64,000 bases of DNA from an uncultured delta proteobacterium (lineage in GTDB: Bacteria; Desulfobacterota; Binatia; Binatales; Binataceae). A program made the translations under genes and the position numbers. Positions 1 to 64,000 of this stretch are shown here, piece by piece. The notes below the pieces were generated by a model. That model worked only from the letters and a program-made list of their open reading frames with translations, had not been told where the DNA came from and made no database searches. The stretch is from the NCBI GenBank assembly GCA_963789835.1, contig CAWBMF010000004.1, positions 128,319 through 192,318 of the forward strand, written 5' to 3'. Each line of letters starts with the position of its first letter. Positions within the stretch are counted from its first letter, which is position 1.

Positions 1-1020
1 CATACGCCGTGCGGCACGCAAGTCCTGCGCAACTTCGCACTGAAAATCTGCGGCGAGCGCGGTGATTGGACGATGGCGAATTTCGTCGAGACCAAACTCG
101 CGGAGATTCGCAAGCAGGTCGGGCCGACCGACAAGGTCCTGATGGGACTGTCGGGCGGCGTCGATTCCTCCGTCGCGGCCGCGCTGATACATCGCGCGAT
201 CGGCTCGCGGCTGCATTGCGTGTTCGTCGATACGGGATTGTCGCGCGCGGGCGAGCGCGAGCGGATGGAGAATGCGTTCGCGGGCCAGCTCGGAATCGAT
301 CTGAAGGTGACCGACGCCTCGGAACTATTTCTGTCGCGACTGGCAGGCGTGCTCGACCCCGAGCAGAAGCGGCGAATCATCGGCCATACGTTCATCGACG
401 TGTTTGAATCCGAGGAAGTAGTGAAGGGCGCGAAATTTCTCGGACAGGGAACGCTCTATCCCGACGTGATCGAATCCGTGTCGTTCAAGGGTCCGTCGGC
501 GGTGATCAAGAGCCATCATAACGTCGGCGGATTGCCGGAGCGGATGCGCCTCGAGCTGGTCGAACCACTGCGCGAGTTGTTCAAAGACGAAGTGCGCGAA
601 GCGGGACGGAAGCTTGGGCTGGCGCCGGAAGTTGTCGATCGCGAGCCGTTTCCGGGACCGGGGCTGGCAGTGCGAATCGTCGGCGAGGTGACGCGCGAGC
701 GGCTCGATCTGCTGCGTCGCGCGGACGCGATCGTCATGGAAGAAACGGCGGCCGCCGGCTTCGGGCTAAAATTGTGGCAGGCGTTCGCGGTGCTGCTGCC
801 GCTCAAGACGGTCGGCGTGATGGGCGACGGGCGCAGCTACGAAAGCGTGATCGCGATTCGCGCGGTCGAGTCGATGGACGGGATGACTGCGGATTGGGCG
901 CGGCTGGATCCGGCGTTTCTCGCGCGCGTCTCGAGCCGAATCACCAACGAAGTGAAGGGCGTCAACCGCGTCGTTTACGACATCACGTCCAAGCCGCCGG
1001 CGACGATCGAGTGGGAGTGA
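1..1020 (+). CDS. guaA: GMP synthase (glutamine-hydrolysing), C-terminal ATP-pyrophosphatase and dimerisation domains; 5' end lies outside the window
   Basis: PP-loop SGGVDSSV. Codons 1-72 in the same frame encode the conserved end of the GATase domain (..[13 protein letters not shown]). C-terminus ..KPPATIEWE is typical of GuaA. Confidence 0.9.
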
Positions 1021-1022
1021 CG

Positions 1023-2468
1023 GTGACGGTTCGCACGCGTTTCGCGCCGAGCCCGACCGGCTCGCTGCACATCGGCAATGTTCGCTCGGGACTGTTCGCG
1101 TACCTGTATGCGCGACACCACCACGGGCAGTTCGTGTTGCGCATCGACGATACGGATCGCGAGCGCTCGACGAAGCAGTCACTCGAGGAAATCCTCGCGG
1201 ATCTGAAATGGCTCGGGATGGAGTGGGACGAAGGCCCGCCCGATCCGGAATATTTTCAGACCAATCGAGTCGAGCGGCATCGTGAAGCCGCGCTGAAACT
1301 GCTGCGCGAGCGCAAGGCGTATCCGTGCTACTGCTCGGCCGAAGAACTCGACGCCAAGCGCAAGCAGGCCGAGCGCGAGCATCGCCGGCCGGTTTACGAT
1401 CGCAAATGCCGCGGGCTCGACTTCCCCGCCGACCTGCCGTTGCCCGACAAATCCGCGGGCCGCAACTACACGATTCGTTTCGCGATGCCGCTCGACGGCG
1501 AGACGGTGGTCGATGACCTGGTCAAGGGCCGTATGGTGTTTCAGAATTCCGAGCTCGACGACTTCATCATCGTGCGTTCCGACGGCTCGCCGATTTACAA
1601 CTTCGCGAGCATCCTCGACGACGTCGACATGCACATCACGCATATTGTTCGCGGCGACGACCACGTCTCGAACACACCACGTCAGATGCAGATGGCGTAT
1701 GCGCTCGGGTTCACGCCGCCGGCCTTCGCACATTTGCCGCAGGTGCTCGGGCCCGACGGCTCGCCGCTGTCGAAGCGTCACGGCGCGACTTCGGTGATTG
1801 CGTATCGCGAGAACGGTTACTTCCCCGAGGCGATGCTGAACTATCTCGCGCGGCTTGGATGGTCGCATGGCGATCAGGAAATCTTCTCGAAGGATGAGCT
1901 GATCAACTTCTTCGGCTTTGAGGCGTGTGGGAAATCGGCCGGTGTATTCAACGCCGAGAAATTGCTCTGGCTCAATTTCCATTACCTGAAGGAGCGGCCG
2001 ATCCCGAAGCTGGCAGCCGAGGTTAAGCCGTTCATCGCGCAGCGCGGGTGGACGATTCCGGCCGACGACGCGTGGCTTGAAAGGGCGGTCGCGACGCTGC
2101 ATGAGCGCGCCAAGACGCTGGTAGAGCTGACGGACTTTTTGTCGTTTTACGTGAAGGATGATATCGAGATCGATTCGAAGGCGTCAGCGAAATTCCTCAA
2201 GCCGGAAATCGCGGAGCCGCTGCGCGCGTTGGCCGCTGAGCTTGAGGCACACGAGGGCGAAGTCTCCGAGGCGTCGGTGCAGGCGGTGTTCGAGTCTGTC
2301 CTGGCGAAATTCAGCCTCAAGCTCGGACAGCTTGCGCAGCCGGTCCGCGTCGCGCTCACCGGCGGCACCGTCAGTCCGGGGATTTACGAGGTGATCGCGG
2401 TGCTCGGCAAACGTCGCACCGTCGATCGCCTGAACGCTGCCGTTCGCCGAATCGAGCAGCCCGCCTGA
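1023..2468 (+). CDS. gltX: glutamate--tRNA ligase
   Basis: The N-terminus in the ORF 774..2468 frame reads RFAPSPTGSLHIGNVRSGLF (HIGH-region context of class I GluRS); the KMSKS-type LSKRHG motif follows. Likely a GTG start near 1017-1023 immediately after the guaA stop. Total ~482 aa. Confidence 0.9.
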   Translation: MTVRTRFAPSPTGSLHIGNVRSGLFAYLYARHHHGQFVLRIDDTDRERSTKQSLEEILADLKWLGMEWDEGPPDPEYFQTNRVERHREAALKLLRERKAYPCYCSAEELDAKRKQAEREHRRPVYDRKCRGLDFPADLPLPDKSAGRNYTIRFAMPLDGETVVDDLVKGRMVFQNSELDDFIIVRSDGSPIYNFASILDDVDMHITHIVRGDDHVSNTPRQMQMAYALGFTPPAFAHLPQVLGPDGSPLSKRHGATSVIAYRENGYFPEAMLNYLARLGWSHGDQEIFSKDELINFFGFEACGKSAGVFNAEKLLWLNFHYLKERPIPKLAAEVKPFIAQRGWTIPADDAWLERAVATLHERAKTLVELTDFLSFYVKDDIEIDSKASAKFLKPEIAEPLRALAAELEAHEGEVSEASVQAVFESVLAKFSLKLGQLAQPVRVALTGGTVSPGIYEVIAVLGKRRTVDRLNAAVRRIEQPA

Positions 2469-2470
2469 AA

Positions 2471-2983
2471 TCACTTCGCGTTGACCGGTGGCAGTACCAG
2501 GATTTGCCCGTTCATCTCGGGCTGATGGACGGCGCAGTAGAAGTTGAAGATGCCGTCTTTGTGAAACGTGAAAACGTACGACGTCTTGGTCAGCGGCTCC
2601 AGCTTCAGATGCATGAGGACGGTTGAGTCGGGCGCGGTCAGCATGAAGTCGTGCTCGTCGTCGGATTGCAGATTCCAGAACGTGAGCATCGTCGGCACTT
2701 CGCGGCGAATCGCGATGAAGGTCGGCGAGAATGCGTAGACCTCGCCGAATTTCGCGACGGTCTCTTTCGGCCCGGTCTCTTTGACGGCGACTCGCTCCGT
2801 CAGGACGATCACTTCCGCCTCCGCAGTGCCGCCTTTTGCGACGGAGACGATCTTCGACGCTGCCGCATTCGGCAGGTAGAAGTGCTGGTCCATCGGCGGC
2901 ATCGCGGAAGCGCTCGCGACGCCAATCAAACTGGCCAGCGCCGCGGCAACGATTCCGCGACCGATCCCTTCCCAGTTACGCAT
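2471..2983 (-). CDS. secreted cupredoxin-like (type-1 copper-binding domain) protein
   Basis: Signal peptide MRNWEGIGRGIVAAALASLIGVASASA. C-terminal ..FYCAVHQPEMNG has the C-x2-H-x3-M spacing typical of blue-copper ligands. The alternative upstream start at 3022 would overlap the clpP start. Confidence 0.55.
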   Translation of the reverse strand: MRNWEGIGRGIVAAALASLIGVASASAMPPMDQHFYLPNAAASKIVSVAKGGTAEAEVIVLTERVAVKETGPKETVAKFGEVYAFSPTFIAIRREVPTMLTFWNLQSDDEHDFMLTAPDSTVLMHLKLEPLTKTSYVFTFHKDGIFNFYCAVHQPEMNGQILVLPPVNAK

Positions 2984-3003
2984 CCAAATAGTACCTTGGT
3001 TGC

Positions 3004-3606
3004 ATGAGCGTACTAGTACCATACGTAGTCGAGCAGACCGGCCGCGGCGAGCGTTCCTACGACATCTATTCGCGCCTCCTCAAGGACCGAATCGTGTTCC
3101 TGGGCGGGACCGTGACCGACGACCTTGCCAACCTGGTCACCGCGCAACTCCTGTTCCTCGAGTCCGAGGATCCGGAGCGCGAGATCAATATGTACATCAA
3201 CTCGCCGGGTGGATCGGTCACCGCCGGCCTCGCCATCTACGATACGATGCAATTCGTCAAGCCTCCCGTCTCGACCCTGTGCGTGGGGCAGGCCGCCAGC
3301 ATGGGATCGCTCCTGTTGGCTGCAGGAGCCAAAGGGCGGCGCTATGCGCTGCCGCACTCGCGGATACTGATTCACCAGGTCTCCGGCGGATTCGAGGGAC
3401 AGGCGAGCGATATCGAGATTCACGCGCGCGAGGCGTTGCGTCTGCGCGAAATCCTGAACGATATCCTGGCGCATCATACCGGCCAGAATTCCAAGAAAAT
3501 CGAGAAGGACACCGACCGCGACAACTTCATGTCCGCGGCGCAGGCGGTCGAGTACGGACTGATCGACGAAGTGATTGCCGGCAGGCCCGTCAAGGCTTCG
3601 CTGTAG
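3004..3606 (+). CDS. clpP: ATP-dependent Clp protease proteolytic subunit
   Basis: Full-length ClpP (200 aa) with active-site context [14 protein letters not shown] and HQVSGG. No clpX follows. Confidence 0.95.
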
Positions 3607-4411
3607 CCGAGGCCGTCGCCCGCGCTCCACTACTGGTTCCTGCTGCCGGTCGGCGTCGCAATCAGCGCGCTCGTGATGTCGGCCGGCGTATCCGGCGCGA
3701 CGCTGTGGTTTCCCGTCTACCTGCTGTGGCTCAAGCTCGACGCGCCGGTCGCGTTCTGGCTCGGGTCTGTTCACGATGCTGTTCGGCTTCGGCAGCGGCG
3801 TGATGCGCAATTTTCGCGACGGCACCTTTGACGGCGCACTTGTCCGCCGCTACCTGATCGTTGCGATGCCCGCGGCGTTGGTCGGTGGCTGGGCTTCGGC
3901 CTCGGTCAACCAAGCGTTGATCGTCGCGCTCTTCGGAGCGTTTGTGATCGTCTATGCGATCATCATTGGCGGACGAGCGCTCGGCATGCGCCTCGAAGAA
4001 CAGAGCGATCGCCACGACCGCGTCCCATTTTCGATTGCGCTGGTGGGCGGCGCGCTCACCGGGCTCATCTCGATTGGAATCGGAATCCTCGCGATGCCGT
4101 CGGTGCTGCGTCATCGATCGATTCGATCGCCGAGCGCCGCGATCGGATCGCTGGTCATGATCATTTTCTTCACCAGCCTCGCCGCGACCGTCGGCCGAAT
4201 GCGGCCATCGCTCATATCCGAGTTGCGGCGCGATTCGTCGCAAATAGTCGCGATAGCAATCTGGGCGGTGCCCGGCGTTATCGCAGGCGGACAGATCGGC
4301 CCACGCCTCACGCGGATGCTGACGTCGGAGCGTCACGCCCGCATGTACTTCAGCGCTGTTCTGCTAGTCGTCGGATTGCTCACGTTGGCTCGTGCAGGGG
4401 CAGTGCGCTAG
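3607..4411 (+). pseudogene. TauE/SafE (DUF81) family membrane permease, apparently frameshifted with no identifiable start
   Basis: Frame 1 from 3607 encodes ..HYWFLLPVGVAISALVMSAGVSGATLWFPVYLLWLKLDAPVAFWLGS, which resembles the TauE N-terminus. The continuation MLFGFGSGVMRNF.. is in the +1 frame (ORF 3776..4411). The junction is at ~3755-3765. This is either a genuine frameshift or a sequencing indel. Confidence 0.45.
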
Positions 4412-6132
4412 AGCAGGGGGCCGTCGTTACCGCCGAGCATCGCGCGCCTGATCAGCTTGATCGGGATTGCGCCCTGCTGGAGAAACGCGTCGTGGAATTT
4501 GCCGAGGTCGAATGCAGCGCCCTGCTGTTTGCGGACGTCTTCGCGCAATTTCAGAATCATCAGCTTGCCCAGTTGGTAGCGCAGGTAGCCGGGATCGTCG
4601 GTGCCGCGCAGCGCCTCGACCATCGCGTTGTGCGGCGTCTGGTAGGCGTTATCCACGAAAAATTTCGCCGCCTGGTCGACGGTCATCCCCTGCGTATGCA
4701 TCCTGATTCCGACCAGGTAGCGGCACGCGCGCATCAGCGCATCCTGCAACTGCGCCAGCCGGTACTTCGGGTCGCCGTCATGCAGGCCCTCGTCGATCAT
4801 CATCTGCTCGCAGTAAAACGCCCAACCCTCGACATCCGCACCCGAGCTGTAAATCAGGCGCACGATATCCGGATTGTGCCGGTTGTTGAGGAACTGCACG
4901 TAATGGCCGGGGAAGACTTCGTGCACCGAGGTGTTTGAAATGCTCGGCGCCGAATAGAACTCGAGCAGTTGCTCCTTCTTGGCGTCGGGCCACGAGGGAT
5001 CGGGCAGCGTGACGTAGTAAAATGCCTCGGGCGATTTCTCGAACGGCCCCGGCGAATCCATCGAGGCGAAGGTCGTCGCGCGCGCATACGGCGGCGTCTC
5101 GCGCACCATCGGCAACACGTCCGACGGAACCGTCGCGATATGGTGCGCGATAACGTAAGCGCGAATGCTCGCGAGTCCGGCGGCGACGGTGGGCAGGACC
5201 TGGTTGCTGTCGGGATGCACGCGAGTGACAGCCTCGATCACCTCGGCGGGCGAATGCTTCGGATCGATCAGCGCGGCGGTCTTCTGGAATTCGTCGCGTA
5301 GCCGTGCCATCTCCTTGACCCCGATCTGTTCGAGCTGAGCGAGCGGGGTGTCGACCATGTCGGCGTCGTTGAGCATCCGCCGATACGCGTCGGCGCCGAT
5401 CGCATAGTCGCCCGACGCCTTCGGCATCAGATCGTTCTTGAGCCATTGCGAATAATCATCAATCGCCGCGACGAGATTTGTATTGGCCTTGGCGAACGCC
5501 TGTTTGTCAGGACCGTCGACGACCTTCGCGAAGGCGAGCGGGACGTCGTTCTTGAAAAATCCGATCGTCGCCGGCATTTGCTGCAGCGTGATATCGACAT
5601 AGACCTTCGGCGTCAGCTGAGGCTGCAAATTGTGCCGCGCCGCCTCGAGATTGCGGAGCGCGGCGATCTCGCGGGCCGTCACCGAACGCATCCGCTTTTC
5701 GGCGGGCGCAAACTCGCGCTTGATCAGGCTGTTCACCGCCGCCGTCGGCAAGTACATTCCCGGGTCGCGCTGATAGCTGCGGACCTGTTCAGTCCAGAGC
5801 AGTTCGCCGTCCACATGCGCCAGCAGCCATTCGCGATCCGCCTCGTTGGCCGGCGAAAGAGACTTCGGGTCGTGGGCGCCGAACAGTGTGAGCCACTTCT
5901 TCGCGTGGTGAATCACCTGGTCGATGCCGCCGGCGCTGAGATCGTCCACTCGGCCGTCGAAGCGATGATCGCCGAGGTGCGTGGCGCGCTCGGGGTAGAG
6001 CCGCAGCTCGGTTTCGACGAACACCGAGACTTGCGCCTTGAACGCGCGATCGTTCAGCGACTCGGTTTGCGCAAGTGCGGGCGCGGCGACAGTGACGATG
6101 AAGGCAATCCCGACGAGCCAGCGGATCTTCAT
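4408..6132 (-). CDS. DUF885 family secreted protein (putative metallopeptidase-like)
   Basis: Signal peptide MKIRWLVGIAFIVTVAAPALA at the internal Met. HEVFPGHY motif and overall DUF885 architecture. The upstream 50 codons of the ORF are an Arg-rich extension, probably not translated. Confidence 0.75.
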   Translation of the reverse strand: MKIRWLVGIAFIVTVAAPALAQTESLNDRAFKAQVSVFVETELRLYPERATHLGDHRFDGRVDDLSAGGIDQVIHHAKKWLTLFGAHDPKSLSPANEADREWLLAHVDGELLWTEQVRSYQRDPGMYLPTAAVNSLIKREFAPAEKRMRSVTAREIAALRNLEAARHNLQPQLTPKVYVDITLQQMPATIGFFKNDVPLAFAKVVDGPDKQAFAKANTNLVAAIDDYSQWLKNDLMPKASGDYAIGADAYRRMLNDADMVDTPLAQLEQIGVKEMARLRDEFQKTAALIDPKHSPAEVIEAVTRVHPDSNQVLPTVAAGLASIRAYVIAHHIATVPSDVLPMVRETPPYARATTFASMDSPGPFEKSPEAFYYVTLPDPSWPDAKKEQLLEFYSAPSISNTSVHEVFPGHYVQFLNNRHNPDIVRLIYSSGADVEGWAFYCEQMMIDEGLHDGDPKYRLAQLQDALMRACRYLVGIRMHTQGMTVDQAAKFFVDNAYQTPHNAMVEALRGTDDPGYLRYQLGKLMILKLREDVRKQQGAAFDLGKFHDAFLQQGAIPIKLIRRAMLGGNDGPLL

Positions 6133-6140
6133 CGAGGCGG

Positions 6141-6893
6141 CTACTTCAGCGTGCTCGCGAACAACCCGGTGAGCTTGTCGAACGCGCGATCGGCCTGCGG
6201 CTGGTTGTAAACCGGCGCGTCCGGCACCGTCCAGCCGTGAAACGCACCTTCGTACACTTCGCTCTCGTACTTGCCGCCCCACGCGGCGAGCGCGCTATCG
6301 AACTTTGCGATCGCCTCCGTCGACATGCTGCGGTCGTTGGTTGCGTGTCCGAAGTAGAGGCGCGCCTTGATTCGCGGCAGCAGCAGATGCGGGCTGGTCG
6401 GCTCGTCGCTGTAAAGACCGCCGCCGTGGAATGAGGCGACCGCGGCAACTTTGCCCGGCATCGCAGCGGCCGTGCGCATCGCCATCGCGCCCGTGAAGCA
6501 GTAGCCGACGACGCCGATCGGCGCTGCGCTGACGGAACTATGCGCCGCGAGAAAATTGACGTAGGCGGTCCCGTCGCGCTCGACGGCGTCTGGCGTCATC
6601 GGCGCACGCAGCTCGGCGAATCGCTGCATCGTGCGCGGGTCTCCCATCCCTATCTTGATGTCGATAATCGGAGGCTTGGCCGTGCGATAGAAGACGTTGG
6701 GCATGAGCACCGTGTAGCCTTTGTCGGCGAGCCGCTTCGCCATCTCGCGGTGGGAAGGACGGATGCCGCCGATGTCAGTCAAATGGATGGCGCCGGGGAG
6801 TTTGCCCGCCCCCTCCGCGCGATAAAGAAAACCGTCAGCGATGCCGTCGCTCGTGCGAATCTCGATTGCTTCTTCGATCATTGCTGCCTCCAT
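6141..6893 (-). CDS. dienelactone hydrolase family protein
   Basis: Alpha/beta hydrolase with a GYCFTG nucleophile-elbow-like motif and C-terminal His; DLH-like length and layout. Confidence 0.75.
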   Translation of the reverse strand: MEAAMIEEAIEIRTSDGIADGFLYRAEGAGKLPGAIHLTDIGGIRPSHREMAKRLADKGYTVLMPNVFYRTAKPPIIDIKIGMGDPRTMQRFAELRAPMTPDAVERDGTAYVNFLAAHSSVSAAPIGVVGYCFTGAMAMRTAAAMPGKVAAVASFHGGGLYSDEPTSPHLLLPRIKARLYFGHATNDRSMSTEAIAKFDSALAAWGGKYESEVYEGAFHGWTVPDAPVYNQPQADRAFDKLTGLFASTLK

Positions 6894-6981
6894 CGAATCA
6901 GAAATTTACTGCGGAGAATTCGATTCATATATCACAGAAAAACGGCTTTCATCGAAAGCATCGGGCTGCGACTATTGGCGG

Positions 6982-7767
6982 ATGGCGGACCGGGTTCATC
7001 AATTCTATGCGGTGGCATTCGAGGAAAATTTTTCGCTCCGGCAGATAGCGCCGGCTTTTCCCGAGGCGAAGTCGTCGCCGCTCGAGATGTTCGTGCCAGT
7101 CGGATCCGACGGTGGCCTCTACTTCTTTCCCTTCGGTGCGATCGTCACGCACGACGTTCCAGCCGAGCATCGCGAGCGTATCTTCGCGCGCCTCACGCAG
7201 GTACTGCCCAAGCTCACGACGCGGATCATCCGCGAGGACTACTCAGTGCTGGAGGATCCCGGCGCGCCGATCGGGATTTCCAACGGGATGCTGCTGGTCG
7301 ACAAGCTGACGCCGCAGCGCGCGGGAATCGTTGCGCTGACGGTCGGCCAGAGCGCCGCGATGGAATATTACGAGCGCATCGTGGATGGCCTGTTCGCGCG
7401 AACCGCGCAGCTGGTCGATCGGATGGCGACGCGCGGCACCGTGCCGTATCGCATCACGCCGCTGCATCGCTTCATTGGCGAGGCGATTTCGTCGCGCACC
7501 GAAGTGCTCGCCGTGCTCCATCTGCTCGACAAGCCCGACGCCGCGTGGGAAGACCCCGCGATGGATCTCATCTATGACGACCTGCGCGACGAATTCGACC
7601 TGGTCGATCGCTATGCCGCGCTGACCAGCAAGCTGCAAAGCATCCAGGATTCTCTGGTGCTGGTGCTGGACGTGGCGCGCGACCGCCGGCTGGTGCTGCT
7701 CGAAGTGATCGTGGTGTTGTTAATCCTGCTCGAAGTGATTCTGAGTATCGGACATTTCACCTTGTAA
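6982..7767 (+). CDS. RMD1/DUF155 family protein with C-terminal transmembrane helix
   Basis: Start moved to the internal ATG (MADRVHQFYAVAF..) to avoid overlap with the convergent hydrolase. DUF155-like core; C-terminal LLEVIVVLLILLEVILSIG transmembrane helix. Confidence 0.5.
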   Translation: MADRVHQFYAVAFEENFSLRQIAPAFPEAKSSPLEMFVPVGSDGGLYFFPFGAIVTHDVPAEHRERIFARLTQVLPKLTTRIIREDYSVLEDPGAPIGISNGMLLVDKLTPQRAGIVALTVGQSAAMEYYERIVDGLFARTAQLVDRMATRGTVPYRITPLHRFIGEAISSRTEVLAVLHLLDKPDAAWEDPAMDLIYDDLRDEFDLVDRYAALTSKLQSIQDSLVLVLDVARDRRLVLLEVIVVLLILLEVILSIGHFTL

Positions 7768-7846
7768 AATTTCCGGAACCGTGAGAATTCATATTACCGC
7801 AACACTGCTCTGTTAGTTTCGTCATCGCGGGAACTTTACCCTCCAG

Positions 7847-7884
7847 CTGGCGTGTTCCTTGATGGCACGCCAGGTTTTTATTTA
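7847..7884 (+). terminator. rho-independent terminator after the DUF155 gene
   Basis: Perfect 8-bp stem CTGGCGTG/CACGCCAG with an 11-nt loop, followed by GTTTTTATTT. Confidence 0.6.
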
Positions 7885-7889
7885 GGGGC

Positions 7890-8378
7890 ATGTTGATGTC
7901 GGAAGAAACTCTACAAAGCAAGAATTTCGATACGACCGCAGGACGCGGCGCCGCCGCGTACGAGAAAGGAATCGACGCCGGACTGCTGCTGCCGGGACAA
8001 TACGTCGACCTGGTCCGCCGAAATCACGTGATCGAAGGCGAACTGAAGCTGCTGCTCGCGGTGCTGGAAGACGCGATTCGATGCTACCTGCGCAACGTCG
8101 ATGCAAAGGACGGCGAGCGCCGGCGCGATTTCGTCGAAGTCAGGCACTGGTTCGAATGCAGCGGCCGCGGCGCCAGGCGCGGGGATATTTTCACCTTCGA
8201 CAATCTCTGCGCCGCGCTGGGCATCGAGCCGCGGGTTCTGCTCGACCGGCTGCGGATTTTGACGATCGGCGATTTGCCATCGCGGCGTTACCAGATGCGC
8301 CGTCATCGGCCGCTGTCGAGCCTGCGCCATGCCAACGGCGTGCGCGAGCGCCGGCCGACGCGATCGCACGGCTCGTGA
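7890..8378 (+). CDS. hypothetical protein (orphan, 162 aa)
   Basis: GC3-biased codon usage on the + strand. AGGGG ribosome-binding site before ATG 7890/7896. No recognisable family from sequence. Confidence 0.45.
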   Translation: MLMSEETLQSKNFDTTAGRGAAAYEKGIDAGLLLPGQYVDLVRRNHVIEGELKLLLAVLEDAIRCYLRNVDAKDGERRRDFVEVRHWFECSGRGARRGDIFTFDNLCAALGIEPRVLLDRLRILTIGDLPSRRYQMRRHRPLSSLRHANGVRERRPTRSHGS

Positions 8379-8399
8379 CGCGGTAACGACTTCGGAATT

Positions 8400-8903
8400 C
8401 TAAACGAACAGCCATCGCGTCGCGCTGCCCTGGAATTCTCCGGGCGTGGCGTCGACGGCGATCACTTTGCGCGGGCGCACGGCGAAGATCGGGCCCATGT
8501 CGAGCACCGTCTCCGGCTTCAAGTCCCACTGGTACTTTGGATTGTAGGCCTCGACGAAGCGGCGGATCGTCGCGGCGTCGGTAATCTTCGCGGCGACGCC
8601 TTCGAGCGAGACCGCCTGGATGCCGTCTTCAGGGCATACGACGCAACTCGGATTCGCCGCGAGATTGCGCGCCTTGCGCGATTGCGTGCCGCTGCTGAAG
8701 TAGAAGGCGTTGTCGTCGTCGAGCCAGACGCCCCAGACGGGCACGCAATGGGGCCGGCCGTCGGGACAGGTCGTCGCGATCCAGTAGTTGCGCGCGCGCG
8801 TCAGCCGCTCGACCGCCCAATCCCACGGCAACAATCCGCGCCCGCCGTTCGCGTCGAGGATTCCATAGCCCGGCATGTAGGGCCTGCTCGATTTGATTTC
8901 CAT
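8400..8903 (-). CDS. pyridoxamine 5'-phosphate oxidase family protein (PPOX-class FMN/F420-binding split barrel)
   Basis: 167-aa protein with PNPOx-like fold motifs (..WIATTCPDGRPHCVPVWGVWLDD..). Confidence 0.7.
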   Translation of the reverse strand: MEIKSSRPYMPGYGILDANGGRGLLPWDWAVERLTRARNYWIATTCPDGRPHCVPVWGVWLDDDNAFYFSSGTQSRKARNLAANPSCVVCPEDGIQAVSLEGVAAKITDAATIRRFVEAYNPKYQWDLKPETVLDMGPIFAVRPRKVIAVDATPGEFQGSATRWLFV

Positions 8904-8927
8904 GCCGGCTACGATCTCATCGCGAGA

Positions 8928-10409
8928 TCATTTCGCGCAACTGATTCTCTCACTTTTTCTGCACCTCAACTTGCCGACACCCTCGAGCTTGACGCTCTTG
9001 TCCGCGCCCGACTTGAGGTTGGTCTCAATGATCAGCGTGCCGCGATATTTCTGCGCTGCCCCCGGCGTGAAACTCACTGAGATCTCGCAACTGTCTGCAG
9101 GGATGCCCTTGCCTCCCGGGCCGAGGTCGTCGCCGTCGCAGGTTTCCTGAGTGATGTTGAATGGGTTGGTAGCGCCGGTTTCCCCTTCGATGAGGATCGG
9201 TAGCGGAACTCTTTTCCTTTTAATCCTGCCGGCGTTGGTGAGTTTGACCGACTTGATGTTGCCGGCGATTACAACTCCGACTTCGACAGTACCGAAGTTG
9301 AGCGTCTTGGGCTGGACGTCGAGCTCGCCGGGCACCGGCGTCAGCGTTGCGGTCGGCGTCGGCGTCGCAGTCGGGCTCGGGGGCACGAAGACTTCGACGA
9401 CGTTGGTTGCTGTGTCGCCCGTCGTGTCGACGGCCCCTCCAAGCGTCCAAATGCTCGTAACGCCCTGGTCCGGGGAGGCCAAATTGCTCGGAGCGACTAC
9501 AGCGGCCAGACCCCATCGCGCGGTTGGCATGGAAGGTTCCGTCGCCCAGCTATCGGCCGTCGGATCGTAGGCTTCGACCGTGGCCAATGGAGAACCGTCC
9601 GCACCACGGCCGCCGATCGCGTAGAGCAATCCGTTGAATGCCAGCACGGCGAGGTCAGCCCGCGGCGTGGGCATCGACGCCTTCGTTGTCCAACTGTCGC
9701 TGGTCGGGTCGTACGCCTCAAGAGTCGGCAGGGCAGCACTGGAGCCATCACTCCCGCCCGCGGCATAGATGGTGCCGTTGATCGTGTCGGCGCCAAAATC
9801 CGAACGGGGCGTAATCATCGGAGCGCCGCTGCTCCAGGAATTGGTTGAACGGTTATAGATCTCGAGCACGCCGGTCACGCTGCTGCCGGTGTTTCCGCCC
9901 ATGACGTAAAACAAGCCGTTGTCGAAATCGAATGCCCCTGCAGGTTCTTGTCTAGCAGTCGGCATCGAGGTCAGCGTCAACCAGACAAAAGGTATTTCCA
10001 TTATCGAGAGCGTCGCCACCGGGCCTGAGCCATCGTTGCCTCCCGCAACGTAGAGCACGGGTAAATTTCCATCAGTCGGATCGAAGCCCGAAGCATAAGC
10101 GGGGCTGGTTTGAAGACTCGGTAGCGGAGGTTTCGCCTCCCAGCCGCCTTCTTGTTCGGGGGAGATGGCACATTCAAGACAGGAATAAGCGCTTTCGGTG
10201 TTTCCAAAGCCGGGACTGAAGCCGCCTGCGTCTACCACCTCGCCGTCTGAAAGGGTCGCGGCCGACCAGTATCGCGCATCCGGCGTTGTTGGAAATTCCT
10301 CCCAAGTGCCGGAGACAGAGGGTGCGGAATTACTGTGCGATGGAATCGGAGCGTAAAGAACCGCGATCGCGATCGCTACTGCAACGAGCGCGATTATTCG
10401 CTTCACCAT
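8928..10409 (-). CDS. secreted Kelch-repeat beta-propeller protein with C-terminal choice-of-anchor-D-like domain
   Basis: Signal peptide. Repeated x-Y-x-x-G-G Kelch motifs (YVAGG, FYVMGG, IYAAGG, LYAIGG). P/T linker. C-terminal LNFGTVEVG..VKLTNAG..C..C..VKLEGVG module. Confidence 0.8.
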   Translation of the reverse strand: MVKRIIALVAVAIAIAVLYAPIPSHSNSAPSVSGTWEEFPTTPDARYWSAATLSDGEVVDAGGFSPGFGNTESAYSCLECAISPEQEGGWEAKPPLPSLQTSPAYASGFDPTDGNLPVLYVAGGNDGSGPVATLSIMEIPFVWLTLTSMPTARQEPAGAFDFDNGLFYVMGGNTGSSVTGVLEIYNRSTNSWSSGAPMITPRSDFGADTINGTIYAAGGSDGSSAALPTLEAYDPTSDSWTTKASMPTPRADLAVLAFNGLLYAIGGRGADGSPLATVEAYDPTADSWATEPSMPTARWGLAAVVAPSNLASPDQGVTSIWTLGGAVDTTGDTATNVVEVFVPPSPTATPTPTATLTPVPGELDVQPKTLNFGTVEVGVVIAGNIKSVKLTNAGRIKRKRVPLPILIEGETGATNPFNITQETCDGDDLGPGGKGIPADSCEISVSFTPGAAQKYRGTLIIETNLKSGADKSVKLEGVGKLRCRKSERISCAK

Positions 10410-10624
10410 CGAAGCATCCCCAGAAAACCATTGGAGCGTTGAATCAACTCCAATGTAGACCGAGAGTTATCAGAAATCTATCGCGCGGAACGATCGAAGG
10501 AAAAAAATTGCGCGAGACGCGAGGCGGGCGCATACAGCGGGACTTAACCCGGATGCTCCGCCTGGTCCCGCGCTCGCGCAAGGGTCAAAGGCGAAAAACG
10601 AAAACGAAAGCGTTCTAGCTCTCG

Positions 10625-10948
10625 CTAGTCACGCCATCGCGCCCAGTCATGATGATGTGCGCGTACCCAGTCCGGATGATGGTCGTACCACCATGCGCGA
10701 TCATGCCAGACGTGGGCTTCGTCGTAGTCGCCGTCATAGACGCGCCACTCGGGATATACCGCGACCCACTCGGGATGATGGTAGTAAACCCAGCCGGGAT
10801 GATTTTCATGCCACCAGTGCGCGTCATGCCATTCGTGATGCGCGTCCCAATCGCCGTAATGATCATAGTGATCCGCATAAGCTGCCACCGGCGCGGCGGC
10901 GAACAGCGCAGTCAGAGCGGCGCCGGCGAGAAATGTTCGGAGTTTCAT
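10625..10948 (-). CDS. secreted His/Trp/Asp/Tyr-rich mini-protein (putative periplasmic metal-binding protein)
   Basis: Signal peptide MKLRTFLAGAALTALFAAAPVAAYA. GGAGGT ribosome-binding site. Mature ~82 aa with ~17 His and ~13 Trp, and repeated HHP[DE]WV / HWWH motifs. Confidence 0.6.
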   Translation of the reverse strand: MKLRTFLAGAALTALFAAAPVAAYADHYDHYGDWDAHHEWHDAHWWHENHPGWVYYHHPEWVAVYPEWRVYDGDYDEAHVWHDRAWWYDHHPDWVRAHHHDWARWRD

Positions 10949-11174
10949 TGCTGATACCTCCTTCGAAGCGAGCGATCCTCTGTGGGGAAATACCTCACGT
11001 GATCAATACGATGCATTCGCAATGCCAGTTTCACGCGCGGATAAAGCCTAGAAAATTTCACGAATCTTCGCCGAGATGAGCCGCGTTTCAGCGATGCGGC
11101 TCTGCAAAATCTTCAGACTGCTGGTATTGCTCTGCGGTGGAGCTTGAGACTTACGAAAGTGTAAGGAATAGAGA

Positions 11175-11498
11175 ATGAAGCTTTGTCACACGGCCGCGCT
11201 CACGCTCGTCGGATGGTACCTGCTCATTCCGCCGGTGTTCAGTCCGATGGGCGAGCATCACCGATCTTTCAACGACCTGACTGCGCCGCTGAACAAGTGG
11301 GATATCTGGGCGAAGTTCGACTCACAGGCGAGTTGCGAGAAAGAGAAAGAAAAACTGCGGAGCCAGGCGCCGCCGCGCATCAAGTTCGCAACCGAACATC
11401 CCGATGAGGATCCGAACGGCAACATTCTCGCCGTATCGCAGGCATGGCAGGTGGCGGATTGCGTGTCATCCGAGGACCCACGTCTCAGGCCGCAGTAG
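11175..11498 (+). CDS. small secreted hypothetical protein
   Basis: AGGAAT ribosome-binding site 8 nt upstream of the ATG. N-terminal hydrophobic signal-like segment. 107 aa with no family match. Confidence 0.5.
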   Translation: MKLCHTAALTLVGWYLLIPPVFSPMGEHHRSFNDLTAPLNKWDIWAKFDSQASCEKEKEKLRSQAPPRIKFATEHPDEDPNGNILAVSQAWQVADCVSSEDPRLRPQ

Positions 11499-11525
11499 AA
11501 GGCCGGGCAAAAGAATAAGTTCGAA

Positions 11526-11966
11526 TCAGTGAGACGGACTCTTCTCGCCGGCTGCGGCGGGAGGTTCCGGTGCTCCCGAGGCTTCCCACGCCGCCATGTC
11601 TGAGTACTCGCGGAACCGGCAAATCTGGCCGTCGCGAAAGATAAAGATTTGGACCCAGCTGGTTTTGACCAGCCGGCCGGTCGCGCGGATCACATAGCGC
11701 GCGGAGCCTTCGACGACCAGGTTGTCGCGGCCGGAGATGAATTCCTCCGGCTCGAACCTTTGAATATCCAGCAACTCAAAGAATTTGCTGCCGTAGCGCT
11801 CGAACTCCTTCAGGTTGTGACACCAGGCACTTCCCGGCCATTTGCCGGCGACGGCGTCTTTCCAATCAACGTCGTCGGTCAGCAGTTTCAAGATCGCGGG
11901 AAGGTCTCGATCGTTAACCGCCTGGTAGAAGCGCTTTGCGGTCTGAAGATTTTTTTCTTCGTTCAT
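11526..11966 (-). CDS. SnoaL-like / NTF2-like fold protein
   Basis: 146 aa with typical ketosteroid-isomerase-like N-terminus (AKRFYQAVNDRDLPAILKLLTDDVDW). Confidence 0.65.
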   Translation of the reverse strand: MNEEKNLQTAKRFYQAVNDRDLPAILKLLTDDVDWKDAVAGKWPGSAWCHNLKEFERYGSKFFELLDIQRFEPEEFISGRDNLVVEGSARYVIRATGRLVKTSWVQIFIFRDGQICRFREYSDMAAWEASGAPEPPAAAGEKSPSH

Positions 11967-12101
11967 CGCAAACCTCCGGAAATCCGCGGAGTCGTTTTTC
12001 AGCGACGTGTCACGCCTGATTGTTTACACCTCCTGCACGGTCAAGGTCCACGGTGAATCCGGCCGCGACCGATTGGCGTACTGACAGGGCAGGGGGACTA
12101 A

Positions 12102-12503
12102 GTGAAAATCATCGGCTTACTGGTCTTGGCGTTCGTGATGTCCGGATGCGCGGCGCTGGCGGCGCCAGGGATCGAAGGCGCGGCGTCGCTCGCCGGCATG
12201 GCCGGAAATTCCGCGACCGGCTACATGTCGACGCACTCGAGTATCGAGCTGAATGCGGCCAACGTCGAGTTGGTGCGCGCGCAGGCGCAGATGCAGAAGG
12301 TGCAGGCTGACGACTTGCGCAGCAAGCGCGAAGAGCTCGAGAACGAGCGCGCCGCCACCGTCGGCATCCTGCGCGAGATGGCGATTGCGCGCGAGGATCC
12401 AACGCTCGCCGACGTGGCGCTGTGGGTGCAGGCCGGCGGCGACCCCGACTACGCGATGCACTACGCACTCCAGGGCCCGCCCAAGACGATCGCAAAGGAA
12501 TAG
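12102..12503 (+). CDS. hypothetical lipoprotein
   Basis: Lipobox LAFVMSGC following a GTG start. Coiled-coil-like charged body. No family match. Confidence 0.5.
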   Translation: MKIIGLLVLAFVMSGCAALAAPGIEGAASLAGMAGNSATGYMSTHSSIELNAANVELVRAQAQMQKVQADDLRSKREELENERAATVGILREMAIAREDPTLADVALWVQAGGDPDYAMHYALQGPPKTIAKE

Positions 12504-12647
12504 CGAGTCCAGCGTCATCTAATCGCCGATTTTGATCGGCAACCCAAATGCTCCCCTTAAGCCATCGGCTAACTGGGGCTTGGCCCGTTCGCCTGAATCT
12601 AATATATGACTTAGAAGGCTCTCTAAGTAATTCATTGAAGGTTCACG

Positions 12648-13550
12648 ATGGCGGGTGTGGAAAGCGGCATTTTGGCTCTTTTTGTGGTCGCATTGTTTGC
12701 GTCGACCGTGAACGGGGCGCTCGGTTACGGGTTCTCGTCGCTGACGGTTCCCCTCGCGCTGTTTTTCTTTCCAAACAAAATTCTCAGCCCGGCACTCGTG
12801 CTGGTCGAACTGGCGATCAACTCGTGGGTGGTGGTGCTGAACCGCGAGAGTTTAAAGGTCGCGCGATGGCGCGCGTTGCCCATCATCATCGGCCTCGTTC
12901 CCGGCATCCTCATCGGCAGCTTTCTGCTGACCCACGCGAACCCGGGCGTGCTCAAGTTCTGGACGTATGTTGTTCTGCTTCCGCTCATTCTCTCGCAGGC
13001 CGCCGGCTATCGGCGACCGATTCGCGCCGAGCGCGCCGCGGGCGTGCCGCTGGGGGTGGGAGTCGGGGTGCTCTACTCGACCACGACTATCTCCGGACCC
13101 CCGCTCGCACTGATGTTCAACAATCAAGGCGTGGAGAAGACTGAATTTCGCGCGGCACTCGGAACCGTTCGAATCGTCGAGACCACGCTTACGACGATCG
13201 TCTACGCCTTCCTCGGGCTCTTCACCTCGCGGAGCATTCACCTGCTGGTGCCGATCGCTCCGGCCGTGCTGCTGGGGCTTCCGCTCGGGACCTACGTGAT
13301 CCGGCATGTGCCGAACGAGGCGTTCCGGCGCGTCTGCATGAGTTTCGATGCGTGGATAGTGGGGTTCGGACTCGCGAGGACGATTCTCGAGCTGCGGCTG
13401 CTGAGCCCGTCGGGAGCCTACAGCATCTGGGGCGCCGTGATTCTTTTCGATCTCTACCTGCTCTACCGCTACTTCGTCATGGGCCACGTTCATGCTCGAA
13501 TCGAAAGCCTCTCTCTGCACGGCACTCCAGCCACAGCCGAAAAAAATTGA
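12648..13550 (+). CDS. TauE/SafE family sulfite/anion exporter-type permease
   Basis: 300 aa with 7-8 predicted transmembrane helices and a duplicated 4-TM DUF81 pattern. Confidence 0.8.
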   Translation: MAGVESGILALFVVALFASTVNGALGYGFSSLTVPLALFFFPNKILSPALVLVELAINSWVVVLNRESLKVARWRALPIIIGLVPGILIGSFLLTHANPGVLKFWTYVVLLPLILSQAAGYRRPIRAERAAGVPLGVGVGVLYSTTTISGPPLALMFNNQGVEKTEFRAALGTVRIVETTLTTIVYAFLGLFTSRSIHLLVPIAPAVLLGLPLGTYVIRHVPNEAFRRVCMSFDAWIVGFGLARTILELRLLSPSGAYSIWGAVILFDLYLLYRYFVMGHVHARIESLSLHGTPATAEKN

Positions 13551-13718
13551 CGAGCGCCCGCGCGCCGCGCCGCTGCCTTCGCACAACGGCGTGCGGCAGC
13601 AGGGATACTCCAAATGGAGGTCGCGCTAGTGATTTGATTTCGAGTGTACTATTGCTCGAAGCGTTGTGACGCTGCGCCCGAATGAACGGGAACTTTGGCC
13701 GGGCCGAGGGGAAGTCCA

Positions 13719-14939
13719 ATGAGCCAGGAACCTTACATACTCATCACCGCAGACACTCACGCGGGCGCCAGTCATGCCGGGTATCGCGAATACCTCGATC
13801 CCCAATGGCGCGAGGCGTTTGACGAATGGCGTGGCGGATACAAGAACCCGTCGCAAGAGCACTACGGCTCCAAGAAGATGCGCAACTGGGATTACGGCAT
13901 CCGCAACAAAGATCAGGACAGCCAGGGAGTCGTGGGCGAAGTGGCTTTCCCCAACACGGTGCCGCCGTTCTATCGCAAGAGTATCGTCACCGCGCATCCG
14001 CCGAAGCCGGAAGATTATCAGCGATGCCAGGCCGGCATCCGTGCGCACAATCGCTGGCTGAAGGATTTCTGCGCCGAGGATCCGATTCGCCGCGCCGGGA
14101 TTGGATTGATCCTGCCCAATGACTTCGACGAAGCGATCAAGGATATCGAGTTCATCGCGAAGTCCGGCCTGCGCGGCGGCGTGCTCCTGCCGCTCATCCC
14201 GCCCGACGCCCACTGGCTGAAGCCGCTCTACCATCCGGCGTGGGACCGCGTGTTCGCCGCCATCCAGGACCATGGCCTCGTGCTCAATCAGCATACGGGG
14301 CAGGGCATTCCGGACTACGGCGAGGGCGTGGTGCCGGAATCGATCTGGATCCAGGACGTGACCTTCTACGGTCAAGCCGGCTTTCGGCATCTGCTGATGG
14401 CGGGCGTCTACGAGAAGTTCCCGAAGCTCAAGTACATCCTGACCGAGTCCGGCTGCTACTGGGTTCCCGCGATACTCAAGCAGTGCGATCGCGCCTACTA
14501 CGCGATCAAATCGGGCGCGCTGGGCGAGATGAACTACAAGGGAATGGAAATGCCGCTGAAGGAGCCGCCGAGCGAGTATGCGAAGCGTCACTGCTACTAC
14601 GGCGCGAGCTTCCCGAGCAACGCCGACCTCGCCGGCATCGACGAAATCGGCGAGGATCACGTGCTGTGGGGCAACGACTATCCTCACTACGAGGGCACCT
14701 TCCCCTACAACCTGCAATCGCTGCGACTTACGTTTGGCTCGATGCCGGACGCGCGCCGGCGAAAGATCCTCGGGCTGAACGCGGCGGCGCTCTACAACTT
14801 CGACCTGGAGGCGTTGAAGGCGCGGGCGGCAAAAGTCGGCCCGACACCGGCGCAAGTGGAGACTCCTCTCCCGCGCGAAGAAATCCCCCGCGACAGCGCG
14901 TGTTATCTCTTCCGCGACGCTCTGCAGGAGGCGTCCTGA
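13719..14939 (+). CDS. amidohydrolase-2 (ACMSD/LigW-like metal-dependent TIM-barrel hydrolase or decarboxylase)
   Basis: Start at the internal Met MSQEPYILITADTHAG with a GAGGGGAAG ribosome-binding site. HYEG and WGNDYPH C-terminal motifs typical of PF04909. Confidence 0.75.
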   Translation: MSQEPYILITADTHAGASHAGYREYLDPQWREAFDEWRGGYKNPSQEHYGSKKMRNWDYGIRNKDQDSQGVVGEVAFPNTVPPFYRKSIVTAHPPKPEDYQRCQAGIRAHNRWLKDFCAEDPIRRAGIGLILPNDFDEAIKDIEFIAKSGLRGGVLLPLIPPDAHWLKPLYHPAWDRVFAAIQDHGLVLNQHTGQGIPDYGEGVVPESIWIQDVTFYGQAGFRHLLMAGVYEKFPKLKYILTESGCYWVPAILKQCDRAYYAIKSGALGEMNYKGMEMPLKEPPSEYAKRHCYYGASFPSNADLAGIDEIGEDHVLWGNDYPHYEGTFPYNLQSLRLTFGSMPDARRRKILGLNAAALYNFDLEALKARAAKVGPTPAQVETPLPREEIPRDSACYLFRDALQEAS

Positions 14940-14942
14940 GCC

Positions 14943-15803
14943 ATGGCGATGCCGGCCGGCATCGGGATAGTCGATACGATGATCGGCTTTCCCGCCGAAG
15001 ACTTTAAGATGTACGACTTCATTCGCGCACAGCTTAAAGACCCTTCGGCGAAGTTCGATTTCCCGGTCGAGTACATGTTCAAGAACGTGCCGAAGGAGTT
15101 GTACGGATCGAAGGATCCGATTTCTCTCACGCTGCACGAGATGGATCGGTTCGGTATCGAGATAGGCGTCATCGGCGCCGGCGGAGACGTCTCGGCCAAA
15201 GCGCTCAAGGACCATCCGGACCGGTTCGTCCCGATGGGCAACGTCGATCCGAACCGCGGCATGGACGGAATCCGCGACATGGTGCGGCAGCACGAGAAAT
15301 ACGGCGTGCGCGCTTTCGGCGCATTCAACGCCGGCTACAATCCGCAAGTCGGCATCTCCGACCCGTTGATGTACCCAATCTACGCCAAGTGCGTTGAGCT
15401 CGGCGTTCCGATCTTCGCCTGCGCCGGAGTCCCAGGTCCGCGCTTCCCGATGTGGCCGCAGGAAGTACGCCTGATCGATCAGGTGATGTACGACTTCCCG
15501 GAACTCGTCTTCGTGACGCGTCACGGCTGCGAACCGTGGGAAGATCTGGCCGTCAAGCTGATGCTGAAATGGCCGAACCTCTACTACTCGACCTCCGCCT
15601 TTGCACCGAAGCATTACCCGGAAGCGATCATCCGCTATGCGAACACACGCGGCGCGGACCGCGTAATCTATGCCGGCTACTTCCCGATGGGCCTCTCGCT
15701 AGAGCGAATCATGACCGACATGAAATCGGTGCCCTTCAGCGACAAAGTCTGGCCAAAGTTCCTGCGCGATAACGCCCGAAAGGTCCTGAAGCTCGACGCT
15801 TGA
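14943..15803 (+). CDS. amidohydrolase-2 family protein (second, shorter paralog)
   Basis: Begins 4 nt after the upstream gene's stop. TIM-barrel amidohydrolase-2 like, but lacks an N-terminal HxH (GIVDTMIGFP instead). Confidence 0.7.
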   Translation: MAMPAGIGIVDTMIGFPAEDFKMYDFIRAQLKDPSAKFDFPVEYMFKNVPKELYGSKDPISLTLHEMDRFGIEIGVIGAGGDVSAKALKDHPDRFVPMGNVDPNRGMDGIRDMVRQHEKYGVRAFGAFNAGYNPQVGISDPLMYPIYAKCVELGVPIFACAGVPGPRFPMWPQEVRLIDQVMYDFPELVFVTRHGCEPWEDLAVKLMLKWPNLYYSTSAFAPKHYPEAIIRYANTRGADRVIYAGYFPMGLSLERIMTDMKSVPFSDKVWPKFLRDNARKVLKLDA

Positions 15804-15911
15804 GGGGCTATGATTCGAATAGGCGGTGCCGCGCGACTGTCTGTTTTGACACGCTTTAGCTTGCCTCTTTGCTGCGAAATGCGATATGAAGGATCCGAGA
15901 GGTCATCGCCG

Positions 15912-16319
15912 ATGAAATCCATGAAATCGATTGCTGTCACCGTGGTCGCGATCGCAGCCCTCTGGACTGCCGGACCTGCCAGCGCCGCAGGCAGAGGTGG
16001 CCACGCTGCCGCCGCTACGCGCGGAGTCGGCAGCGCGAACCGTTTCGCCGGCAGTCGGAATGGAGCGTGGATGAGACAGAACAACCGTCGGTTCGCGACC
16101 TCCTTCGGAGGCTTCCCTTACGGATACGGCGGCTACGGCTACGGGAATGCGGTGTACCAGAATCCCGATGAAGCCGACTGGGCGGAACAGTGGCAGTCGC
16201 TGTACGAGGACAACCACGGCGCCTATGCCAAGTCCACCCTTGAAAATCCACAGGGGCCTGCGCGAATGTGGGAATTTCCGCAAGTGCAGGGGGGCGCGAC
16301 CGTAACCGACGAGCATTAG
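15912..16319 (+). CDS. secreted Gly/Tyr-rich hypothetical protein
   Basis: Signal peptide MKSMKSIAVTVVAIAALWTAGPASAAG. GGFPYGYGGYGYGNAVY low-complexity segment. GAGAGG ribosome-binding site. Confidence 0.5.
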   Translation: MKSMKSIAVTVVAIAALWTAGPASAAGRGGHAAAATRGVGSANRFAGSRNGAWMRQNNRRFATSFGGFPYGYGGYGYGNAVYQNPDEADWAEQWQSLYEDNHGAYAKSTLENPQGPARMWEFPQVQGGATVTDEH

Positions 16320-16387
16320 TCGGATGCGCTGCTTCCGCGGCTCGGCGTCGACCTCAGTCACAATCGATATTTTTTCCCGCATCTAAA

Positions 16388-16437
16388 TAGTGGGCGGGGA
16401 GTGAATCCAACACTCCGACACAACGATTTTTAGTTCC
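16388..16437 (-). repeat. diverged copy of the tRNA-Phe 3' half (distal att-like repeat)
   Basis: TGGGCGGGGAGTGAATCCAACACTCCGACACAACGATTTTTAGTTCCAC versus the tRNA 3' half TGGTGGGCAGGGAGTGAATCGAACACTCGACACAAGGATTTTCAGT. Four substitutions and one insertion. It shares the extra GTTCCAC extension with repeat 2. Confidence 0.7.
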
Positions 16438-16483
16438 ACGTTAACTCCCGACATTTCCAATTCTCCGATTTGCATTAGTGAGC

Positions 16484-16515
16484 TATTTGACGCCGTCAAG
16501 CCGCACTGATAGTTG
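16484..16515 (+). promoter_or_regulatory. putative promoter of cassette A (TATTTGACGC -35-like box plus downstream AT-rich -10 candidate)
   Basis: The same 10-mer TATTTGACGC occurs at the equivalent position upstream of cassette B. A GGGAGG ribosome-binding site lies ~12 nt before the ATG. Confidence 0.35.
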
Positions 16516-16552
16516 AGTCGCGACCGCATTTTATCGGGAGGATGGGTAGAAG

Positions 16553-17020
16553 ATGAATCTGAGAGGGAATCTGGGGAGAATCGCGCTGGCAGTGGGGATG
16601 CTTTTGGTCGTCTCCGGGCCGGCATCGGCAAAATCTAAAAAACAGATTTGCTTCGAGGTAAACTCAAACGAATACCTTTTCGTCGGGAAAATTCCTGGGA
16701 AAAACAAATGCGCCTCGTTTCAAACGGTTGACACGTTCGGCATTTTCCCGGGGTTTATGTCAAACGGTGCAGCCTGTGAAAGCGGGGATGGGTCCACGCT
16801 GTTCTTTACAGCCTCCGACGGCTACTTCTCCGGGCCGGAAACCGTTCAGGGATCACTCGCTACCAGTACCGCTACAGGATCCTGTGCAGATTGTGTCGTC
16901 AGTACCTGCTTCGCGGATACTTGTTCCTTGGTCTTCTGTTCCGGGCAGACGATACCGGCGGACGTGATGTCTGGTCCCGCGAGCCTCTTGTCGAGAGGAT
17001 CATCGATGGGCGGCAACTGA
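16553..17020 (+). CDS. small secreted Cys-rich protein (cassette A)
   Basis: Signal peptide. 10 Cys in the mature part. GGGAGG ribosome-binding site. Weak but recognisable similarity to the cassette B protein (K-C-A-S-F-Q-T vs E-C-I-S-F-G-T; G-A-A-C-E-S-G-D-G-S vs Y-G-C-A-C-D-P-K-G-S). Confidence 0.55.
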   Translation: MNLRGNLGRIALAVGMLLVVSGPASAKSKKQICFEVNSNEYLFVGKIPGKNKCASFQTVDTFGIFPGFMSNGAACESGDGSTLFFTASDGYFSGPETVQGSLATSTATGSCADCVVSTCFADTCSLVFCSGQTIPADVMSGPASLLSRGSSMGGN

Positions 17021-17047
17021 CACTCACCGCGGAATCCTCAAGGTCGG

Positions 17048-17081
17048 CACCGACTGGAGTGTGGCTCCTTTCCAGTCGGTG
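17048..17081 (+). terminator. perfect 10-bp stem-loop downstream of cassette A gene
   Basis: CACCGACTGG..(14-nt loop)..CCAGTCGGTG. A T-run (CTATTTTTTTT) lies ~45 nt further downstream rather than adjacent, so intrinsic-terminator status is uncertain. Confidence 0.4.
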
Positions 17082-17143
17082 CCCGGCCTGGCGATTCGCT
17101 GCGCTGACCAGCTCTCTGACAATCTATTTTTTTTCGGGTCTGC

Positions 17144-17189
17144 TGGTGGGCAGGGAGTGAATCGAACACTCGACACAAGGATTTTCAGT
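17144..17189 (-). repeat. 46-bp perfect direct repeat of the tRNA-Phe 3' half including CCA (proximal att-like repeat)
   Basis: Identical to 18219..18264 (anticodon loop through CCA of the tRNA-Phe gene). Confidence 0.85.
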
Positions 17190-17435
17190 TCCACTATAAG
17201 TCATCCACCATTGTCCGTAAGTTGATTCTATCGACGCTTTCTCAGCAGAGGCAGTCCGCCAAAGTGCGCAATGCCCGCCGATGTTCATCGGCTAGGCTGC
17301 ACCTAGACTGCAGACCCGAGGTTCGCGACACCCGCCTCCGTAACGAATCGCGCGCGTAGAACAGATCGAAGAATACGCAACTGGGCGAAGTGTGGTAGCA
17401 GCGCCGGGCGGCATTGCCGCGAGCGTAGCTCGGGT

Positions 17436-17470
17436 TATTTGACGCAAGCGTGGCGGAATGACATATCAGT
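17436..17470 (+). promoter_or_regulatory. putative promoter of cassette B (TATTTGACGC box)
   Basis: Same 10-mer as upstream of cassette A. GGGAGG ribosome-binding site 11 nt before ATG 17492. Confidence 0.35.
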
Positions 17471-17491
17471 GCGCTGGGAGGAATCAAAACA

Positions 17492-17929
17492 ATGCGTAGA
17501 TCAGTCAGTCTGTTGGTAGTGACATTCTCCGTCTTCGCGGTGAGTTTGCTGGCCATATCGTTCTCGGCCAACGCGGGCGGCAATTGCGAGGGCAAACTTC
17601 TCGGCAACTCTTACGAATGCAACTACGTAAACAGCGAAGGCGGTTCGGGGAGCGAATGCATTTCGTTTGGCACCGGGGTGTTCTCGGTTCATTTCGACGC
17701 CGGGTACGATGGCACAGACGAATATGGTTGCGCATGCGATCCGAAGGGCTCCAAGAAATCGCCTTCGTTCAACGCTTCTTCAAACACCTACCAGTGCACG
17801 TCCCCCTCATCTCCTTCTTATTTGCTGAGTGGAACGATAAAGGGCAAAAAGGTTACTGAACAGGGCCTTGAATCGGACGGCTTCCAATACGTCGAAACCT
17901 GCGAGCTCAGGTCTTCGCCTTGCCCCTGA
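17492..17929 (+). CDS. small secreted Cys-rich protein (cassette B)
   Basis: Signal peptide MRRSVSLLVVTFSVFAVSLLAISFSANA. 9 Cys. Paralogous to the cassette A protein. Confidence 0.55.
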   Translation: MRRSVSLLVVTFSVFAVSLLAISFSANAGGNCEGKLLGNSYECNYVNSEGGSGSECISFGTGVFSVHFDAGYDGTDEYGCACDPKGSKKSPSFNASSNTYQCTSPSSPSYLLSGTIKGKKVTEQGLESDGFQYVETCELRSSPCP

Positions 17930-18218
17930 CCTGAATCGAGACCATTTCGGCTAAGGCGGAGAAAGCCGGGTCTTGCCTAGGCGCAGTTCGGCGAAAGAGG
18001 CGTGTCGCAGGCGGGCGTCCAGCGTCCACTCCAGGAAGTCGATGCGACGACTATCCGCGGCTTGAGCCAGCGGCACGCCTTCATCTTGTCGGCTGTGACC
18101 CCGGTTCCCCAGCGGCCTTTCGACGCATCCGGCAGATTTGAGAATGGACACGCGGCCGGTTTCGAGGCCGTAGGCTGCAACTTAGGCTGCGGGACTCCCT
18201 CAAAAGGGCAAAAAGTGT

Positions 18219-18294
18219 TGGTGGGCAGGGAGTGAATCGAACACTCGACACAAGGATTTTCAGTCCTTTGCTCTACCGACTGAGCTACCTGCCC
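18219..18294 (-). tRNA. tRNA-Phe (anticodon GAA), CCA encoded
   Basis: Reverse complement folds as GGGCAGG-UA-GCUC AGUCGGUA GAGC A AAGGA CUGAAAA UCCUU GUGUC GAGUG UUCGAUU CACUC CCUGCCC A CCA. Very close to E. coli tRNA-Phe in the D and T arms. Confidence 0.9.
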
Positions 18295-18369
18295 ACCGTG
18301 ATTGGCCGCGTTCGCGGTGAGGCGAACCTTCATTCGTACCGATGATTGATGCGCCTTGCAACGGCTCGC

Positions 18370-19374
18370 TTAGCGCTTGAGCGCCGCCACTCGCGACTCG
18401 ACGAAATCTATAACCTTGCCCTCCAGGTTCGCGCCGTCGAGCCGGTCGATCTCCTGCACTCCGGTCGGACTCGTCACGTTCACTTCGGTCAGGTAGTCGC
18501 CGATAATGTCGAGGCCGACGAAGTACAGGCCGTCGCGCTCGAGCCGCGGCTTCAGCATCGCGCAGATTTCGCGATCGCGCTCCGTCAGCGGCGCCTTCAC
18601 ACAATTGCCGCCGACATGGATGTTGCCGCGATTCTCGTCGTCGCGCGGCACCCGCAGCATGCATCCGAGCGGCTGGCCGTCGAGCACGATCAGCCGCTTG
18701 TCGCCGATGCGCGCCTCCGGCAGATAGCGCTGCGCCATGATTAGCCGCGACTCGAACTGCGTCACCGTTTCGAGAATCGTGCCGATGTTGCGATCCTTGG
18801 TCGTCACCAGGAACACGCCTTCGCCGCCGTGCCCGTCGAGCGGCTTGACGATCATTTCGCCGCCCTGCTCGTCGAGAAAGGTTTTCAGCCGCGGAATTTC
18901 ATAGGTCACCAGCGTCGGCGGAATCGCGTCGGGAAAATTCAGCGCGTAGAGCTTCTCGTTGGCCTCGCGCAGGCCCGCCGGATTATTCAGCACGAAGGTG
19001 CGATGGCTGTCGGCCAGGCTGAGCAGCATCGTCGCGTAAAGATAGGCCGCATCGGCGGGCGGGTCCTTGCGCATGAATACCGCGTCGAAGGTCTCGAGGG
19101 GATACTCGCCGGCGTCGTCCAGAAATTTGTAGTGCGGGTCCTTCCGCATCAGTTCGCATCGCCGCGCCCGCGCGATCACATGCGGACCGCGCGCGTAGAG
19201 ATCGCGCAAGCCGAGGAAATAGATCTCGTGACCGCGGAATTGCGCCTCGAGCATGAACACGAAGGTCGTGTCCTTGTCGACCAGCACGCGCTCGAGAGGA
19301 TCCATGATGAAGGCAAATTTATGCGCCTCCCTTTTCCTCACCTTCTGCACCTTCGTCGCTTGACCCTTGCTCAT
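18370..19374 (-). CDS. gshB: glutathione synthetase (prokaryotic ATP-grasp)
   Basis: ..FAFIMDPLERVLVDKDTTFVFMLEAQFRGHEIYF.. aligns to the E. coli GshB N-terminus. The ATP-grasp C-terminal half is present. The start is uncertain: the ORF Met at 19374 gives a 56-nt overlap with rsmE, and the internal MDP Met at 19305 is the alternative. Confidence 0.85.
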   Translation of the reverse strand: MSKGQATKVQKVRKREAHKFAFIMDPLERVLVDKDTTFVFMLEAQFRGHEIYFLGLRDLYARGPHVIARARRCELMRKDPHYKFLDDAGEYPLETFDAVFMRKDPPADAAYLYATMLLSLADSHRTFVLNNPAGLREANEKLYALNFPDAIPPTLVTYEIPRLKTFLDEQGGEMIVKPLDGHGGEGVFLVTTKDRNIGTILETVTQFESRLIMAQRYLPEARIGDKRLIVLDGQPLGCMLRVPRDDENRGNIHVGGNCVKAPLTERDREICAMLKPRLERDGLYFVGLDIIGDYLTEVNVTSPTGVQEIDRLDGANLEGKVIDFVESRVAALKR

Positions 19375-20089
19375 CGTGAAGTAACCCCGCCGCTATGCTG
19401 ATGGCTCCCAGAGCCGCTGTCTCGCTCCTGAGGCGATTCGGGCCGAGCCCGGCCGCAACGAATCCCGCGTTGGCGGCCTGCGCGCGCTCGGCCTCGTCGA
19501 AATCGCCCTCAGGGCCGACCGCTATCAATATCGCACGCGGATGCGCGCGTCGAATCACAGAGGCGAGCGGCGTAGCCCCTTGCGCGCAGATTACGGCGAG
19601 CGTAGCGGGCGGCACGCCGCGAATCATCTGGTCGACGCCCAGCGGAGCGCGCACCTCCATCGCGTCGGCGGACTGGCTCTGCTTGGCCGCGGTGAGCGCC
19701 AGCCGGTTCCATCGCGCGAGACGCTCGGCGCCGGGCGATCGGACCAGTCCGCGCGCGCAGACTAAAGGCCATAGCTCGGACGCACCCAACTCGGCCGCCT
19801 TCTCGACGATGAAATCCATTCGCGGGCCTTTGATGATTGCGGCGGCGAGGATGATTCGAGTCGTGACGGGCGCGGGTGACGATGATTCGATGCGAACGAT
19901 GGCGCGGTCGCGTTCGTAGCGCTCGATCACTCCGCGATGCTCGACGCCGGCCGGATCGAGCATCGCCACGCGCGCGCCGGCTGCCAGCCGCAGCACGGCG
20001 CGCATGTGATGCAGCTCGGCGCCCTCGACCTGCGCGATCCGGCTCGCGTCGGGCGCGCGTGCGATCGAGAAACGTCGCGTCGTGGGCAT
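19319..20089 (-). CDS. rsmE: 16S rRNA (uracil1498-N3)-methyltransferase
   Basis: 256 aa starting MPTTRRFSIA. RsmE PUA-like N-domain and SPOUT C-domain (..ILIAVGPEGDF..). The start overlaps the prmA stop (ATGA). Confidence 0.8.
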   Translation of the reverse strand: MPTTRRFSIARAPDASRIAQVEGAELHHMRAVLRLAAGARVAMLDPAGVEHRGVIERYERDRAIVRIESSSPAPVTTRIILAAAIIKGPRMDFIVEKAAELGASELWPLVCARGLVRSPGAERLARWNRLALTAAKQSQSADAMEVRAPLGVDQMIRGVPPATLAVICAQGATPLASVIRRAHPRAILIAVGPEGDFDEAERAQAANAGFVAAGLGPNRLRSETAALGAISIAAGLLHDEQGSSDEGAEGEEKGGA

Positions 20090-20883
20090 CAGCGGGGCGC
20101 TCGCGCCATCACGGCCGTGGTCCATCCGCGATGGACCTTGCGGCTGAGGCATCGCAGCGGCGAGCGGTAGTGACTCAATACTTCGTCGGCTTCGTCGGCG
20201 AGAAAACCGCCGAGGACCAGGCGTCCGCCGGGTGCGACGATTCGCTTCAGATGCGGCGCCAGCTCGATCAGCGTGTGGCTCAGGATGTTGGCCGTGATCA
20301 GATCGAAGTGGCGATGAATCGAAAGGAGCGGCACCGGCGAGAAGCGGATCGATTTCTCGACGCCGTTGAGGCGCGCGTTGACGCGCGCATTCTCGAGCGC
20401 CGTCGTATCGATGTCGACGGCGATTATTTCGCAATTGCGCTTGCCGAGCAGCGCCGCGGCGATTGCCAGCACACCCGAGCCGGTGCCCGCGTCGAGGATC
20501 GACCTCGGCGCATGCGCGGCGACGATAGATTCGAGCGCGCGCAGTGCGCCCGCCGTCGTCGGATGATGGCCGGTGCCGAAGGCGCGCGCGGGCTGCACCA
20601 CGATTGTCGTGCGGCCGGGTTCGATTGCGCGCTTCCATGGCGGCACGATCAGAATTCGACGGCCGACGCGAAACGGGCCGAAGCGTTTCATCCACAGCGT
20701 GGACCATCCGGGGTCGACGATTCTTCGCGCGGCGCTGTCGCGGTCGACCGCGCCGTCGCCAACGGCCAGCATCCCCGCCTGCTCCATCATCAATTTGAGC
20801 CGCGCCAGATCGGCCGCCGAGATGCGGTCGAAATAAGCTTCGAGCGCGACAATCTTCTGCTCGCGCGCGCGCGGCAACTTCAT
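20089..20883 (-). CDS. prmA: ribosomal protein L11 methyltransferase
   Basis: Start at the internal Met MKLPRAREQ. The SAM-binding motif DAGTGSGVLAIAA matches the PrmA consensus (DvGcGSGILaIaa). The 76 codons upstream in the ORF overlap the promoter/rnpB side and are probably not coding. Confidence 0.8.
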   Translation of the reverse strand: MKLPRAREQKIVALEAYFDRISAADLARLKLMMEQAGMLAVGDGAVDRDSAARRIVDPGWSTLWMKRFGPFRVGRRILIVPPWKRAIEPGRTTIVVQPARAFGTGHHPTTAGALRALESIVAAHAPRSILDAGTGSGVLAIAAALLGKRNCEIIAVDIDTTALENARVNARLNGVEKSIRFSPVPLLSIHRHFDLITANILSHTLIELAPHLKRIVAPGGRLVLGGFLADEADEVLSHYRSPLRCLSRKVHRGWTTAVMARAPR

Positions 20884-21159
20884 GCCGGCGACTGCGCATC
20901 CGATCGCGCCGCCCGCGACCAATATCCCCGCGGCCTCATCGGCGAGATGCGCGTGCGTGCGGAAGATCGCTCTCGTGTAGCTTCGGCGGGAGCGGATGCG
21001 CGTAGCATATTGGTCGGGATGACTTTGGCATTCGGTTTTGGGGAAGGGCAAATCACTAATTTTGATGCGGGGCTGCGCGCCCCGCACCTGCGGCAGGGGT
21101 GACCCCTGCACCCAGTGATCGGAAGCGCGAGACCTGTCGAAAAGATGCTAGCTCTAACT

Positions 21160-21507
21160 CCGCCGGAGTGAGTCGGGCGATCGCTTCCCTTAAGTGGGAA
21201 GAGGAAAGTCCGGGCTCCATAGGGCAGGATGGCCGCTAACGGCGGCGCGGAGCGATCCGCGGAAAGTGGCACAGAAAATACACCGCCCGCGAGGGTAAGG
21301 GTGAAATGGTGGGGTAAGAGCCCACCGGCGAGCGAGCGATCGCGCGCGCATGCCAAACCCCATCCGGAGCAAGACCAAATAGGAGGCTGAGCGGCCCGCT
21401 CTTAAGGCCTCGGGTATGGTCGCATGAGCCGCCGAGCAATCGACGGCCTAGAGGAATGATCGCCGCCCGCAAGGGCACAGAACCCGGCTTACAGACTCAC
21501 TCCGGTC
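21160..21507 (+). ncRNA. rnpB: RNase P RNA, bacterial type A
   Basis: Conserved blocks GGAAAGTCCGGGCTCCATAGGGCA (P4 5' side), GTGGCACAGAAAATACACCGCC, GGGTGAAATGGTGGGGTAAGAGCCCACC, GCAAGACCAAATAGGAGG and ACAGAACCCGGCTTA (P4 3' side). P1 pairing CCGGAGTGAGTC / GACTCACTCCGG. T-run immediately downstream. Confidence 0.9.
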
Positions 21508-21559
21508 TTTTTTCAGTAGACGTGCAACCAGCGGGCATCGTGCTGGATGTCGAAGGGGA

Positions 21560-22777
21560 TCAGAGTTTCGCTGCGAGGGTCACGTTGCGGGCGGCGGACT
21601 CCAACGGTTTCAAAATCGCGGTGCCTGAAATCAAATATCGCGACACTCGCGACAGTGCTGCGAGGTCGCGGACTCCTGCTTCGATTTCGGGTGCGATCGC
21701 GAGTTTGACGCCCGGCGGAAGTTCGCGGGCGAATGCGGCGACGCGCGCGATGTCGGCAAGCACGCGATCGCGATATTCCTCGAAGTGATGGACCAGGCGG
21801 CCCAATCCGTTGGCGTCGGCACCATCTCTGCCGATCGACGATCTCAACTCCGAGATTTCCGCGAGATGACTCAGCGGACGCCCGCTGGAATCCGCGACCG
21901 CCGACCACGTCCGCTCGTCGAGGAAGCGATTGATCACGATCGCGCCGAGCTTGAGACCCTCGGCGTCCATCTGCGAGAGCAGCTCGCGCGCCTGCGCGAT
22001 GCGATCAGGCTCGGCCGTCGTGACCATCACGAATTTCACCGCCGGCGAATGCAGCAGCGCTTCAGTCTTCTGCAGGCGATCGACGATCCCGTCCATGCTG
22101 TCGGCCATCGCGGCGAAAAAATCCGTGATGGTCGAGAGCACGGTGGCGCCGGCGAAACGCTCGAGCTCGCGCACGACGAAGCGCGCCGCCTCGCTCGCGA
22201 CTCTCATTGCAATACGGCCGGCGGAGAGCGACGGCGTGAACAGCCATCGCGCCGTGCGCGAATCGAGTAATCGAATCAGCCGCGCCGGCGTCTGCAGGAA
22301 CTCGAACGAATGCGACGCGGGCGGAGTGTCGACGACTTCGAGCTCGAAGGCGCCCGCCTGATGCAGATCGTAAAGCTGCTGCAGCGCGGCGAAAGCTTCG
22401 GAGCCGGCGAACTCGGCGGTCAGGCTTTTGTAGAACGGATTGTCGAAAATTCGGCGGCGCAATGTCGGATCGGTAACGAAGCGCTCGATGATCGCGTCCC
22501 ACGCGCCCGAAACGTCGAGCATCATCGCGGACAGCTGAAGCTTGCCGTCGAGTCCGGCCGCCGCAAGCTGTCGCGCACCGATTCGCGTCGGCTGGCCGCC
22601 GAGGCGCGCGAGCCCGAGCGCGTCGCGCAGCCGCTCCGACGGATCGACGGTAATCACTGCAGTGTTGAGGCCGGCGGAGGCGCCCGCGAGCGCGAGTGCG
22701 GCGGCAACAGTCGTCTTACCGACGCCGCCGGTGCCGAGCAGAATCGGAATCGAGCCTTTGCTGAGGAGATCTTTCAA
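21560..22777 (-). CDS. ArsA/GET3-family (anion-transporting ATPase-like) P-loop ATPase
   Basis: Deviant Walker A GTGGVGKTT at the N-terminus. ~405 aa, single-ATPase-domain ArsA-like architecture. Confidence 0.7.
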   Translation of the reverse strand: MKDLLSKGSIPILLGTGGVGKTTVAAALALAGASAGLNTAVITVDPSERLRDALGLARLGGQPTRIGARQLAAAGLDGKLQLSAMMLDVSGAWDAIIERFVTDPTLRRRIFDNPFYKSLTAEFAGSEAFAALQQLYDLHQAGAFELEVVDTPPASHSFEFLQTPARLIRLLDSRTARWLFTPSLSAGRIAMRVASEAARFVVRELERFAGATVLSTITDFFAAMADSMDGIVDRLQKTEALLHSPAVKFVMVTTAEPDRIAQARELLSQMDAEGLKLGAIVINRFLDERTWSAVADSSGRPLSHLAEISELRSSIGRDGADANGLGRLVHHFEEYRDRVLADIARVAAFARELPPGVKLAIAPEIEAGVRDLAALSRVSRYLISGTAILKPLESAARNVTLAAKL

Positions 22778-22952
22778 GCAGGGTCACGATAGCAGGCGCG
22801 CGAATTGCTGTAACACCGAATGCAGAGGTCACTCAAGCGACGGAACCTTCCGACAACCGTTGTCATTTCAAGGCAGTAGGCTGTGTGCATTGAGTTCGAC
22901 GCCTCCGCTCTCGACGGTTACAATCGTGGGCGGATGGTGTGGAGGTGGCTTG

Positions 22953-24221
22953 ATGGATTCGGAAATGGTTGCGGCAGCGTTGGTTGTTCTGAGCGTCTTG
23001 TCGATTGCGGGGTTTCTGATCGTAATCGCCAGGCTGCGCTCGCTCCCGGCGAATGAATCCTTCGCGCAATTGGCCGAGCGGCTCGATTCGGTCGCGCGCA
23101 GTCTCGATGAAAAATTGACCCAGACGCGCACCGACCTGGCCGGCCGGCTGCAGCAGGCGCAAGGCGATCTCAACCTCGCGACGGCAGAGCGTTTGTCGAA
23201 TGGATTTCAAAGTCTCGGCACCGCCTTGCAGCAGCATCTTTCCGCCGGCCGGCAGGAGCAGGCGAACTCGCTCAAGCTGGAAATTGCGGCGCTGACGACG
23301 CAGACCAGGGACAGTATCGAAGGGATTCGCGCCGACGTCGGCGACAAACTCGCGGCGATCACGAACACCGTTCAGGTGAAGCTCGACCAGAATATCAAGG
23401 ACGGCTTCGCGCAGTTCGAAAAAGTTCAGAGCCATCTCAATGAAGCGCAGGAGCAATTGAAAAATCTAGGCGTGATCGGCGCCTCGATTAACGACCTCAA
23501 CAATTTGCTCAAGATGCCTCATCTGCGCGGACGCTTCGGCGAGCAGGGCCTCGAGCGATTGCTCGAGGATTTTCTGCCGCGGCATATGTACGACCTGCAG
23601 GCGTCGCCGGGGGGTGAGGGCTCGGGCCGCGTCGATGCGCTGATCAAGTTTCCCGATCGGAAGCTGCCGATCGATGCGAAATTTCCGCGCGAGCAGGTGC
23701 TCGCCCTGTTCGAAACCAACGATCCGCAGGCTCTGGATCAGGCGCGCGTCGAGTTCGAGCGCGTGATGAAGGAGCAGGCCAAGCGAATCGCCACTTACAT
23801 CCGGCCCGAGGCGGGCACCACCGACATGGCGCTGATGTATCTGCCGAGCGAGACGCTTTACATGGAAGCGGTGCTGAACGCGGAGCTGAGCGACTGGCTC
23901 AACAAGCGCCGCGTGTATCCGGTTTCGCCGAACACGCTGATCGTGACGCTGCAATCGATCCAGATGGTTTTCAAAATGTACGAGTACGCGAAGGGGCACG
24001 AGCGCGCGACCGAGGAATTGAAGAAGGCGCAGAACGCATTCGGGCATTTCGAAAATCAGTTCGAGGTGGTGGGCAAGTCGCTGTCGAAGGCGCAGGACGC
24101 GTTCGAAGTGGCGAAGGGCCATCTGACGAAATATCGCAATCGGGTCACGAATCTCACCGGCGAGCCGGCGCCGGAACTCGACTTTCCCGCACCGCCGAGC
24201 AACGTGCGCGAGATCGCGTAG
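22953..24221 (+). CDS. rmuC: DNA recombination protein RmuC
   Basis: GGAGGT ribosome-binding site and ATG at 22953 (MDSEMVAAALVVLSVLSIAGFLIV transmembrane helix). Long coiled-coil, then RmuC C-domain (..LPSETLYMEAV..VSPNTLIVTLQSI..). The ORF-track extension upstream to 22542 is not supported. Confidence 0.85.
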   Translation: MDSEMVAAALVVLSVLSIAGFLIVIARLRSLPANESFAQLAERLDSVARSLDEKLTQTRTDLAGRLQQAQGDLNLATAERLSNGFQSLGTALQQHLSAGRQEQANSLKLEIAALTTQTRDSIEGIRADVGDKLAAITNTVQVKLDQNIKDGFAQFEKVQSHLNEAQEQLKNLGVIGASINDLNNLLKMPHLRGRFGEQGLERLLEDFLPRHMYDLQASPGGEGSGRVDALIKFPDRKLPIDAKFPREQVLALFETNDPQALDQARVEFERVMKEQAKRIATYIRPEAGTTDMALMYLPSETLYMEAVLNAELSDWLNKRRVYPVSPNTLIVTLQSIQMVFKMYEYAKGHERATEELKKAQNAFGHFENQFEVVGKSLSKAQDAFEVAKGHLTKYRNRVTNLTGEPAPELDFPAPPSNVREIA

Positions 24222-24231
24222 TCAAGAAACC

Positions 24232-25422
24232 TTACTGCGATTCCTGGTCGGACGGGGGCGGGGGTTTCAGCTGGCTGCGTTCTTTGCCGGCGACTATCCA
24301 TCGCTCGACTTCCTGGCGTTCGCGTTTCAGGAAGCCGGCGATGGCGCGTTTCAGGTCGGGATTCGAGACGTAGTGGATGCTGCGGGTCAGCGCGGGATCG
24401 AAGCCGCGGAGCCATTTGTATTCGCCGCCGGCGCCGGGTTCGTAGCGCTGGATGCCGTGCAGAATCGAGTGCTCGATGCCGGCGTAGTAGCAGACGTTGA
24501 AGTGCAGGAAGCGGACCTCGCGGAAGCATCCCCAGTAGCGGCCGTACATCACGTTCGCTTTCGCGAGGTTGACGGCGCCGGCGATTAGCTCGCGGCCCGC
24601 GTATGCGCCGATGAAAACCATGTTGCGCTTGAACGTCTTGCGGATGAGGTCGAAAAAATCCGGGGTGAGATAGCGGCGGCCCCAGTAAAGTTTTTCGATC
24701 GTCGAGCAATAGATCTGGTACATCTCGCCGAACATCTTGTCGGGGATTTCTTCGCCGGCGACGACGCGGATGTGCACGCCCTGTTCGTCCATCGCGGCGC
24801 GCTCGTGGCGGACTGCGGTGCGGCGCTTGTGTTTGAGGCGGTTGAGGTAGTCGTCGAAGGTCGTGAAGCCGGCGTTGTGCCAATGGTACTGATAGCCGAG
24901 GCGTTCCATGAATCCGATCGGCGCGAGTGCGGCGGCTTCGTCGGGCGCGCAGAAGTTTACGTGCACGCTCGAGAGCTTGTTGTCCTCGCAAATCGACGTG
25001 AGCGCGAGGCCGAGCAGATTGATGAGGCCGGCGCGATCGGCGCCCGGTGCGGTGAGAAATCGACGACCCGTGTGAGGCGTGAACGGAACGCCGACGAGAA
25101 TTTTCGGGAAGTAGCGAATGCCGGCGCTCTCGGCCGCGTCGGCCCATCCGTGGTCGAAGACGAACTCGCCCATGCTGTGCGTTTTGAGGTAGAGCGGGCA
25201 GGCGGCGACGATTTGTTTGCGCGGACCCTGGCGCACGACCAGATGGTACGGGGCCCATCCGGTGTCGCGCGCGGCCGAGCCGGATTGTTCCATCGCGCGC
25301 AGCCAGTCCCATTCGACGAACGGCGAGTCGTCGGGCGCGAGCAGGCCGTCCCACGCGGCGCGCGGGATTTTTTCGATGCCCTCGACGATGGCGACGTCGA
25401 GGCGTGGCGCGGAGTCATTCAT
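24232..25422 (-). CDS. GNAT-fold FemAB-like/BioF2-like acyltransferase domain protein (PF04339-type)
   Basis: 396 aa. The architecture resembles the DUF482/peptidoglycan-bridge-formation-like family. No catalytic assignment possible from sequence. Confidence 0.55.
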
Positions 25423-25554
25423 TGCGATTCAGAACGGTCAAAATATCAGAGTTGTGGCAACCGAAGCGATTTGTTCCGATGCTCACTAGGCATCGGCGAA
25501 TTTGTTATTATATTTAGCAGACGGGGCGAGGCGCTCCGAGCTAACAGAGGTGCG

Positions 25555-25929
25555 ATGGCGGATTTCGTGCGCAAAATCGTGGCGCGAACCACCGACGGCG
25601 ACGGCAATGGCGACGGCCGCTCCGGCGACGGCGATATCGTTACCGAGCGCAAGACCCGCACCAAGTCGAAGACCGCCAAGCCGCCGCTCTACAAGGTGAT
25701 TTTGCTCAACGACGATTACACGCCGATGGAATTCGTGGTCGAGGTGCTGAAGGCGGTGTTTCACAAGCCGCATGCGGACGCGACGCGAATCATGCTGCAC
25801 GTGCATCAGAACGGCATGGGAGTGGCGGGCGTTTATCCATACGAAGTCGCGGAGACCAAGACGCATACGGTCGAAGAGCTCGCGCGGCAGGCCGAGTATC
25901 CACTGAAATGCGTGATGGAAAAGGAGTAG
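25555..25929 (+). CDS. clpS: ATP-dependent Clp protease adaptor ClpS
   Basis: MADFVRK..; core [20 protein letters not shown] is the canonical ClpS motif. Sits immediately upstream of clpA. The coordinate follows the ORF-track frame; the ATG appears at 25553 in the printed text. Confidence 0.9.
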
Positions 25930-25944
25930 CAGGCGATATCATCG

Positions 25945-28293
<2,349 letters not shown>

Positions 28294-28317
28294 GCGAAGA
28301 ATACAACTGTGTAACGA

Positions 28318-28359
28318 CGGAGGCGTCAGGGAGATTTCCCTGGCGCCTCTGTGTTTTTG
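28318..28359. terminator. bidirectional rho-independent terminator between convergent clpA and leuS
   Basis: GGAGGCGTCAGGGA-gattt-TCCCTGGCGCCTC stem (12/13 bp) followed by TGTGTTTTTGG. Confidence 0.6.
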
Positions 28360-28370
28360 GCGATCAGATG

Positions 28371-30806
28371 CTAGGCGACGATGCTTAGCATTTTGTCTTT
28401 TACGAAGATGAATTTTGTCGGGGTCTTGCCGGCCAGGTGGCGGATTACCGACTCGCTCTTCAGGGCCAGTTCGCGGACGACGGCTTCTGAAGTGCCGGCG
28501 GCGACTTCGAGGCGGTCGCGGACCTTGCCGTTGATCTGCACGATGATCGTTACCATTTCATCGCGCGCCAGCTTCGGATCGAACTTCGGCCACGGCTCGA
28601 GATGAACGGAAGTATTGTGGCCGAGCGCGCGCCAGATTTCTTCGGTGACGTGCGGGGCCATCGGCGCGAGCATCAGGATGAAGCTCTCGACGGCGAAGCG
28701 GCCCATCTCCTCGGGCTTGAGCTTCGCCAGGTAGTTCAGCTGATCCATCATCGCTGCCAGCGCAGTATTGAATCGCAGACGCTCGATGTGATCGGTCACC
28801 AGCTGAATCGTTTTGTGCGCGCGCTTCAGCGTTTCTTCAGTGGGATTGCCGGCTGGGCTCCCGGCGTCGACGTAGCGCCGCAGCATCATCCACACGCGTG
28901 TGATGAATCTGAGAGTGCCGGCGACGCCGCTCTCGTTCCAGTTGGTCGCCTCGTCGAAGGGGCTCATGAACAGCTCCCAGAGCCGCAGCGCGTCGGCGCC
29001 GTACTTGTCGATCATCGCGTCGGGCGTGACGACGTTGCCCTTGCTCTTCGACATTCGCTGTCCGTCAGAAGCCCACACGACGCCCTGGTTGCGGAGCGCG
29101 GGGAACGGTTCGTCGAATCCGATCAGCTCTTCGTCGAACATCACCTTGGTCCACATCCGCGCGTAGAGCAGATGCATCACGGCGTGCTCGGCGCCGCCGA
29201 CGTAGAGGTCGACCGGCAGCCAGTAATCGACGGCGCGGCGATCGAACGGGCGGCGGTCTTCGTGCGGCGAGGCGAAGCGCAGGAAGTACCATGACGAGCA
29301 GGCGAAGCCGTCGAGCGTGTCGGTCTCGCGCTCGGCCGGGCCGCCGCACTTCGGGCAGGTCGTGTTGACGAACTCTTTCACATTCGCGAGCGGAGAGCGG
29401 CCGGTGCCCGAGGGCAGATAATCCTTCATCGGAGGAAGCAGCACGGGCAGTTGGTCTTCCGGGACCGGAACGATGCCGTCGGTCTTGCAGTACACGATCG
29501 GAATCGGACAACCCCAGTAGCGCTGACGCGAGATCAGCCAGTCGCGCATACGGTAGTTGATCGTCGCGCGGCCGATGCCGTGCTCCTCGGCGTACTTTGC
29601 CACGGCGGCGATCGCTTCGGCCGTCGTCTTGCCGTTGAGGAAGCCGGAGTTGATCGCGACGCCGTGATCGGAGAACGCGCGATCGGCCGGCGGCGTGCTG
29701 CCGTCGGCAGGCGCGGTCACGCGCGGAATCTCGAGGCCGAAGTTCTTCGCGAATTCGAAATCGCGCTGATCCTCGCCGGGCGCGGCCATGATTGCGCCGG
29801 TGCCGTAGCCCATCAGCACGTAGTCGGCGATCCAAATCGGGATGTCTTTGTCGGTGAAGACGTTGTGCGCGTAGGCGCCGGTGAAGACGCCGGATTTTTC
29901 CTTGACCGTGGACATCCGCTCGATTTCAGTCTGGCGGCGCGCCTCGGCGACGTAGGCTTCGACCTTCGCGCGTTGCGCTGGAGTAGTGATCTCCGCGACC
30001 AGCGGATGCTCGGGCGCGAGCACCATGAACGATACGCCGAAGACGGTGTCGGGACGCGTCGTGAAAAAGCGGACTTCTTTATTCGAATGACCGGCGACGG
30101 GGAAGGCGAGTTCGGCGCCTTCGCTGCGGCCGATCCAGTTGCGCTGCATCAGCTTGATCGGCTCGGGCCAATCGATGCCGTCGAGATCGGCGAGCAACCG
30201 ATCGGCGTAGTCGGTGATCTTGATGTACCACTGCTCGAGATCTTTTTTGGTGACGGGGTTGTCGGTATGCCGCCAGCAGCATCCGTTGATGACCTGTTCG
30301 TTGGCGAGAATGGTCTGGCACTTGTCGCACCACCATTGCGCGCCGTTCGCGCGGTAGGCGAGGCCGCGCTTCAGGAGCATCAGGAAGAACCATTGCGTCC
30401 ACCTGTAGTACTCCGGCGATGACGAATTTATTTCGCGCGACCAATCGTAAGCGCAGCCGGAGATGGTGAGCTGGCGCTTGAAGTTGGCGGCGTAGCGCGG
30501 GACGGTTTCGGTCGGATGCGATCCTTTGAGGATCGCTTCGTTCTCTGCGGGCAAGCCGAACGCGTCCCATCCCATTGGATGCAGCACGTTGAATCCCGCC
30601 ATCCGCTTGTAGCGGCCGACGACGTCGCACGGCACGTAGTTGTGCAGATGGCCGACGCTGAGGCCGGCGCCGGACGGGTAGGGGAACATCTCGAGGATGT
30701 AGAATTTCGGGCGGCTGGGATCCTCGCGCGTCAGGTAAAGATTGGTGCGGTCCCATTCGGCCTGCCACGCCGGCTCGATTTTCTTTGGGTCGTAGCGTTC
30801 ATCCAT
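28371..30806 (-). CDS. leuS: leucine--tRNA ligase
   Basis: 811 aa. HIGH (HLHNYV/..GHLHNY) and KMSKS (RMSKSKGN) motifs. CP1 editing domain. Confidence 0.95.
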   Translation of the reverse strand: MDERYDPKKIEPAWQAEWDRTNLYLTREDPSRPKFYILEMFPYPSGAGLSVGHLHNYVPCDVVGRYKRMAGFNVLHPMGWDAFGLPAENEAILKGSHPTETVPRYAANFKRQLTISGCAYDWSREINSSSPEYYRWTQWFFLMLLKRGLAYRANGAQWWCDKCQTILANEQVINGCCWRHTDNPVTKKDLEQWYIKITDYADRLLADLDGIDWPEPIKLMQRNWIGRSEGAELAFPVAGHSNKEVRFFTTRPDTVFGVSFMVLAPEHPLVAEITTPAQRAKVEAYVAEARRQTEIERMSTVKEKSGVFTGAYAHNVFTDKDIPIWIADYVLMGYGTGAIMAAPGEDQRDFEFAKNFGLEIPRVTAPADGSTPPADRAFSDHGVAINSGFLNGKTTAEAIAAVAKYAEEHGIGRATINYRMRDWLISRQRYWGCPIPIVYCKTDGIVPVPEDQLPVLLPPMKDYLPSGTGRSPLANVKEFVNTTCPKCGGPAERETDTLDGFACSSWYFLRFASPHEDRRPFDRRAVDYWLPVDLYVGGAEHAVMHLLYARMWTKVMFDEELIGFDEPFPALRNQGVVWASDGQRMSKSKGNVVTPDAMIDKYGADALRLWELFMSPFDEATNWNESGVAGTLRFITRVWMMLRRYVDAGSPAGNPTEETLKRAHKTIQLVTDHIERLRFNTALAAMMDQLNYLAKLKPEEMGRFAVESFILMLAPMAPHVTEEIWRALGHNTSVHLEPWPKFDPKLARDEMVTIIVQINGKVRDRLEVAAGTSEAVVRELALKSESVIRHLAGKTPTKFIFVKDKMLSIVA

Positions 30807-30959
30807 TCGGATAATCTCAATTGAGCAAGTGTAGCGTGCCGGTGGGGGGCGCTCAAAGGTGGCTCGCGCAGCGCGAGCGACTCAGGAGACCGGAACCGGC
30901 TTCGCTCGCGCGAAGCTGTCCGAGATCCTTCCTCCCGTCGCGTTGCTCCCGTCGTCAGG

Positions 30960-31073
30960 ATGACAGGAGTGCGCGGGCTACTCCTTATGAGCGCGGCCAT
31001 GACAGGAGCGTGCGGGCGACTCCTTATCAGTGCGGCATGCAGGAGCGCGCGGGCGATTCCTTATGAGCGCGCC
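30960..31073. repeat. three tandem ~38-bp repeats, each with an internal GGAG..CTCC hairpin, overlapping the 3' end and stop codon of the GNAT gene
   Basis: ATGACAGGAGTGCGCGGGCTACTCCTTATGAGCGCGGCC / ATGACAGGAGCGTGCGGGCGACTCCTTATCAGTGCGGC / ATGCAGGAGCGCGCGGGCGATTCCTTATGAGCGCGCC. Confidence 0.75.
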
Positions 31074-31597
31074 GAGAAGTTGCGGGCTTCGAGGAGGTAG
31101 AGCACGTGCGGGAGGCCCGCGTGAACGATGTCGCGCTGGTAGGTGAATCCGCAATGTTCCATAACGCCGCGGGATGCGCGGTTGTGCGTCAGGGTGAAGG
31201 CGACGATTTGATCGAGGCGCAGCTCGTCGAAGCCATGCTTCAATGCGGCGATTGAGATTTCGGTCGCGAAACCTTTGCGCCAGTGGTCAGACCTGATCGC
31301 GTAGGCGAGTTCAACCTGGTCGCGGCCTTCGACGGTCGTGTGTCGGATTCCACCGTAGCCGACGAAGTCGCCGCCCGCGTCCTCGCGGCAGATCCACAGG
31401 CCGAAGCCGTGCGACTTCCAGTGATCGGCGGCGCGCTCGAGGAAGGCGCGGCTCTGCTCTTCGCTGAAGGTCTTGCCGTCGGCAGACAGCGTCGCCATCA
31501 CGCGCGAATCGCTGTGCAGGCGGCGAATATCGGCGAAGTCGCTCGGGCTCGCGGGCGTGCCGATCAAGCGAAGGGTGCGCAGTTCGCGCTTAAACAC
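31061..31597 (-). CDS. GNAT family N-acetyltransferase (RimJ/RimL-like)
   Basis: 178 aa. Acetyl-CoA-binding motif region (..RKGFATEISIAALKHGFDEL..). Confidence 0.8.
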   Translation of the reverse strand: MFKRELRTLRLIGTPASPSDFADIRRLHSDSRVMATLSADGKTFSEEQSRAFLERAADHWKSHGFGLWICREDAGGDFVGYGGIRHTTVEGRDQVELAYAIRSDHWRKGFATEISIAALKHGFDELRLDQIVAFTLTHNRASRGVMEHCGFTYQRDIVHAGLPHVLYLLEARNFSARS

Positions 31598-32009
31598 TCA
31601 CGTTGAGCGCGACGTCGATGTTGCCGCGGGTGGCGATGGAATATGGGCACACCTGGTGCGCCGCGTTCACCAGCGACTGTGCGGCTGCGCGATCCATGCC
31701 CGGCAGGCTGACGTTGAGACGAGCCGCGAGGCCGTAAGCGCCGTGCGAGGTGCCGAGGTCCACTTCGGCGTCGATGGCCGCGTCGGCAGGTACCGCGACC
31801 TTGGTCCTGAGCGCCACGACCTTAATCGCCGACAGAAAGCATGCCGACCAGCCTGCGGCGAACAACTCCTCGGGGTTGGTGCCGTTGCCCGGCGCGCCAG
31901 GCATCGACAGCTTGACGTCCAGGCGGCCATCGCTGGTGCGCGACGCGCCGTCGCGGCCACCGGTCGTGTGAGCTTTGGCGGTGTACACAACTTTTTCGAA
32001 TTGAGCCAT
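31590..32009 (-). CDS. ohr: organic hydroperoxide resistance protein, OsmC/Ohr family
   Basis: 139 aa with the two conserved Ohr cysteines (..GWSACFLSA.. and ..HQVCPYS..). Confidence 0.85.
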   Translation of the reverse strand: MAQFEKVVYTAKAHTTGGRDGASRTSDGRLDVKLSMPGAPGNGTNPEELFAAGWSACFLSAIKVVALRTKVAVPADAAIDAEVDLGTSHGAYGLAARLNVSLPGMDRAAAQSLVNAAHQVCPYSIATRGNIDVALNVSV

Positions 32010-32057
32010 GGTGGAACTCCTCGAGCTATCGGTTGCCGCGCAATCGAACGAGCGCGG

Positions 32058-32726
32058 CTATTTCTTGCGCACGATGGTGAGACCGTCGGCGACGGCGAGC
32101 ATCACGGCCTCGACGCGAGTGTCCTTCGCGATGAAGTCGTTGAGCTTGCGCAGCGCTTGCGTGTCGGTGTCCTGTACCGACTCGTCCATGATTCGACCGC
32201 TCCACAGCACGTTGTCGAGCAGGATGAGTCCGCTCGGGCGCATCCGCTTCAGAATTTCCTCGTAGTAAATCGCGTAGTTCGTCTTGTCAGCGTCGATGAA
32301 TGCGAAGTCGAACGTGTGCGACGCGGGCAACGCCTTCAGGGTCTCGGCGGCGGGCGCCAGCTTGAGGGTTATCTTGTTCGCGACGCCGGCGCGTTCCCAA
32401 TAGCGGCGCCCGAGGCTGGTCCATTCTTCATTGACGTCGCAGCACAGCAGCTTGCCGTCGGCGGGTAACGCCCGGGCCACGCACAGTGCGCTGTAGCCGG
32501 TGAACGTGCCGACTTCGACGGCGGAGCGCGCGCCGATCGCAGCGGCGAGGATTCCCATGAGGGTTCCTTGCTCGGCGGCAATCTGCATCCCGCTGACGCG
32601 ACCCAGTTTCGTGGTTTCAGCCGCCAATTCCGCGCGGAGAGGATCGCCGTTGTGCCCGTGCGCGACGGCGTATTCGTAGAGTTTCGGAGTGAGGGGAATA
32701 AATTTCAGATGTTCTGCCATGCCCAC
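32058..32726 (-). CDS. class I SAM-dependent O-methyltransferase (caffeoyl-CoA OMT-like, YrrM type)
   Basis: SAM motif VEVGTFTGYSAL. Metal-binding D..D..N pattern (FIDADKTNY; LLDNVLW). Confidence 0.8.
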   Translation of the reverse strand: MGMAEHLKFIPLTPKLYEYAVAHGHNGDPLRAELAAETTKLGRVSGMQIAAEQGTLMGILAAAIGARSAVEVGTFTGYSALCVARALPADGKLLCCDVNEEWTSLGRRYWERAGVANKITLKLAPAAETLKALPASHTFDFAFIDADKTNYAIYYEEILKRMRPSGLILLDNVLWSGRIMDESVQDTDTQALRKLNDFIAKDTRVEAVMLAVADGLTIVRKK

Positions 32727-32757
32727 TAAGATGGCAGGAAGGGCGGTTTCAGAAAAG

Positions 32758-34041
32758 CTATCGGCCGCCGAGATACGCGAAGTCGCCGTGCTGATTCACC
32801 GTCAAAGTGCCGGTGAAGATCGAGTGATGCTTCTGCGCGCCCATCGCGATTCGATAGATGAACTCGGATTCGCCGACCTCGAAGAAGGCGTCGTCGGGCG
32901 AGAGCACGTAGAGCTTTTCGCGATCGTCGGAATCGGTGGCGCCCACGAACATCGCGCCCGACGCCGTCAACACGGGATCGCCCAGCGACTCCAGTTCGGT
33001 GCCGATGGGAGTGAGCTGTCCGCGCTCGATGCGCAAATCGAGCCGCTGATGCGTCAGGCGGAAAATTGCCGGAATGTGCGCGCATCCTGCCAGCACCGCG
33101 GTCGTGCCATCAGCCATTAATCCCGGGCGGCCGGCGGACAGAAACGAAACCGGACCGGCACTGGTCAGCGTGCCGGTCGGCAGTATTCGCGCCATCGAAC
33201 CGCCGCTGTATAGGAACAGCGCCGCACCGCTGGGCGTCTTGGCCGTGAACGCGACCATTATGCCGAGCGGAGTCGGCAGAGCGACGGGCAATCCGAATGG
33301 GCGTTGATAGAGCGTGTGATTCGGTCCGTATTCGCCTTCGACCGCAAGCTCGCTTACACCGCCCGCAGGGGAAGCGAGCAGCAGAGCCTGATGATGTCCC
33401 ACAGGCTTTGAGTCGTCGCCGAGAAAGCCGGTGAACGCGACCTGGCCGTCGTCGCCAATTTGCGCGCTGCCGAAACTCAATATCGCGATCTGGTGGCCCG
33501 AGGTGGTTTTCTCACCGGCCTTCGCGAGGCAGGCGAGCTGTCCGTGCGAATAAAAGAACAGCGCATCGGGGCCGTGCGGCACCGTCGAGATGAAGGCGAT
33601 ATTTCCGTCCATGTCGGCGACTGGATAGGGGTCGCCCTTGAATGCCGGCGTGCAGTCGTCGGTGAGCTTCTTCGGATTGACGGCGCTGATGACGCGGCGG
33701 CTGGGAACGGCGTCGGCATTGCCGATGAAAATATTCCAGCGCGGCTTGAGGTTGGCGTCCTTGGGCTGCGATTCGGCGCCGAAGATCACGCGTCCATCAG
33801 GCATCATCGACGGCACGCCGACTTCGGTCACAATCCCGGCGCCCGCGCGATTGGGCAACCGCATCCCGATTGCGGTAATCAGCACCGGCACGCCGTTGCT
33901 GTCGCTGGCATAGACTGCCTGCGTATTGTCCATCTGCACGTCGGCGCCGTTGCCGCTGAGACTCAGCGAGACGGCGTGCGCGCTGAGCGGAGTCAGCAGC
34001 AGAATCGCGAGCGCAGATGCCAACGCCCTGAAATTAAACAT
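32758..34041 (-). CDS. secreted hypothetical protein (probable beta-rich/propeller-like)
   Basis: Signal peptide MFNFRALASALAILLLTPLSAHA. 427 aa, Gly/Ser/Thr-rich beta-strand-like repeats. No family recognised. Confidence 0.5.
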   Translation of the reverse strand: MFNFRALASALAILLLTPLSAHAVSLSLSGNGADVQMDNTQAVYASDSNGVPVLITAIGMRLPNRAGAGIVTEVGVPSMMPDGRVIFGAESQPKDANLKPRWNIFIGNADAVPSRRVISAVNPKKLTDDCTPAFKGDPYPVADMDGNIAFISTVPHGPDALFFYSHGQLACLAKAGEKTTSGHQIAILSFGSAQIGDDGQVAFTGFLGDDSKPVGHHQALLLASPAGGVSELAVEGEYGPNHTLYQRPFGLPVALPTPLGIMVAFTAKTPSGAALFLYSGGSMARILPTGTLTSAGPVSFLSAGRPGLMADGTTAVLAGCAHIPAIFRLTHQRLDLRIERGQLTPIGTELESLGDPVLTASGAMFVGATDSDDREKLYVLSPDDAFFEVGESEFIYRIAMGAQKHHSIFTGTLTVNQHGDFAYLGGR

Positions 34042-34273
34042 TTTTCCCCAAGCCCCAAATCAGTAGCCCGAATCCAAGTTCCCCACAAAACTTATAGTCA
34101 CCGGGACACACGAGATGCAATGCAAAGAAAAAGCCATCGCAGACCACTGGTAGCGTCGATAACGGCGAGTCGGGGAGTTTCATCCATCGCTATGGATCGT
34201 AGTATATCGCAGGCAGGCGAAACCACAGTTTGAGAAATATAAAGCGACGGTTTAAGTTTCAAAAGGAAGCGCG

Positions 34274-34897
34274 ATGAGTGAAATTCAGGTCTCGTTTCGA
34301 TCCGGTGATCTGACGCTGGAAGGACTGCTCGCCAATCCCGGCGCAAACGCGCCTGCGGCGGTCGTCTGCCACCCGCATCCTCTTTATGGCGGCTCGATGT
34401 ACAACAACGTGGTCGACGCGATCCTCGCGGCGATGTGGCAGGCCGGCTACGCGACGCTGCGCTTCAACTTTCGCGGCGTCGGCGCCAGTGAGGGCGAGCA
34501 TGACGGCGGTCCCGGCGAAGTCGACGACGCGGTCGCGGCGATGACGTATCTGCTGGCGCAGCCGGGCGTGCGCAAAGAAGGCGCGGTGATGGCGGGATAT
34601 TCGTTCGGCGCGATGGTGGCGGTGAGCGCAGGATATGAACGCGCGGAGATCGCGCGAATCGTGGCGGTCGCGCTACCACTCGCGATGGCAGATGCGCGCA
34701 TTCCGGAGGGCGCGTCGAAGCCGGTGCTGTTGGTCTCGGGCGATCGCGATTCGTACTCGCCAGTTGCGGGACTGCAAGCGCTCAAGTCGAAGATCGGCGG
34801 CTCGGCGCGGCTCGAGATCGTCGCCGGCGCCGATCATTTCTTCGGCGGCCGCGAAGCGGAACTGGTGCGCGTGATTAGCGCCGCGCTGGCAGCCTAA
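34274..34897 (+). CDS. alpha/beta-fold hydrolase
   Basis: 207 aa. GYSFG nucleophile elbow, Asp and His (GADHFF) downstream. Confidence 0.7.
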   Translation: MSEIQVSFRSGDLTLEGLLANPGANAPAAVVCHPHPLYGGSMYNNVVDAILAAMWQAGYATLRFNFRGVGASEGEHDGGPGEVDDAVAAMTYLLAQPGVRKEGAVMAGYSFGAMVAVSAGYERAEIARIVAVALPLAMADARIPEGASKPVLLVSGDRDSYSPVAGLQALKSKIGGSARLEIVAGADHFFGGREAELVRVISAALAA

Positions 34898-35993
34898 CTG
34901 CCCGCGGTGCAGGCGGAGCAGATCGAGTAGCTTGCCAGATGGCGTAGAAAGGATCGTCGGTGTGCGCCTTCGCGATCGAAATGATCTGCGCGATGGTCGC
35001 GCGCAAGTCACCGTGATTCATCCGCTGGAGCGCGGCGAAGTTGTCGAGCTGGTGAAAATAAATCATGTAGTTCACCAGCACCGCGTTGTTCAGCGGCTGC
35101 TTGTCGAGGTCGAAGCGCTCGAGTCCCGATAGCGTCGGCGCCAACGCGGCGTAGTCGGCCTTGATCGCCGCAAACGCAGCCTCGCGACGCTGGTCGAGTT
35201 CCGCCTTCGGCAGCTTCGCCATATAGATATCGAGCAGCCGCGCCTGCTCCTTCAGCAGAAAGCGCGCGAACTTGAGATCGCTGTCGAGAATGCCGCGCGC
35301 CGCAATCGTCGAGGGCGCCGACTCGCCGTCAGTCGCCGCGAAAAACGCGACCGCGCCCGCACTGCCGACATAGGTGGCGGCCGACTCGTCGAACATCGCG
35401 TCGCTGGCCAGGTAATACGTGCGATGGAACAGCTCGTGGATGATCACGCCCGCCAGCTCGACGCGATCGAGTTTGAGCAGATTGGTCAGCAACGGATCGT
35501 CGAAAAATCCAAGGCTCGAGAACGCCACCGCCGGCCGCACCATCGTGTCGAGGCCCTGCGCCTCGAGCGACGACGCCTCGGCCATCGCGTCGCTCTCGTT
35601 GAAATAGCCGCGGTACGGCACGCGCCCGACTATCGGAAACCACCACGTGTACGGGTCGAGCGAGTCGCGCGGCGCCGCCATCACGACGTGCACGATCGCG
35701 CCCTTGTCGACCGGCGCGATACTTTCATACGCACCGCCGACGTTCTCGCCGAGCTGCTCAGCCGCGAACTTGCGCACCGCGAGCACGGTCTCCAGTTTCG
35801 CGCGAGTGTCCGCCGGCAGATCGCCACGCGCGAGCGCGTCGTCGATCGGCTTGCGATTCCACAGGATGCGGCCTTCCTCGTACGCGGCGCGCGTGTAGTA
35901 GCATCCGCTCAGCAGAATCGCCGCGAAGATTATCGCCACAACGCGCGGCAGATACGCCGCTCGAATTGGTGCCCGCACCCGCCTCCGCATCAT
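34875..35993 (-). CDS. predicted lipoprotein aminopeptidase (DUF2265-type, HExxH)
   Basis: Lipobox LLSGC. HELFH zinc-binding motif. Confidence 0.65.
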   Translation of the reverse strand: MMRRRVRAPIRAAYLPRVVAIIFAAILLSGCYYTRAAYEEGRILWNRKPIDDALARGDLPADTRAKLETVLAVRKFAAEQLGENVGGAYESIAPVDKGAIVHVVMAAPRDSLDPYTWWFPIVGRVPYRGYFNESDAMAEASSLEAQGLDTMVRPAVAFSSLGFFDDPLLTNLLKLDRVELAGVIIHELFHRTYYLASDAMFDESAATYVGSAGAVAFFAATDGESAPSTIAARGILDSDLKFARFLLKEQARLLDIYMAKLPKAELDQRREAAFAAIKADYAALAPTLSGLERFDLDKQPLNNAVLVNYMIYFHQLDNFAALQRMNHGDLRATIAQIISIAKAHTDDPFYAIWQATRSAPPAPRAVRLPARR

Positions 35994-36020
35994 GCCGGCA
36001 CTTCCTAATGCTCGCGGGCG

Positions 36021-37862
36021 TCAGCCCGCCACGCGGCGGTCGCTGTTTGCCATCGCAGCGTACTGCAATTCGAATAGCCGGTAGTAAAGTCCGCGCTGTG
36101 CGAGCAGCTCGTCATGCGTCCCGCTTTCGCGCAGCACGCCGCCGCTCAGCACCATGATCCGATCGGCGCGTTCGATCGTCGACAACCGATGCGCGATCAC
36201 GACGGCGGTGCGGTCCGCGAGCAACTCGTTCAGCGCCAACTGGATCAGGCGCTCGGTCTCACTGTCCACGCTCGAGGTCGCTTCGTCCATCACGAGGATT
36301 CGCGGGTTGTACGCGAGCGCGCGCGCGAACGACAGCAGTTGCCGCTGGCCCGACGACAGGTTCGCACCGCGCTCGCGAATTTCCTCCGCCAATGCGCCCG
36401 GCAATCGCTCGACGAAACGCAGCGCCTGCGCCCGGCGCAGCGCATCGCGCACTTCCGCTTCGCTCAGCTCGGTTCGCGACAGCCGGATATTTTCCATCAC
36501 GTCGCCGGCGAACAGAAACACGTCCTGCTGCACGTATCCAATCTCGCGCCGCAGCGCGGCGAGGTCCCACTCGCGCACATCGACGCCGTCGACCAGGATT
36601 CGTCCGCTGGTCACGTCGTACGAGCGATTCAGCAGCTTGATGATGGTGGTCTTGCCCGAGCCGGTCGCGCCGACGATCGCGATCTTCTGTCCGGCGGCGA
36701 CGGTGAAACTGAGGTCTTTCAGAATCGGCTCGCCGGGGCGATATTCGAAGTTGACGTGATCGAACACGATCGATCCGCGCGAAATCGCCGGGCTCTGCGG
36801 ATGCTCGGCGAGCGCAAGTGTCTTCTCGCCTTCCATCAACGCGTGAATCTTCTCGACTGCTGCCAGGGCCGATTGCAGCGCGCTGTACTTGGTCGAGATG
36901 TCGCGCAGCGGCATGAAGAATTGTTGCGCGTACTGGATAAACGCGATCAGCGTGCCGAGCGTCACCAGGTGCCGGATGACGCTGCCGCCGCCAATCCACA
37001 AAATGACCGCGACCGTGATCGAGCTGAGCGCTTCGACCGACGAAAATTGCGCGGCCTCGTACACGTTCGCCATCATCTGCACGTCGCGCGAGCGCAGGTT
37101 GAGCACGTCGAACTCGCGGCGGCTTTCGCGTTCGCGGGTGAAGAGTTGCACGATCACCATGCCGGCCAGCGCTTCGGACAGGTAGGAGTTCAGCGCCGCG
37201 AGCCGGTCACGTATCTGGCCGTACACGATGCGCGAGCGCGAACTCAGAAAGTAAATCACGGCGGTCAGCGGCGGAATCGCGCACAGCGCCGACAATGCCA
37301 GCCGCGGACTCAACGAGATCATGATCGTTATGATGCCCAGCAGCGTCATCGCGTCGATGAATATCGTCAGCGATCCGGCCGAGAACATATCGTTGATCGA
37401 ATCGATGTCGGTCGTCATGCGGCTGACCAGCCTGCCGACCGGCGTGCGATCGAAGAACGACATCGGCAAGCGTTCGACCTTGCGGAACAGCGCCATCCGC
37501 AAATCGGAAAGGCTGAACTGCGCGACCATCATCATCAAATAAAATTGTGCGTAGAACGCGCCGAACTCGCAGATCACCAGCGCCAGGTACAGACCGCCCA
37601 TCACGAACAGACCGTGCCCGCCCGCCGCGTGGAGCAGCATCGCAAGCCATGCGGGCGCCGGCGCTCCATGCGCGCCCGACAGGAATTCGTCGACGGTCAG
37701 CTTGATGACGTACGGCTGCGCGAGCAGGAACGCCGTGTCGAGCGGCATCAGAATCGTCGCCAGCCAGAACAGCCCCTGGTACGGACGGATGTACTGCCAC
37801 ACCCATCGCACCAGCGTGGTGTCGTAGTTCTTGGCGAGCGGCTTTTCTTCGGCGACTTGCAT
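36021..37862 (-). CDS. ABC transporter permease/ATP-binding protein (type I exporter half-transporter)
   Basis: 6-TM domain plus NBD with Walker A GATGSGKTT, signature LSSGQRQ and Walker B ILVMDEATS. Confidence 0.9.
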   Translation of the reverse strand: MQVAEEKPLAKNYDTTLVRWVWQYIRPYQGLFWLATILMPLDTAFLLAQPYVIKLTVDEFLSGAHGAPAPAWLAMLLHAAGGHGLFVMGGLYLALVICEFGAFYAQFYLMMMVAQFSLSDLRMALFRKVERLPMSFFDRTPVGRLVSRMTTDIDSINDMFSAGSLTIFIDAMTLLGIITIMISLSPRLALSALCAIPPLTAVIYFLSSRSRIVYGQIRDRLAALNSYLSEALAGMVIVQLFTRERESRREFDVLNLRSRDVQMMANVYEAAQFSSVEALSSITVAVILWIGGGSVIRHLVTLGTLIAFIQYAQQFFMPLRDISTKYSALQSALAAVEKIHALMEGEKTLALAEHPQSPAISRGSIVFDHVNFEYRPGEPILKDLSFTVAAGQKIAIVGATGSGKTTIIKLLNRSYDVTSGRILVDGVDVREWDLAALRREIGYVQQDVFLFAGDVMENIRLSRTELSEAEVRDALRRAQALRFVERLPGALAEEIRERGANLSSGQRQLLSFARALAYNPRILVMDEATSSVDSETERLIQLALNELLADRTAVVIAHRLSTIERADRIMVLSGGVLRESGTHDELLAQRGLYYRLFELQYAAMANSDRRVAG

Positions 37863-37863
37863 C

Positions 37864-39615
37864 TCAGTAGCGGCTCAATTCCTCTTCGAGCAACTGGCGA
37901 TGGAACAGCTCGGCGTAGATTCCGCGGCGGCCCATCAGCTGCTCATGCGTGCCGCGCTCCGCAATCTCGCCGTCTTCGAGCACGACGATTTGATCCGAGT
38001 CGCGCACGGTGGAGGCGCGATGCGAGACGACGATGGTAGTGCGGCCCTCGACGCTCTTCTCGAGGCTGTCGAGCACCGACTTTTCAGTTTCGGTATCGAC
38101 GCTCGACAGCGCGTCGTCGAGCACCACGACCGCGGGATTGTAGGCGAGCAGCCGCGCGATCGTCACGCGTTGCTTCTGTCCGCCCGACAGCGCCATCCCG
38201 CGCTCGCCGACGATCGTGTCGAGGCCGTGCGGCAACACCGCGATGTCCGGCTCGAGCCCGGCGATGCGCGTGGCGCTCTGGATTTCGTCGAGCGACGCAT
38301 CGGTCTTGCCGAAAGCGACGTTGCGCGCGAGCGTGTCGGTGAACAGCGTCGGCTCCTGCGGGACCATTCCGACCGTGCGCCGCAGCGCAGGCAGCGGCAT
38401 GTCCTCGACATCGCGGCCGTCGAGCAGAATTTTGCCTTCAGTCGGCTGCAGCAGCCGCGCCAGCAGCTTGACCATCGTCGATTTTCCCGAGCCGGTGCGC
38501 CCGACGATCGCGAGCTTCTCTCCCGCGCCCACTTTGACGTTGATGTTCTTCAGCGCATACGGAATTTTTCCGTTCGCGCCGTCGCCATTGTGCGCCAGGT
38601 AGCTGAACGAGACTCCCTTCCATTCGACGGCGCCGTTAATCTCGAGTTTGAGATCTTCGCCCGCGATGCTGTCGGCGCCGCGCGCGTTGAAAATTTCGTC
38701 GAGGCGATGCATCGACGCCTTGCCGCGCTGATAAAGCGACAGCATCCACCCGAGCGAGATGGTCGGCATCGCGAGCAGCCCCAGGTAGCTCAGAAACGCC
38801 ACCAGCGATCCGAGCGACATGCGTCCGTTGACTACCAGCGAGCCGCCGTAAATCAGTACGATCATCGTCGCGCAGGCCGACGCGCATCGAATCATCGGCA
38901 TCATGGCGCCGCGAGTGCGGGCCAGCGCGAGTCCCTGCTCGTTGTACGAATCGTTGATTTTGCGGAACAGCCCGGCGTCGTGTTCCTCGAGCGTGTAAGC
39001 TTTAACGACCGCAATCCCGGCCAGGCTCTCCTGCACCTTCGAGCCGATCGAGGCCAGCCCCTCCTGCACTCTCAGGCTCCGCATCATCATCGCGCGCATC
39101 AGCCGGCGGATAGCGACGAACAAAACGATGTAGGGGATGATCGCGAACAATGTCAGGCGCCGGTTGAGCGAACTCATGAAAACCAGCGCCAGCGTGTACA
39201 TCAGCGGCGTGTTCGAGACCGACATCACGAACATCCCGACCATCATTCGCACCGCGTTCAGGTCGTTGATCATCCGCGACATCAGGTCGCCGGTTTTGTA
39301 CTTCATGTAGAAGTCGGTGCCGAGCGTCGACAGATGCTTGAACAGATCGTTGCGCAAGTCGTATTCGATATCGCGGCCGATGTTGAAGATGACGAAGCGC
39401 GAGAACCAGCGCACCGTGCCGAGCATCAGCGCGAACAGGATCATCAAGCCCGCGTAATGCGCGACGAGGTCGGGGCGATGCTTGTCGGTCGCGTTGATCG
39501 CGTCGCGGATGAACAGCGGGATGATCATCGCGAGCGTGGCGTTCGCGAAGGTGCAAAGGATGCCGAATACGTAACGCAACCAGTAGCGTCGCGCGTAGGA
39601 AAACAGTCGTCTCAT
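37864..39615 (-). CDS. ABC transporter permease/ATP-binding protein (partner half-transporter)
   Basis: TMD plus NBD with GRTGSGKST, LSGGQKQR and VVVLDDALS. Stop lies 2 nt before the downstream partner start, suggesting a heterodimeric exporter. Confidence 0.9.
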   Translation of the reverse strand: MRRLFSYARRYWLRYVFGILCTFANATLAMIIPLFIRDAINATDKHRPDLVAHYAGLMILFALMLGTVRWFSRFVIFNIGRDIEYDLRNDLFKHLSTLGTDFYMKYKTGDLMSRMINDLNAVRMMVGMFVMSVSNTPLMYTLALVFMSSLNRRLTLFAIIPYIVLFVAIRRLMRAMMMRSLRVQEGLASIGSKVQESLAGIAVVKAYTLEEHDAGLFRKINDSYNEQGLALARTRGAMMPMIRCASACATMIVLIYGGSLVVNGRMSLGSLVAFLSYLGLLAMPTISLGWMLSLYQRGKASMHRLDEIFNARGADSIAGEDLKLEINGAVEWKGVSFSYLAHNGDGANGKIPYALKNINVKVGAGEKLAIVGRTGSGKSTMVKLLARLLQPTEGKILLDGRDVEDMPLPALRRTVGMVPQEPTLFTDTLARNVAFGKTDASLDEIQSATRIAGLEPDIAVLPHGLDTIVGERGMALSGGQKQRVTIARLLAYNPAVVVLDDALSSVDTETEKSVLDSLEKSVEGRTTIVVSHRASTVRDSDQIVVLEDGEIAERGTHEQLMGRRGIYAELFHRQLLEEELSRY

Positions 39616-39687
39616 GGGCTGAACGTTAAATTATCAGGTCTGCGCCACGATAGAAGTGGCCCGCAGCTCTTAGATTGGTGGAGTGAT

Positions 39688-40452
39688 CTATCCTTCGCCA
39701 GTCCGCGACTTCAACCGCCGCTCATACAACTTCGCGTACTTTAAAAACACGTAAAACGCCGCGGTCATCGCCGCGTACAGTCCGCGCCCGCCGTCGCGAA
39801 ATCCGCCGCGGATAATATAAAAGTTGAAAAACCGCCATGCCGGATTCGCGATCATCTTGAATGGCGTGAACGCGTTCGGCTCCTGCTCCATCGCAGCGCG
39901 CGAGCTGAACCGGTTCATCGTCGCGACGTGATCGGCGATATCGCGATAACTGAAATGCAGAATGGGCTTGTCCAGCCGCTCGACCCGTCCCTCGACTACG
40001 ACTTTGTCGTGCGGATCGCGCCCGCCAATATGCCCGCGCTCGCGGCGGAACAGACGCACGGGAGTGTCGGGATAAATCGCATGCGAGTAGTAATGCCCAA
40101 GGTGGTACAGGATGCGCCGAATCTTGTAGCCGTCGGCGGCGGCCGGCGACGACACGGCGCGCAGGATCTCCTCGCCGAGGTCGTGGGTCGCCTGCTCGTC
40201 GGCGTCCATCAGCAGCACCCAGTCGCCGGTCGCGCGATCGAGCGCCATCTGCTTCTGCTTCACGTAATTGGTGAACTCGTGCTGAACGACGTCGGCGCCG
40301 AGGCCGCGCGCAATCTCGACGGTTTTGTCGGTCGAGAACGAATCGATGATGATTTTCTCGTCGCAAAACCACGCGCTCTTGAGGCACTCGCCGATCAGCG
40401 CCTCTTCATCGCGCGTGATCGTGATCAGCGAAATCTTTGGCCGCTCTGACAT
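39688..40452 (-). CDS. family 2 glycosyltransferase
   Basis: N-terminal GT-A fold (ISLITITRDEE..; DAD motif LLMDADE). Confidence 0.8.
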   Translation of the reverse strand: MSERPKISLITITRDEEALIGECLKSAWFCDEKIIIDSFSTDKTVEIARGLGADVVQHEFTNYVKQKQMALDRATGDWVLLMDADEQATHDLGEEILRAVSSPAAADGYKIRRILYHLGHYYSHAIYPDTPVRLFRRERGHIGGRDPHDKVVVEGRVERLDKPILHFSYRDIADHVATMNRFSSRAAMEQEPNAFTPFKMIANPAWRFFNFYIIRGGFRDGGRGLYAAMTAAFYVFLKYAKLYERRLKSRTGEG

Positions 40453-41522
40453 TAACTCGAAGCGTGCTGCGCTTCCGACTTGTCCAGTCCTTCGATCACT
40501 TTCGACGCGATCGACTTGAACGCCGCGCTGATCGGATGCGCCGGGTTCGCCGCGACCATCGGGCTCGCATTATCGCCGCCCTCGCGCAGCTCGCGCACCA
40601 GCGGCAGCTCGCCGAGGAACGGCACGTTGAGCGACTCGGCCAGCCGCGCGCCACCGCCGTGCGCGAAAATTTCGTGGCGACTGTTGCACTTGCGGCAAAG
40701 GTAATAGCTCATGTTCTCGACCACGCCGAGAACCGGCACGTGCACTTCTTCGAACATCGCGACGCCGCGCTTGACGTCGAGCAGCGCGATCTCCTGCGGC
40801 GTCGTCACGATCACGCCGCCGTCCAGCGCCACCCGCTGCGTAATAGTCAGTTGCGCGTCGCCGGTGCCGGGCGGCAGATCGAGCACCAGGCAGTCCAGCT
40901 CGCCCCATTCGACGTTAAACAGAAATTCCGTTTCGAGCTTGGTGACCATCGGCCCGCGCCAGATGACCGCGGTCTCGTCGTTGATGAACAACGCCATCGA
41001 GATGTAGCGGATGCCGTAGCGCTCGAGCGGGATGATGCGCCGCTCGGGCGTGAGATTCACCGCCTTCTCGACGCCGACCATCATCGCGACGCTGGGCCCA
41101 TACACGTCGGCGTCCATCAGCCCGACGCGCCATCCGAGCGCATGCATCGCGAGCGCGAGATTCACCGCGACCGTCGATTTGCCGACTCCGCCCTTGCCGC
41201 TGGCGACCGCGACGATATGCTTGACGCCGGCGATCGTGCGCGGCTGCGCCATTCCTGCCGCCGCTCTCGGCGCGGCGGGCGCCGGCTGTTCAATCTGAAC
41301 TTTGACCGCGGGCACACCCGGCATCGCCGCGACCGTAGCCTTCACTTCGGCCACAATTTTCTCGACGACTTCGGGTTTCGCCGACGCCATCGCCAGCGAC
41401 ACGGTCACGCCCGCGTACGCTACTTCGATATCCTTGATGATTCCGAACGATACGATGTCGCGGGTGAAGCCGGGGTACTTTACTTTCTTGAGTTCGGCGA
41501 GAATTTCATTTGGACTCGGCAT
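40452..41522 (-). CDS. apbC: Mrp/ApbC/NBP35 iron-sulfur cluster carrier ATPase
   Basis: N-terminal DUF59-like domain, Walker A VASGKGGVGKST, CxxC (CRKC). Confidence 0.9.
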   Translation of the reverse strand: MPSPNEILAELKKVKYPGFTRDIVSFGIIKDIEVAYAGVTVSLAMASAKPEVVEKIVAEVKATVAAMPGVPAVKVQIEQPAPAAPRAAAGMAQPRTIAGVKHIVAVASGKGGVGKSTVAVNLALAMHALGWRVGLMDADVYGPSVAMMVGVEKAVNLTPERRIIPLERYGIRYISMALFINDETAVIWRGPMVTKLETEFLFNVEWGELDCLVLDLPPGTGDAQLTITQRVALDGGVIVTTPQEIALLDVKRGVAMFEEVHVPVLGVVENMSYYLCRKCNSRHEIFAHGGGARLAESLNVPFLGELPLVRELREGGDNASPMVAANPAHPISAAFKSIASKVIEGLDKSEAQHASS

Positions 41523-41649
41523 TGTGCGGATCGGACCTGTCGATGGTTTCGGTTTGGATGCGGCTGCGCTATCAAAGCGCGACGCTCATGTTATCATTCC
41601 GTGACCGCCGGAAAAACGACGGCCGAACGCATCGGGAGTTCAACAATAG

Positions 41650-43532
41650 GTGAGTATACAAGGCGTCACCGTGCCCCACGTCCGCTACAGCGCCACCGGC
41701 GGTGAAGTCGCAGGGGCGGCAGCGCGCGACTTGTCACGGGGACTCGCCATGATGCTCGGATCCGAAGTCGAAGCGTCCGCGGACGTGGCGCTGCCACGGA
41801 CCGAAATCAGAATCGACCTGGGCCGCACGGTCGTTTCCGCACATGCGGCGCCAATCGCCAACGAAGGCGACAGCTTCGACATCTCGCGCGAGGGCGATCC
41901 TGCACGATCGATAGTAATCCGCGCCGCGAGCGAGCGCGGACTGATCCATGCGGCGGCGAGCCTGCTCGAAAAGCTCGGCGCGAAGTTTCCGCCGGGCGTC
42001 GCGGCGTCCTATCCGCGGATCGACCCGGCTCGCCTCGGCGCGCTCGAGCCGTGGCGCGTCACGCCCGCGTTCACGCGCCGCGCGTTCGTCTCCGACATCA
42101 TGACCTGGAACTACAACCTGCCGGACCGTCTCGACTTGCACCTCCGCCACGACCGCGAATTCATCCCGTGGATGGCGCGGCGCGGCGTCAACGCGTTCTC
42201 ATACATCCGCCACGCGCACGACACGCGCCTCAAGATCGACGAAGTTGCGCCACTCCTCCGCGAGCACGGGATAAGCGTCGAGTACGGCGGCCACGTTCTG
42301 CAGCAACTGCTGCCGCGCGATCGTTTTGACGCAGCATCCCGAATATTTCCCGGCCGGCGACGACGGCGTTCGCGCCGCGCGCGGCAATCTGTGCGTGTCC
42401 AATCCCGACGCCGTCGCTCTGGTCAAAGAGGGCGCGCTCGCCTACGTTCACGACCATCCCGAAAACGAGCTGCTGCACATCTGGGGAGCGGACGTCTGGC
42501 GGGGCGCGTGGTGCCAATGCGGCCAATGCCGCGAGCTGCCGCCCCAGATTCAATATATGGATATCGTCAACGCGATCGCCGGGGCGCTCGCCGCCGACCC
42601 CAACGCGCCGCCAATCGCCTATCTCGCGTATCACGACACAATAGAGCCGCATCCCGGCCTGAAGCCGCTCGACAATGTGTGGTTCGAGTGGGCGCCGCGC
42701 GAACGATGCTACAGCCACGCCGATCGACGACCCGGCCTGCGAGATCAATCCGCGCTACTTCGAATCGCTGAAGCGTTACCTCGATATCTTCAACGGCCGC
42801 GGCCACGTCTTCGAATATTACGCCGACGCGATCCTGTTCTGCGGCCTGGGCTTCGCAACTCCCGCGATAGTCGCGTCCGATCTCCGCGCATACCGCCGCC
42901 TGGGTATCACGAGCATTTCGAACCTGACCTTCGGCGCCTACAGCGTGATGGCTTATCCCGCGAACCTCGAAGCATTCGTTCGCGGCTCACGCGCTGTCGG
43001 TTTCGATCCCGCCGCGGCCCTGGATGAAACCGCCGCCGGCCGTCATCCGCAGTGCGCGCCTGAGATGGCCGCCGCTTACCGCGCGGTCGAGCGCGCGTCG
43101 AAGCTGTGCCTCGACTATGCCGATGTCATGCGCCTGGTCATGCCGCCGGAAAAAGCCGCGCGCAAACGCGTCGAGTTGCGAGAAGCCGCGCTCACGTTCA
43201 ACGAGGCGATTGCCGCGGCCGACGAGATCGCGTCGAGCGCGAATACTCGTCTGGCAGAAGCCGAGAAGGATCTCTGGCGCTACAGCAGCGACGTGCTCGC
43301 GGGCCTGTCCGACTATCTCGGCGCGCTCGAACAAACCGGCATCCATCGCCAGGCATGGGGAGCAGCCGCCATCACCAGAATCACGGACGCCATCGGGCGC
43401 ATCCGCGAAATCGATCCCGAAATCAAAGGCACGTGGGGCGCATACGACCTCGAATGGATCCGGGAGCTGTGGCTGCGCGGGCTGCAGCGCGGACTCGATG
43501 GCGCCGCGAAACCGGCGGAGGAGTTGTTCTGA
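41650..43532 (+). pseudogene. DUF4838-like (glycoside-hydrolase-like) protein, split over three reading frames by two +1 frameshifts
   Basis: ORFs 41650.., 42326.. and 42675..43532 occupy successive frames. The GADVWRGAWCQCGQC-type cysteine motif and flanking conservation span the junctions (~42330 and ~42710-42740). The stop overlaps the start of the acyl-CoA dehydrogenase (ATGA). Confidence 0.5.
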
Positions 43533-44695
43533 TGGACACCGACAACGGATTCGTACTGTCGCCGGAACTGCGCGAGCTTCGCAGTCAAGTCGGAAGAATA
43601 ATCCGCGAGGAAATTATTCCGATCGAAGCGCGATGCGATCCCGACGCGCCGGAAATCCCCGAAGAAGACTACTGGCGGATAGCGCGCAAGAATCAAGCAG
43701 CCGGCTTGTGGTGCATGGGTGCGCCGCGCGAGTACGGCGGCGGCGGTCTCGGCACCTTCGACATGTGCGTGCTGACCGAGGAAATGGCGCAGCATCGCAT
43801 GGGACTCTACAACCCTGGCTGCGGCGTGTTCGGGCGCACACCGCCGCCAGTGATTTACGCGGGCAATGACGAACAGAAGCGCACGTATGCGGGCGGCACG
43901 ATCAAGAATGCGTGGCACACCTTCTTTGCGATCACCGAACCGTCGGGCGGCTCCGACCCTGCCGGCGCAATTCAGTGCAAGGCGGTTCGCCAGGGCGATA
44001 CCTACGTGCTTAACGGCACCAAGATTTTTATTTCGCACGCGCACGAGGCGGAGTGGGGCGTCGTCTTCACGCGCACCGACGCCAAGGCCGGCCGCAAGGG
44101 CATCACCTGCTTCATAATCAAGAAGGGCACGCCGGGATTTACGCCGCGGCCGATTCGAACGCTACGCACGTCGGCGGTGCCCAATGAAGTTCAGTTCGAG
44201 GATTGTATTGTTCCGATCGAGCAGCGGCTGGGTCCCGAGGGCGAGGGCTTGAACCTGTGCCTCGATCTGCTGACGCGCCTGCGCTTTCCGTATTCGGCAT
44301 GCAACGTCGGAGTGGGAGTGGCCGCGCTCAGGATGGCGATCGATCACGCCAAGCAGCGCAGCACGTTCGGCGAGCTGCTCTCGAAGCGGCAGGCTATCCA
44401 GTGGATGCTCGCGGATTCGGAGGTCGAGCTGCGCGCCGCGCGATGGCTGACGTGGGAAGGGGCGTGGAAGGCCGACCGCGGTGAGGATTTCCGCACCGAG
44501 GCGTCGATCGCGAAGCTCTATTCGAGCGAGGTACTCGGCCGCGTGATCGATCGCGCCGTGCAGATCCACGGCGGCTACGGCGTCAGCAAGGAATTTCCAA
44601 TCGAGCGCTGGTACCGCGAGGCGCGAATTCGCCGAATCGGCGAAGGCCCCAGCGAAGTGCATCGGATGGTAATCGCGCGCTCGCTGCTGCGATGA
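43532..44695 (+). CDS. acyl-CoA dehydrogenase family protein
   Basis: 388 aa starting MDTDNGFVL. FAD/substrate motifs (..FAITEPSGGSDPAG..; C-terminal ..YEGPSEV.. pattern ..IGEGPSEVHR). Confidence 0.85.
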   Translation: MDTDNGFVLSPELRELRSQVGRIIREEIIPIEARCDPDAPEIPEEDYWRIARKNQAAGLWCMGAPREYGGGGLGTFDMCVLTEEMAQHRMGLYNPGCGVFGRTPPPVIYAGNDEQKRTYAGGTIKNAWHTFFAITEPSGGSDPAGAIQCKAVRQGDTYVLNGTKIFISHAHEAEWGVVFTRTDAKAGRKGITCFIIKKGTPGFTPRPIRTLRTSAVPNEVQFEDCIVPIEQRLGPEGEGLNLCLDLLTRLRFPYSACNVGVGVAALRMAIDHAKQRSTFGELLSKRQAIQWMLADSEVELRAARWLTWEGAWKADRGEDFRTEASIAKLYSSEVLGRVIDRAVQIHGGYGVSKEFPIERWYREARIRRIGEGPSEVHRMVIARSLLR

Positions 44696-45891
44696 AGGAT
44701 CAATCGATGAGTCTGCCGCTGGATGGAATCCGCGTGATCGATCTCGGACAGGTGTACGCGGCGCCGTATTGCACCCTGCAACTCGCAGCGATGGGCGCCG
44801 ACGTCGTCAAGATCGAACCACCCGTCACCGGCGAAGTGCTGCGGCGGCCGGAGCTGCCGCCGGGCGGCGCGGGCTACTCGTTCCTGATGCTCAACGCCAA
44901 CAAGCGCTCGGTGACGATCAATCTGAAACAGCGGCGCGGGCAGGAAATCGTGCTCAAGCTGCTCGAAGACGCCGACGTGCTGGTCGAGAATTATCTCGAC
45001 GGCGTGATGGAGTCGTTCGGGCTCGGCTACGATCAGATTGCCGCGCGATTCCCGCGGCTGATTTATGCGTCGGGCAAAGGCTACGGCTCGGACAGCCGCT
45101 ACGCGAAGCTCGGCTCGATGGACAACACCATCCAGGCGTCGTCGGGATTCATCAGTATCACCGGCTTCCCCGACCGCGCCGTGAAAACGTCGGCGACATT
45201 TATCGACATGGGTACCGGCAGTCATCTGGTGAGCGGGATTCTGGCCGCGCTGATACATCGCGGGAAAACGGGACGCGGACAGCATGTCGAGGTCGCGATG
45301 CTCGACGTGGCGATTCCCGCGCTGACCAGTGCCGTCGCGCCCGCGCTGCAAGGGATGAAGTTCAAGCGGCTGGGGAATCGTCACTGGGGCGCGTGCCCGA
45401 CTAATGTTTATCCCGCGCGCGACGGCGAGATTCTTATCTTCTGCCTCACGGAAGCGCATTGGCGAACGCTCGCGAAATTGATGGACCGCGAAGAGCTGAT
45501 CGCGGATCCCCGATGCAAAAATCATGGCGCGCGGTTGAAGATTGCCGACGAACTCGACGCGATGGTTTCCGAGTGGACCAGTGCGCAGGCGCGCGACGCG
45601 ATGGTCGAGGGATTGATCGAGGCGGGAATTCCTTGCGCGCCAGTGCGCACCGTCGAGGAAGTGATCGCCGATCCCGAAACCGCCCAACGTCGGACGCTGA
45701 TCGACAGCGACTACCCGACCCGCGGCAGGATTCGCGTCGCCGGAACTCCGATCAAGCTGTCCGCCGCGCGCGACGGCGACCGGCCGATGAGAAGGCCGCC
45801 CGAGCTTGGAGAGCATAACGCCGAAGTGCTGGGCGCGATCGGAATCGGCGCGGACGAACTCGAACGCCTCAAGCGCGACGGAGTCGTCTGA
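44692..45891 (+). CDS. CoA-transferase family III (CaiB/BaiF-like)
   Basis: GIRVIDLGQVYAAPYCTLQLAAMGADVVKIEPP N-terminus. Catalytic Asp region (..LDVAIP..). Confidence 0.85.
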   Translation: MKDQSMSLPLDGIRVIDLGQVYAAPYCTLQLAAMGADVVKIEPPVTGEVLRRPELPPGGAGYSFLMLNANKRSVTINLKQRRGQEIVLKLLEDADVLVENYLDGVMESFGLGYDQIAARFPRLIYASGKGYGSDSRYAKLGSMDNTIQASSGFISITGFPDRAVKTSATFIDMGTGSHLVSGILAALIHRGKTGRGQHVEVAMLDVAIPALTSAVAPALQGMKFKRLGNRHWGACPTNVYPARDGEILIFCLTEAHWRTLAKLMDREELIADPRCKNHGARLKIADELDAMVSEWTSAQARDAMVEGLIEAGIPCAPVRTVEEVIADPETAQRRTLIDSDYPTRGRIRVAGTPIKLSAARDGDRPMRRPPELGEHNAEVLGAIGIGADELERLKRDGVV

Positions 45892-45895
45892 GCGG

Positions 45896-46552
45896 ATGCG
45901 GGCAGTATCGTTGGCGGCGTTCGCGCTCGTGATGTCGAACGTACTAGTCGCGTGCGAGACGCAATCGACTTACTATCCGCTGAACCAGACCGGGACTCCG
46001 GCTGAAGTTGGGACTCGGGCGCTCGTGCTGTCGAATTCGGAGTTCGCGGCCGACATGGTCACGCCCCTGGGGATTCGCGTCAAGACCAACGGCCAGTACA
46101 AGACCGACGCCTCGCGGAAGACCGTCGCGCTGGCGATCGACCGCTACTGGAACGAGGTTCGCACTTGCGCGACCGGCGCCGAGCCGCCGAGCGACACCGA
46201 CGTGCGCGATCTGATCGACGAATTCCCGCGTTACCTGGCCGTTGAGATTGCGAACAACTGGAAGGTGGTCGAAGGCCCGACGACGCATCGCAGGATGCAG
46301 GCGTTTCCGTCGGTCGCGCATCCGGGGTCGTGGTCGACGGCACGCCGCCGCGAGGACGCGCTTCAGATAGTAGTGGTGCCGGAGTTGAATGGGCTCGGCC
46401 CGCAAATGGTCAATGAGCTGAACTTGTGGCTCAACAAGAATGCGAACGTGCCGCCGACGGTGGATTTGGTCAGTGCGTGCGCATCGGTGGCATGCGTGAG
46501 ATTCAACTACGACAATGCGCCGTCGCAGGCGTGGAGTCAGTGCGTCGAGTAG
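45896..46552 (+). CDS. hypothetical lipoprotein
   Basis: Internal Met MRAVSLAAFALVMSNVLVAC (lipobox) 5 nt after the upstream stop. No family. Confidence 0.5.
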   Translation: MRAVSLAAFALVMSNVLVACETQSTYYPLNQTGTPAEVGTRALVLSNSEFAADMVTPLGIRVKTNGQYKTDASRKTVALAIDRYWNEVRTCATGAEPPSDTDVRDLIDEFPRYLAVEIANNWKVVEGPTTHRRMQAFPSVAHPGSWSTARRREDALQIVVVPELNGLGPQMVNELNLWLNKNANVPPTVDLVSACASVACVRFNYDNAPSQAWSQCVE

Positions 46553-46655
46553 GGGAAGGGTAGGGGTCCTGAACGATCGTTCTGGAGGGTTTTGAGTCTC
46601 GCTCGGCCCGTGGTAATTAGAGGTTTAGGGGAATTTCAAACAGGGAGGCTCTGCC

Positions 46656-47225
46656 ATGAAGCGCACGGGTGTCCATCATTTGGGGCTGGCTACTCTCGAT
46701 ATCGATCGCACGATCGAGTTCTACACCACCAAGCTGGGATGGGAGGTCGCGTGGGCGGACATTCTCGAGCCGGCTGAAGGCGGGAAGATCAAGCACGTAT
46801 TCCTGAACACCGGCGACGGCAGCCTGGTCGCGTTCATGTGTCCCGAACAGGTGCCGGGCATGCCGACGGAGTGGGCCACCGATATCAACAGCGCGCAGGG
46901 ACTGCCGGGCGCGTTCTACCATTTCGCGTTCCATTGCGATGACGTGCCGGAACTCGAGGCCAAGCGCGAAGAACTGATCGGAAAGGGCGTCGATGTGACG
47001 CCGGTGGTCGATCACGAATGGTGCCGCTCGATCTACTTCCGCGATCCCAACGGGCTGCTGCTCGAATATTGCACGACGGTCCGCGCGTTCACTGAAGAAG
47101 ACAAGGTGATGAGGCATCACGTTCAGCCCGGCCCGATGGTGACCGACCCGGCCGATGCGAAGAAGGTTTATCAGATGCTGAAGGGGCCGCAGTCGTCGCC
47201 GAAGCTGAATCGCACGCCCGTTTGA
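46656..47225 (+). CDS. VOC family protein (glyoxalase/bleomycin-resistance/extradiol dioxygenase fold)
   Basis: 189 aa. VHHLGLATLDIDRTIEFY N-terminal beta-alpha-beta-beta-beta module. Confidence 0.7.
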   Translation: MKRTGVHHLGLATLDIDRTIEFYTTKLGWEVAWADILEPAEGGKIKHVFLNTGDGSLVAFMCPEQVPGMPTEWATDINSAQGLPGAFYHFAFHCDDVPELEAKREELIGKGVDVTPVVDHEWCRSIYFRDPNGLLLEYCTTVRAFTEEDKVMRHHVQPGPMVTDPADAKKVYQMLKGPQSSPKLNRTPV

Positions 47226-47254
47226 ATGAGACGCGCGGCGGAATAAGAACTCGA

Positions 47255-47288
47255 AGAGCGGCCGGCATTCGGCCGCTTTTCATTTTGC
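47255..47288 (+). terminator. rho-independent terminator after VOC gene
   Basis: AGCGGCCG-gcattc-GGCCGCT stem followed by TTTTCATTTT. Confidence 0.6.
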
Positions 47289-47333
47289 CTCGACTGATGC
47301 AATTCTCCACAGACTAATTCGCAGCAGGAGTTT

Positions 47334-48020
47334 TTGACGATGGCAGAGATAGGACTTTTCGACGCGATTTATTCGGCCCGATCGCTCAGGCGCTTCAAGC
47401 CCGACCCGGTGCCCGACGACGTAATCACCAAGGTGCTCGACGCGGCCATTCGCGCGCCGTCGGGCAGCAATCAGCAGAGCTGGGAATTCGTGGTCATCAA
47501 GGACGCGGCGCAGCGCAAGAAGATCGGCGCCGTGTATCAGAAGGGTGGCGCGATTTTGAAGGCGTTGTACACCGATCGCGTCAAGCCCGAGCACATGGCC
47601 GAAGACACCTACAACAAGCTGATGGCGTCGGCGTACTACCTGATCGATCACATGGCCGACGCGCCGGTGTTGTTGATTGCATGCCTGAAGCAGGTGCCGA
47701 TGACCGGAGCGCCGCCCAAGCTGCCGCCCGAGGTAGCAGCCGCGATGAAGAGCCAGGCGCGGATCTCCGGCTCGAGCATCTATCCCGCCGTGCAGAATAT
47801 TATTCTCGCGTGCCGCGGACTTGGCCTCGGCACGGTGCTCACTACTATTCACACGTTCTTCGAGGACGAGGTGAAGGCGATACTGGGCCTGCCGCCCGAA
47901 GTGATCACGTATGCGCTGATGCCGATTGGTTATCCGCAGGGAAAGTTCGGCCCGATCAAGCGCCGCCCGGTGAGCGAGGTCGCATACCTGGACCACTACG
48001 GCAATCATTGGAAGGGTTGA
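47334..48020 (+). CDS. nitroreductase family protein
   Basis: ..RRFKPDPVPDDVITKVLDAAIRAPSGSNQQSWEFVVI.. canonical nitroreductase N-terminus. Confidence 0.85.
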   Translation: MTMAEIGLFDAIYSARSLRRFKPDPVPDDVITKVLDAAIRAPSGSNQQSWEFVVIKDAAQRKKIGAVYQKGGAILKALYTDRVKPEHMAEDTYNKLMASAYYLIDHMADAPVLLIACLKQVPMTGAPPKLPPEVAAAMKSQARISGSSIYPAVQNIILACRGLGLGTVLTTIHTFFEDEVKAILGLPPEVITYALMPIGYPQGKFGPIKRRPVSEVAYLDHYGNHWKG

Positions 48021-48033
48021 GCGCGGCGCGTTA

Positions 48034-48501
48034 TCAGTCGGGCTCCTTCTTCAGATCTTCGGTGACTCTGCCGGCCAGGTGGCGGACCTGGTCGTGCTGC
48101 GAGAGTAGCGTCGCGAGCACGGCCGGGTCGGATTTGCCGCTGAGCCGGTACTCGTCGGCGGCGTGCGCGAATTTTTCGTAGGCGTTCAGCAGCTTGACGA
48201 AATCGCGATGCGACGGGCGCGACGATTCGCGCGGCGTCGCGGATGAAAACGCATTGGCCTTGTTGAAGGCGTAGTAGAATTCGCCCATCTCCTCGGACGA
48301 CAACTGGCGATCGTCGAGCTTGAAATAAGTGCGGCAGTAGTCGGTGAGCTTGTCGGACATATCGGACAGCAACGACACATTAGCCGCCATCGTGCGCCGG
48401 TAGTCGGAAGAATAGCAGGCGGCGGCCGTGGTGATGGCGGCGGCAAGCGCGAGAAAAAAGACGGGCCGGCGCAGACCGGCCCGCCGAAGTGATTTCAACA
48501 A
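48034..48501 (-). CDS. hypothetical lipoprotein
   Basis: Signal/lipobox ..LALAAAITTAAAC. 155 aa, no family. Confidence 0.5.
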   Translation of the reverse strand: MLKSLRRAGLRRPVFFLALAAAITTAAACYSSDYRRTMAANVSLLSDMSDKLTDYCRTYFKLDDRQLSSEEMGEFYYAFNKANAFSSATPRESSRPSHRDFVKLLNAYEKFAHAADEYRLSGKSDPAVLATLLSQHDQVRHLAGRVTEDLKKEPD

Positions 48502-48518
48502 AAAGCGACCGCGCCTCT

Positions 48519-49244
48519 TCAGCCGAGATACTCTTTAAAGAACGCGATCGTCCGGGCCCACGCCTCCTTCGAATGCACAGGATGGAACGACGGGCGGTCG
48601 TCGCACATGAAGCCGTGGTCGGCGTCGGGGTAGAAGACGACCTCGGCCGGCTTGCCGGCTTTTTTCAGGGCGTCGCGAAATTCGTCGACTTCGGTGATTG
48701 GAATGAACGCGTCCTTGCCGCCGAAGAACGCCAGCACGGGCGCATTGAGGCCGTTGACGTAGTCGATTGGAGCCTTCGCGCCGGGCTGCGAAGATTTCAT
48801 GATCCTGCCGCCATAGTACGGCGCGGTGGCTCTGACAGCCGGATTGCGGCATGCGGTTAGAAAGGCGATGCGTCCACCCATGCAGAATCCGACGGTGCCG
48901 AACGCGGGCTTCACTTCCTTCAAGGCCTTGAGGTGATCGATCGCCGCGCCCATGTCGGCGACGACTTGATCGTCGCTGACCGAGCCCATCAGGCGAAAGG
49001 CGCCGGGCAGATCGTTGTAGCCGACGACGTTGTTGGGTTGGCGAAAATACAGGTTCGGCGCAATCGCGACGAAACCCTCGGACGCGAATTGATTGGTGAT
49101 GCGGCGGATTTGATCGTTGAGGCCGAACGCCTCCATCACGACGATGAGCCCGGGATACGGACCGCCGGACGCGGGGCGCGCGAGATGCGCGGGCATCTTC
49201 TCGGCGCCGGTGCCGACGGATACTTCATTTGAAACGACTTCCAT
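48519..49244 (-). CDS. dienelactone hydrolase family protein
   Basis: 241 aa. FCMGG nucleophile motif, C-terminal ..DADHGF.. His. Confidence 0.8.
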   Translation of the reverse strand: MEVVSNEVSVGTGAEKMPAHLARPASGGPYPGLIVVMEAFGLNDQIRRITNQFASEGFVAIAPNLYFRQPNNVVGYNDLPGAFRLMGSVSDDQVVADMGAAIDHLKALKEVKPAFGTVGFCMGGRIAFLTACRNPAVRATAPYYGGRIMKSSQPGAKAPIDYVNGLNAPVLAFFGGKDAFIPITEVDEFRDALKKAGKPAEVVFYPDADHGFMCDDRPSFHPVHSKEAWARTIAFFKEYLG

Positions 49245-49393
49245 GATTGAAACCTCCTTGCCAAAGATTCGCGCCGTTGACGAACGGCTTGCGATCCAGG
49301 ATCGCGCCTTACAACGTCAGCGATCCATCGATCCTTCTCGCATACAACGAGGTCCGGCTCAAGCGAGAAAATGTTAAGGAGGCGGCGCGTCGT

Positions 49394-51410
49394 CTATTGC
49401 GCGAGGCAATAAACCGACAACGGCTCGAGGCAGGAGGTGCTCATGCCTGAATTCCACCAGACGTCCGTGACGTTGCTGATTCCTTCGGACCCGGTATCCG
49501 CGCCATTCGTCGTCATCCAATCCTGGCAAGTGGCAGGCAGCGCTCCAGTGTCGTTTGGGGCTGCGGATCCCGTCCACGTCGCTGCCGCAAACTCGGTTAC
49601 GTAGCTGCCATCGGCGTGCTGCCAGATGCCGCTGTCGAGAGTGGAGCCCGCCGCGATCGTCGGAGCGTCGGCGATCTCGATGCCGTCGGGGCGCACGTAC
49701 GGCGCCGACGTCGCGGACATATCGAAACGCGATGCAGCCGGCGCCGTCGAGGTCGAGAGCAGCGCGAGGAATGTCGTGGGATTCGCGAGGCCTGCCGCGC
49801 TCGCCTCGTTCTGGCAGAGAGTATCGGCGCCCGCTACGCCCTCGCTGGTGGCGAAGGATCCCTTCGAAACGAATGCGATGCGCCCCGCAGCAGGCGTCAC
49901 GGTCAGCGCGCTCACCCGGCTGGTGCCGAAGCAATAGAGGTGCGCGAGTGCGTTGCAACTGGTTTCGCTGGCGTCGTCGCTCCATGCGCCCGCGCCGCCC
50001 GTGCGTCTCACCAAGCTCGCCGAACGACTCGCCCGTGCCGACCAGCCAGTCGCCGCAAGCAAACGCGCTGGCGATGCCGGCGTCGGTGGTGCCGGTCCAT
50101 ACAATCTGATGCGCGAGGTTGTTGCCGCTCTCGTCGAGGATGAGAGGGTTCAGGATGTTGCCCGCGGCGATATCTGAAACCTGGTCGGCGAAGGGTTGTC
50201 CGTCGGGGCGGACGAAGCCTCGCGCGGTTCCGAGTTTGGCGGCTGCGTTGAGAGTCGAAGTCGAGAGCCATGCCTTGTAGGTCGCGCTCGGGAGACTTGC
50301 GGCTGCGGCGAGGCTTGCGCATTCGGCGTCAGCGCCGGCTTGTCCTCCCAAGTCGCCGTTGGAGGTGGTTGAAGTCACGAAGGCGACGTTGAAAACCGCG
50401 GTCGAGGTCGCGGTCGGAGTCGGCGTGACCGTCGAAGTCGCAGTCGGAGTTGGCGTGACGGTCAAAGTCGCAGTCGGAGTCGGACTGGCGGTCAATGTCG
50501 TAGTCGGAGTCGAGGTCGCGGTGGCGGACGCCGTCGCGGAGGCAGTCGGCGTCAGCGTGGGCGTTGCGGTTGCAGATGCAGCGACCGTCGAGGTCAGAGT
50601 TGCAGTCGGAGTGATCGTCGCGGAGCCAGTAGCGGATGCGGTCGCCGATGCGGTCGGAGTCGTGGTCGCGGTTTGCGTTCTGGTTGGAGTTGGACTTCCT
50701 TTTGCGGTCTGAGTCGAACTGGCAGTGGAGGTTGCAGTGTGCGATGCGGTCGTCGTCGCGCTCGAGGTTGAGGTGGAGGTTGCCGTATGCGATGCGGTCA
50801 TCGTAGCCGTCGCGCTCAAAGTTGAGGTGGTAGTTGCAGTAGAGGTTGCGGTTGAGGTGGCAATCGAGGCTGTCGCGGTCGAGGTTGAGGTCGAGCCGCC
50901 AGTCGAGGTCGCGGTCGCAGTCGGGCTTGAGGTAGGCGTGGCCGATGCGATGGTGGTGGGCGTTTGCATCGGCGTCGCGGTCGGCGACGGCCCTGTCGCG
51001 CCGACTCCGATGAGCTTCACTTTTTGCGGACTCTTCGCTGCGGCGTCGCTAAACTTCAGCAGGCCGTTTTTGAACTTGCCAATCTTCGGCGGCGTGAAGG
51101 TTACGCCGACGGGGCAGCTGGCAGCCGGTAGAATTGCGCCGGTGCATCCGTTCGAATCAAGGCTGAAGCCCGTGCCGGATACGATCACGGCCGGCGCCGA
51201 CATTTCGACCTTGCTCTTGTTGGTGAGCGTGACAATTTGTGGACTGCTGCGCGTTCCGGCCGCGACTTTGCCGAAATTGATCTTCTTGATTGATAGCGCA
51301 ACCGCGAGCTTGCTTTTGGCGGCGGGAGACTGCGCCACGAGGCCGCCGGGCGCCGCGAGGTCGGCGCAGATCGCGATCGCCACGGCGATCGCTTGGCGCG
51401 AGAACATCAC
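49394..51410 (-). CDS. secreted protein: choice-of-anchor-D-like N-domain, ~230-aa Thr/Ala/Ser/Pro low-complexity linker, two tandem DUF1554-like domains; one apparent frameshift between the DUF1554 copies
   Basis: N-terminal ORF 49374..51410 carries the signal peptide, the INFGKVAAG..VTLTN..C..C..VKLIGVG domain, the linker and DUF1554 copy 1 (..FVTSTTSNGDLGGQAGADAECASLA..). Copy 2 (..AFVSKGSFATSEGVAGADTLCQNEA..) continues in ORF 49394..50104. The shift is near 50050-50110. Confidence 0.65.
50380..50960. repeat. in-frame tandem nucleotide repeats (~36-bp units) encoding TPTPTATSTV-type linker
   Basis: Repeated GTCGAAGTCGCAGTCGGAGTCGGCGTGACC units on the + strand. These are coding low-complexity sequence, not CRISPR. 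Confidence 0.7.
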
Positions 51411-51526
51411 TAGGCGACGTATATATCAATACGTCGCTGTTGCACATCTCACGTTGGTTCTCCAGGGCACCCTATCTCGCGCCGACCCATCATGCGCCGG
51501 TACTATAGCCACGGCCTGATGTCCCG

Positions 51527-52222
51527 ATGATCCCGCTTCGCGATAACGCCGCGCCGCGCCGCCTGACGCCTGTCAACATTGCGTTGATCGCGGTGAACGT
51601 CGCGGTGTTCGTGTACGAACTCTCGCTAGGCCCGCGCGTCGCATCGGTCGTCGATAAATTCGCGCTGGTGCCGGCGGCGGTGACGCGCGCGATGTCGAGC
51701 GGCGCGCATCGCAGTCTCCACCCGCTCGAGCCGCTGATGACGATCGTCACGTCGATGTTCATCCACGGCGGCATTTTGCACATCGCGGGCAACATGCTTT
51801 ACCTCTTCATCTTCGGCGCGGCGGTCGAGTATCGGATGGGCGCGGCGCGGTACCTGATTTTTTATCTCGCTGCGGGAATCGCCGCGGCGCTCGCGACGGT
51901 GTGGATCGCGCCTGAGTCAAACGTGCCGGTAATCGGCGCGAGCGGCGCGATTGCCGGAGTGCTCGGCGCGTATTTCATCCTGTATCCGCGCGGGCGCATC
52001 CTGACGATCCTGCCGATTTTCATTTTCATTCAGTTCATCGAGATTCCGGCGGTCATCTACCTGCTGTTCTGGTTCGCGATTCAGCTTTACGCGGGACTGG
52101 AAGAGGGCGGGAGCGCGGGCGCGATGGGCGGAGTCGCGTGGTGGGCGCATGTGGGCGGCTTCATGTTCGGCGTCGCGCTCGGCCCGATGCTCGCGAAGAA
52201 TCGTCCGCGGCGGCGTCGATAG
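51527..52222 (+). CDS. rhomboid family intramembrane serine protease
   Basis: 6-TM core with GASGAIAGVLGAY (catalytic Ser) and ..WAHVGGFMFG.. (catalytic His). Confidence 0.85.
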   Translation: MIPLRDNAAPRRLTPVNIALIAVNVAVFVYELSLGPRVASVVDKFALVPAAVTRAMSSGAHRSLHPLEPLMTIVTSMFIHGGILHIAGNMLYLFIFGAAVEYRMGAARYLIFYLAAGIAAALATVWIAPESNVPVIGASGAIAGVLGAYFILYPRGRILTILPIFIFIQFIEIPAVIYLLFWFAIQLYAGLEEGGSAGAMGGVAWWAHVGGFMFGVALGPMLAKNRPRRRR

Positions 52223-52365
52223 CTGCGGGATTTTTCATCAAATGTGGACACAGTGGACAACCGTTGACCTGCGGCGGGTGTAGTAGTTGTAAGCGTTGAA
52301 GCTATGGGAAATAATTTGCGCTCCTGGAAATCTGATCGCGCGGTGGTTGGGGAGGTAGTGGGCAG

Positions 52366-53748
52366 GTGGCGGTATCGTCGGACGATATTCTAAAGCGCGT
52401 TCCTCCGCAAAATCTCGAAGCAGAACAGTCCGTGCTGGGCGCGATTCTGCTCGACAACGACGCGATCAATCACGCGCTCGAAATCCTGTCGGCGGAAGAT
52501 TTCTACCGCGAGTCGCATCGCCAGATCTTCCGCTCGATGGCGGAGCTTACCGACCACAGCCAGCCGGTCGACGCGATCACGCTGACCGACGCGCTGCGCA
52601 CCAGCGGCGTGCTCGAGCAGATCGGCGGCCCGGCGTACATCGCGGAGCTGGCGTCTATTGTGCCGACGGCCGCGAACGTCGCGCACTACGCGCGAATCGT
52701 GCACGACAAGGCCGTGCTGCGGAGCCTCGGATCGATCGCGACTGATATCGCGAGCTCGTCGTACGAGGCGCCGGCTGACGTCGACGGCTTCCTGGACGAA
52801 GCCGAGCATCGAATTTTCGAAATTTCTGAAAAGCGGATTAAACCGTCGTTCCACACGATGCCGGAGCTGACGCGCGAGTCGCTCAAGATCCTCGAGCGGC
52901 TGTACGAAAACCGCGAGATGATCACCGGTGTGCCGAGCGGGTTCATCGATCTCGATCGAATTACGGCGGGCTTTCAGCCGTCGGACCTCGTGATCATCGC
53001 GGCGCGTCCCAGCATGGGCAAAACTGCGCTCGCGCTGAATATCGCGGCGTACGCGGCGATGGACGCGGACCCTCCCGTGGGCGTCGCGTTCTTTTCGCTG
53101 GAAATGTCGAAGGAGCAGCTGGTGCTGCGCATGCTGTGTTCGGAGGCGCGGGTGGACAGCGCGCGGGCGCGGCAGGGATTTCTGGGCGAGCGCGATTTCC
53201 CCAAGCTTGCGCAGGCGGCGGCGCGGCTGTCGGAGTCGAACATCTATATTGATGACTCGTCGGACACGACCTCGATCACGCTCAAGGCCAAATGCCGGCG
53301 GCTCAAGCGCGAGCGCGCGAAGAACCTGGGCTTGATCGTCGTCGACTATCTGCAGCTGATGAGATCGGCGCGGCCCGGCGAATCCCGCGAAAAAGAGATC
53401 GCGGAAATTTCGCGCTCGCTCAAGGCGCTCGCGAAAGAGCTCAAGGTGCCGGTGGTCGCGCTATCGCAGCTCAATCGGCAGGTCGAGTCGCGCGAGAATC
53501 GGCGCCCGATGCTGGCGGACCTGCGCGAGTCGGGCGCTATCGAGCAGGACGCCGACGTGATCGCGTTCATCTACCGCGAGGAAATGTACAAGGGCAAAGA
53601 GAGCAAGGAGCCGGGCGTCGCCGAGATCATCGTCGCCAAGCAGCGTAACGGCCCCACCGACACGGCCAAGCTCACGTACATCAACAACTACACGCGCTTC
53701 GAAAACTACACGCCGGAGACCGGCGTGTTCGAGGATGCGGGCAGCTAG
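52366..53748 (+). CDS. dnaB: replicative DNA helicase
   Basis: GTG start. NLEAEQSVLGAILLD N-domain. Walker A ARPSMGKTALALNIA. RecA-like C-domain with the LIVVDYLQLM motif. Confidence 0.95.
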   Translation: MAVSSDDILKRVPPQNLEAEQSVLGAILLDNDAINHALEILSAEDFYRESHRQIFRSMAELTDHSQPVDAITLTDALRTSGVLEQIGGPAYIAELASIVPTAANVAHYARIVHDKAVLRSLGSIATDIASSSYEAPADVDGFLDEAEHRIFEISEKRIKPSFHTMPELTRESLKILERLYENREMITGVPSGFIDLDRITAGFQPSDLVIIAARPSMGKTALALNIAAYAAMDADPPVGVAFFSLEMSKEQLVLRMLCSEARVDSARARQGFLGERDFPKLAQAAARLSESNIYIDDSSDTTSITLKAKCRRLKRERAKNLGLIVVDYLQLMRSARPGESREKEIAEISRSLKALAKELKVPVVALSQLNRQVESRENRRPMLADLRESGAIEQDADVIAFIYREEMYKGKESKEPGVAEIIVAKQRNGPTDTAKLTYINNYTRFENYTPETGVFEDAGS

Positions 53749-53757
53749 AGGACAGAT

Positions 53758-54942
53758 TTAGAACGAGTCGAGTTCGTCTTCCATCGGTTCCTGCTTGGTC
53801 ATCGCGTGCGACGATTTCACCGTCAACGCCGGCTTCGGCGCTTTGTCGATTTTGTAGTCGTCGTAGGTGTACTGATCGATCGCGAATGGCAGTCCTTCCG
53901 AGGCCGGGAAGGACGGCGCGTCGCAGACCTGGAAATGCAGATGCGGCTCCGAAGAATTGCCGGTGTTGCCGAGATGCGCGAGCACGTCGCCAGCCTTGAC
54001 GGAGTCGCCCACCTTGACCTTGAGTGAGCCGGGCCGCAGGTGCGCGTAGGCGGCGTAGTGTCCTTCGCTCAGCTCCTCAATTATGTGATTGCCGGCAAGA
54101 GTGTCGTAAGTAATCGGCACGGCGATTTTGCCGCTGTTGGGCACGTTCTCGGGAATGCCGTCCTTGACCTCGACGATCTTTCCGTCGGCGACCGCGTGAA
54201 TCTCCTGATCCCAGGCGTGATAGCTGCTGTTGGAGTGCTCATCGCCGGTGAACGATTTGCCGTCGTCGCCGAGCTGAATCCAGTCGATCGCATAGCGCTG
54301 GCCGATGTGCGGTTGGCCGTTTACCGGCAGCATCGCGCGGCGATGCGCCGACGTGTTGGAGGGGCCATTGGCGGCGAGCCAGTTTTTCCCGCGCAGCGGA
54401 GACTGAATCACGATCGGGTCATCCGAATTTACATCGAGCGCGGCCGCGTGGATTGTTCCGGAGCCGCTGCGTTCGCCGTGCTGTTCGATCGTAATGGCGG
54501 TATCGAAATTGTCCGGATCGTCGTCGCTGGGCAGCCAATCGGCAAAGATGAAGAAGACGCCGGTCTCGCCGGGCTTGAGACTCGGATCGTAGGGCTTGGT
54601 CGCGTCGCCGGCCGTGGCCGGCACGAACATCGCGGCCAGTTGCTTGCCGGTGGCCGACTGCGTGGCGACGAATTTATCGCCGTCCTTCCCGTTCACCTCG
54701 AGCTTGGTGATTTTCAACGGCGTCTTGCCGAAATTCGTCACATATAACTCGTAGGCCGAATGGCGATGACCGGCGCCGTCAAGGATTTGCGCTTCGGGCG
54801 GCCACGGCGTCGCGGTCACGCGCATGTAGAGCGGATCGTTCTCGGGGGCAGTTGCCGGAGGCGGCTTTTGCTGTGCGAGCGACGATCCCGCCAATACAAA
54901 TGAAGTCAGCGCTACGAAAACGAGCAGTCGCGAACGATACAT
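53758..54942 (-). CDS. secreted M23 family metallopeptidase (LytM domain)
   Basis: Signal peptide. C-terminal HxxxD..HLH motifs (..GNSSEPHLHFQV..). Confidence 0.8.
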   Translation of the reverse strand: MYRSRLLVFVALTSFVLAGSSLAQQKPPPATAPENDPLYMRVTATPWPPEAQILDGAGHRHSAYELYVTNFGKTPLKITKLEVNGKDGDKFVATQSATGKQLAAMFVPATAGDATKPYDPSLKPGETGVFFIFADWLPSDDDPDNFDTAITIEQHGERSGSGTIHAAALDVNSDDPIVIQSPLRGKNWLAANGPSNTSAHRRAMLPVNGQPHIGQRYAIDWIQLGDDGKSFTGDEHSNSSYHAWDQEIHAVADGKIVEVKDGIPENVPNSGKIAVPITYDTLAGNHIIEELSEGHYAAYAHLRPGSLKVKVGDSVKAGDVLAHLGNTGNSSEPHLHFQVCDAPSFPASEGLPFAIDQYTYDDYKIDKAPKPALTVKSSHAMTKQEPMEDELDSF

Positions 54943-54969
54943 CGTGTGATCTCCTGCAAACCGGGGCTG

Positions 54970-55656
54970 TCAGTGCGAGGTCTTGTCGTCGTCGGATGGT
55001 TCTTCGACGGATGATTCTTCTGGCGCGTCCGACGGGACAGCGTCGGACGAGGACTCCGGCTCAGCGGCGGCGGAATCTTCGGGATGGGTTTCGATTCCTT
55101 CGACCGGGCCGGTGTTCGCCTGCTCGACGGCGCGCTCTATTTCGCGGAACTCCGACAAGTCGGGCAGGCCTTCGAGGTCCTTGAGGCCGAACAGCTCGAG
55201 GAACTCGGCGGTAGTTTCGTAGATAATCGGGCGCCCCGGCGCTTCCTTGCGACCGGCAATCTTGACGAGCCGTTTTTCGAGCAGCGTTTCGAGCACGCCG
55301 CCCGTGTCGACGCCGCGCAGCTGTTCTATCTCGGGGCGCGTGATCGGCTGTCGATACGCGATTATCGCGACGGTCTCCATCAGCGGGCGGCTGAGACGCG
55401 GCGGCCGGGCGGCGAGCAGCTTGCGAACGTAGCCGGCGTGGTCCTTGGGCGTGCGCATCTGGTAGCCGCCGGCAACTTCGTCGATGACGATGCCGCGATT
55501 TTCGAGGGCATACGTCGACGCCATCTCGGCGAGCGCTTTCTGCACGGTCGCGCGCGGAACGTCGTCGAACACCGCCGCGAGCCGCGCCACCGAGACCGGC
55601 TCGCCGGCCGCGAACAGCAGGCTCGCGAGAATTGATTTCAACCGCTCTTCTTCCAC
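54970..55656 (-). CDS. scpB: segregation and condensation protein B
   Basis: Two winged-helix repeats (..ILASLLFAAGEPVSVARLAAVF..; ..METVAIIAYRQPITRPEIEQLRGV..). Acidic C-terminal tail. Confidence 0.9.
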   Translation of the reverse strand: MEEERLKSILASLLFAAGEPVSVARLAAVFDDVPRATVQKALAEMASTYALENRGIVIDEVAGGYQMRTPKDHAGYVRKLLAARPPRLSRPLMETVAIIAYRQPITRPEIEQLRGVDTGGVLETLLEKRLVKIAGRKEAPGRPIIYETTAEFLELFGLKDLEGLPDLSEFREIERAVEQANTGPVEGIETHPEDSAAAEPESSSDAVPSDAPEESSVEEPSDDDKTSH

Positions 55657-55667
55657 TCAGTCTCCGT

Positions 55668-56429
55668 TCATACCGTGAGGTTGGCTCCGCGCTCGAGCAG
55701 AATCGGGCCGAAGCGAACTTCCTGAAAGGCGCGAACGTCGCGCCGGCGTATCAGTTCGAGCAAGGCCATGAAGGTTGCGATTACCAGCGAGCGATCGTTC
55801 GCATCCTCGAACAGCGCGGCGAACTGGATTCGTCCGGCGCCTTCCAACGCGCGCAAAATCCGCGGGATACATTCCGCCACCGGGATGTCGCGCAGCTCGA
55901 TTTTGCGCGGCGTCTTGTCGGCCACGCGCTTGAGCACGGCGCCAATCGCCTCGACCAAATCGAAAATCGAGACCGTGTACGGCATGGCGTTCGCGTCTTC
56001 GGGCGCAGCTTCGCCGGGCGTGGTGAACACGTCGCGTCCGAGCAGCGCGCGCTCGGACAGTTTTTCGGCCGCCTCGCGATAGCGCTGATATTCGAGCAGG
56101 CGCTCGACCAGGTCGCGCTTGAGCTCCTCGGCTTCCTCGGTGTCGGCGAGCTCCGGATGCGGCAGCATGGCGAACGACTTGATCAACAACAGCGTCGCCG
56201 CCATCACCAGGTACTCGCCCGCGACGTCGAGGTTCAACTGGTCGAGCAATTCGAGCCACGCGAGGTACTGCTCGGTGATAACGCTGGCCGTTACTTCGTG
56301 CGGGTCGAGCTCGGCGCGCTTGAGCAGGTGCAGCAGCAGGTCGAGCGGGCCCTCGTAAATCGGAAGGCGGAAGCGGACGCCGGCGTCGGCAGCGAGTTGG
56401 GGCGCAGCGGGTTCGTTTTCGTTGCTCAC
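55668..56429 (-). CDS. scpA: segregation and condensation protein A
   Basis: GTG start overlapping the upstream stop (GTGA). ..LPIYEGPLDLLLHLLKRAELD.. canonical ScpA N-terminus. Confidence 0.85.
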   Translation of the reverse strand: MSNENEPAAPQLAADAGVRFRLPIYEGPLDLLLHLLKRAELDPHEVTASVITEQYLAWLELLDQLNLDVAGEYLVMAATLLLIKSFAMLPHPELADTEEAEELKRDLVERLLEYQRYREAAEKLSERALLGRDVFTTPGEAAPEDANAMPYTVSIFDLVEAIGAVLKRVADKTPRKIELRDIPVAECIPRILRALEGAGRIQFAALFEDANDRSLVIATFMALLELIRRRDVRAFQEVRFGPILLERGANLTV

Positions 56430-57088
56430 AGTTGCACCATCCAGGAAATCGCGCCCAACGCCATGTTCATGACGGGAATAATGGCGACATCCAGCCAATG
56501 CGTATACAGCAGCAGCATCAGTATAAGGAAGCCGTAGCGCTCGGTCTGCGCATAGGCGCGCGCGACCCGCACCGGCAGGACGCTGAACAGCACGCGGCCG
56601 CCGTCGAGCGGCAACACCGGAAACAGATTGAAGACTCCCAGCTCGACGTTGACGATGACCGACGCCTGGAGCATCCGCGCAATCGGCAGAGCGACGGTGG
56701 GGCCGAACGAGCCCTGCAAAAAAATCGGCGCAGCGCGCAGCAGCAGTCCGCTCACAAGAGCCAGCACGAAGTTCGTCAGCGGGCCGGCGGCCGCGACCTT
56801 CAGCATCCCGCTGCGGCCGCCGCGCAACACGCGAAAATCAACGGGCACCGGCTTCGCGTAGCCGAGCACCGGCAGGCCAAACAGATAGAGCCCGAACGGC
56901 AGGATGATCGTGCCGAAGAGATCGATGTGCGAAATCGGATTCAGCGTGAGGCGGCCGGCTCGAAGGGCGGTGTCGTCGCCGAGGCGCAGCGCAACTACGC
57001 CGTGCATAACCTCGTGCGCGATGATCGCGAACATAATAGGCGGCGCGACGATACACAGAGTCGCGATGGTTCCGTTCAGATCGCCCAA
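56426..57088 (-). CDS. site-2 protease family (peptidase M50) membrane metalloprotease
   Basis: HEVMH zinc motif in the first transmembrane helix. LDGG motif downstream. Confidence 0.8.
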   Translation of the reverse strand: MGDLNGTIATLCIVAPPIMFAIIAHEVMHGVVALRLGDDTALRAGRLTLNPISHIDLFGTIILPFGLYLFGLPVLGYAKPVPVDFRVLRGGRSGMLKVAAAGPLTNFVLALVSGLLLRAAPIFLQGSFGPTVALPIARMLQASVIVNVELGVFNLFPVLPLDGGRVLFSVLPVRVARAYAQTERYGFLILMLLLYTHWLDVAIIPVMNMALGAISWMVQL

Positions 57089-57089
57089 G

Positions 57090-58052
57090 TCAGTCGGTAC
57101 CTTCCTCGACGCTCGCGCGGGTCGCGCGCGGATGAAACGTGCGATGGACCTTGCGCAGGTGGCTCTTCGAGAGATGCGTGTAAATCTGCGTGGTCGAGAT
57201 GTCGCTGTGACCGAGCATCTCCTGCACGGCGCGCAAATCTGCGCCGCCTTCGAGCAGATGGGTGGCGAAGCAATGGCGCAAGGTGTGCGGGCTGATCCAC
57301 GCCAGCCGCGGATCGTTGGAGGCCCATCCTTTCAGCGCTTTGAAAAATCCCTGGCGAGTCATCGCGCGGCCCAGCCTCGTGATGAAGACCGCGGAGACGC
57401 GGCGCGGGACTTTCTTCTGGTCGCGCTTGCCGTCGCCGGCCGGATTGAGAATCTCGTCGCGGCGCTCGAGGTAGGCCTTCAACGCGCGAATCGCGGCGCC
57501 GCCCATCGGCACCATCCGCTCCTTGCTGCCCTTGCCAATTACGACGACGACGCCGGCCGCGAGATTAACCTGATGCAGTTGCAATCCGACCAGCTCCGAA
57601 ACGCGCAGACCGCAGCCGTAGGCCATCTCGAGCATCGCACGATCGCGCAATCCGCGCGCGTCATGCGCGTCGATCGCGGCGATTAGATTTTCGATGTCGC
57701 GCGCCGACAGAGTGCGCGGCAGTTTGCGCGGATGCGGCCGCAGCTTCACCGACGGCGCCGGATCGCGCTCGATGATCTTTTCGTCCACCAGCTCGCGCGC
57801 AAGACCGCGCAGGCTCGCGAGATGGCGGCGCTGCGAACTGACAGCGAAGCCCTTGTCCGCCAGCGCTTCGAGGTATGCGGTCAGGGCGCCGGCGTCGAGC
57901 TGCGCGGGCTCGAGTCCGGAATCGCGGCACCACGATTGGAAAAGACCGAGGTCGTGCGCGTACGCCTCCATCGAATGGCGGCTGAGCCCGCGCTCGACCG
58001 CCTGGCGCGAGAGATGCCGATCGATCAGCTCGTCCCAGCCGGCGGCGCTCAC
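57090..58052 (-). CDS. xerD: site-specific tyrosine recombinase XerD
   Basis: Core-binding domain plus catalytic R..HxxR..Y (..HTLRHCFATHLL..; ..TQIYTHL..). Confidence 0.85.
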   Translation of the reverse strand: MSAAGWDELIDRHLSRQAVERGLSRHSMEAYAHDLGLFQSWCRDSGLEPAQLDAGALTAYLEALADKGFAVSSQRRHLASLRGLARELVDEKIIERDPAPSVKLRPHPRKLPRTLSARDIENLIAAIDAHDARGLRDRAMLEMAYGCGLRVSELVGLQLHQVNLAAGVVVVIGKGSKERMVPMGGAAIRALKAYLERRDEILNPAGDGKRDQKKVPRRVSAVFITRLGRAMTRQGFFKALKGWASNDPRLAWISPHTLRHCFATHLLEGGADLRAVQEMLGHSDISTTQIYTHLSKSHLRKVHRTFHPRATRASVEEGTD

Positions 58053-60795
58053 GCGGGTGCTCCCGCGCGGGGATTCTGTTCGACTTTTTCGAGCAAGGCA
58101 GCGCGCAGTTCGCGCATGCGATCGAGATCTTCGAGTTTTTTGCCCGCGCGATCGCTCACATAGAAGACGTCGAGCGCCTGGTCGGCGTTGGTCGAGATGC
58201 GCGCGAGGTGAATCCGCAGGCCGAGCCGGAAAAGCGTGTGCGTGATCGCGAACAGCAGGCCGACCCGGTCCTGGGTGAACACGTCGATGACGGTGAACTG
58301 CTCGGAGGTGCGATTGTCGACCGTAACCTCGGTCGAGACGTGGCGCACGAATTTGCGGCCGGCGCTCTGCACGTGATGCGCCGCCTCGACCAGCGCTGCG
58401 ATGTCCTGCTGGCCGGTGATAACGCGTTCGAGGTCGTGCTCGACGCGCAGCCAGCGGTCCTCTTCGAGCGCCATCGAGCTTTCGCCCATCTGATGCGAGA
58501 CGCGGAACACGTCCATCGCGATGCCGTTGGTGCGCGTGGTGATCCGCGCCGACAGGATGTTGAGATTGTTGGCGGTCAGCGCGCCCGCGATCATCGAGAA
58601 CAGTCCCGGCTGGTCGCGCGTCACGACGATGAACTCGCTGAACTCGAGGTCGGGGAAATGCCGCGTGCGGCAGACCAGCGCGCGGTCATCGAGCGAGCGC
58701 ATCAATTCGAAGTGCAGCGGAATGTCTTCTTCGGGCACGGTGAAAAAGTAGCGGTCGGGCATCTCGTTGAGGAACGCGGTGACGTCGGCCTCAGGCACGG
58801 ACACGACGAGCAAACTTTCGCGGACGGCGGCTTTGACGGTCGCGAGGCGGCGCGCTGGATCGGCGGCCTCGCGATCGCCCTGCTCGAGAACCTTGAGCGC
58901 GCGCAGGTATAGATCGCTCAGCAGCATGTCGCGCCAGTTGCTGTAGACCTTCGGGCGCCACCGCGCGCATGTCGGCGTAGGTCAGCAGGTACAGCGCCTT
59001 CAGGCGATCGATCGAGCCGACCGTGCGCGCAAATTCCTCGACCGTCGTGTGATCGTCAAGGTCACCTTTCTGCGCGACCTGCGACATCATCAGATGGTTG
59101 CGGACCAGGAACACGACCAGATCGATTTCCTCGCTGTCGAGTCCAAGGCGCTGCGAGACTTCGGCGGACAGGCTGGCGCCGCGCTCGTGATGGTCGTGGC
59201 CGTGGCCCTTGCCGATGTCGTGAAGCAGCAGCGCGAGGAATACCAGCGGCAGGTGCGGGAGCTCGCGCGCGACCTCGGTGAGCAGGGGAGTGGGATCCTT
59301 GAATTCTCCAGTGCGCAGACGTTCGAGCTCGCGCACGGCGACCAGCGAATGACGGTCAACCGTATAGATGTGGTAGAGGTCGTGCAGCACGCGCGCGTAG
59401 AGGTTGCCGAACTCGGGAATAATCGCGCCGAGCACGCCGGAGAGATGCATCGCCTCGAGGGTGTCGGCGACGCGTTGGCGCGCGGACAGAATCGTCATCA
59501 GCGCCTGGGCGACGCGCGGGTCTTTGCGCAGGTCGTCGTCGATCAAGCCCAGGTTGTCGCGCACCAGCTGGAACGTGCTGCCCGAGAGGCTGACGTTCTG
59601 CGCCTGGCAGTCGGCGTAGATTTTGATCAGCTCGATCGGATCGCGCTTGAAAAAGTCGAGCTCGGCGATGCTCAGCAGATGGCCCTGGACGATCACGCCG
59701 GGGCGAATCTTGCGGGTCGGTGTGCGTCGAAAAAATCGTCCGCCGCCCGTGTTCTCGGTGACGCGCGCGATCAGGCCTTCGGCAAAGCGTTGGATCGTCG
59801 ATGCGTGCTGGTAGTACGCGCGCATCAGGGCTGAACCCGCGGCCTGTCCTTCCTCGGGCTTGAAGCCCAACAGCGGCTCGATCCGTTCCTGCAACTCGAA
59901 GGTCATCTGATCGAAGTGGCGTCCGGTCAGGAAATGCAGCGAGTTGCGCACGCGCCAGAGGAAATCGCGCGCCTCGATTACCTCGGCCGCTTCAGGCTCG
60001 GTGATGACGGCCTTCTGCACCAGCTCTTCGAGCGAATGGACTTTGTATTTCACCTTTGCGAGCCACATCGCCGTGTGAAGATCGCGCAGGCCGCCTTCGC
60101 CTTCCTTGATTTGCGGCTCGAGCAAATAGATCGAATCGCCGTACTGGGCGTGGCGTTTGCGGCTTTCCTCGAGCTTGGTGGCGAAGAATTTGTCCTGGTT
60201 GCGATTGAGGACCTCGGCGATCAGCAGCTTGTCGAGATCGGCGTACAGCTTTTCGTCGCCGCACAAAAAGCGCGCGTCGAGAATGGCCGTCTTTTCCTTC
60301 AAGATCGTCGTTGGCGAGCCGCACGCACTCCTTCGCCGTGCGAACGCCGTGCCCGACGATGAGGCCGGCGTCCCATAGCGCGTGCAGAATTATTTCGGTG
60401 ACGATCTCGGCGTACGGACCACGCTTGTAGTCGTGCAGAAACAGCAGATCGACGTCGGATTGCGGATTCAGCTCACCGCGTCCGTAGCCACCGCGCGCGA
60501 CCACGGCGAGTTTCTGGTTGAGCTTGGGAGCGCGCCGGCCATGCTCCGCGTCTGCATATTGGAACAGCGCGCGCAGGAGATCGTCCATCGCGGCGGTCAT
60601 CGCGGCCGTGATCTCGCTGCCGCTGGCGCCGGCGAAATGACGCTCGGCCAGCTCGGCGCGGACCGATTCGAGATAGGCGCGCGCATTGATGCCGGGGGTC
60701 TTGCTGGCGACGAATTGTGCGAGCAGTGCGTCCTGCCCGCGCGGCGCGGACACGGCGACAGGCTCGGCGCGATTCGCGCCCGTGACGAGGCTCAC
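58049..60795 (-). CDS. glnD: [protein-PII] uridylyltransferase/uridylyl-removing enzyme GlnD, interrupted by two apparent +1 frameshifts
   Basis: NTase domain (ORF 59992..60795), HD domain (58791..60302) and two ACT domains (58049..58927) lie in three frames. Removing one G from the GGG run at ~58953-58955 restores the conserved ..ADMRAVAPKVYSNWRDMLL.. motif. Confidence 0.8.
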
Positions 60796-62054
60796 AAATT
60801 TCCCACGGCGAGATCGGCGTTGAAGTAGTGCACGACCGCCGTCGCGATCGCGCCGGCCATCACGTCCTGGTATTGCGCAGACGCAAGGCGGTCGGCCTCA
60901 GCGGCGTTCGACATGAAGCCGCATTCGACCAGCACGGCCGGCATATGCGCACCGACCAGCACGTAAAATGGTCCCATCTTCGCTCCCAGCGCGTTCACGT
61001 TCAGTCCAAGTCCGGCATCGAGGTCGGCGACAGTCTGCGCGTCGATCATTTTTGCAAGAGAGGCCGCTTCCGACGCCTTATAGTTCTGGCGCAGGTCGGT
61101 CAGGATGTAGTTTAAGTTGGAGGCATCCGGGGCGCCATAGCCGTCGGCGCCGCCGTTCTCCATTCGCGCCAACCGAATCGTCGCGCGGTCAGTCGTGTTG
61201 TTCAGGTAATAAACTTCGATTCCCGTGGTGTCGGGGTTCGGGCTCGAGTTGAGATGGATCGAGACGAAGAGGTCGGCGCCGGCACTGTTTGCAATCCGGG
61301 TGCGCTCGGCCAGGCTGATGAAAACGTCGGTCGAGCGCGTCAGTTCGGCGCGGATGCCGCGGGCTTCCAGAGCGGCTTTGAGACGCGTCGCGATTTGCAG
61401 GGCCAAATCCTTCTCGGCGACGCCGGCCGACGATTGCGTGCCCGGATCGTAGCCGCCGTGACCGGGATCGATCATCACGAGGAAATTCCCCGGCTGTCGA
61501 TTGTCTTCATTCACAGTGACTGGCGCGATTGGCAGCGCAACGGCAACAGCGCGAGGATTCTCCCTTGGCACAAGTACAACGAGGACGCGCGACGGATTGG
61601 GGCAGGGCGGCGCGGCGCGTCGTTGTGAACGATAATCGGCGCCGCGAGATTTGGATCGGTGTCGGCGGCCGCGACCCGCAGCACGATTTCATTTCGGTCT
61701 TTAAGCCGCGCGATCGCGTAGTCGGATTTTCCGATCACCTCGACGACGATTCGTGAGCCGCTCTCCAATTGGATCGCGCGGACGCTGACGATAGGCGCCG
61801 CTTCCTTTCCGAACAGCGGTCGCGGCGGAATCGCGATGCGCGCGTGTGGCGAGCTCGATCCATAGTTCACTGCCGTGCGTGCTGAGATCGAGCCGTGGAG
61901 TTGGACCGCTGAATCCGAAATGGAGTTCGAGTGCAGGCCCCCGACGCTCGATTCGTGCGGAGGTCAGTACCGACGGCGGAACACTGGCGCGTGCGCGGAC
62001 ACTCATCGCGCCAATCGCCGCCATCGCAAACGCAACCGCCACCAGTTTCCGCAT
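60792..62054 (-). CDS. amiC: N-acetylmuramoyl-L-alanine amidase (AmiC type: AMIN domain(s) plus amidase_3), interrupted by two apparent frameshifts
   Basis: Signal peptide MRKLVAVAFAMAAIGAMSV. AMIN-like segments in ORFs 61701..62111 and 61511..61870. Catalytic amidase_3 domain in ORF 60792..61571. Confidence 0.75.
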
Positions 62055-62130
62055 CACCGCGACATCTACCCCAGCATCAATAGGATAGCTGCGGTTTGTG
62101 GCGACCGCCACGCCACCACCCGACGCTGAT

Positions 62131-64000
62131 TTACCCTTTCCCCTTCTCCTGCTTGAGGCGGGCGGCGAGGCGGGCGAGGGCGTTCAGCGCGTCCATCGGG
62201 GTCATGCGCTCGAGGTCGAGGGCGCGCAGTTCGTCGAGCACCGGGCTCTCGCGCGGCGAGAACAGGCCAAGTTGCGGTGCGGGAGTTTTGGCGCGCCGGT
62301 CGCGGGCGATTCGCGGCATCCCGGCTTCGTCGAGTTCGCCTTGCTCGAGGTTGGCGAGAATCTCGCGCGCGCGAGTGATGATCGAATCGGGAAGTCCTGC
62401 CAGGCGCGCCACCTCGATCCCGTAACTGCGCGACGACGGCTGCTCGATCACGCGGCGCAGAAAAATCACCTCGGAGCCCCATTCGCGCACCGCCATGCTC
62501 AGGTTCTTGACCCGCGGACGCTCGCGCGCGAGGTCGGTCAGCTCGTGGAAGTGCGTGGCGAACAGCACCTTGGCGCGCGTCTGATCGTGCAGGTACTCGG
62601 CGACGGCCCACGCGATCGCCAGTCCGTCGAAAGTGCTGGTGCCGCGGCCGACCTCGTCCAGCAGCAGCAGGCTGCGCTCCGAGAGCCCCTTGAGCAGGCG
62701 CGCCGTCTCGCTCATTTCGACCATGAAGGTGGACTCGCCGCGGCGAAGTTCGTCGCGCGCGCCGATTCGCGTCAGCACGCGATCGATCAGTCCGATCGTC
62801 GCTTCGGCGGCGGGAACGAAGCTGCCAATTTGCGCCATGATTGCGATCAGCGCGACCTGGCGGAGATAGGTCGATTTGCCGGCCATGTTGGGGCCGGTGA
62901 TCAGCAGGATTTGGCGCGTGCCGGGCTCGGCGTCGAGGTCGTTGGGCACGAACTCGCCCGCGCGCATCCCGGCTTCGAGCACCGGATGGCGGCCGTCGCG
63001 CACGCGAATCCGCAGGCCGGTGTTGATTTTCGGGCGCACGTACCCGCGACGCCGCGCGACTTTGGCCAGCGACATGATCGCGTCGAATTCGCCAACGGCG
63101 CGTGCGGTTTCAAGAATTGTCGCCGCGTGCGACTGCAAATCGCGCAGCAGCTTGGTGAAGATCTGGAGTTCGAGTTCCTTGAGCGCCGATTCCGCCGTCA
63201 GGATTTTGCGCTCGAGCTCCTTGAGCGCGGGCGTGGTGAAGCGCTCGGCGCTGACCAGCGTCTGCTTGCGCTCGTAGTCGGCAGGCACGCGCTCGAGATT
63301 GGGCTTCGTCACCTCGATGTAGTAGCCGAAGATATTGTTGTAGCGGACCTTGAGCGACGGGATGCCGGTGCGCTCGCGCTCTGTCGCCTCCAGCTTCGCG
63401 ATCACGCCGCGCGCGCCTGACGCGAGGCTGCGCAGTTCGTCAACCTCGGCGCTGAGTCCCGTGCGAATCACGTTGCCCTCGCGCGGATTCACGGGCGGCT
63501 CGTCGGACAGCGTCGCCGCGATTTGCGCGACCAGCGCGGGCATCGGCGAGATTCGCGCCGCTTGCTCGCGGATGAGCGGGCTCTTGAGCGCGCTCATCGC
63601 TTGCTTGAGCGAGTCTGCCGCGCCGAGCGCGTCGCCCAGGCGAAGGCAATCCCGCGGCGACGCGCGCATCGCGCCGATTCGTCCCGCCAGCCGCTCGAGA
63701 TCGCCGATGCGCTTCAAGGACTCCGCCAGCGTGCCGCCCAGGTCGGCGTCGAACAGCTCTTCGAGCGCGTCGTGCCGCGCATGAATCGAGTCGAGTGCCA
63801 GCAGCGGATAGATGATCCAGTTGCAGAGCGTGCGCGCGCCGACTGCAGTCAGCGTCTCGTCGAGAATCGACAGCAACGAGCCTTTGCGCGCACCGTCGGT
63901 CGAGGCAATCAGCTCGAGATGCCGCCGCGTCGTTTCGTCCACCAGCATGTACTCGGCGATTTGGTAGAGACGCGGCGCCGCGATATGCGCGAGATCGCGG
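62131..64000 (-). CDS. mutS: DNA mismatch repair protein MutS (C-terminal ~620 aa; N-terminus beyond window end)
   Basis: Walker A GPNMAGKST, ..DEVGRGTSTFDG.., C-terminal HTH/dimerisation region. The ORF continues in frame past 63948. Confidence 0.9.
   Translation of the reverse strand, partial: RDLAHIAAPRLYQIAEYMLVDETTRRHLELIASTDGARKGSLLSILDETLTAVGARTLCNWIIYPLLALDSIHARHDALEELFDADLGGTLAESLKRIGDLERLAGRIGAMRASPRDCLRLGDALGAADSLKQAMSALKSPLIREQAARISPMPALVAQIAATLSDEPPVNPREGNVIRTGLSAEVDELRSLASGARGVIAKLEATERERTGIPSLKVRYNNIFGYYIEVTKPNLERVPADYERKQTLVSAERFTTPALKELERKILTAESALKELELQIFTKLLRDLQSHAATILETARAVGEFDAIMSLAKVARRRGYVRPKINTGLRIRVRDGRHPVLEAGMRAGEFVPNDLDAEPGTRQILLITGPNMAGKSTYLRQVALIAIMAQIGSFVPAAEATIGLIDRVLTRIGARDELRRGESTFMVEMSETARLLKGLSERSLLLLDEVGRGTSTFDGLAIAWAVAEYLHDQTRAKVLFATHFHELTDLARERPRVKNLSMAVREWGSEVIFLRRVIEQPSSRSYGIEVARLAGLPDSIITRAREILANLEQGELDEAGMPRIARDRRAKTPAPQLGLFSPRESPVLDELRALDLERMTPMDALNALARLAARLKQEKGKG

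Follow-up and report, generated by a model that had tools for sequence, protein, structure and literature searches.

A His/Trp-rich, predicted exported protein of Binatia built on a Trp-core repeat, with a predicted sigma-54 promoter and a possible role in periplasmic buffering

Introduction

Among the His-rich metal proteins of bacteria are Hpn and Hpn-like of Helicobacter, the tails of UreE, HypB, CooJ and SlyD, and the loop of ZnuA; these are mostly cytoplasmic, largely of low complexity or disordered, and not rich in Trp. Trp is used by periplasmic copper proteins, namely CusF, in which Cu(I) makes a cation-pi contact with Trp, and MopE/MbnP, in which a Trp-derived kynurenine serves as ligand. 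Motifs that contain both His and Trp are also present at the termini of ZraP. The zraP gene is sigma-54/ZraR-dependent, encodes a periplasmic zinc-binding chaperone and responds to zinc and to envelope stress (PMC4987338).

Here, we describe a gene (HW gene) for a predicted exported protein with an extreme content of His and Trp, which lies in a 64-kb stretch of DNA from a member of the Binataceae that was analysed as a whole and is referred to as the window. The HW protein, which is predicted to be exported, resembles ZraP in its small size and export; zraP is expressed from a sigma-54 promoter that needs the activator ZraR, and a promoter of this type is predicted from sequence for the HW gene. 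However, no LTXXQ, CpxP or Spy match is found in the HW protein even at E <= 1, its predicted fold is a hairpin followed by short helices, present twice, its gene has no adjacent sensor/regulator pair, and its His and Trp content is far higher. With the His-rich buffers it shares a very high content of His and acidic residues, the number of His being kept in orthologs though their positions vary, and sister subfamilies carry poly(His-Gly/His-Asp) tails; in contrast to these buffers, the HW protein has a predicted signal peptide and carries its His on a Trp-core repeat for which a fold is predicted with confidence. The likeness to CusF and MopE/MbnP lies in the periplasmic location, which is predicted for the HW protein, and in the use of His and Trp near metal, but Pfam yields no match to CusF or to copper families of any kind, and Cu(I) binding is argued against by the lack of Met and Cys in the mature protein. 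RcnB/YohN, a periplasmic Ni/Co homeostasis protein, is likewise small and exported, but a metal link is only proposed for the HW protein, which has neither a Pfam RcnB match nor an rcnA-like exporter gene next to it. At permissive thresholds, no Pfam or NCBIfam match was obtained for CusF, RcnB, CopC/CopK, PcoE/SilE, HMA or ZinT. Judged by analogy, the HW gene may be regarded as zraP-like in regulatory logic and as His-rich-buffer-like in composition, while lying outside the known families tested.

The HW Gene and Its Predicted Product

The HW gene (Table 1) encodes a 107-aa precursor that reads MKLRTFLAGAALTALFAAAPVAAYA followed, after the predicted cleavage site, by DHYDHYGDWDAHHEWHDAHWWHENHPGWVYYHHPEWVAVYPEWRVYDGDYDEAHVWHDRAWWYDHHPDWVRAHHHDWARWRD. 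By inspection, the N-terminal segment consists of a positively charged n-region (MKLR), a hydrophobic core and the end VAAYA, behind which the mature part would start with D; the A-Y-A site reads A-H-A in orthologs, and neither a lipobox Cys nor a twin-Arg motif is visible by eye. The segment is nearly invariant across the homolog alignment (A1), and the export signal is judged by inspection to be of the Sec, non-lipoprotein type.

Assuming cleavage after A25, the mature part comprises 82 residues (about 10.8 kDa) drawn from 11 amino-acid types, with 17 His (21%), 13 Trp (16%), 13 Asp, 8 Tyr and 5 Glu, and it is devoid of Cys, Met, Leu, Ile, Phe, Lys, Ser, Thr and Gln. The original prediction, which was made from the DNA alone, had given about 17 His, 13 Trp and 13 Asp with many Tyr, and these counts turn out to be exact; HHPEWV, HHPDWV and HWWH occur together with three WH[DE], so that every motif listed in it, WHD included, is present. 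That such a composition is far outside the normal is borne out by a comparison within the window, where, out of 400 frames that run from stop to stop and have 80 aa or more, the HW ORF ranks first as an extreme outlier with 24.8% His plus Trp (the next frame having 11%, the median being 3.8%). The recurrence of motifs reflects an internal duplication, as a 30-aa repeat occurs twice (aa 32-61 and aa 73-102). The computed net charge goes from +5 at pH 5 to -12 at pH 7, with a pI of 5.6.

The window protein, like several homologs, has a His at mature position 2 or 3, which is of the XH/ATCUN Cu/Ni-binding type. This His is not taken as evidence for an N-terminal Cu/Ni site, since some homologs have RNY or RDY instead, which means that it is not conserved, and the cleavage site is only predicted.

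Table 1. Features of the HW locus in the window (positions counted from the first nucleotide of the window)
Feature	Position	Strand	Description
His/Trp-rich precursor CDS	10625..10948	-	107 aa, TAG stop (10625-10627) included; ORF list, homologs, dN/dS
Predicted Sec-type signal peptide	10874..10948	-	aa 1-25, MKLRTFLAGAALTALFAAAPVAAYA; predicted cleavage after A-x-A site
Repeat 1	10766..10855	-	aa 32-61, GDWDAHHEWHDAHWWHENHPGWVYYHHPEW; repeat HMM, domain E = 2e-12
Repeat 2	10643..10732	-	aa 73-102, GDYDEAHVWHDRAWWYDHHPDWVRAHHHDW; repeat HMM, domain E = 6e-13
RBS GGAGGT	10956..10961	-	7 nt before ATG; AGGAGGT (nearly) invariant in 25 orthologs
Predicted sigma-54-type -24/-12 element	11012..11027	-	TGGCATTGCGAATGCA; GG and GC 10 nt apart; 64 nt upstream of start codon
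A/T-rich conserved block	11042..11069	-	between upstream element and promoter; columns aAGAT..cTGAtTTTTCGCGaTTTTc
Upstream element	11101..11117	-	TCTGAAGATTTTGCAGA; about 108 nt before predicted transcription start
Terminator-like hairpin with T-run	10593..10626	-	overlaps stop codon; terminator scan
Long hairpin (~78 nt) with T-run	10497..10581	-	45 nt after stop

Conservation and Selection

A search for homologs, which the original prediction had suggested, uncovered relatives and a gene that is strongly conserved in Binatia. A word-indexed search of 5.8 billion proteins returned 29 close homologs, all annotated as 'hypothetical' and one of them from a Candidatus Binatus MAG, and 79 loci were found in 185,579 species genomes (one genome per species). 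These loci are labelled Binatus, Binataceae or unclassified 'delta proteobacterium' or 'Proteobacteria' MAGs, with the exception of one 'Terriglobales' contig (L014), which shows Binatus synteny. About 21 of the 79 are orthologs with 66-86% identity, and orthologs are present in >20 Binataceae MAGs. Database copies with a frameshift (P0025-P0029), all derived from one set of ENA assemblies, look like assembly errors.

Codon alignments of the window gene with 21 orthologs gave a dN of 0.09-0.21 and a dS of about 0.9-2 (saturated), with dN/dS ranging from 0.03 to 0.18, and the median dN/dS of the mature part was 0.12 over 204 ortholog pairs. The ORF at 10625..10948 is a genuine gene under purifying selection. 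A lack of conservation of the His and Trp positions in homologs, which had been named as an observation that would speak against the prediction, was not seen: every Trp is conserved to at least 90%, as are 7 of the 17 His, namely H12, H13, H25, H32, H33, H54 and H74 (mature numbering). The other 10 His positions vary among orthologs, with swaps to Arg, Asn, Tyr, Pro or Gln. In all orthologs, the mature protein is devoid of Cys, Met and Leu, the number of His being 14-18 and that of Trp 12-16.

A Trp-Core Repeat Family

With its two repeat copies, the window protein is a member of a 'GDWD-WW-HPxW' repeat family. From 1.84 billion representative proteins, a profile of 17 mature sequences retrieved 162 with E <= 1e-3, of which 65 had E <= 1e-10, and a repeat HMM detected 775 repeats in 258 proteins, with no second family member in the window. 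The 30-aa unit can be written as G-D-[YFW]-D-x2-H-x-W-[HR]-[DP]-A-x-W-W-x4-P-x-W-V-x2-[HN]-H-P-[ED]-W. Conservation amounts to 100% for G1, 82% for D2, 92% for D4, 67% for H7, 98% for W9, 95% for W14 and 99% for W15, and in the C-terminal half to 77% for P, 88% for W22, 96% for H27, 87% for P28 and 100% for W30; position 10 is [HRY], with exchange between His and Arg. In the degenerate repeats of long paralogs, D4, H7 and [HR]10 are lost together, and mutual information within the repeat mostly mirrored subfamily structure.

Family members differ in architecture, ranging from the two-repeat mini-protein of the window and single-repeat lipoproteins with a lipobox Cys to proteins of 170-430 aa in which a helical domain is added at the N-terminus and, in many cases, a poly(His-Gly/His-Asp) tail at the C-terminus, and to proteins of 480-790 aa, paralogs in the same genomes, in which 8-11 HMM-detected repeats are followed by Gln/Glu-rich tails. 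The His-rich tails of the sister subfamilies end in HGHGHGHGHD, HDHDHDHD or HHHHHDHD. The ortholog group of the window protein has 5.9 Trp per repeat as compared with 5.3 in the rest of the family, while His is at 7.45 per repeat versus 3.48, mainly replacing Asn and Gln. As Trp is thus equal across the family and His is doubled only here, Trp is the family-wide fold scaffold, on top of which this one subfamily has gained its load of His. The Trp enrichment, highlighted from the start as unusual for His-rich metallochaperones, is hence real, yet it is a scaffold trait of the whole repeat family.

By hmmscan at E <= 1, the window protein matches none of the Pfam-A families; its only NCBIfam match is a chance one to SSB (13.6 bits against a cut-off of 54), and a profile search of PDB chains at E <= 10 gave chance matches only. 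No member of the repeat family has a Pfam domain or a name, and the sole named source is Candidatus Binatus. Full-text literature searches for His/Trp-rich periplasmic proteins or Binatia returned no papers, apart from reviews on antimicrobial peptides. The repeat family is previously undescribed and apparently restricted to Binatia, although most metagenome matches carry no taxon.

AlphaFold2 reached a pLDDT of 82 with 17 sequences, and a pLDDT of 87.4 and a pTM of 0.68 with 36 more diverse sequences, the five agreeing models scoring 85-87. In the model, the protein is predicted to form two units, each of them a beta-hairpin followed by short helices, and this pattern is alike in repeats 1 and 2. 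Foldseek returned no match against the PDB at E < 7. Given the lack of aliphatic Leu, Ile and Met, the core is presumably formed by W/Y/V/A/P. We infer further that D2 pairs with [HR]10 across the hairpin, that His-Pro marks the starts of helices and that several of the family-wide polar residues are structural.

Upstream Elements and a Predicted Sigma-54 Promoter

Promoters recognized by sigma-54 follow the consensus TGGCAC-N5-TTGCW, with GG at -24 and GC at -12 in fixed spacing. An alignment of 300 nt upstream of the HW gene from 25 orthologs has mostly diverged, but four blocks are kept, namely AGGAGGT, TGAAACTGGCATtNtCGATGCNTCGT, an A/T-rich block and, about 85 nt further upstream, CTGTAGATtTT.C. 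The first of these contains the strong GGAGGT ribosome-binding site of the original prediction, which indeed lies 7 nt ahead of the ATG and is kept in orthologs. The -24/-12 element reads CTGGCAT-N5-ATGCA, with a predicted transcription start near 11001; the pattern TGGCAY-N6-TGCW has a single match in the 64-kb window, at 11012-11027 on the (-) strand, and hardly any change is seen in the block TGAAACTGGCAT..CGATGC.TCGT among the 25 orthologs, the flanks of which have otherwise diverged. From these motifs, the HW gene appears to be driven by a sigma-54 (-24/-12) promoter.

The A/T-rich block might, as a guess, be a DNA-bending (IHF-like) site. The core of the upstream element, CTGTAGATtTT.C, is kept in orthologs and unique in the window, where 0.03 chance matches are expected, and the element is a candidate enhancer (activator-binding) site. 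A TCTG-N9-CAGA dyad is visible in the upstream element of the window; it was discarded, as orthologs keep only its left half. A hairpin in the 5'-UTR that is apparent by eye was likewise dropped, as RNAalifold gave no consensus structure.

Motifs resembling -24/-12 elements also precede three other subfamilies or their operons. These are operons starting with a Gly-zipper lipoprotein (L028, L029, L070 and L085), operons with an N-terminal-domain protein (L030-L035 and L086, which in L086 is followed by OmpA-domain lipoproteins), and a single-repeat lipoprotein (L080). From one subfamily to another, the regions presumed to act as enhancers are different. No sigma-54 activator gene adjoins the HW gene in about 25 orthologous loci; activators with a Sigma54_activat domain (E = 1e-70), of the NtrC type and the GAF type, are encoded in two Binataceae loci, and rpoN was not found in the sequences examined.

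Transcription Unit and Genomic Neighbourhood

Two hairpins with T-runs are located at the 3' end of the HW gene (Table 1). The first, GACTAAC-GAGA-GTTAGTC followed by CGTTTTCGTTTT, is kept in most orthologs. For the second, of 78 nt, 17 orthologs share one consensus fold with 29 pairs and -39.5 kcal/mol, in which the outer stem is invariant and double changes occur in only 3 pairs; it is found once per locus and always after the HW gene. No Rfam match exists around the HW gene, the 78-nt hairpin included, and this hairpin is a candidate for either an additional terminator or a structured RNA of small size. The HW gene appears from these elements to be a monocistronic, stand-alone transcription unit with its own terminator.

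The conserved gene order in relatives is tRNA-Phe - HW gene - PNPOx-like - x162 - DUF155 - DLH - DUF885, where x162 is an ORF of 146-162 aa on the opposite strand and DLH a dienelactone hydrolase. The downstream order is also found in the window, with a secreted Kelch-repeat protein (8928..10409) as an extra between the HW and PNPOx-like genes. A functional link between these two genes was considered and rejected, as the PNPOx-like gene is absent from 4 orthologous loci, which makes the two neighbours and not partners, and as insertions separate the two, both in the window and in L025.

In many orthologs, tRNA-Phe lies about 250 nt before the HW gene. The tRNA-Phe of the window is at 18219..18294, followed by gshB and rsmE in ancestral order, and the ~7-kb stretch between it and the HW gene is a lineage-specific insertion. 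Its contents, absent from every relative, are the ORF at 11175..11498, a SnoaL-like protein, a lipoprotein, TauE and two amidohydrolases. A copy (30+ nt) of the 3' half of the tRNA is found at about 17144, and in one relative the corresponding place is occupied by an integrase island. The small secreted ORF on the (+) strand at 11175..11498, to which the HW gene had been described as divergently arranged, does exist, but no relative has it there and, being inside the insertion, it is an incidental neighbour. A cupredoxin-less accessory block had been said to lie next to the gene, but no accessory block related to copper exists there, and nothing related to copper or cupredoxins is nearby. Across the orthologous loci, the HW gene has no conserved neighbour that encodes a metal transporter, a metal sensor or an activator; a P-type ATPase is found only in L003, about 5 kb off and with unrelated genes between. 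Genes for haem uptake, mbn, cop, cus and rcnA-like exporters are likewise not found near the HW gene.

Proposed Function and Alternatives

By analogy with the systems described above, we tentatively propose that the HW protein is a sigma-54-induced periplasmic divalent-metal/proton buffer or stress protein, a reading that is plausible while falling short of probable. The invariant Trp, Pro and Gly would build a compact fold, a beta-hairpin and then short Pro-initiated helices, and the solvent-facing Asn, Gln and Arg of the family would mostly be turned into His in the small subfamily. Together with about 18 Asp/Glu, and without Cys and Met, these His would give a dense His/carboxylate surface. 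As a sigma-54 promoter needs an activator ATPase, the protein would be made only on an activating signal; once exported, it would be expected to sit in the periplasm and might there reversibly bind several Zn, Ni, Co or Cu(II)-type ions and/or protons. Such binding could bring about envelope buffering or stress protection, following the same regulatory logic as the sigma-54/ZraR-controlled ZraP.

Metal buffering is favoured by the His-Gly/His-Asp tails of the sister subfamilies and by the predicted sigma-54 promoter, as in zraP. However, several observations weaken the involvement of metal. No conserved metal-homeostasis gene adjoins the HW gene, the variable His are exchanged for Arg, Asn, Tyr, Pro or Gln and not for other metal ligands, and the family-wide D2, D4, H7 and H27 can be explained structurally, as cross-strand pairs and helix caps. 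In addition, the operon partners of sister members are envelope lipoproteins of the Gly-zipper and OmpA type and not metal genes, and the acidic peat or soil habitats of many sources would presumably protonate His and leave it a poor ligand.

A more far-reaching version of the buffer proposal, which we consider doubtful, is that the Trp-core repeat is a new fold marking Binatia-specific sigma-54 envelope proteins, and that its His-saturated member is a new periplasmic high-capacity metal/proton buffer. The buffer would then be a folded scaffold displaying about 17 His and 18 carboxylates, as opposed to a disordered His tract, and the Trp/Tyr array might add cation-pi contacts or redox (electron/hole transfer) chemistry.

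The alternative that survives best, albeit itself unlikely, is that the repeat is an envelope-structure or ligand module that binds peptidoglycan, polysaccharide, aromatics or envelope proteins, with His acting as a pH switch and not as a metal ligand, and with the two-repeat protein serving as a soluble periplasmic adaptor or competitor. It would account for the paralogs of 480-790 aa with 8-11 repeats and Gln/Glu-rich, coiled-coil-like tails in the same genomes, for the sister members in sigma-54 operons with Gly-zipper and OmpA-domain lipoproteins, and for a family-wide invariant that is Trp and not His; the His/Arg exchange at repeat position 10 and the reversal of the computed charge between pH 5 and pH 7 are also in line with it. 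However, a module of this kind leaves unexplained why 14-18 His are kept in one subfamily alone and why sister subfamilies have His-Gly/His-Asp tails, and no Pfam carbohydrate- or peptidoglycan-binding repeat resembles the family.

The precedent of ZraP (PMC4987338) and the predicted sigma-54 promoter with its conserved upstream elements raise the possibility, in our view a slim one, that the HW protein, in the manner of ZraP or CpxP, assists a two-component system or a sigma-54 activator or gives feedback to it. The protein would then modulate the sensor on which its own promoter depends and might also be a chaperone for envelope proteins that have misfolded, with metal as a cofactor and not the cargo. 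NtrC-type response regulators with sigma-54 domains do occur in Binataceae, but none of the about 25 orthologous loci has an adjacent sensor or activator gene, the upstream elements differ among subfamilies, and the protein shows no sequence relation to the LTXXQ/CpxP/Spy/ZraP family.

It is very improbable that the HW protein is a periplasmic binder of haem, or of some other tetrapyrrole, that provides axial ligands through His/Tyr and stacking through Trp. The richness in His, Tyr and Trp would suit such a role, and weak Pfam MHB (PF16525) matches (E about 3e-3, 17-18 bits) are found in the N-terminal domains of longer members, where P0068 and P0077 score 17.7 and 18.5 bits; yet these are below the gathering threshold of 27.4 and lie in a domain that is missing from the window protein, which has no MHB match itself and no haem-uptake genes nearby.

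Lastly, the concern of the original prediction that the ORF might be spurious, arising from antisense or GC-rich sequence, to which its shortness, its odd composition and several overlapping ORFs in other frames could point, is already refuted by the conservation pattern, i.e., by dN/dS values of 0.03-0.18 at a dS around 1-2, by the conservation of start codon, RBS, signal peptide, promoter and terminator alike, and by 162 family representatives among public data.

Significance

Binatia are abundant uncultured bacteria of soil and peat, the envelope biology of which is little known, and the HW gene belongs to their conserved core genome. Returning to the proposed buffer or stress protein, its sequence features are consistent with an exported His-rich stress or metal protein that is under sigma-54 control and uses a new scaffold. 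The HW protein is among the most compositionally extreme folded proteins likely to be met, and its repeat family, so far unannotated, combines a confident predicted structure with no detectable relative among solved structures. If metals are bound, the HW protein would be a new, small and foldable multi-site scaffold that could matter to protein design as well as to metal homeostasis in acidic soils; if they are not, the family would constitute a defined set of sigma-54 envelope genes for studying signal-dependent regulation in this phylum.

Conserved Hairpin and Insertions Around the HW Gene

The HW gene, which encodes the putatively exported His/Trp-rich protein, is followed by a hairpin of ~78 nt that ends in a T-run, and one copy of which is present per locus. 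Its sequence is highly conserved, with an outer stem that is invariant among 17 orthologs and a consensus folding energy of -39.5 kcal/mol. A search of Rfam returned no match. In the window, the hairpin is still found beside the HW gene, despite the insertion downstream of it of a Kelch gene, which separates the HW gene from the PNPOx-like gene and was found in no orthologous locus. The hairpin could act as a strong second terminator or give rise to a small RNA from the 3' end.

On the other side, tRNA-Phe and the HW gene are separated by a tract of about 7 kb, which carries ORF 11175-11498 together with genes for a SnoaL-like protein, a lipoprotein and TauE, as well as two Amidohydro_2 genes. 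None of the relatives has this tract, and the tRNA is there located ~250 nt upstream of the HW gene. The partial tRNA copy within the tract marks at least one old integration event, and in one relative (L004) an integrase island occupies the equivalent position.

Features of the HW locus and examples of long paralogs
Feature	Position	Strand	Remarks
Kelch gene	window 8928-10409	-	secreted beta-propeller protein, 493 aa; Ig-like domain at C-terminus
~78-nt hairpin and T-run	window 10497-10581	-	45 nt past HW stop codon
~7-kb tract	window ~11130-18218		tRNA-Phe to HW gene
Partial tRNA copy	window ~17144		at least 30 nt of tRNA 3' half
tRNA-Phe	window 18219-18294	-	
Long paralog	L036 5707-7629		
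Long paralog	L072 3634-6003		

Database Copies and Taxon Labels

Several database copies of the HW gene (P0025-P0029; loci L003-L005) are frameshifted or truncated and continue in an alternative frame (TTIIPSGS...); all stem from a single assembly set (ENA ERZ25039xxx), and they are probably assembly errors, not pseudogenes. A 3.8-kb contig labeled Terriglobales (L014, JBAWBE010000539.1) carries an HW ortholog with the same sigma-54 motif, next to PNPOx and x162 genes that are both Binatus-type. This contig is probably mis-binned, rather than evidence of the Trp repeat family in Acidobacteriota.

Other Subfamilies and Long Paralogs

Sigma-54-like -24/-12 motifs also precede other repeat subfamilies (L028-L035, L070, L080, L085, L086). 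The conserved upstream block is specific to each subfamily, e.g., GGTAAAAATTACC in L028, L070 and L085. Their operon partners are Gly-zipper lipoproteins, OmpA-domain lipoproteins with poly-Pro linkers, or a small protein corresponding to the N-terminal domain alone. In longer members (P0068, P0077 and relatives; N-terminal halves in L030-L035), this domain contains repeated NPxLxxNPxYxxxHPxLxxYLxxHPxV motifs, and its scores against the Pfam haemophore family MHB are sub-threshold (17.7-18.5 bits, cut-off 27.4).

The same Binataceae genomes encode secreted paralogs of 480-790 aa (L036-L074), in which the repeat HMM detects 8-11 tandem Trp repeats (HPEWWGDFDDxHxWRPAGWWWQNxPDWVR...). Some of these repeats are degenerate (GDYYQGxWYPA...), with D4 and H7 lost jointly. 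The repeats are followed by long Gln/Glu/Arg-rich regions, which probably form coiled-coils, and then by Gly-rich ends.

Follow-up and report, generated by a model that had tools for sequence, protein, structure and literature searches.

The locus lies in a 64 kb window (the whole stretch of DNA analysed here) from the soil bacterium Candidatus Binatus (Binataceae). ARAGORN and Rfam called one tRNA-Phe(GAA) on the minus strand, and a search of Rfam at E <= 1 across 15500-19000 returned nothing besides it. The gene upstream of the tRNA, gshB, is 86-90% identical to its counterpart in Candidatus Binatus MAGs, and the gshB-tRNA-Phe synteny is kept in about 70 of 80 Binataceae loci. Two small units follow one another on the 3′ side of the tRNA (Table 1). 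The order ORF1, copy 2, ORF2, tRNA-Phe, gshB recurs on four independent contigs (L088, L089, L092 and L096; related loci are given by such labels throughout) that derive from other samples and sequencing technologies. Both units fall below the window in GC content (54.1% for unit 1 and 56.9% for unit 2 versus 62.4%), as a first-pass annotation of this DNA had said, although its figures of ~50% against ~66% did not hold. A further ORF at 18002-18235 (+) had no Pfam match.

Table 1. Features of the tRNA-Phe locus, in coordinates of the window.
Feature	Position	Strand	Description
Copy 3 (rep3)	16388-16434	-	Decayed tRNA-Phe 3′ half; distal boundary of unit 1
Unit 1	16435-17143		Older islet, ~0.7 kb, GC 54%; short distal arm starting GTTCCAC, ORF1, inverted repeat, T-rich trailer abutting copy 2
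ORF1	16553-17020	+	Secreted 155-aa protein, 8 conserved Cys; signal peptide; 22 homologues
Inverted repeat	17032-17097		Imperfect, 27-nt arms, 12-nt spacer; 78% complementary; downstream of ORF1
Copy 2 (rep2)	17144-17189	-	46/46 versus tRNA half; distal boundary of unit 2
Unit 2	17190-18218		Younger islet, 1,029 bp, GC 57%; distal arm, ORF2 module, ligase pseudogene fragment, proximal arm
Distal 8-nt direct-repeat pair	17293-17311	+	TAGGCTGC, TAGACTGC; period 11; putative arm-type integrase binding sites
ORF2 module	17411-17937	+	Promoter-like region and gene; only part of unit 2 common to other genomic contexts
ORF2	17492-17929	+	Secreted 145-aa protein, 8 conserved Cys; predicted small 8-stranded beta structure
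Ligase-like pseudogene fragment	17951-18151	-	Resembles C-terminal end of ATP-dependent (NHEJ/LigD-type) DNA ligase domain
Proximal 8-nt direct-repeat pair	18171-18190	+	Exact; TAGGCTGC, period 12; 28 nt from tRNA CCA end; putative arm-type sites
tRNA-Phe(GAA)	18219-18294	-	Intact, encoded CCA; ARAGORN; Rfam tRNA, 74 bits
gshB (glutathione synthetase)	18370-19374	-	Pfam GSH-S_ATP and GSH-S_N; conserved chromosomal anchor upstream of tRNA

The 3′ 46 nt of tRNA-Phe (18219-18264, tRNA positions 31-76, from the anticodon loop to CCA) are identical to copy 2, and the match stretches to 49 nt at 98% identity (17141-17189). Copy 3 differs from the tRNA half by five substitutions and one insertion; four substitutions had been counted before, and the end previously placed at 16437 takes in 3 nt of an extension. 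The similarity is significant when the repeats are aligned: the copy-3 region has a local-alignment score of 80 against a shuffle maximum of 24, and of 100 shuffles none contained even one 37-mer match or three 17-mer matches. All repeats are direct, in the orientation of the tRNA and on its 3′ side, with identity beginning in the anticodon loop at tRNA position 31, supporting the first-pass view of a site-specific integration signature at the tRNA-Phe 3′ half. On their right, copies 2 and 3 do carry the GTTCCAC extension, absent from the tRNA, and on their left they have in common a further ~30 nt (ACAATCnATTTTTTTTC...) that had been missed. The segment containing copy 3 (16320-16437) is 79% identical between the window and L092, a neutral-like decay. 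The perfect conservation of copy 2 is not significantly above expectation given the low divergence of unit 2. The stretch separating the amidohydrolase gene from a 135-aa gene (15790-15915) was considered as the site of a fourth, still older repeat; it scored 13 against a shuffle mean of 14 and was rejected.

Unit 1 was found in every related strain sampled (L006, L007, L088, L089, L091, L092 and L093). Of its two bounding cores one is perfect and the other decayed. The unit contains no arm repeats, and in L006 and L091 its right-hand end lies directly against the intact tRNA-Phe. The 22 homologues of ORF1, all metagenomic, are 61-89% identical to the query and conserve both the cysteines and the signal peptide; none of Pfam, PHROG and NCBIfam gave a match. 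ORF1 has a dN/dS of 0.4-1.1 versus 0.02 for the neighbouring amidohydrolase, and its AF2 model (pLDDT 47) was too poor for a structure search. The inverted repeat behind the gene is kept in L006, L007 and L093 and is possibly the ORF1 terminator.

Unit 2 is bounded by cores identical at 46 of 46 positions. ORF2 likewise lacks a Pfam, PHROG or NCBIfam match; it has a signal peptide and 11 metagenomic homologues at 48-99% identity, and its AF2 model (pLDDT 72) found structural matches to generic 8-stranded beta-barrels only, at a TM of at most 0.46. A 143-aa protein of L007 considered as an ORF2 homologue was rejected on comparison. The ORF2 module is 92% identical to L002-L005 and 86% identical to L090, the homology beginning ~80 nt before the ATG and ending 8 nt past the stop codon. 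In L002, L003 and L090 the gene adjoins integrase genes or fragments together with a tRNA-Gly 3′ half; the integrase of L090 has shrunk to a 32-aa fragment. Each unit had been credited with one small secreted Cys-rich gene, and both genes are real by the evidence of their signal peptides, eight cysteines and homologues. Each had also been credited with one promoter-like box and one GGGAGG. The GGGAGG stands. The two genes are also preceded by a common 10-mer, TATTTGACGC, which occurs only twice in the window, at 16484 and 17436, ahead of ORF1 and ORF2 respectively; no sigma-70-like site was found, a consensus sigma-70 promoter scan giving none at its threshold.

The remainder of unit 2 consists of its arms and what appears to be debris. 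Of the four copies of TAGGCTGC in the window, three lie in unit 2, all on one strand, with 0.68 expected per whole window. Some 8-mer with at least three copies turns up in 5.4% of shuffles, and the TAGGCTGC pairs, statistically modest when taken alone, are putative arm-type binding sites. An equivalent pair (TGGGCTGC, TAGGCTGC) is retained in a homologous arm of L094, which carries unrelated cargo, whilst the proximal pair is degenerate in L092 and L096. Between ORF2 and the proximal arm, 17951-18151 matches positions 66-91 of the 94 in Pfam DNA_ligase_A_C (E = 0.007) and three NCBIfam ligase models (E = 0.01-0.16); a PDB sequence search with it gave no match. In other strains the corresponding stretch is broken by an in-frame stop or a frameshift or has lost 14 aa. 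These signals are weak but consistent and suggest a dead DNA-ligase fragment that is mutating freely among strains.

We found no integrase or excisionase remnant in 16300-18300 by tblastn with nine integrases and one excisionase or by profile HMM, the only stretch matched being that encoded by the tRNA. The description of the units as integrase-less and too small for autonomy was borne out. The sole tyrosine recombinase identified in the window, using integrase queries and a Pfam scan of part of the ORFs, is Xer-like (57090-58049). The earlier statement that no integrase lies nearby holds for the window but not for the near-identical strain L007, whose flanks are ~99% identical and whose flanking genes have a dS to the window of about 0.01-0.05. 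There, a 7.2 kb island bounded by a 48-nt perfect repeat fills exactly the slot of unit 2, replacing it. Its genes include those for an excisionase (PHROG 66) and for a tyrosine integrase of 408 aa (Pfam Phage_integrase, E = 2e-30). In L007, then, a live element occupies the same core. The reading frame of the L007 integrase crosses the tRNA, its last ~36 codons running antisense over it. In L093 the island encodes TIR/HEPN and has the same arm type.

Among 80 Binataceae species, at least 7 have an intact integrase gene beside tRNA-Phe (L007, L008, L017, L022, L038, L043 and L076), and integrase fragments only are found there in L013, L023 and L075. Eight species have a second copy of the tRNA half 0.7-4.5 kb away, with near-perfect repeats and no integrase between. 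The longest ORF over tRNA-Phe in each species was tried as a proxy for an integrase and proved uninformative, since most integrases end before the tRNA. The arms also link unit 2 to other elements: over its distal 170 nt it is 82% identical to the L094 arm, where the same repeat pair lies ahead of an LRR-GTPase-TIR gene (>778 aa) next to a different chromosomal flank, on a contig that ends before any integrase. A distal arm starting with GTTCCAC is likewise found in elements with other cargo, namely L094 and the p169 unit of L093. A metagenome scan for the copy-2 junction recovered L094 and a duplicate of L089 only, with no full-length, integrase-bearing relative of unit 2 having TAGGCTGC arms at tRNA-Phe; a scan of viral contigs recovered nothing, and neither scan contained a circular junction or, for either unit, an integrase-bearing progenitor at tRNA-Phe.

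The number of units varies between related strains, from one (L006, L091) through the same two (L092, L088/L089, L096) to three (L007, L093), and presence and absence are polymorphic at the exact repeat boundaries. Unit 2 is present in L088, L089, L092 and L096. It is absent from L006 and L091, which have a clean empty site in which the left flank of copy 2 directly adjoins the live, intact tRNA, and from L007 and L093, where other islands occupy the slot. Copy 2 is, then, the displaced original end of the tRNA. The p169 unit lies distal to unit 1 in L007 and L093 and is absent from closer relatives. Comparison of the window with L092 gives a divergence of 9-21% for unit 1 and its repeat and of 1.5-4% for unit 2; the dS of ORF2 is 0.01-0.025 versus 0.07-0.18 for the flanking genes, which the dS of unit 1 matches. 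Because its repeat has decayed and its dS is like that of the flanking genes, unit 1 is older than unit 2. Two side observations concern the same comparisons. The tract of low divergence between the window and L092 seems to continue into gshB, and unit 2 appears older than the split between the window and L007, yet is precisely missing from L007.

Taken together, these data point to successive integration at tRNA-Phe followed by deletional decay, giving two structures that resemble cis-mobilisable elements of the CIME type, and we consider this the probable origin of both islets. The region downstream of the tRNA would be an integration hot spot for a family of tyrosine-integrase elements whose core site is the 3′ 46-48 nt of the tRNA, from the anticodon loop to CCA. 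Each integration would rebuild the tRNA with the 3′ half carried by the element and shift the old half, with all that lies behind it, downstream. Two such events, unit 1 first and unit 2 later, would account for the window, and the present 3′ 46 nt of tRNA-Phe would have been supplied by the last element to integrate. The integrase, excisionase and most of the cargo would then have been deleted, leaving one secreted Cys-rich gene between att-derived ends. This reading draws on the repeats and their relative ages, the variation among strains, the integrase-bearing elements that occupy this site within the species, the arm homology and the debris. The first-pass annotation had listed remnants among several options, and this is the best supported of them. 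Indirect support for a derivation by deletion comes from the homology of the unit 2 arm to the larger element L094, from the position of ORF2 beside integrases in L002 and L003 and beside the 32-aa remnant in L090, from the ligase pseudogene fragment and from the graded decay of integrases in other species. Neither unit bears a trace of an integrase or excisionase, and the suggestion that each probably once had its own thus comes from the relatives and not from the window. With its core repeats unchanged and an arm pair near each end, unit 2 could still be excised by a cognate integrase acting in trans. Several points sit less easily with decay, among them the lack of a full-length, integrase-bearing relative of unit 2 in the metagenome scan. 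Eight other species also have small units with one gene, no integrase and near-perfect repeats; rapid decay would explain this, and trans-mobilisation of minimal units would do so too. The ~30 nt shared by copies 2 and 3 fit the simplest form of the model only if the attP of the family has a trailer-like segment.

The main alternative is that the units are active minimal cassettes, which never had or no longer need an integrase and are taken up and released as compact att-bounded cassettes by tRNA-Phe integrases supplied in trans by co-resident islands of the L007 type. The trailer would then be a strain-variable array in the manner of a CIME, a satellite or an integron. Such movement would account for the variation of unit number and content with boundaries exactly at the tRNA-half repeats, for a p169 distribution unlike simple vertical descent, for the precise absence of unit 2 from L007, and for homologous distal arms on units with different cargo. 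The perfect cores and repeat pairs at both ends of unit 2, the comparable units of the eight other species and a synonymous divergence of ORF2 about 10-fold below that of its flanks in the comparison with L092 also fit. However, the extension of the low-divergence tract into gshB fits import by homologous recombination better than site-specific transfer, and unit 2 holds junk in the form of the ligase pseudogene fragment. The degenerate proximal arm repeats of L092 and L096, together with the decayed distal core of unit 1 and its lack of arm repeats, also count against it. Moreover, truncated integrases elsewhere and the 32-aa remnant in L090 show deletion to be a route to such structures, and the metagenome and viral-contig scans yielded neither a circular junction nor a second genomic background for the compact unit. 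We therefore think active cassettes unlikely. The broader form of the idea, that the tRNA-Phe trailer of Binataceae, and perhaps that of tRNA-Gly, is a gene-capture platform for integrase-less, one-promoter, one-gene cassettes, delimited by tRNA 3′ halves and short conserved arms and inserted, excised or shuffled in trans by the tRNA-specific tyrosine integrases of visiting islands, we hold to be quite doubtful; if true, it would produce strain-variable arrays of secreted-protein and defence genes, an integron-like function built on tDNA att sites.

The first-pass annotation favoured an origin of unit 1 by tandem duplication of unit 2, and duplication of the tRNA 3′ region is a variant of this. 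In its favour are the extensions that flank copies 2 and 3 on both sides and are absent from the tRNA. However, the right extension is an arm start that recurs in L094 and the p169 unit of L093, the interiors of the two units have no DNA similarity outside the repeats, and the proteins are unrelated (BLASTP E = 1.1). Furthermore, unit 1 exists alone in L006 and L091 and hence is not derived from unit 2, which is the younger of the two. The proposed duplication of unit 2 is thus refuted, and duplication in either form is very improbable. Chance similarity, or mis-assembly over the repeated 46-mer, draws only on the general risk attached to metagenome assemblies and can be dismissed given the shuffles and the same gene order on four independent contigs.

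Successive integration and decay has precedents. CIMEs, known first from ICESt1-related elements of Streptococcus thermophilus (Pavlovic 2004; Bellanger 2011, reviewed in PMC5704250), have lost their integration and transfer genes and kept attL and attR, and a published history in three steps runs from integration through decay to a CIME and on to accretion (PMC5704250). The units described here are similarly flanked by att-like core repeats and lack integration, excision and transfer genes of their own (Pfam, PHROG, NCBIfam, tblastn and HMM searches), so that the window would correspond to two CIME-like units and L007 and L093 to two CIME-like units plus a live island. They differ in being far smaller (0.7-1.0 kb, with a single gene), in their target, tRNA-Phe of an uncultured Binatota lineage, and in having parent elements without conjugation genes in the parts seen; cis-mobilisation is here only putative. 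The ssrA islands of Dehalococcoides also form strain-variable tandem arrays with direct repeats of the gene 3′ end, and fifteen of them without an integration module were proposed to be CIMEs (PMC3146451). Common to both systems are an array downstream of a tRNA-like gene and an integrase gene overlapping the 3′ end of the target. However, the Dehalococcoides islands are multi-kb, carry rdhA operons and use a serine recombinase with a 20-bp tmRNA repeat (PMC3146451), whereas the Binataceae loci have tyrosine recombinases, a 46-48 nt tRNA-Phe core and single small genes.

In the Islander survey, island ends consist of a regenerated tRNA and a displaced 3′ fragment, crossovers centred on the anticodon form the largest class, some islands stand in tandem, and some integrases (Mx8, SSV) extend across attP (PMC4383910), as that of L007 extends across the tRNA. 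The window contains the intact tRNA and a displaced fragment in the same orientation on its 3′ side; a tyrosine integrase belonging to the island is lacking here and present in the L007 slot and in at least six other species. As regards a prophage remnant, no phage structural, replication or lysis genes or pieces of them were seen: neither ORF matched a PHROG, and the one fragment present resembles a cellular NHEJ-type ligase.

An integron is resembled in so far as small, mostly single-gene units, in numbers that vary between strains, are arrayed with a repeated recombination site between them. The locus differs in lacking a platform of IntI, attI and Pc, integrase queries having found no integrase at or near the array, and in having tRNA 3′ halves as its repeats where an integron has attC hairpins. 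Moreover, each unit has its own upstream TATTTGACGC and GGGAGG, whereas cassettes are mostly promoterless, and new units would enter at the tRNA end by integration of whole elements. An integron-like cassette array may exist, but the evidence does not require one. Xer-dependent integrating elements (IMEXs) and pdif modules are likewise recombinase-less, bounded by recombination sites and moved by a recombinase encoded elsewhere, and several can stand in tandem at a single place in the chromosome. Their sites, however, are of the dif-like XerC/D kind, and the Xer-like gene of the window is 39 kb away, with nothing tying Xer to the tRNA-Phe core.

As matters stand, the locus cleanly illustrates a process that is already known and does not reveal a new mechanism. 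To our knowledge, the Binatota, an uncultured soil phylum, have essentially no described mobile elements, and a tRNA-Phe hot spot with live integrase islands and a trail of decayed islets is now documented in them. Islets of this kind are probably under-counted, because island finders such as Islander accept only islands that have an integrase and measure at least 2 kb (PMC4383910) and would filter out both units. The two islets also show how individual accessory genes, in this case for fast-evolving secreted Cys-rich proteins, become domesticated beside a tRNA. If the units were mobilisable in trans, the locus would amount to a cassette array of natural origin, based on tDNA.

All three copies of the tRNA-Phe 3′ half lie in the orientation of the tRNA and on its 3′ side, and no comparable matches to these repeats were found in shuffled sequence controls. 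From 17141, the match of copy 2 to the tRNA half lengthens to 49 nt at 98%. The third repeat is present as the first-pass annotation had it, with five substitutions where four had been given. GTTCCAC is common to copies 2 and 3 on the anticodon side, as had been stated, and so are about 30 nt past the CCA side (ACAATCnATTTTTTTTC...). The intervals between the copies have a GC content below the background (54.1% for unit 1 and 56.9% for unit 2 vs 62.4% for the window), though less extreme than the 50% against 66% first claimed.

Features of the tRNA-Phe array in the window and of related loci (L-numbers denote contigs or loci of related genomes)
Feature	Sequence	Position	Strand	Details
tRNA-Phe(GAA)	window	18219-18294	minus	single tRNA gene of the window
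tRNA-Phe 3′ 46 nt	window	18219-18264		last anticodon-stem base to encoded CCA
Copy 2	window	17144-17189		exact repeat of the 46 nt
Copy 3	window	16388-16434		five substitutions and one inserted base vs tRNA half
Unit 1	window	16435-17143		contains ORF1
ORF1	window	16553-17020	plus	155 aa, signal peptide, eight cysteines
Unit 2	window	17190-18218		contains ORF2
ORF2	window	17492-17929	plus	145 aa, signal peptide, eight cysteines
Ligase-like fragment	window	17951-18151	minus	between ORF2 and tRNA
TAGGCTGC exact repeat pair	window	18171-18190		12 nt apart; 28 nt from tRNA
TAGGCTGC/TAGACTGC pair	window	17293-17311		11 nt apart; near other end of unit 2
Secreted Gly/Tyr-rich protein gene	window	15912-16319	plus	135 aa, no family; directly distal to copy 3
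RNase P RNA, bacterial class A	window	21165-21507	plus	Rfam RF00010, 298 bits
Xer-like tyrosine recombinase	window	57090-58049	minus	319 aa; Phage_integrase and Phage_int_SAM_1 domains
Integrase frame	L007	16682-17908	plus	spans tRNA-Phe 17807-17882 (minus)
p169 unit	L007	9017-9889		distal to unit 1; 169-aa secreted-protein gene on minus strand
p169 unit	L093	54-1640		as in L007
Copy 4	L093	54-98		limit of p169 unit
tRNA-Gly(GCC)-like 3′ half	L002	1868-1914	plus	47 nt
tRNA-Gly(GCC)-like 3′ half	L003	2380-2426	plus	47 nt
tRNA-Gly(GCC)-like 3′ half	L090	1634-1680	minus	47 nt

The ORF1 and ORF2 proteins showed no relationship to one another in sequence comparison, and neither matched a family in Pfam, PHROG or NCBIfam. 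Both have genuine homologues in which the cysteines are kept. Among close relatives both evolve fast, with all cysteines retained (dN/dS 0.4-1.1, compared with 0.02 for the adjoining amidohydrolase at similar dS), which suggests relaxed or diversifying selection, as in surface or effector proteins. Modelling predicted a small 8-stranded beta structure for ORF2, matching generic barrels only, and gave no usable model for ORF1. The 10-mer TATTTGACGC is found upstream of each gene and nowhere else in the window; GGGAGG also precedes both, and a consensus promoter scan returned no site reaching its threshold. The ligase-like fragment has weak similarity to ATP-dependent/NHEJ DNA ligases at their C-terminal end; because other strains have a stop, frameshift or deletion in it, it is a pseudogene fragment. 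Within 16300-18300, no remnant of an integrase or excisionase was detectable. The 135-aa Gly/Tyr-rich protein occurs only in this clade among the loci examined (dN/dS 0.14-0.3); a search upstream of its gene found no tRNA-half remnant, and thus there is no evidence of its being an older unit. Elsewhere in the window, the RNase P RNA has prmA on one side and an ArsA-like ATPase gene on the other, and the only recombinase seen, the Xer-like protein, is 39 kb from the tRNA, with no link to the array seen.

The gshB-tRNA-Phe order is conserved across Binataceae, and gshB, which adjoins the tRNA, is 86-90% identical to that of Candidatus Binatus MAGs. Across syntenic contigs of close relatives, the slot nearest the tRNA is the most variable. 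L006 and L091 carry unit 1 only, with the copy-2 flank of the window directly abutting an intact tRNA, which leaves the unit 2 site cleanly empty. Four contigs (L092, L088, L089, L096) match the window in carrying both units. L007, whose flanks are 98.7-99% identical to the window at the DNA level, has unit 1, the distal p169 unit and a 7.2 kb island in place of unit 2, whilst L093 reads copy 4, p169 unit, copy 3, unit 1, copy 2; after these comes an island (at least 6 kb) that carries TIR and HEPN genes and shares its arm type with L007. Unit number is therefore one, two or three. The window, L006, L091 and L092 have no p169 unit; L007 has lost the distal repeat of this unit, and its copy 3 lacks ~31 internal nt. 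In L093 a further signal-peptide-like reading frame was read near 225-696. The assemblies of L006, L007 and L092 (ENA contig_*) have frameshift-split gshB, amidohydrolases and ORF1, all of which are uninterrupted in the window; long-read sequencing errors, rather than true pseudogenes, probably explain the breaks.

A perfect 48-nt repeat flanks the L007 island, which encodes a tyrosine integrase of 408 aa along with an excisionase. The last ~36 codons of the integrase run antisense across the whole tRNA-Phe gene, so that tblastn 'finds' these residues at every tRNA-Phe of the family. In extending across attP it resembles the integrases of Mx8, SSV and Dehalococcoides dsiB.

The two units differ in age. 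Between the window and L092, dS is 0.07-0.18 for flanking genes, 0.15 for ORF1 and 0.01-0.025 for ORF2, and non-coding divergence is 9-10% in unit 1, 3-4% in unit 2 and 21% in the copy-3 segment (16320-16437). Unit 1 is as old as the lineage and is fixed in all relatives sampled; unit 2 is younger, or was exchanged recently. The low-divergence tract seems to run on into gshB, suggesting that strains exchanged it by homologous recombination rather than site-specific transfer. Against L096, unit 2 is ~91% identical and gshB 95.5%, and so its compact form is not brand new. Moreover, the copy-3 region differs in version between the window and L007 although the flanks are ~99% identical, which points to allelic exchange as well.

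Three of the four TAGGCTGC copies in the 64 kb window fall within the 1-kb unit 2, all on one strand; in the L007 island, CTGACACC is arranged analogously. The unit 2 pairs are putative arm-type integrase sites, for which the statistics alone are modest. A metagenome scan gave one new match, L094. Here a tRNA-Phe half precedes an arm that is 82% identical to window 17144-17312, repeat pair included, and beyond the arm lies a gene for an LRR-GTPase-TIR protein of more than 778 aa; the chromosomal neighbour gene differs. The p169 unit of L093 carries the same arm. Unit 2 thus belongs to an element family, and since the arm recurs in both places GTTCCAC opens a conserved distal arm rather than being a scar of duplication.

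The ORF2 module moves between contexts. Its promoter and gene segment occurs in at least five (window, L002, L003, L090, L098, L001, L099), with homology limits ~80 nt before the ATG and 8 nt past the stop, and in either orientation to a neighbouring integrase. Only window 17411-17937, the promoter region and gene, is common to L002-L005 and L090, where the module adjoins integrase genes or a 32-aa integrase stub and a tRNA-Gly(GCC) 3′ half. No full tRNA was called beside the homologues of L002, L003 and L090; in L002, TGTAGGCTGTAGGCTGC lies 75 nt past the homologue. Given this context, other Binataceae may have similar att-bounded small units at tRNA-Gly. The ligase-like fragment of L098 is on the opposite side of the ORF2-type gene. 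The distant homologues (~50%) of L001 and L099 have ordinary chromosomal genes on either side, Polyketide_cyc2 in both and also an AhpC-like gene in L001, where no tRNA was called.

The sequence immediately after the tRNA CCA differs in nearly every one of 80 Binataceae species. An intact integrase is found at tRNA-Phe in at least seven (L007, L008, L017, L022, L038, L043, L076) and integrase fragments only in L013, L023 and L075. Eight of the 80 (L015, L030, L032, L036, L046, L049, L052, L054) have a near-perfect second copy of the 3′ half 0.7-4.5 kb away, with one or two genes and no integrase in the interval; GC is below that of the own genome in most. The cargo includes DUF3800, a Peptidase_S74-domain protein, an adenylate cyclase-AAA-TPR protein, a distant ORF2-like protein (31% identity) and unknowns. 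This series looks like live islands decaying to integrase-less islets. In L038, two overlapping ORFs past the integrase (~12682-13804) translate with a long phenylalanine run, which, from translation alone, implies a long T-rich simple repeat.

Taken together, the array is probably the product of integration, decay and accretion at tRNA-Phe, a published route (PMC5704250). A first element would have entered the tRNA-Phe core and been stripped by deletion to an islet resembling a cis-mobilizable element (CIME) with one useful gene retained; a second would then have entered the regenerated tRNA and been stripped likewise. The main rival, that the units are or were mobilised in trans as compact cassettes, would account for presence and absence exactly at the repeat limits, for common arms with different cargo and for recurrence in other species, but we consider it unlikely given the pseudogene debris, degenerate arms, truncation of integrases at other loci and failure to find an excision junction. 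That cassette 1 arose by duplication of cassette 2, as first proposed, is refuted by the unrelated proteins and by unit 1 standing alone in L006 and L091.

A close precedent for integration, decay and accretion here is the Dehalococcoides ssrA islands, some of which lack an integrase and whose integrase gene overlaps the target (PMC3146451). Islander-type catalogues (PMC4383910) would reject such units for want of an integrase and for falling under 2 kb. The structure is of a kind already known, and the window holds a further example: at a tRNA-Phe hot spot of Candidatus Binatus, integrase-less islets form a real, well-defined tandem that varies between strains.

Follow-up and report, generated by a model that had tools for sequence, protein, structure and literature searches.

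Two small neighboring genes, ORF-A and ORF-B, lie in a 64,000-nucleotide stretch of DNA (the window) from the soil genome of a Candidatus Binatus, in an uncultured lineage of the Binataceae. We consider it probable that they are the founding members of two separate, annotation-free protein families and that each gene is the survivor of a separate decayed mobile element at tRNA-Phe, the two elements persisting side by side as CIME-like remnants. Cis-mobilizable elements (CIMEs) are decayed elements in which the attachment sites alone are retained. It is established that integrative elements can accrete in tandem and decay into CIMEs (PMC5704250; PMC3146451), and as it stands the region is, overall, a tidy case of an already familiar genome process. 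The initial annotation had described the two genes as strongly diverged paralogs carried as cassette cargo; their place in discrete, repeat-bounded units bears out the second part of that description, and the first is here corrected from a duplicated pair to two independent acquisitions.

The tRNA-Phe gene that would have been the target of integration is followed by two partial copies of its 3' half, which divide the region into two islets (Table 1). GC content is 0.49 to 0.58 both across positions 16300 to 17950 and in islet A, and 0.53 to 0.58 in islet B, compared with 0.61 to 0.66 in the flanking genes. An intact tRNA with a distal repeat of its 3' end, presence or absence of DNA at the repeats, and atypical GC content mark tRNA-targeted elements, and all of these were found. 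DR1 and DR2 also share approximately 37 extra nucleotides past the tRNA end, for which duplication could be an alternative source. Neither islet contains an integrase ORF. In islet B, the recombinase remnant reads AALPRA before its stop codon, and the integrase of locus L088 ends in ARAFPRA; in L088 the recombinase gene is intact and directly upstream of the ORF-B homolog, with its stop codon equally placed relative to the ORF-B promoter. The ligase-like fragment is likely, on weak evidence, a pseudogene remnant. Islet A has no recombinase or pseudogene remnant, and we infer its origin in a larger element solely from its repeats and low GC content. A third, older islet near a 169-amino-acid ORF (15810-16319) was considered and rejected, as the window holds no further copy of the tRNA half.

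Table 1. Features of the tRNA-Phe region, in window coordinates
Feature	Position	Strand	Details
DR2, older copy of the tRNA-Phe 3' half, more diverged than DR1	16390-16434	-	approximately 89% identical, one indel; outer boundary of islet A
Islet A	16435-17140	.	706 bp; ORF-A, its promoter and downstream hairpin only
ORF-A promoter-like site	TTGACG 16487-16492, 17-nt spacer, TAGTTG 16510-16515	+	read from sequence
ORF-A Shine-Dalgarno site GGGAGG	16536-16541	+	read from sequence
ORF-A	16553-17020	+	155-aa precursor; predicted signal peptide 1-26 (ASA/K); mature protein 129 aa
Imperfect inverted repeat 3' of ORF-A	17032-17097	+	27-nt arms, 78% complementary; inverted-repeat scan
DR1, repeat of the tRNA-Phe 3' half (anticodon loop to CCA)	17141-17189	-	49 nt, 98% identical; boundary of islets B and A
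Islet B	17190-18218	.	1,029 bp; integrase remnant, ORF-B, ligase-like remnant
XerC-like tyrosine recombinase remnant (last codons and stop)	17411-17428	+	18 nt; comparison with L088
ORF-B promoter-like site	TTGACG 17439-17444, 17-nt spacer, CATATC 17462-17467	+	read from sequence
ORF-B Shine-Dalgarno site GGGAGG	17476-17481	+	read from sequence
ORF-B	17492-17929	+	145-aa precursor; predicted signal peptide 1-28 (ANA/G); mature protein 117 aa
ATP-dependent DNA ligase C-terminal-like fragment	17951-18151	-	Pfam PF04679, E = 0.007, 17.2 bits; weak match (gathering cut-off 27.5) covering profile positions 66-91 of 94
tRNA-Phe(GAA), intact, integration target	18219-18294	-	ARAGORN; Rfam RF00005, 74 bits

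Comparison with related loci shows that the islets behave as separate units. L001 and L093 lack window positions 17190 to 18215, with breakpoints exactly at the two repeat copies, and both islets are present in L003. The unit from DR2 to DR1 (16390-17192) reappears in L094 as one block, 89% identical, between different outer flanks. The ORF-B module (17411-17937) is 92% identical within otherwise unrelated flanks in L087, L088, L089, L004, and L110; PF00589 integrases or their fragments adjoin it in all of these, and intact PF00589 genes stand beside the ORF-B homologs of L087 and L088. Many other B-family genes are found in ordinary chromosomal settings with no tRNA or integrase close by. Extra tRNA-Phe half-repeats, located 0.7 to 4.5 kb off and enclosing varied cargo, were found in 8 of 80 Binataceae species representatives, and these cases include a 732-bp islet with a B-family gene. 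As read from these genomes, tRNA-Phe is a recurrent insertion hotspot in the Binataceae. In the metagenome locus scan, contigs were mostly too short for context analysis.

In the history that we propose, site-specific recombination by tyrosine recombinases would have inserted two different integrative elements into the 3' half of tRNA-Phe, every insertion leaving a direct repeat that spans the anticodon loop to CCA. Of the two, islet A would have arrived first: its outer repeat, DR2, has diverged, and relatives whose ORF-A protein is only 69% identical share the islet. Islet B would be the later arrival, given its near-exact repeat and its absence from close relatives. Recombination genes would then have been lost from both elements, leaving a tandem pair of CIME-like remnants; we class the islets as decayed because they are without an integrase ORF and intact PF00589 genes flank the homologs in L087 and L088. 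Known CIME tandems, among the ICEs, IMEs, and CIMEs of Streptococcus and the ssrA islands of Dehalococcoides (PMC5704250; PMC3146451), likewise have an intact target gene followed by serial 3'-end repeats, low-GC foreign cargo in each interval, an inner unit younger than the outer one, lost or fragmentary recombination genes, and strains that differ exactly at the repeats. The window differs from them in that its units are tiny, with one gene each and no integrase left, and in that its host belongs to an uncultured lineage of the Binataceae.

Next, we considered the genes and their products. The initial annotation had given the outer limits of the ORF pair exactly and had assigned a cleavable signal peptide to each product. 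By a heuristic reading of charge, hydropathy, and the -3/-1 residues, both proteins have an N-terminal basic region with a net charge of +2, a hydrophobic core (hydropathy of 2.5 to 2.7 over 12 residues), and an A-x-A cleavage motif; neither has a further hydrophobic segment. Within each family, the signal peptide is conserved. The first cysteine is preceded by KKQI in ORF-A and by GGN in ORF-B, so the lipobox ([LVI][ASTVI][GAS]C) is absent from both. Both proteins thus have the features of Sec and signal peptidase I substrates and lack that of bacterial lipoproteins, and we predict that they are secreted, Cys-rich proteins. Each has 8 cysteines, rather than the 9 or 10 first counted, at positions 33, 53, 75, 111, 114, 119, 124, and 129 in ORF-A and 32, 43, 56, 80, 82, 102, 137, and 144 in ORF-B. 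After Sec export and cleavage, up to four disulfides would stabilize each protein outside the cytoplasm.

The two genes would be transcribed independently, each from a sigma-70-like promoter of its own, and each carries a strong Shine-Dalgarno site. The ORF-A sites are kept upstream of its orthologs in L001, L093, and L094; a consensus promoter and terminator scan did not call the ORF-A promoter-like site and returned nothing useful. For ORF-B, seven B-family genes from unrelated contexts are preceded by the pattern TTGAC(G/C)-N17-(C/G)ATAxx plus GGGAGG. A T-run at 17129-17137 follows the inverted repeat downstream of ORF-A, and the two together are a possible terminator of that gene. Because the homologs preserve reading frame, signal peptide, and cysteines alike, and the promoter and Shine-Dalgarno sites are conserved, ORF-A and ORF-B are real genes.

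Neither protein resembles a known family, as the initial annotation had supposed. Scans of Pfam, NCBIfam, PHROGs, and PADLOC with both proteins and with deep alignments of their families returned no match better than chance, PDB sequence-profile searches gave no match for either, and even a 43-sequence profile of ORF-B had no sequence match in NCBIfam, Pfam, or PDB. Relatives of neither family were found in IMG/VR; a viral origin is therefore not supported, and we rejected it. ORF-A has homologs in 22 clusters at 61 to 88% identity, and its family reaches 31 representatives at E ≤ 0.001 among 1.84 billion searched; the ORF-A homologs share synteny. Across this wider family, five of the eight cysteines never vary, and at least 90% of sequences retain C33. 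The mature ORF-A protein is predicted to be all-beta. Its AlphaFold2 model is poor (pLDDT 45.9), and a fold search with this low-confidence model gave no significant match. The ORF-B family comprises at least 99 homolog clusters, each of its cysteines being invariant or at least 90% conserved. Candidatus Binatus is the sole source name among its members, and judged by the available source names alone the family appears to be specific to the Binataceae. A conserved motif beyond the TGA stop codon of ORF-B led us to consider selenocysteine read-through, which we rejected because L005 has TAA in its place and L096 and L104 have two consecutive stops.

The AlphaFold2 model of ORF-B has a pLDDT of 77.5 overall and of 85 to 95 in the mature part. 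The predicted fold, which is confidently modeled, is an N-terminal helix followed by a small, compact, calycin-like barrel of eight antiparallel strands in meander order. Its best Foldseek matches in the PDB are de novo 8-stranded barrels (E = 7e-4), GrlR, and FABP, and these are generic, with TM-scores of 0.35 to 0.6; a search of BFVD returned weak matches only, all to uncharacterized proteins. The helix and 8-stranded barrel of approximately 115 residues resemble calycin-type proteins (lipocalins, FABPs, avidins, GrlR, and MliC/PliC inhibitors), and the predicted export to the periplasm or beyond recalls periplasmic barrel inhibitors such as MliC/PliC. However, the likeness to calycins is one of predicted structure, with those same modest TM-scores and no family signature, Pfam match, or other sequence match, and calycin-type families usually have none to two cysteines where ORF-B has eight. 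The fungal AltA1 family (PF16541) is similar to the B family in being a small secreted beta-barrel with disulfides, and 2 of 43 B-family members matched it weakly. The best of these (E = 0.016) is at chance level over 43 scans, ORF-B itself did not match, and Alt a 1 is absent from the top 50 Foldseek PDB descriptions; we therefore rejected this identity.

We then asked whether the two proteins could be strongly diverged paralogs sharing one disulfide-rich fold, and found this unlikely. They are of similar size, and each has a signal peptide, eight cysteines, and a predicted all-beta secondary structure. In both families a cysteine comes right after the cleavage site, a C-x-x-F follows approximately 20 to 24 residues on, and a G-x-x-C...G-S/T lies approximately 20 to 26 residues beyond that. 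Genuine tandem B-family paralogs are present in L105 and L106. The six motif strings quoted in favor of paralogy are literally present, but their colinearity is no better than chance: BLASTP of ORF-A against ORF-B gave E = 1.1, and the top local alignment pairs regions other than those of the motif pairing. The top match of the deep-profile hhalign comparison is colinear (residues 17-65 against 19-68; P = 0.029), yet it is lost once the signal peptides are trimmed. In hhalign, the family profiles gave a probability of 2.5%, deep profiles built from 33 and 91 sequences gave 1.7%, and a comparison without the signal peptides gave 0.6%. Searching with each HMM against the other family gave at most 7 bits, and in exhaustive searches neither family ever recovered the other, so that the lists of 31 ORF-A homologs and at least 99 ORF-B clusters have no overlap. 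Cysteine spacing differs between the proteins, in the C-terminal halves too, leaving no common framework. The ORF-A model is too poor for a fold comparison with the confident ORF-B barrel. Additionally, the genes sit in separately acquired islets and occur independently, ORF-A without ORF-B in L001, L093, and L094 and ORF-B without ORF-A in L087 to L091 and L004. A detectable relationship between them is not supported at the sequence or profile level. The same independent inheritance bears on the idea of a bacteriocin (or toxin) and immunity pair, or some other functional two-gene module, which we regard as extremely improbable even though the genes are same-strand neighbors and both products are small, secreted, Cys-rich, and fast-evolving. 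The two have separate promoters and a tRNA-half repeat between them; genes for leader cleavage or ABC export are absent nearby, as are conserved partner genes; no match was found in PADLOC, PHROGs, or the Pfam bacteriocin and immunity families, where a bacteriocin-immunity or anti-phage defense system would be expected to give one; and a membrane-anchored segment of the immunity-protein kind is missing from both proteins.

Both proteins evolve fast, in keeping with the initial annotation: dN/dS is 0.3 to 1.2, whereas neighboring genes give 0.02 to 0.13. ORF-A has a value of 0.91 between the window and L093, and the same genome pair gives 0.13 for gshB and 0.02 for an amidohydrolase; ORF-B has values of 1.03 to 1.18 between the window and L087 to L089. 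These ratios are near 1 and not significantly above it, and relaxed constraint is equally compatible with them. They could also be taken to mean that the ORFs are decaying or spurious frames in old island debris with no functional product, the more so as pseudogene fragments surround the genes and truncations or frameshifts are seen in several database homologs. We judge this highly improbable. The frameshifted homologs lie on contigs where gshB is likewise split, which points to assembly errors, and the ORFs are full length in 22 (ORF-A) and at least 99 (ORF-B) clusters at identities down to 31 to 47%. The cysteines are invariant or nearly so, the signal peptides and expression sites are conserved, dN/dS drops to 0.3 to 0.4 at longer distance, and the ORF-B model is confident. 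A further alternative concerns the islets rather than the genes, namely that they are active minimal cassettes of 0.7 to 1.1 kb, each a single promoter-bearing gene bounded by tRNA-Phe half-sites. A tyrosine recombinase specific for tRNA-Phe and encoded elsewhere would capture and excise them in trans, in the manner of CIMEs or, more loosely, of integron cassettes. Single-gene islets of like size with exact repeats at tRNA-Phe occur in L031 (732 bp, B-family), L035 (754 bp), and L014 (1,074 bp), the DR2-A-DR1 block is present as a unit between different outer flanks in L094, islet B is polymorphic precisely at the repeats, and CIMEs that retain att sites can be mobilized (PMC5704250). We nevertheless find active cassettes distinctly unlikely, given that islet B contains pseudogene debris typical of decay, that homology of the ORF-B module to other loci ends at gene borders and not at att sites, that the B-family gene of L031 is inverted relative to the tRNA, and that simple homologous recombination between the 49-nt repeats can account for the loss of islet B; no circular junction, trans-acting integrase, or attC-like structure was identified. 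Integron cassettes are also short, single-gene, tandem units between recombination-site-like repeats, and ORF-B homologs adjoin tyrosine recombinases. We rejected this identity because the boundaries are tRNA-Phe 3' halves, in place of attC hairpins, and because each gene has its own promoter; the window has no attI or Pc arrangement, no integrase was found in the region, and the inverted-repeat scan gave the ORF-A hairpin alone. The recombinases beside ORF-B homologs are XerC-like or phage-type. The broadest version of the cassette idea would make tRNA-Phe of the Binataceae a docking site for self-promoted, single-gene cassettes of 0.7 to 1.1 kb with 47- to 49-nt half-sites, served by tyrosine recombinases in trans and preferring fast-diversifying, disulfide-locked, secreted beta-barrels, with ORF-A and ORF-B perhaps belonging to a single, highly divergent superfamily deployed against phages or competitors at the cell surface. 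We hold this to be very unlikely; if true, it would amount to integron-like gene shuffling on a tRNA att site.

On the favored reading of two unrelated genes left behind by separate decayed elements, we suggest with low confidence that their products most likely serve as binding or inhibitor proteins in the periplasm or outside the cell. Their exposed surfaces would change fast while the disulfide scaffold is kept, a pattern expected of proteins that meet foreign molecules such as phage, competitor enzymes, or toxins. Taken together, these results define two annotation-free families, one with approximately 31 representatives (ORF-A) and one with at least 99 clusters (ORF-B), and both combine unusually fast protein evolution with a fixed disulfide scaffold. 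The ORF-B family is so far known just from an uncultured soil lineage, the Binataceae. If interactions with phages or competitors do run through these proteins, the two families would offer an entry point to the ecology of an uncultured phylum.

We examined ORF-A and ORF-B, two small genes for predicted secreted, cysteine-rich proteins. The initial annotation had placed both exactly; both lie on the plus strand, and the motif strings that it quoted are literally found in the two sequences. Read heuristically, each N terminus opens with two basic residues, followed by a hydrophobic core of 12 residues (hydropathy 2.5 to 2.7) and an AxA site, with cleavage predicted between ASA and K after residue 26 in ORF-A and between ANA and G after residue 28 in ORF-B. 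Inspection of the sequences found no second hydrophobic segment and no lipobox in either protein, and signal peptides are kept across all full-length homologs of both. These features and their conservation bear out the cleavable signal peptides claimed earlier and strongly support predicted Sec signal peptides on both products. Eight cysteines, rather than the 9 to 10 first reported, were counted in each protein, every one within the mature part, and disulfides would form in the periplasm in both. Upstream of each gene, a 17-nt spacer separates a TTGACG -35 box from a -10-like hexamer, and GGGAGG, as the Shine-Dalgarno site, lies 10 nt ahead of the ATG. This layout is retained 5' of family members from unrelated genomic contexts, and the two ORFs are strongly supported as independent transcription units.

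Positions of the genes, repeats, and neighboring features in the window and in related contigs
Feature	Contig	Position	Strand	Details
ORF-A	window	16553-17020	+	155 aa; predicted mature protein 129 aa
ORF-B	window	17492-17929	+	145 aa; predicted mature protein 117 aa
tRNA-Phe(GAA) gene	window	18219-18294	-	
DR1, tRNA-Phe 3'-half repeat	window	17141-17189		49 nt, 98% identical
DR2, tRNA-Phe 3'-half repeat	window	16390-16434		about 89% identical, one indel
Homology of DR1 and DR2 past the tRNA 3' end	window	17101-17140 and 16353-16389		about 37 nt
ORF-B module	window	17411-17937		promoter, gene, and 8 nt past the stop
Integrase 3' remnant	window	17411-17428		final codons and stop (..AALPRA*)
Post-stop motif	window	17930-17965		
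ORF just outside DR2	window	15810-16319	+	169 aa, likely start internal (MKSMKS...)
RNase P RNA, bacterial class A	window	21165-21507	+	Rfam RF00010, 298 bits
Region across tRNA-Phe	L094	2888-8227		
Tyrosine recombinase	L088	245-766	-	
Tyrosine recombinase	L088	800-1444	+	
Tyrosine recombinase	L087	2-799	-	
Adjoining B-family genes	L105	1422-2410		
Adjoining B-family genes	L106	2038-3215		

ORF-A has 22 clusters of homologs at 61 to 88% identity, and when 1.84 billion representatives were searched exhaustively with an HMM, 31 proteins passed E <= 0.001, almost all of them full-length matches of about 130 to 170 aa with a signal peptide. For ORF-B, 11 close clusters were found and at least 99 with the family profile; the source names given are Candidatus Binatus only. 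In each family the cysteines vary little or not at all; the wider ORF-A family keeps six, C111 and C124 being an extra pair of the close subfamily only. Because of these homolog clusters and conserved cysteines, we conclude that both are real genes. Some database homologs are truncated and come from contigs where gshB is fragmented as well, and frameshifted homologs (P0003, P0018, P0019, and P0033) occur in the ENA contigs L001 and L003. Since gshB and the amidohydrolase genes are broken into several frames in those same contigs, the defects probably reflect frameshifts made in assembly and not pseudogenization. Neither single proteins nor deep alignments of either family matched Pfam, NCBIfam, PHROGs, PADLOC, or PDB sequences, in agreement with the earlier failure to recognize a known family, and IMG/VR viral contigs held no relatives of either.

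A short noncoding motif, TGA-nCTGAATCryGAC, often extended to ..TTCATTCAAAACCGC, lies immediately 3' of the B-family stop codon in the window and in L004, L088, L096, L098, L100, L101, L102, L103, and L107. It is conserved though the proteins are only 40 to 60% identical and the contexts differ. Selenocysteine read-through at this stop seems excluded because one member has TAA and two have double stops.

The two proteins had been described as diverged paralogs with a common fold, and here the initial annotation stood only in part: its description of them was largely confirmed, and its paralog reading was without sequence support. BLASTP of A against B gave an E value of 1.1, the best alignment joining the A N terminus to the C-terminal half of B. 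Comparison of the family alignments by hhalign gave a probability of 2.5%; the 33- and 91-sequence alignments gave 1.7% (P = 0.029), chiefly from the signal peptide, and 0.6% after signal peptides were trimmed. The family HMM of A scored at most 7 bits against family B, as did the converse, and large database searches with either family never recovered the other. By eye, both families share a weak colinear pattern of an early Cys, then C-x-x-F, then G-x-x-C...G-S/T, and it is for this reason that we retain very remote homology as an improbable reading against these negative comparisons. The adjoining B-family genes of L105 and L106 are true tandem paralogs, unlike the A/B pair of the window.

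The host is a Candidatus Binatus/Binataceae genome, its GshB being 85 to 90% identical to those of many such MAGs. Two further copies of the tRNA-Phe 3' half, anticodon loop through CCA, occur as DR1 and DR2; by chance, no such matches would be expected. ORF-B lies between the tRNA and DR1 (islet B) and ORF-A between DR1 and DR2 (islet A); GC content is 0.49 to 0.58 over the islets versus 0.61 to 0.66 in the flanks. The unit common to DR1 and DR2 measures about 86 nt (identity about 81%), whereas the repeat shared with the intact tRNA is only 49 nt; either flank sequence was part of element A's att identity segment or a duplication contributed. The ORF just outside DR2, syntenic in L001, L003, and L093, encodes a protein rich in Gly and Tyr after its signal peptide, has normal GC content, and had no Pfam or NCBIfam match. 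Small secreted proteins are also encoded by other tRNA-Phe islets and ORF-B neighbors (169-aa ORF in L094; 169-aa ORF and 199-aa lipoprotein in L004; 240-aa ORF in L047; 297-aa ORF in L031). The RNase P RNA follows gshB, an rsmE-like gene, and prmA.

L001 and L093 are syntenic with the window (amidohydrolases, small ORF, ORF-A, tRNA-Phe, and gshB) and lack exactly 17190-18215, with breakpoints within the repeat; L003 has both islets. L094 carries the DR2-ORF-A-tRNA block at 89% identity, flanked on its outer side by a different islet with a third repeat at its end. Across the tRNA in L094, what looks like a defense-island neighborhood takes the place of gshB; it encodes a TIR-domain protein of 525 aa, a faintly matching HEPN protein, and a member of the AF_1680 family. 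Among 80 Binataceae species representatives, tRNA-Phe is usually next after gshB, and eight have one or two extra tRNA-half repeats 0.7 to 4.5 kb off with varied cargo; one of these, L031, has a B-family gene in opposite orientation in a 732-bp islet. Other B-family genes have ordinary chromosomal neighborhoods, one adjoining tRNA-Val.

The ORF-B module is 92% identical in L087 to L090 and 86% in L004, where its flanks are unrelated to the window and it adjoins PF00589 tyrosine recombinases or their fragments. In L088, a XerC-like integrase terminates (..ARAFPRA*) directly upstream of the ORF-B promoter; the window has the homologous final codons and stop, the rest of the gene being absent. 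A 66-codon minus-strand frame between ORF-B and the tRNA weakly matches the ATP-dependent DNA ligase C-terminal region (PF04679, E = 0.007, below the family cutoff). Because of this remnant and the ligase-like frame, we read islet B as debris of a larger integrative element. The ORF-B module occurs with two different tyrosine recombinases, which suggests nested or successive elements at that locus. The first, XerC-like, points the same way as ORF-B; the second is divergent, being intact in L087 and represented in L088 by a copy of 64% identity. Apart from ORF-A, islet A (706 bp) holds only the promoter of that gene and a hairpin downstream of it; the islet's repeats, composition, and behavior as a block point to element origin. 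Taken together, the evidence strongly supports two separate integrations by tRNA-Phe-targeted elements that have since decayed, with ORF-A and ORF-B as their cargo.

New elements enter at the intact tRNA, so islet B, next to it, should be the younger. Its near-exact repeat and its absence from close relatives fit this order, as do, for an older islet A, the diverged DR2 and the presence of islet A in relatives whose ORF-A protein is only 69% identical. Such accretion and decay is the route that yields cis-mobilizable elements (CIMEs), decayed elements keeping only attachment sites. The same pathway is described for Streptococcus ICE/IME tandems (PMC5704250) and Dehalococcoides ssrA islands (PMC3146451).

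Nei-Gojobori estimates for window genes against related contigs
Gene	Compared with	dN/dS	dS
ORF-A	L093	0.91	0.25
ORF-A	L094	0.40	0.22
ORF-B	L087-L089	1.03-1.18 (mature part vs L087: 1.09)	0.07-0.08
ORF-B	L004	0.63	0.17
ORF-B	L091	0.32	0.83
gshB	L093	0.13	0.16
Amidohydrolase	L093	0.02	0.31

The fast evolution proposed earlier was upheld: dN/dS was 0.32 to 1.18 for ORF-A and ORF-B versus 0.02 to 0.13 for gshB and the amidohydrolase, and the nonsynonymous/synonymous ratio differed from that of the amidohydrolase (P about 1e-11 to 1e-14). Positive selection is not demonstrated because the ratio was not significantly above 1; the two proteins change rapidly on a conserved disulfide scaffold. The AlphaFold2 model of ORF-B (pLDDT 77.5 overall, 85 to 95 over the mature domain; pTM 0.67) has a short N-terminal helix and then an antiparallel meander of strands. 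Its top PDB matches, at TM-scores of 0.35 to 0.6, were de novo 8-stranded barrels (E = 7e-4), GrlR, FABPs, and the NHBA C-domain. A compact 8-stranded barrel is thus the strongly supported prediction for ORF-B from model and matches together. The ORF-A model, predicted all-beta, reached a pLDDT of only 45.9, and a fold search with it found no significant match. From fold class, cellular location, mobile-element link, and evolutionary rate only, we tentatively propose, as a possibility below even chance, that both could be extracytoplasmic binding or inhibitor proteins at the interface with foreign molecules. The cargo proteins are uncharacterized, and the architecture around them adds one more case to a well-known process.
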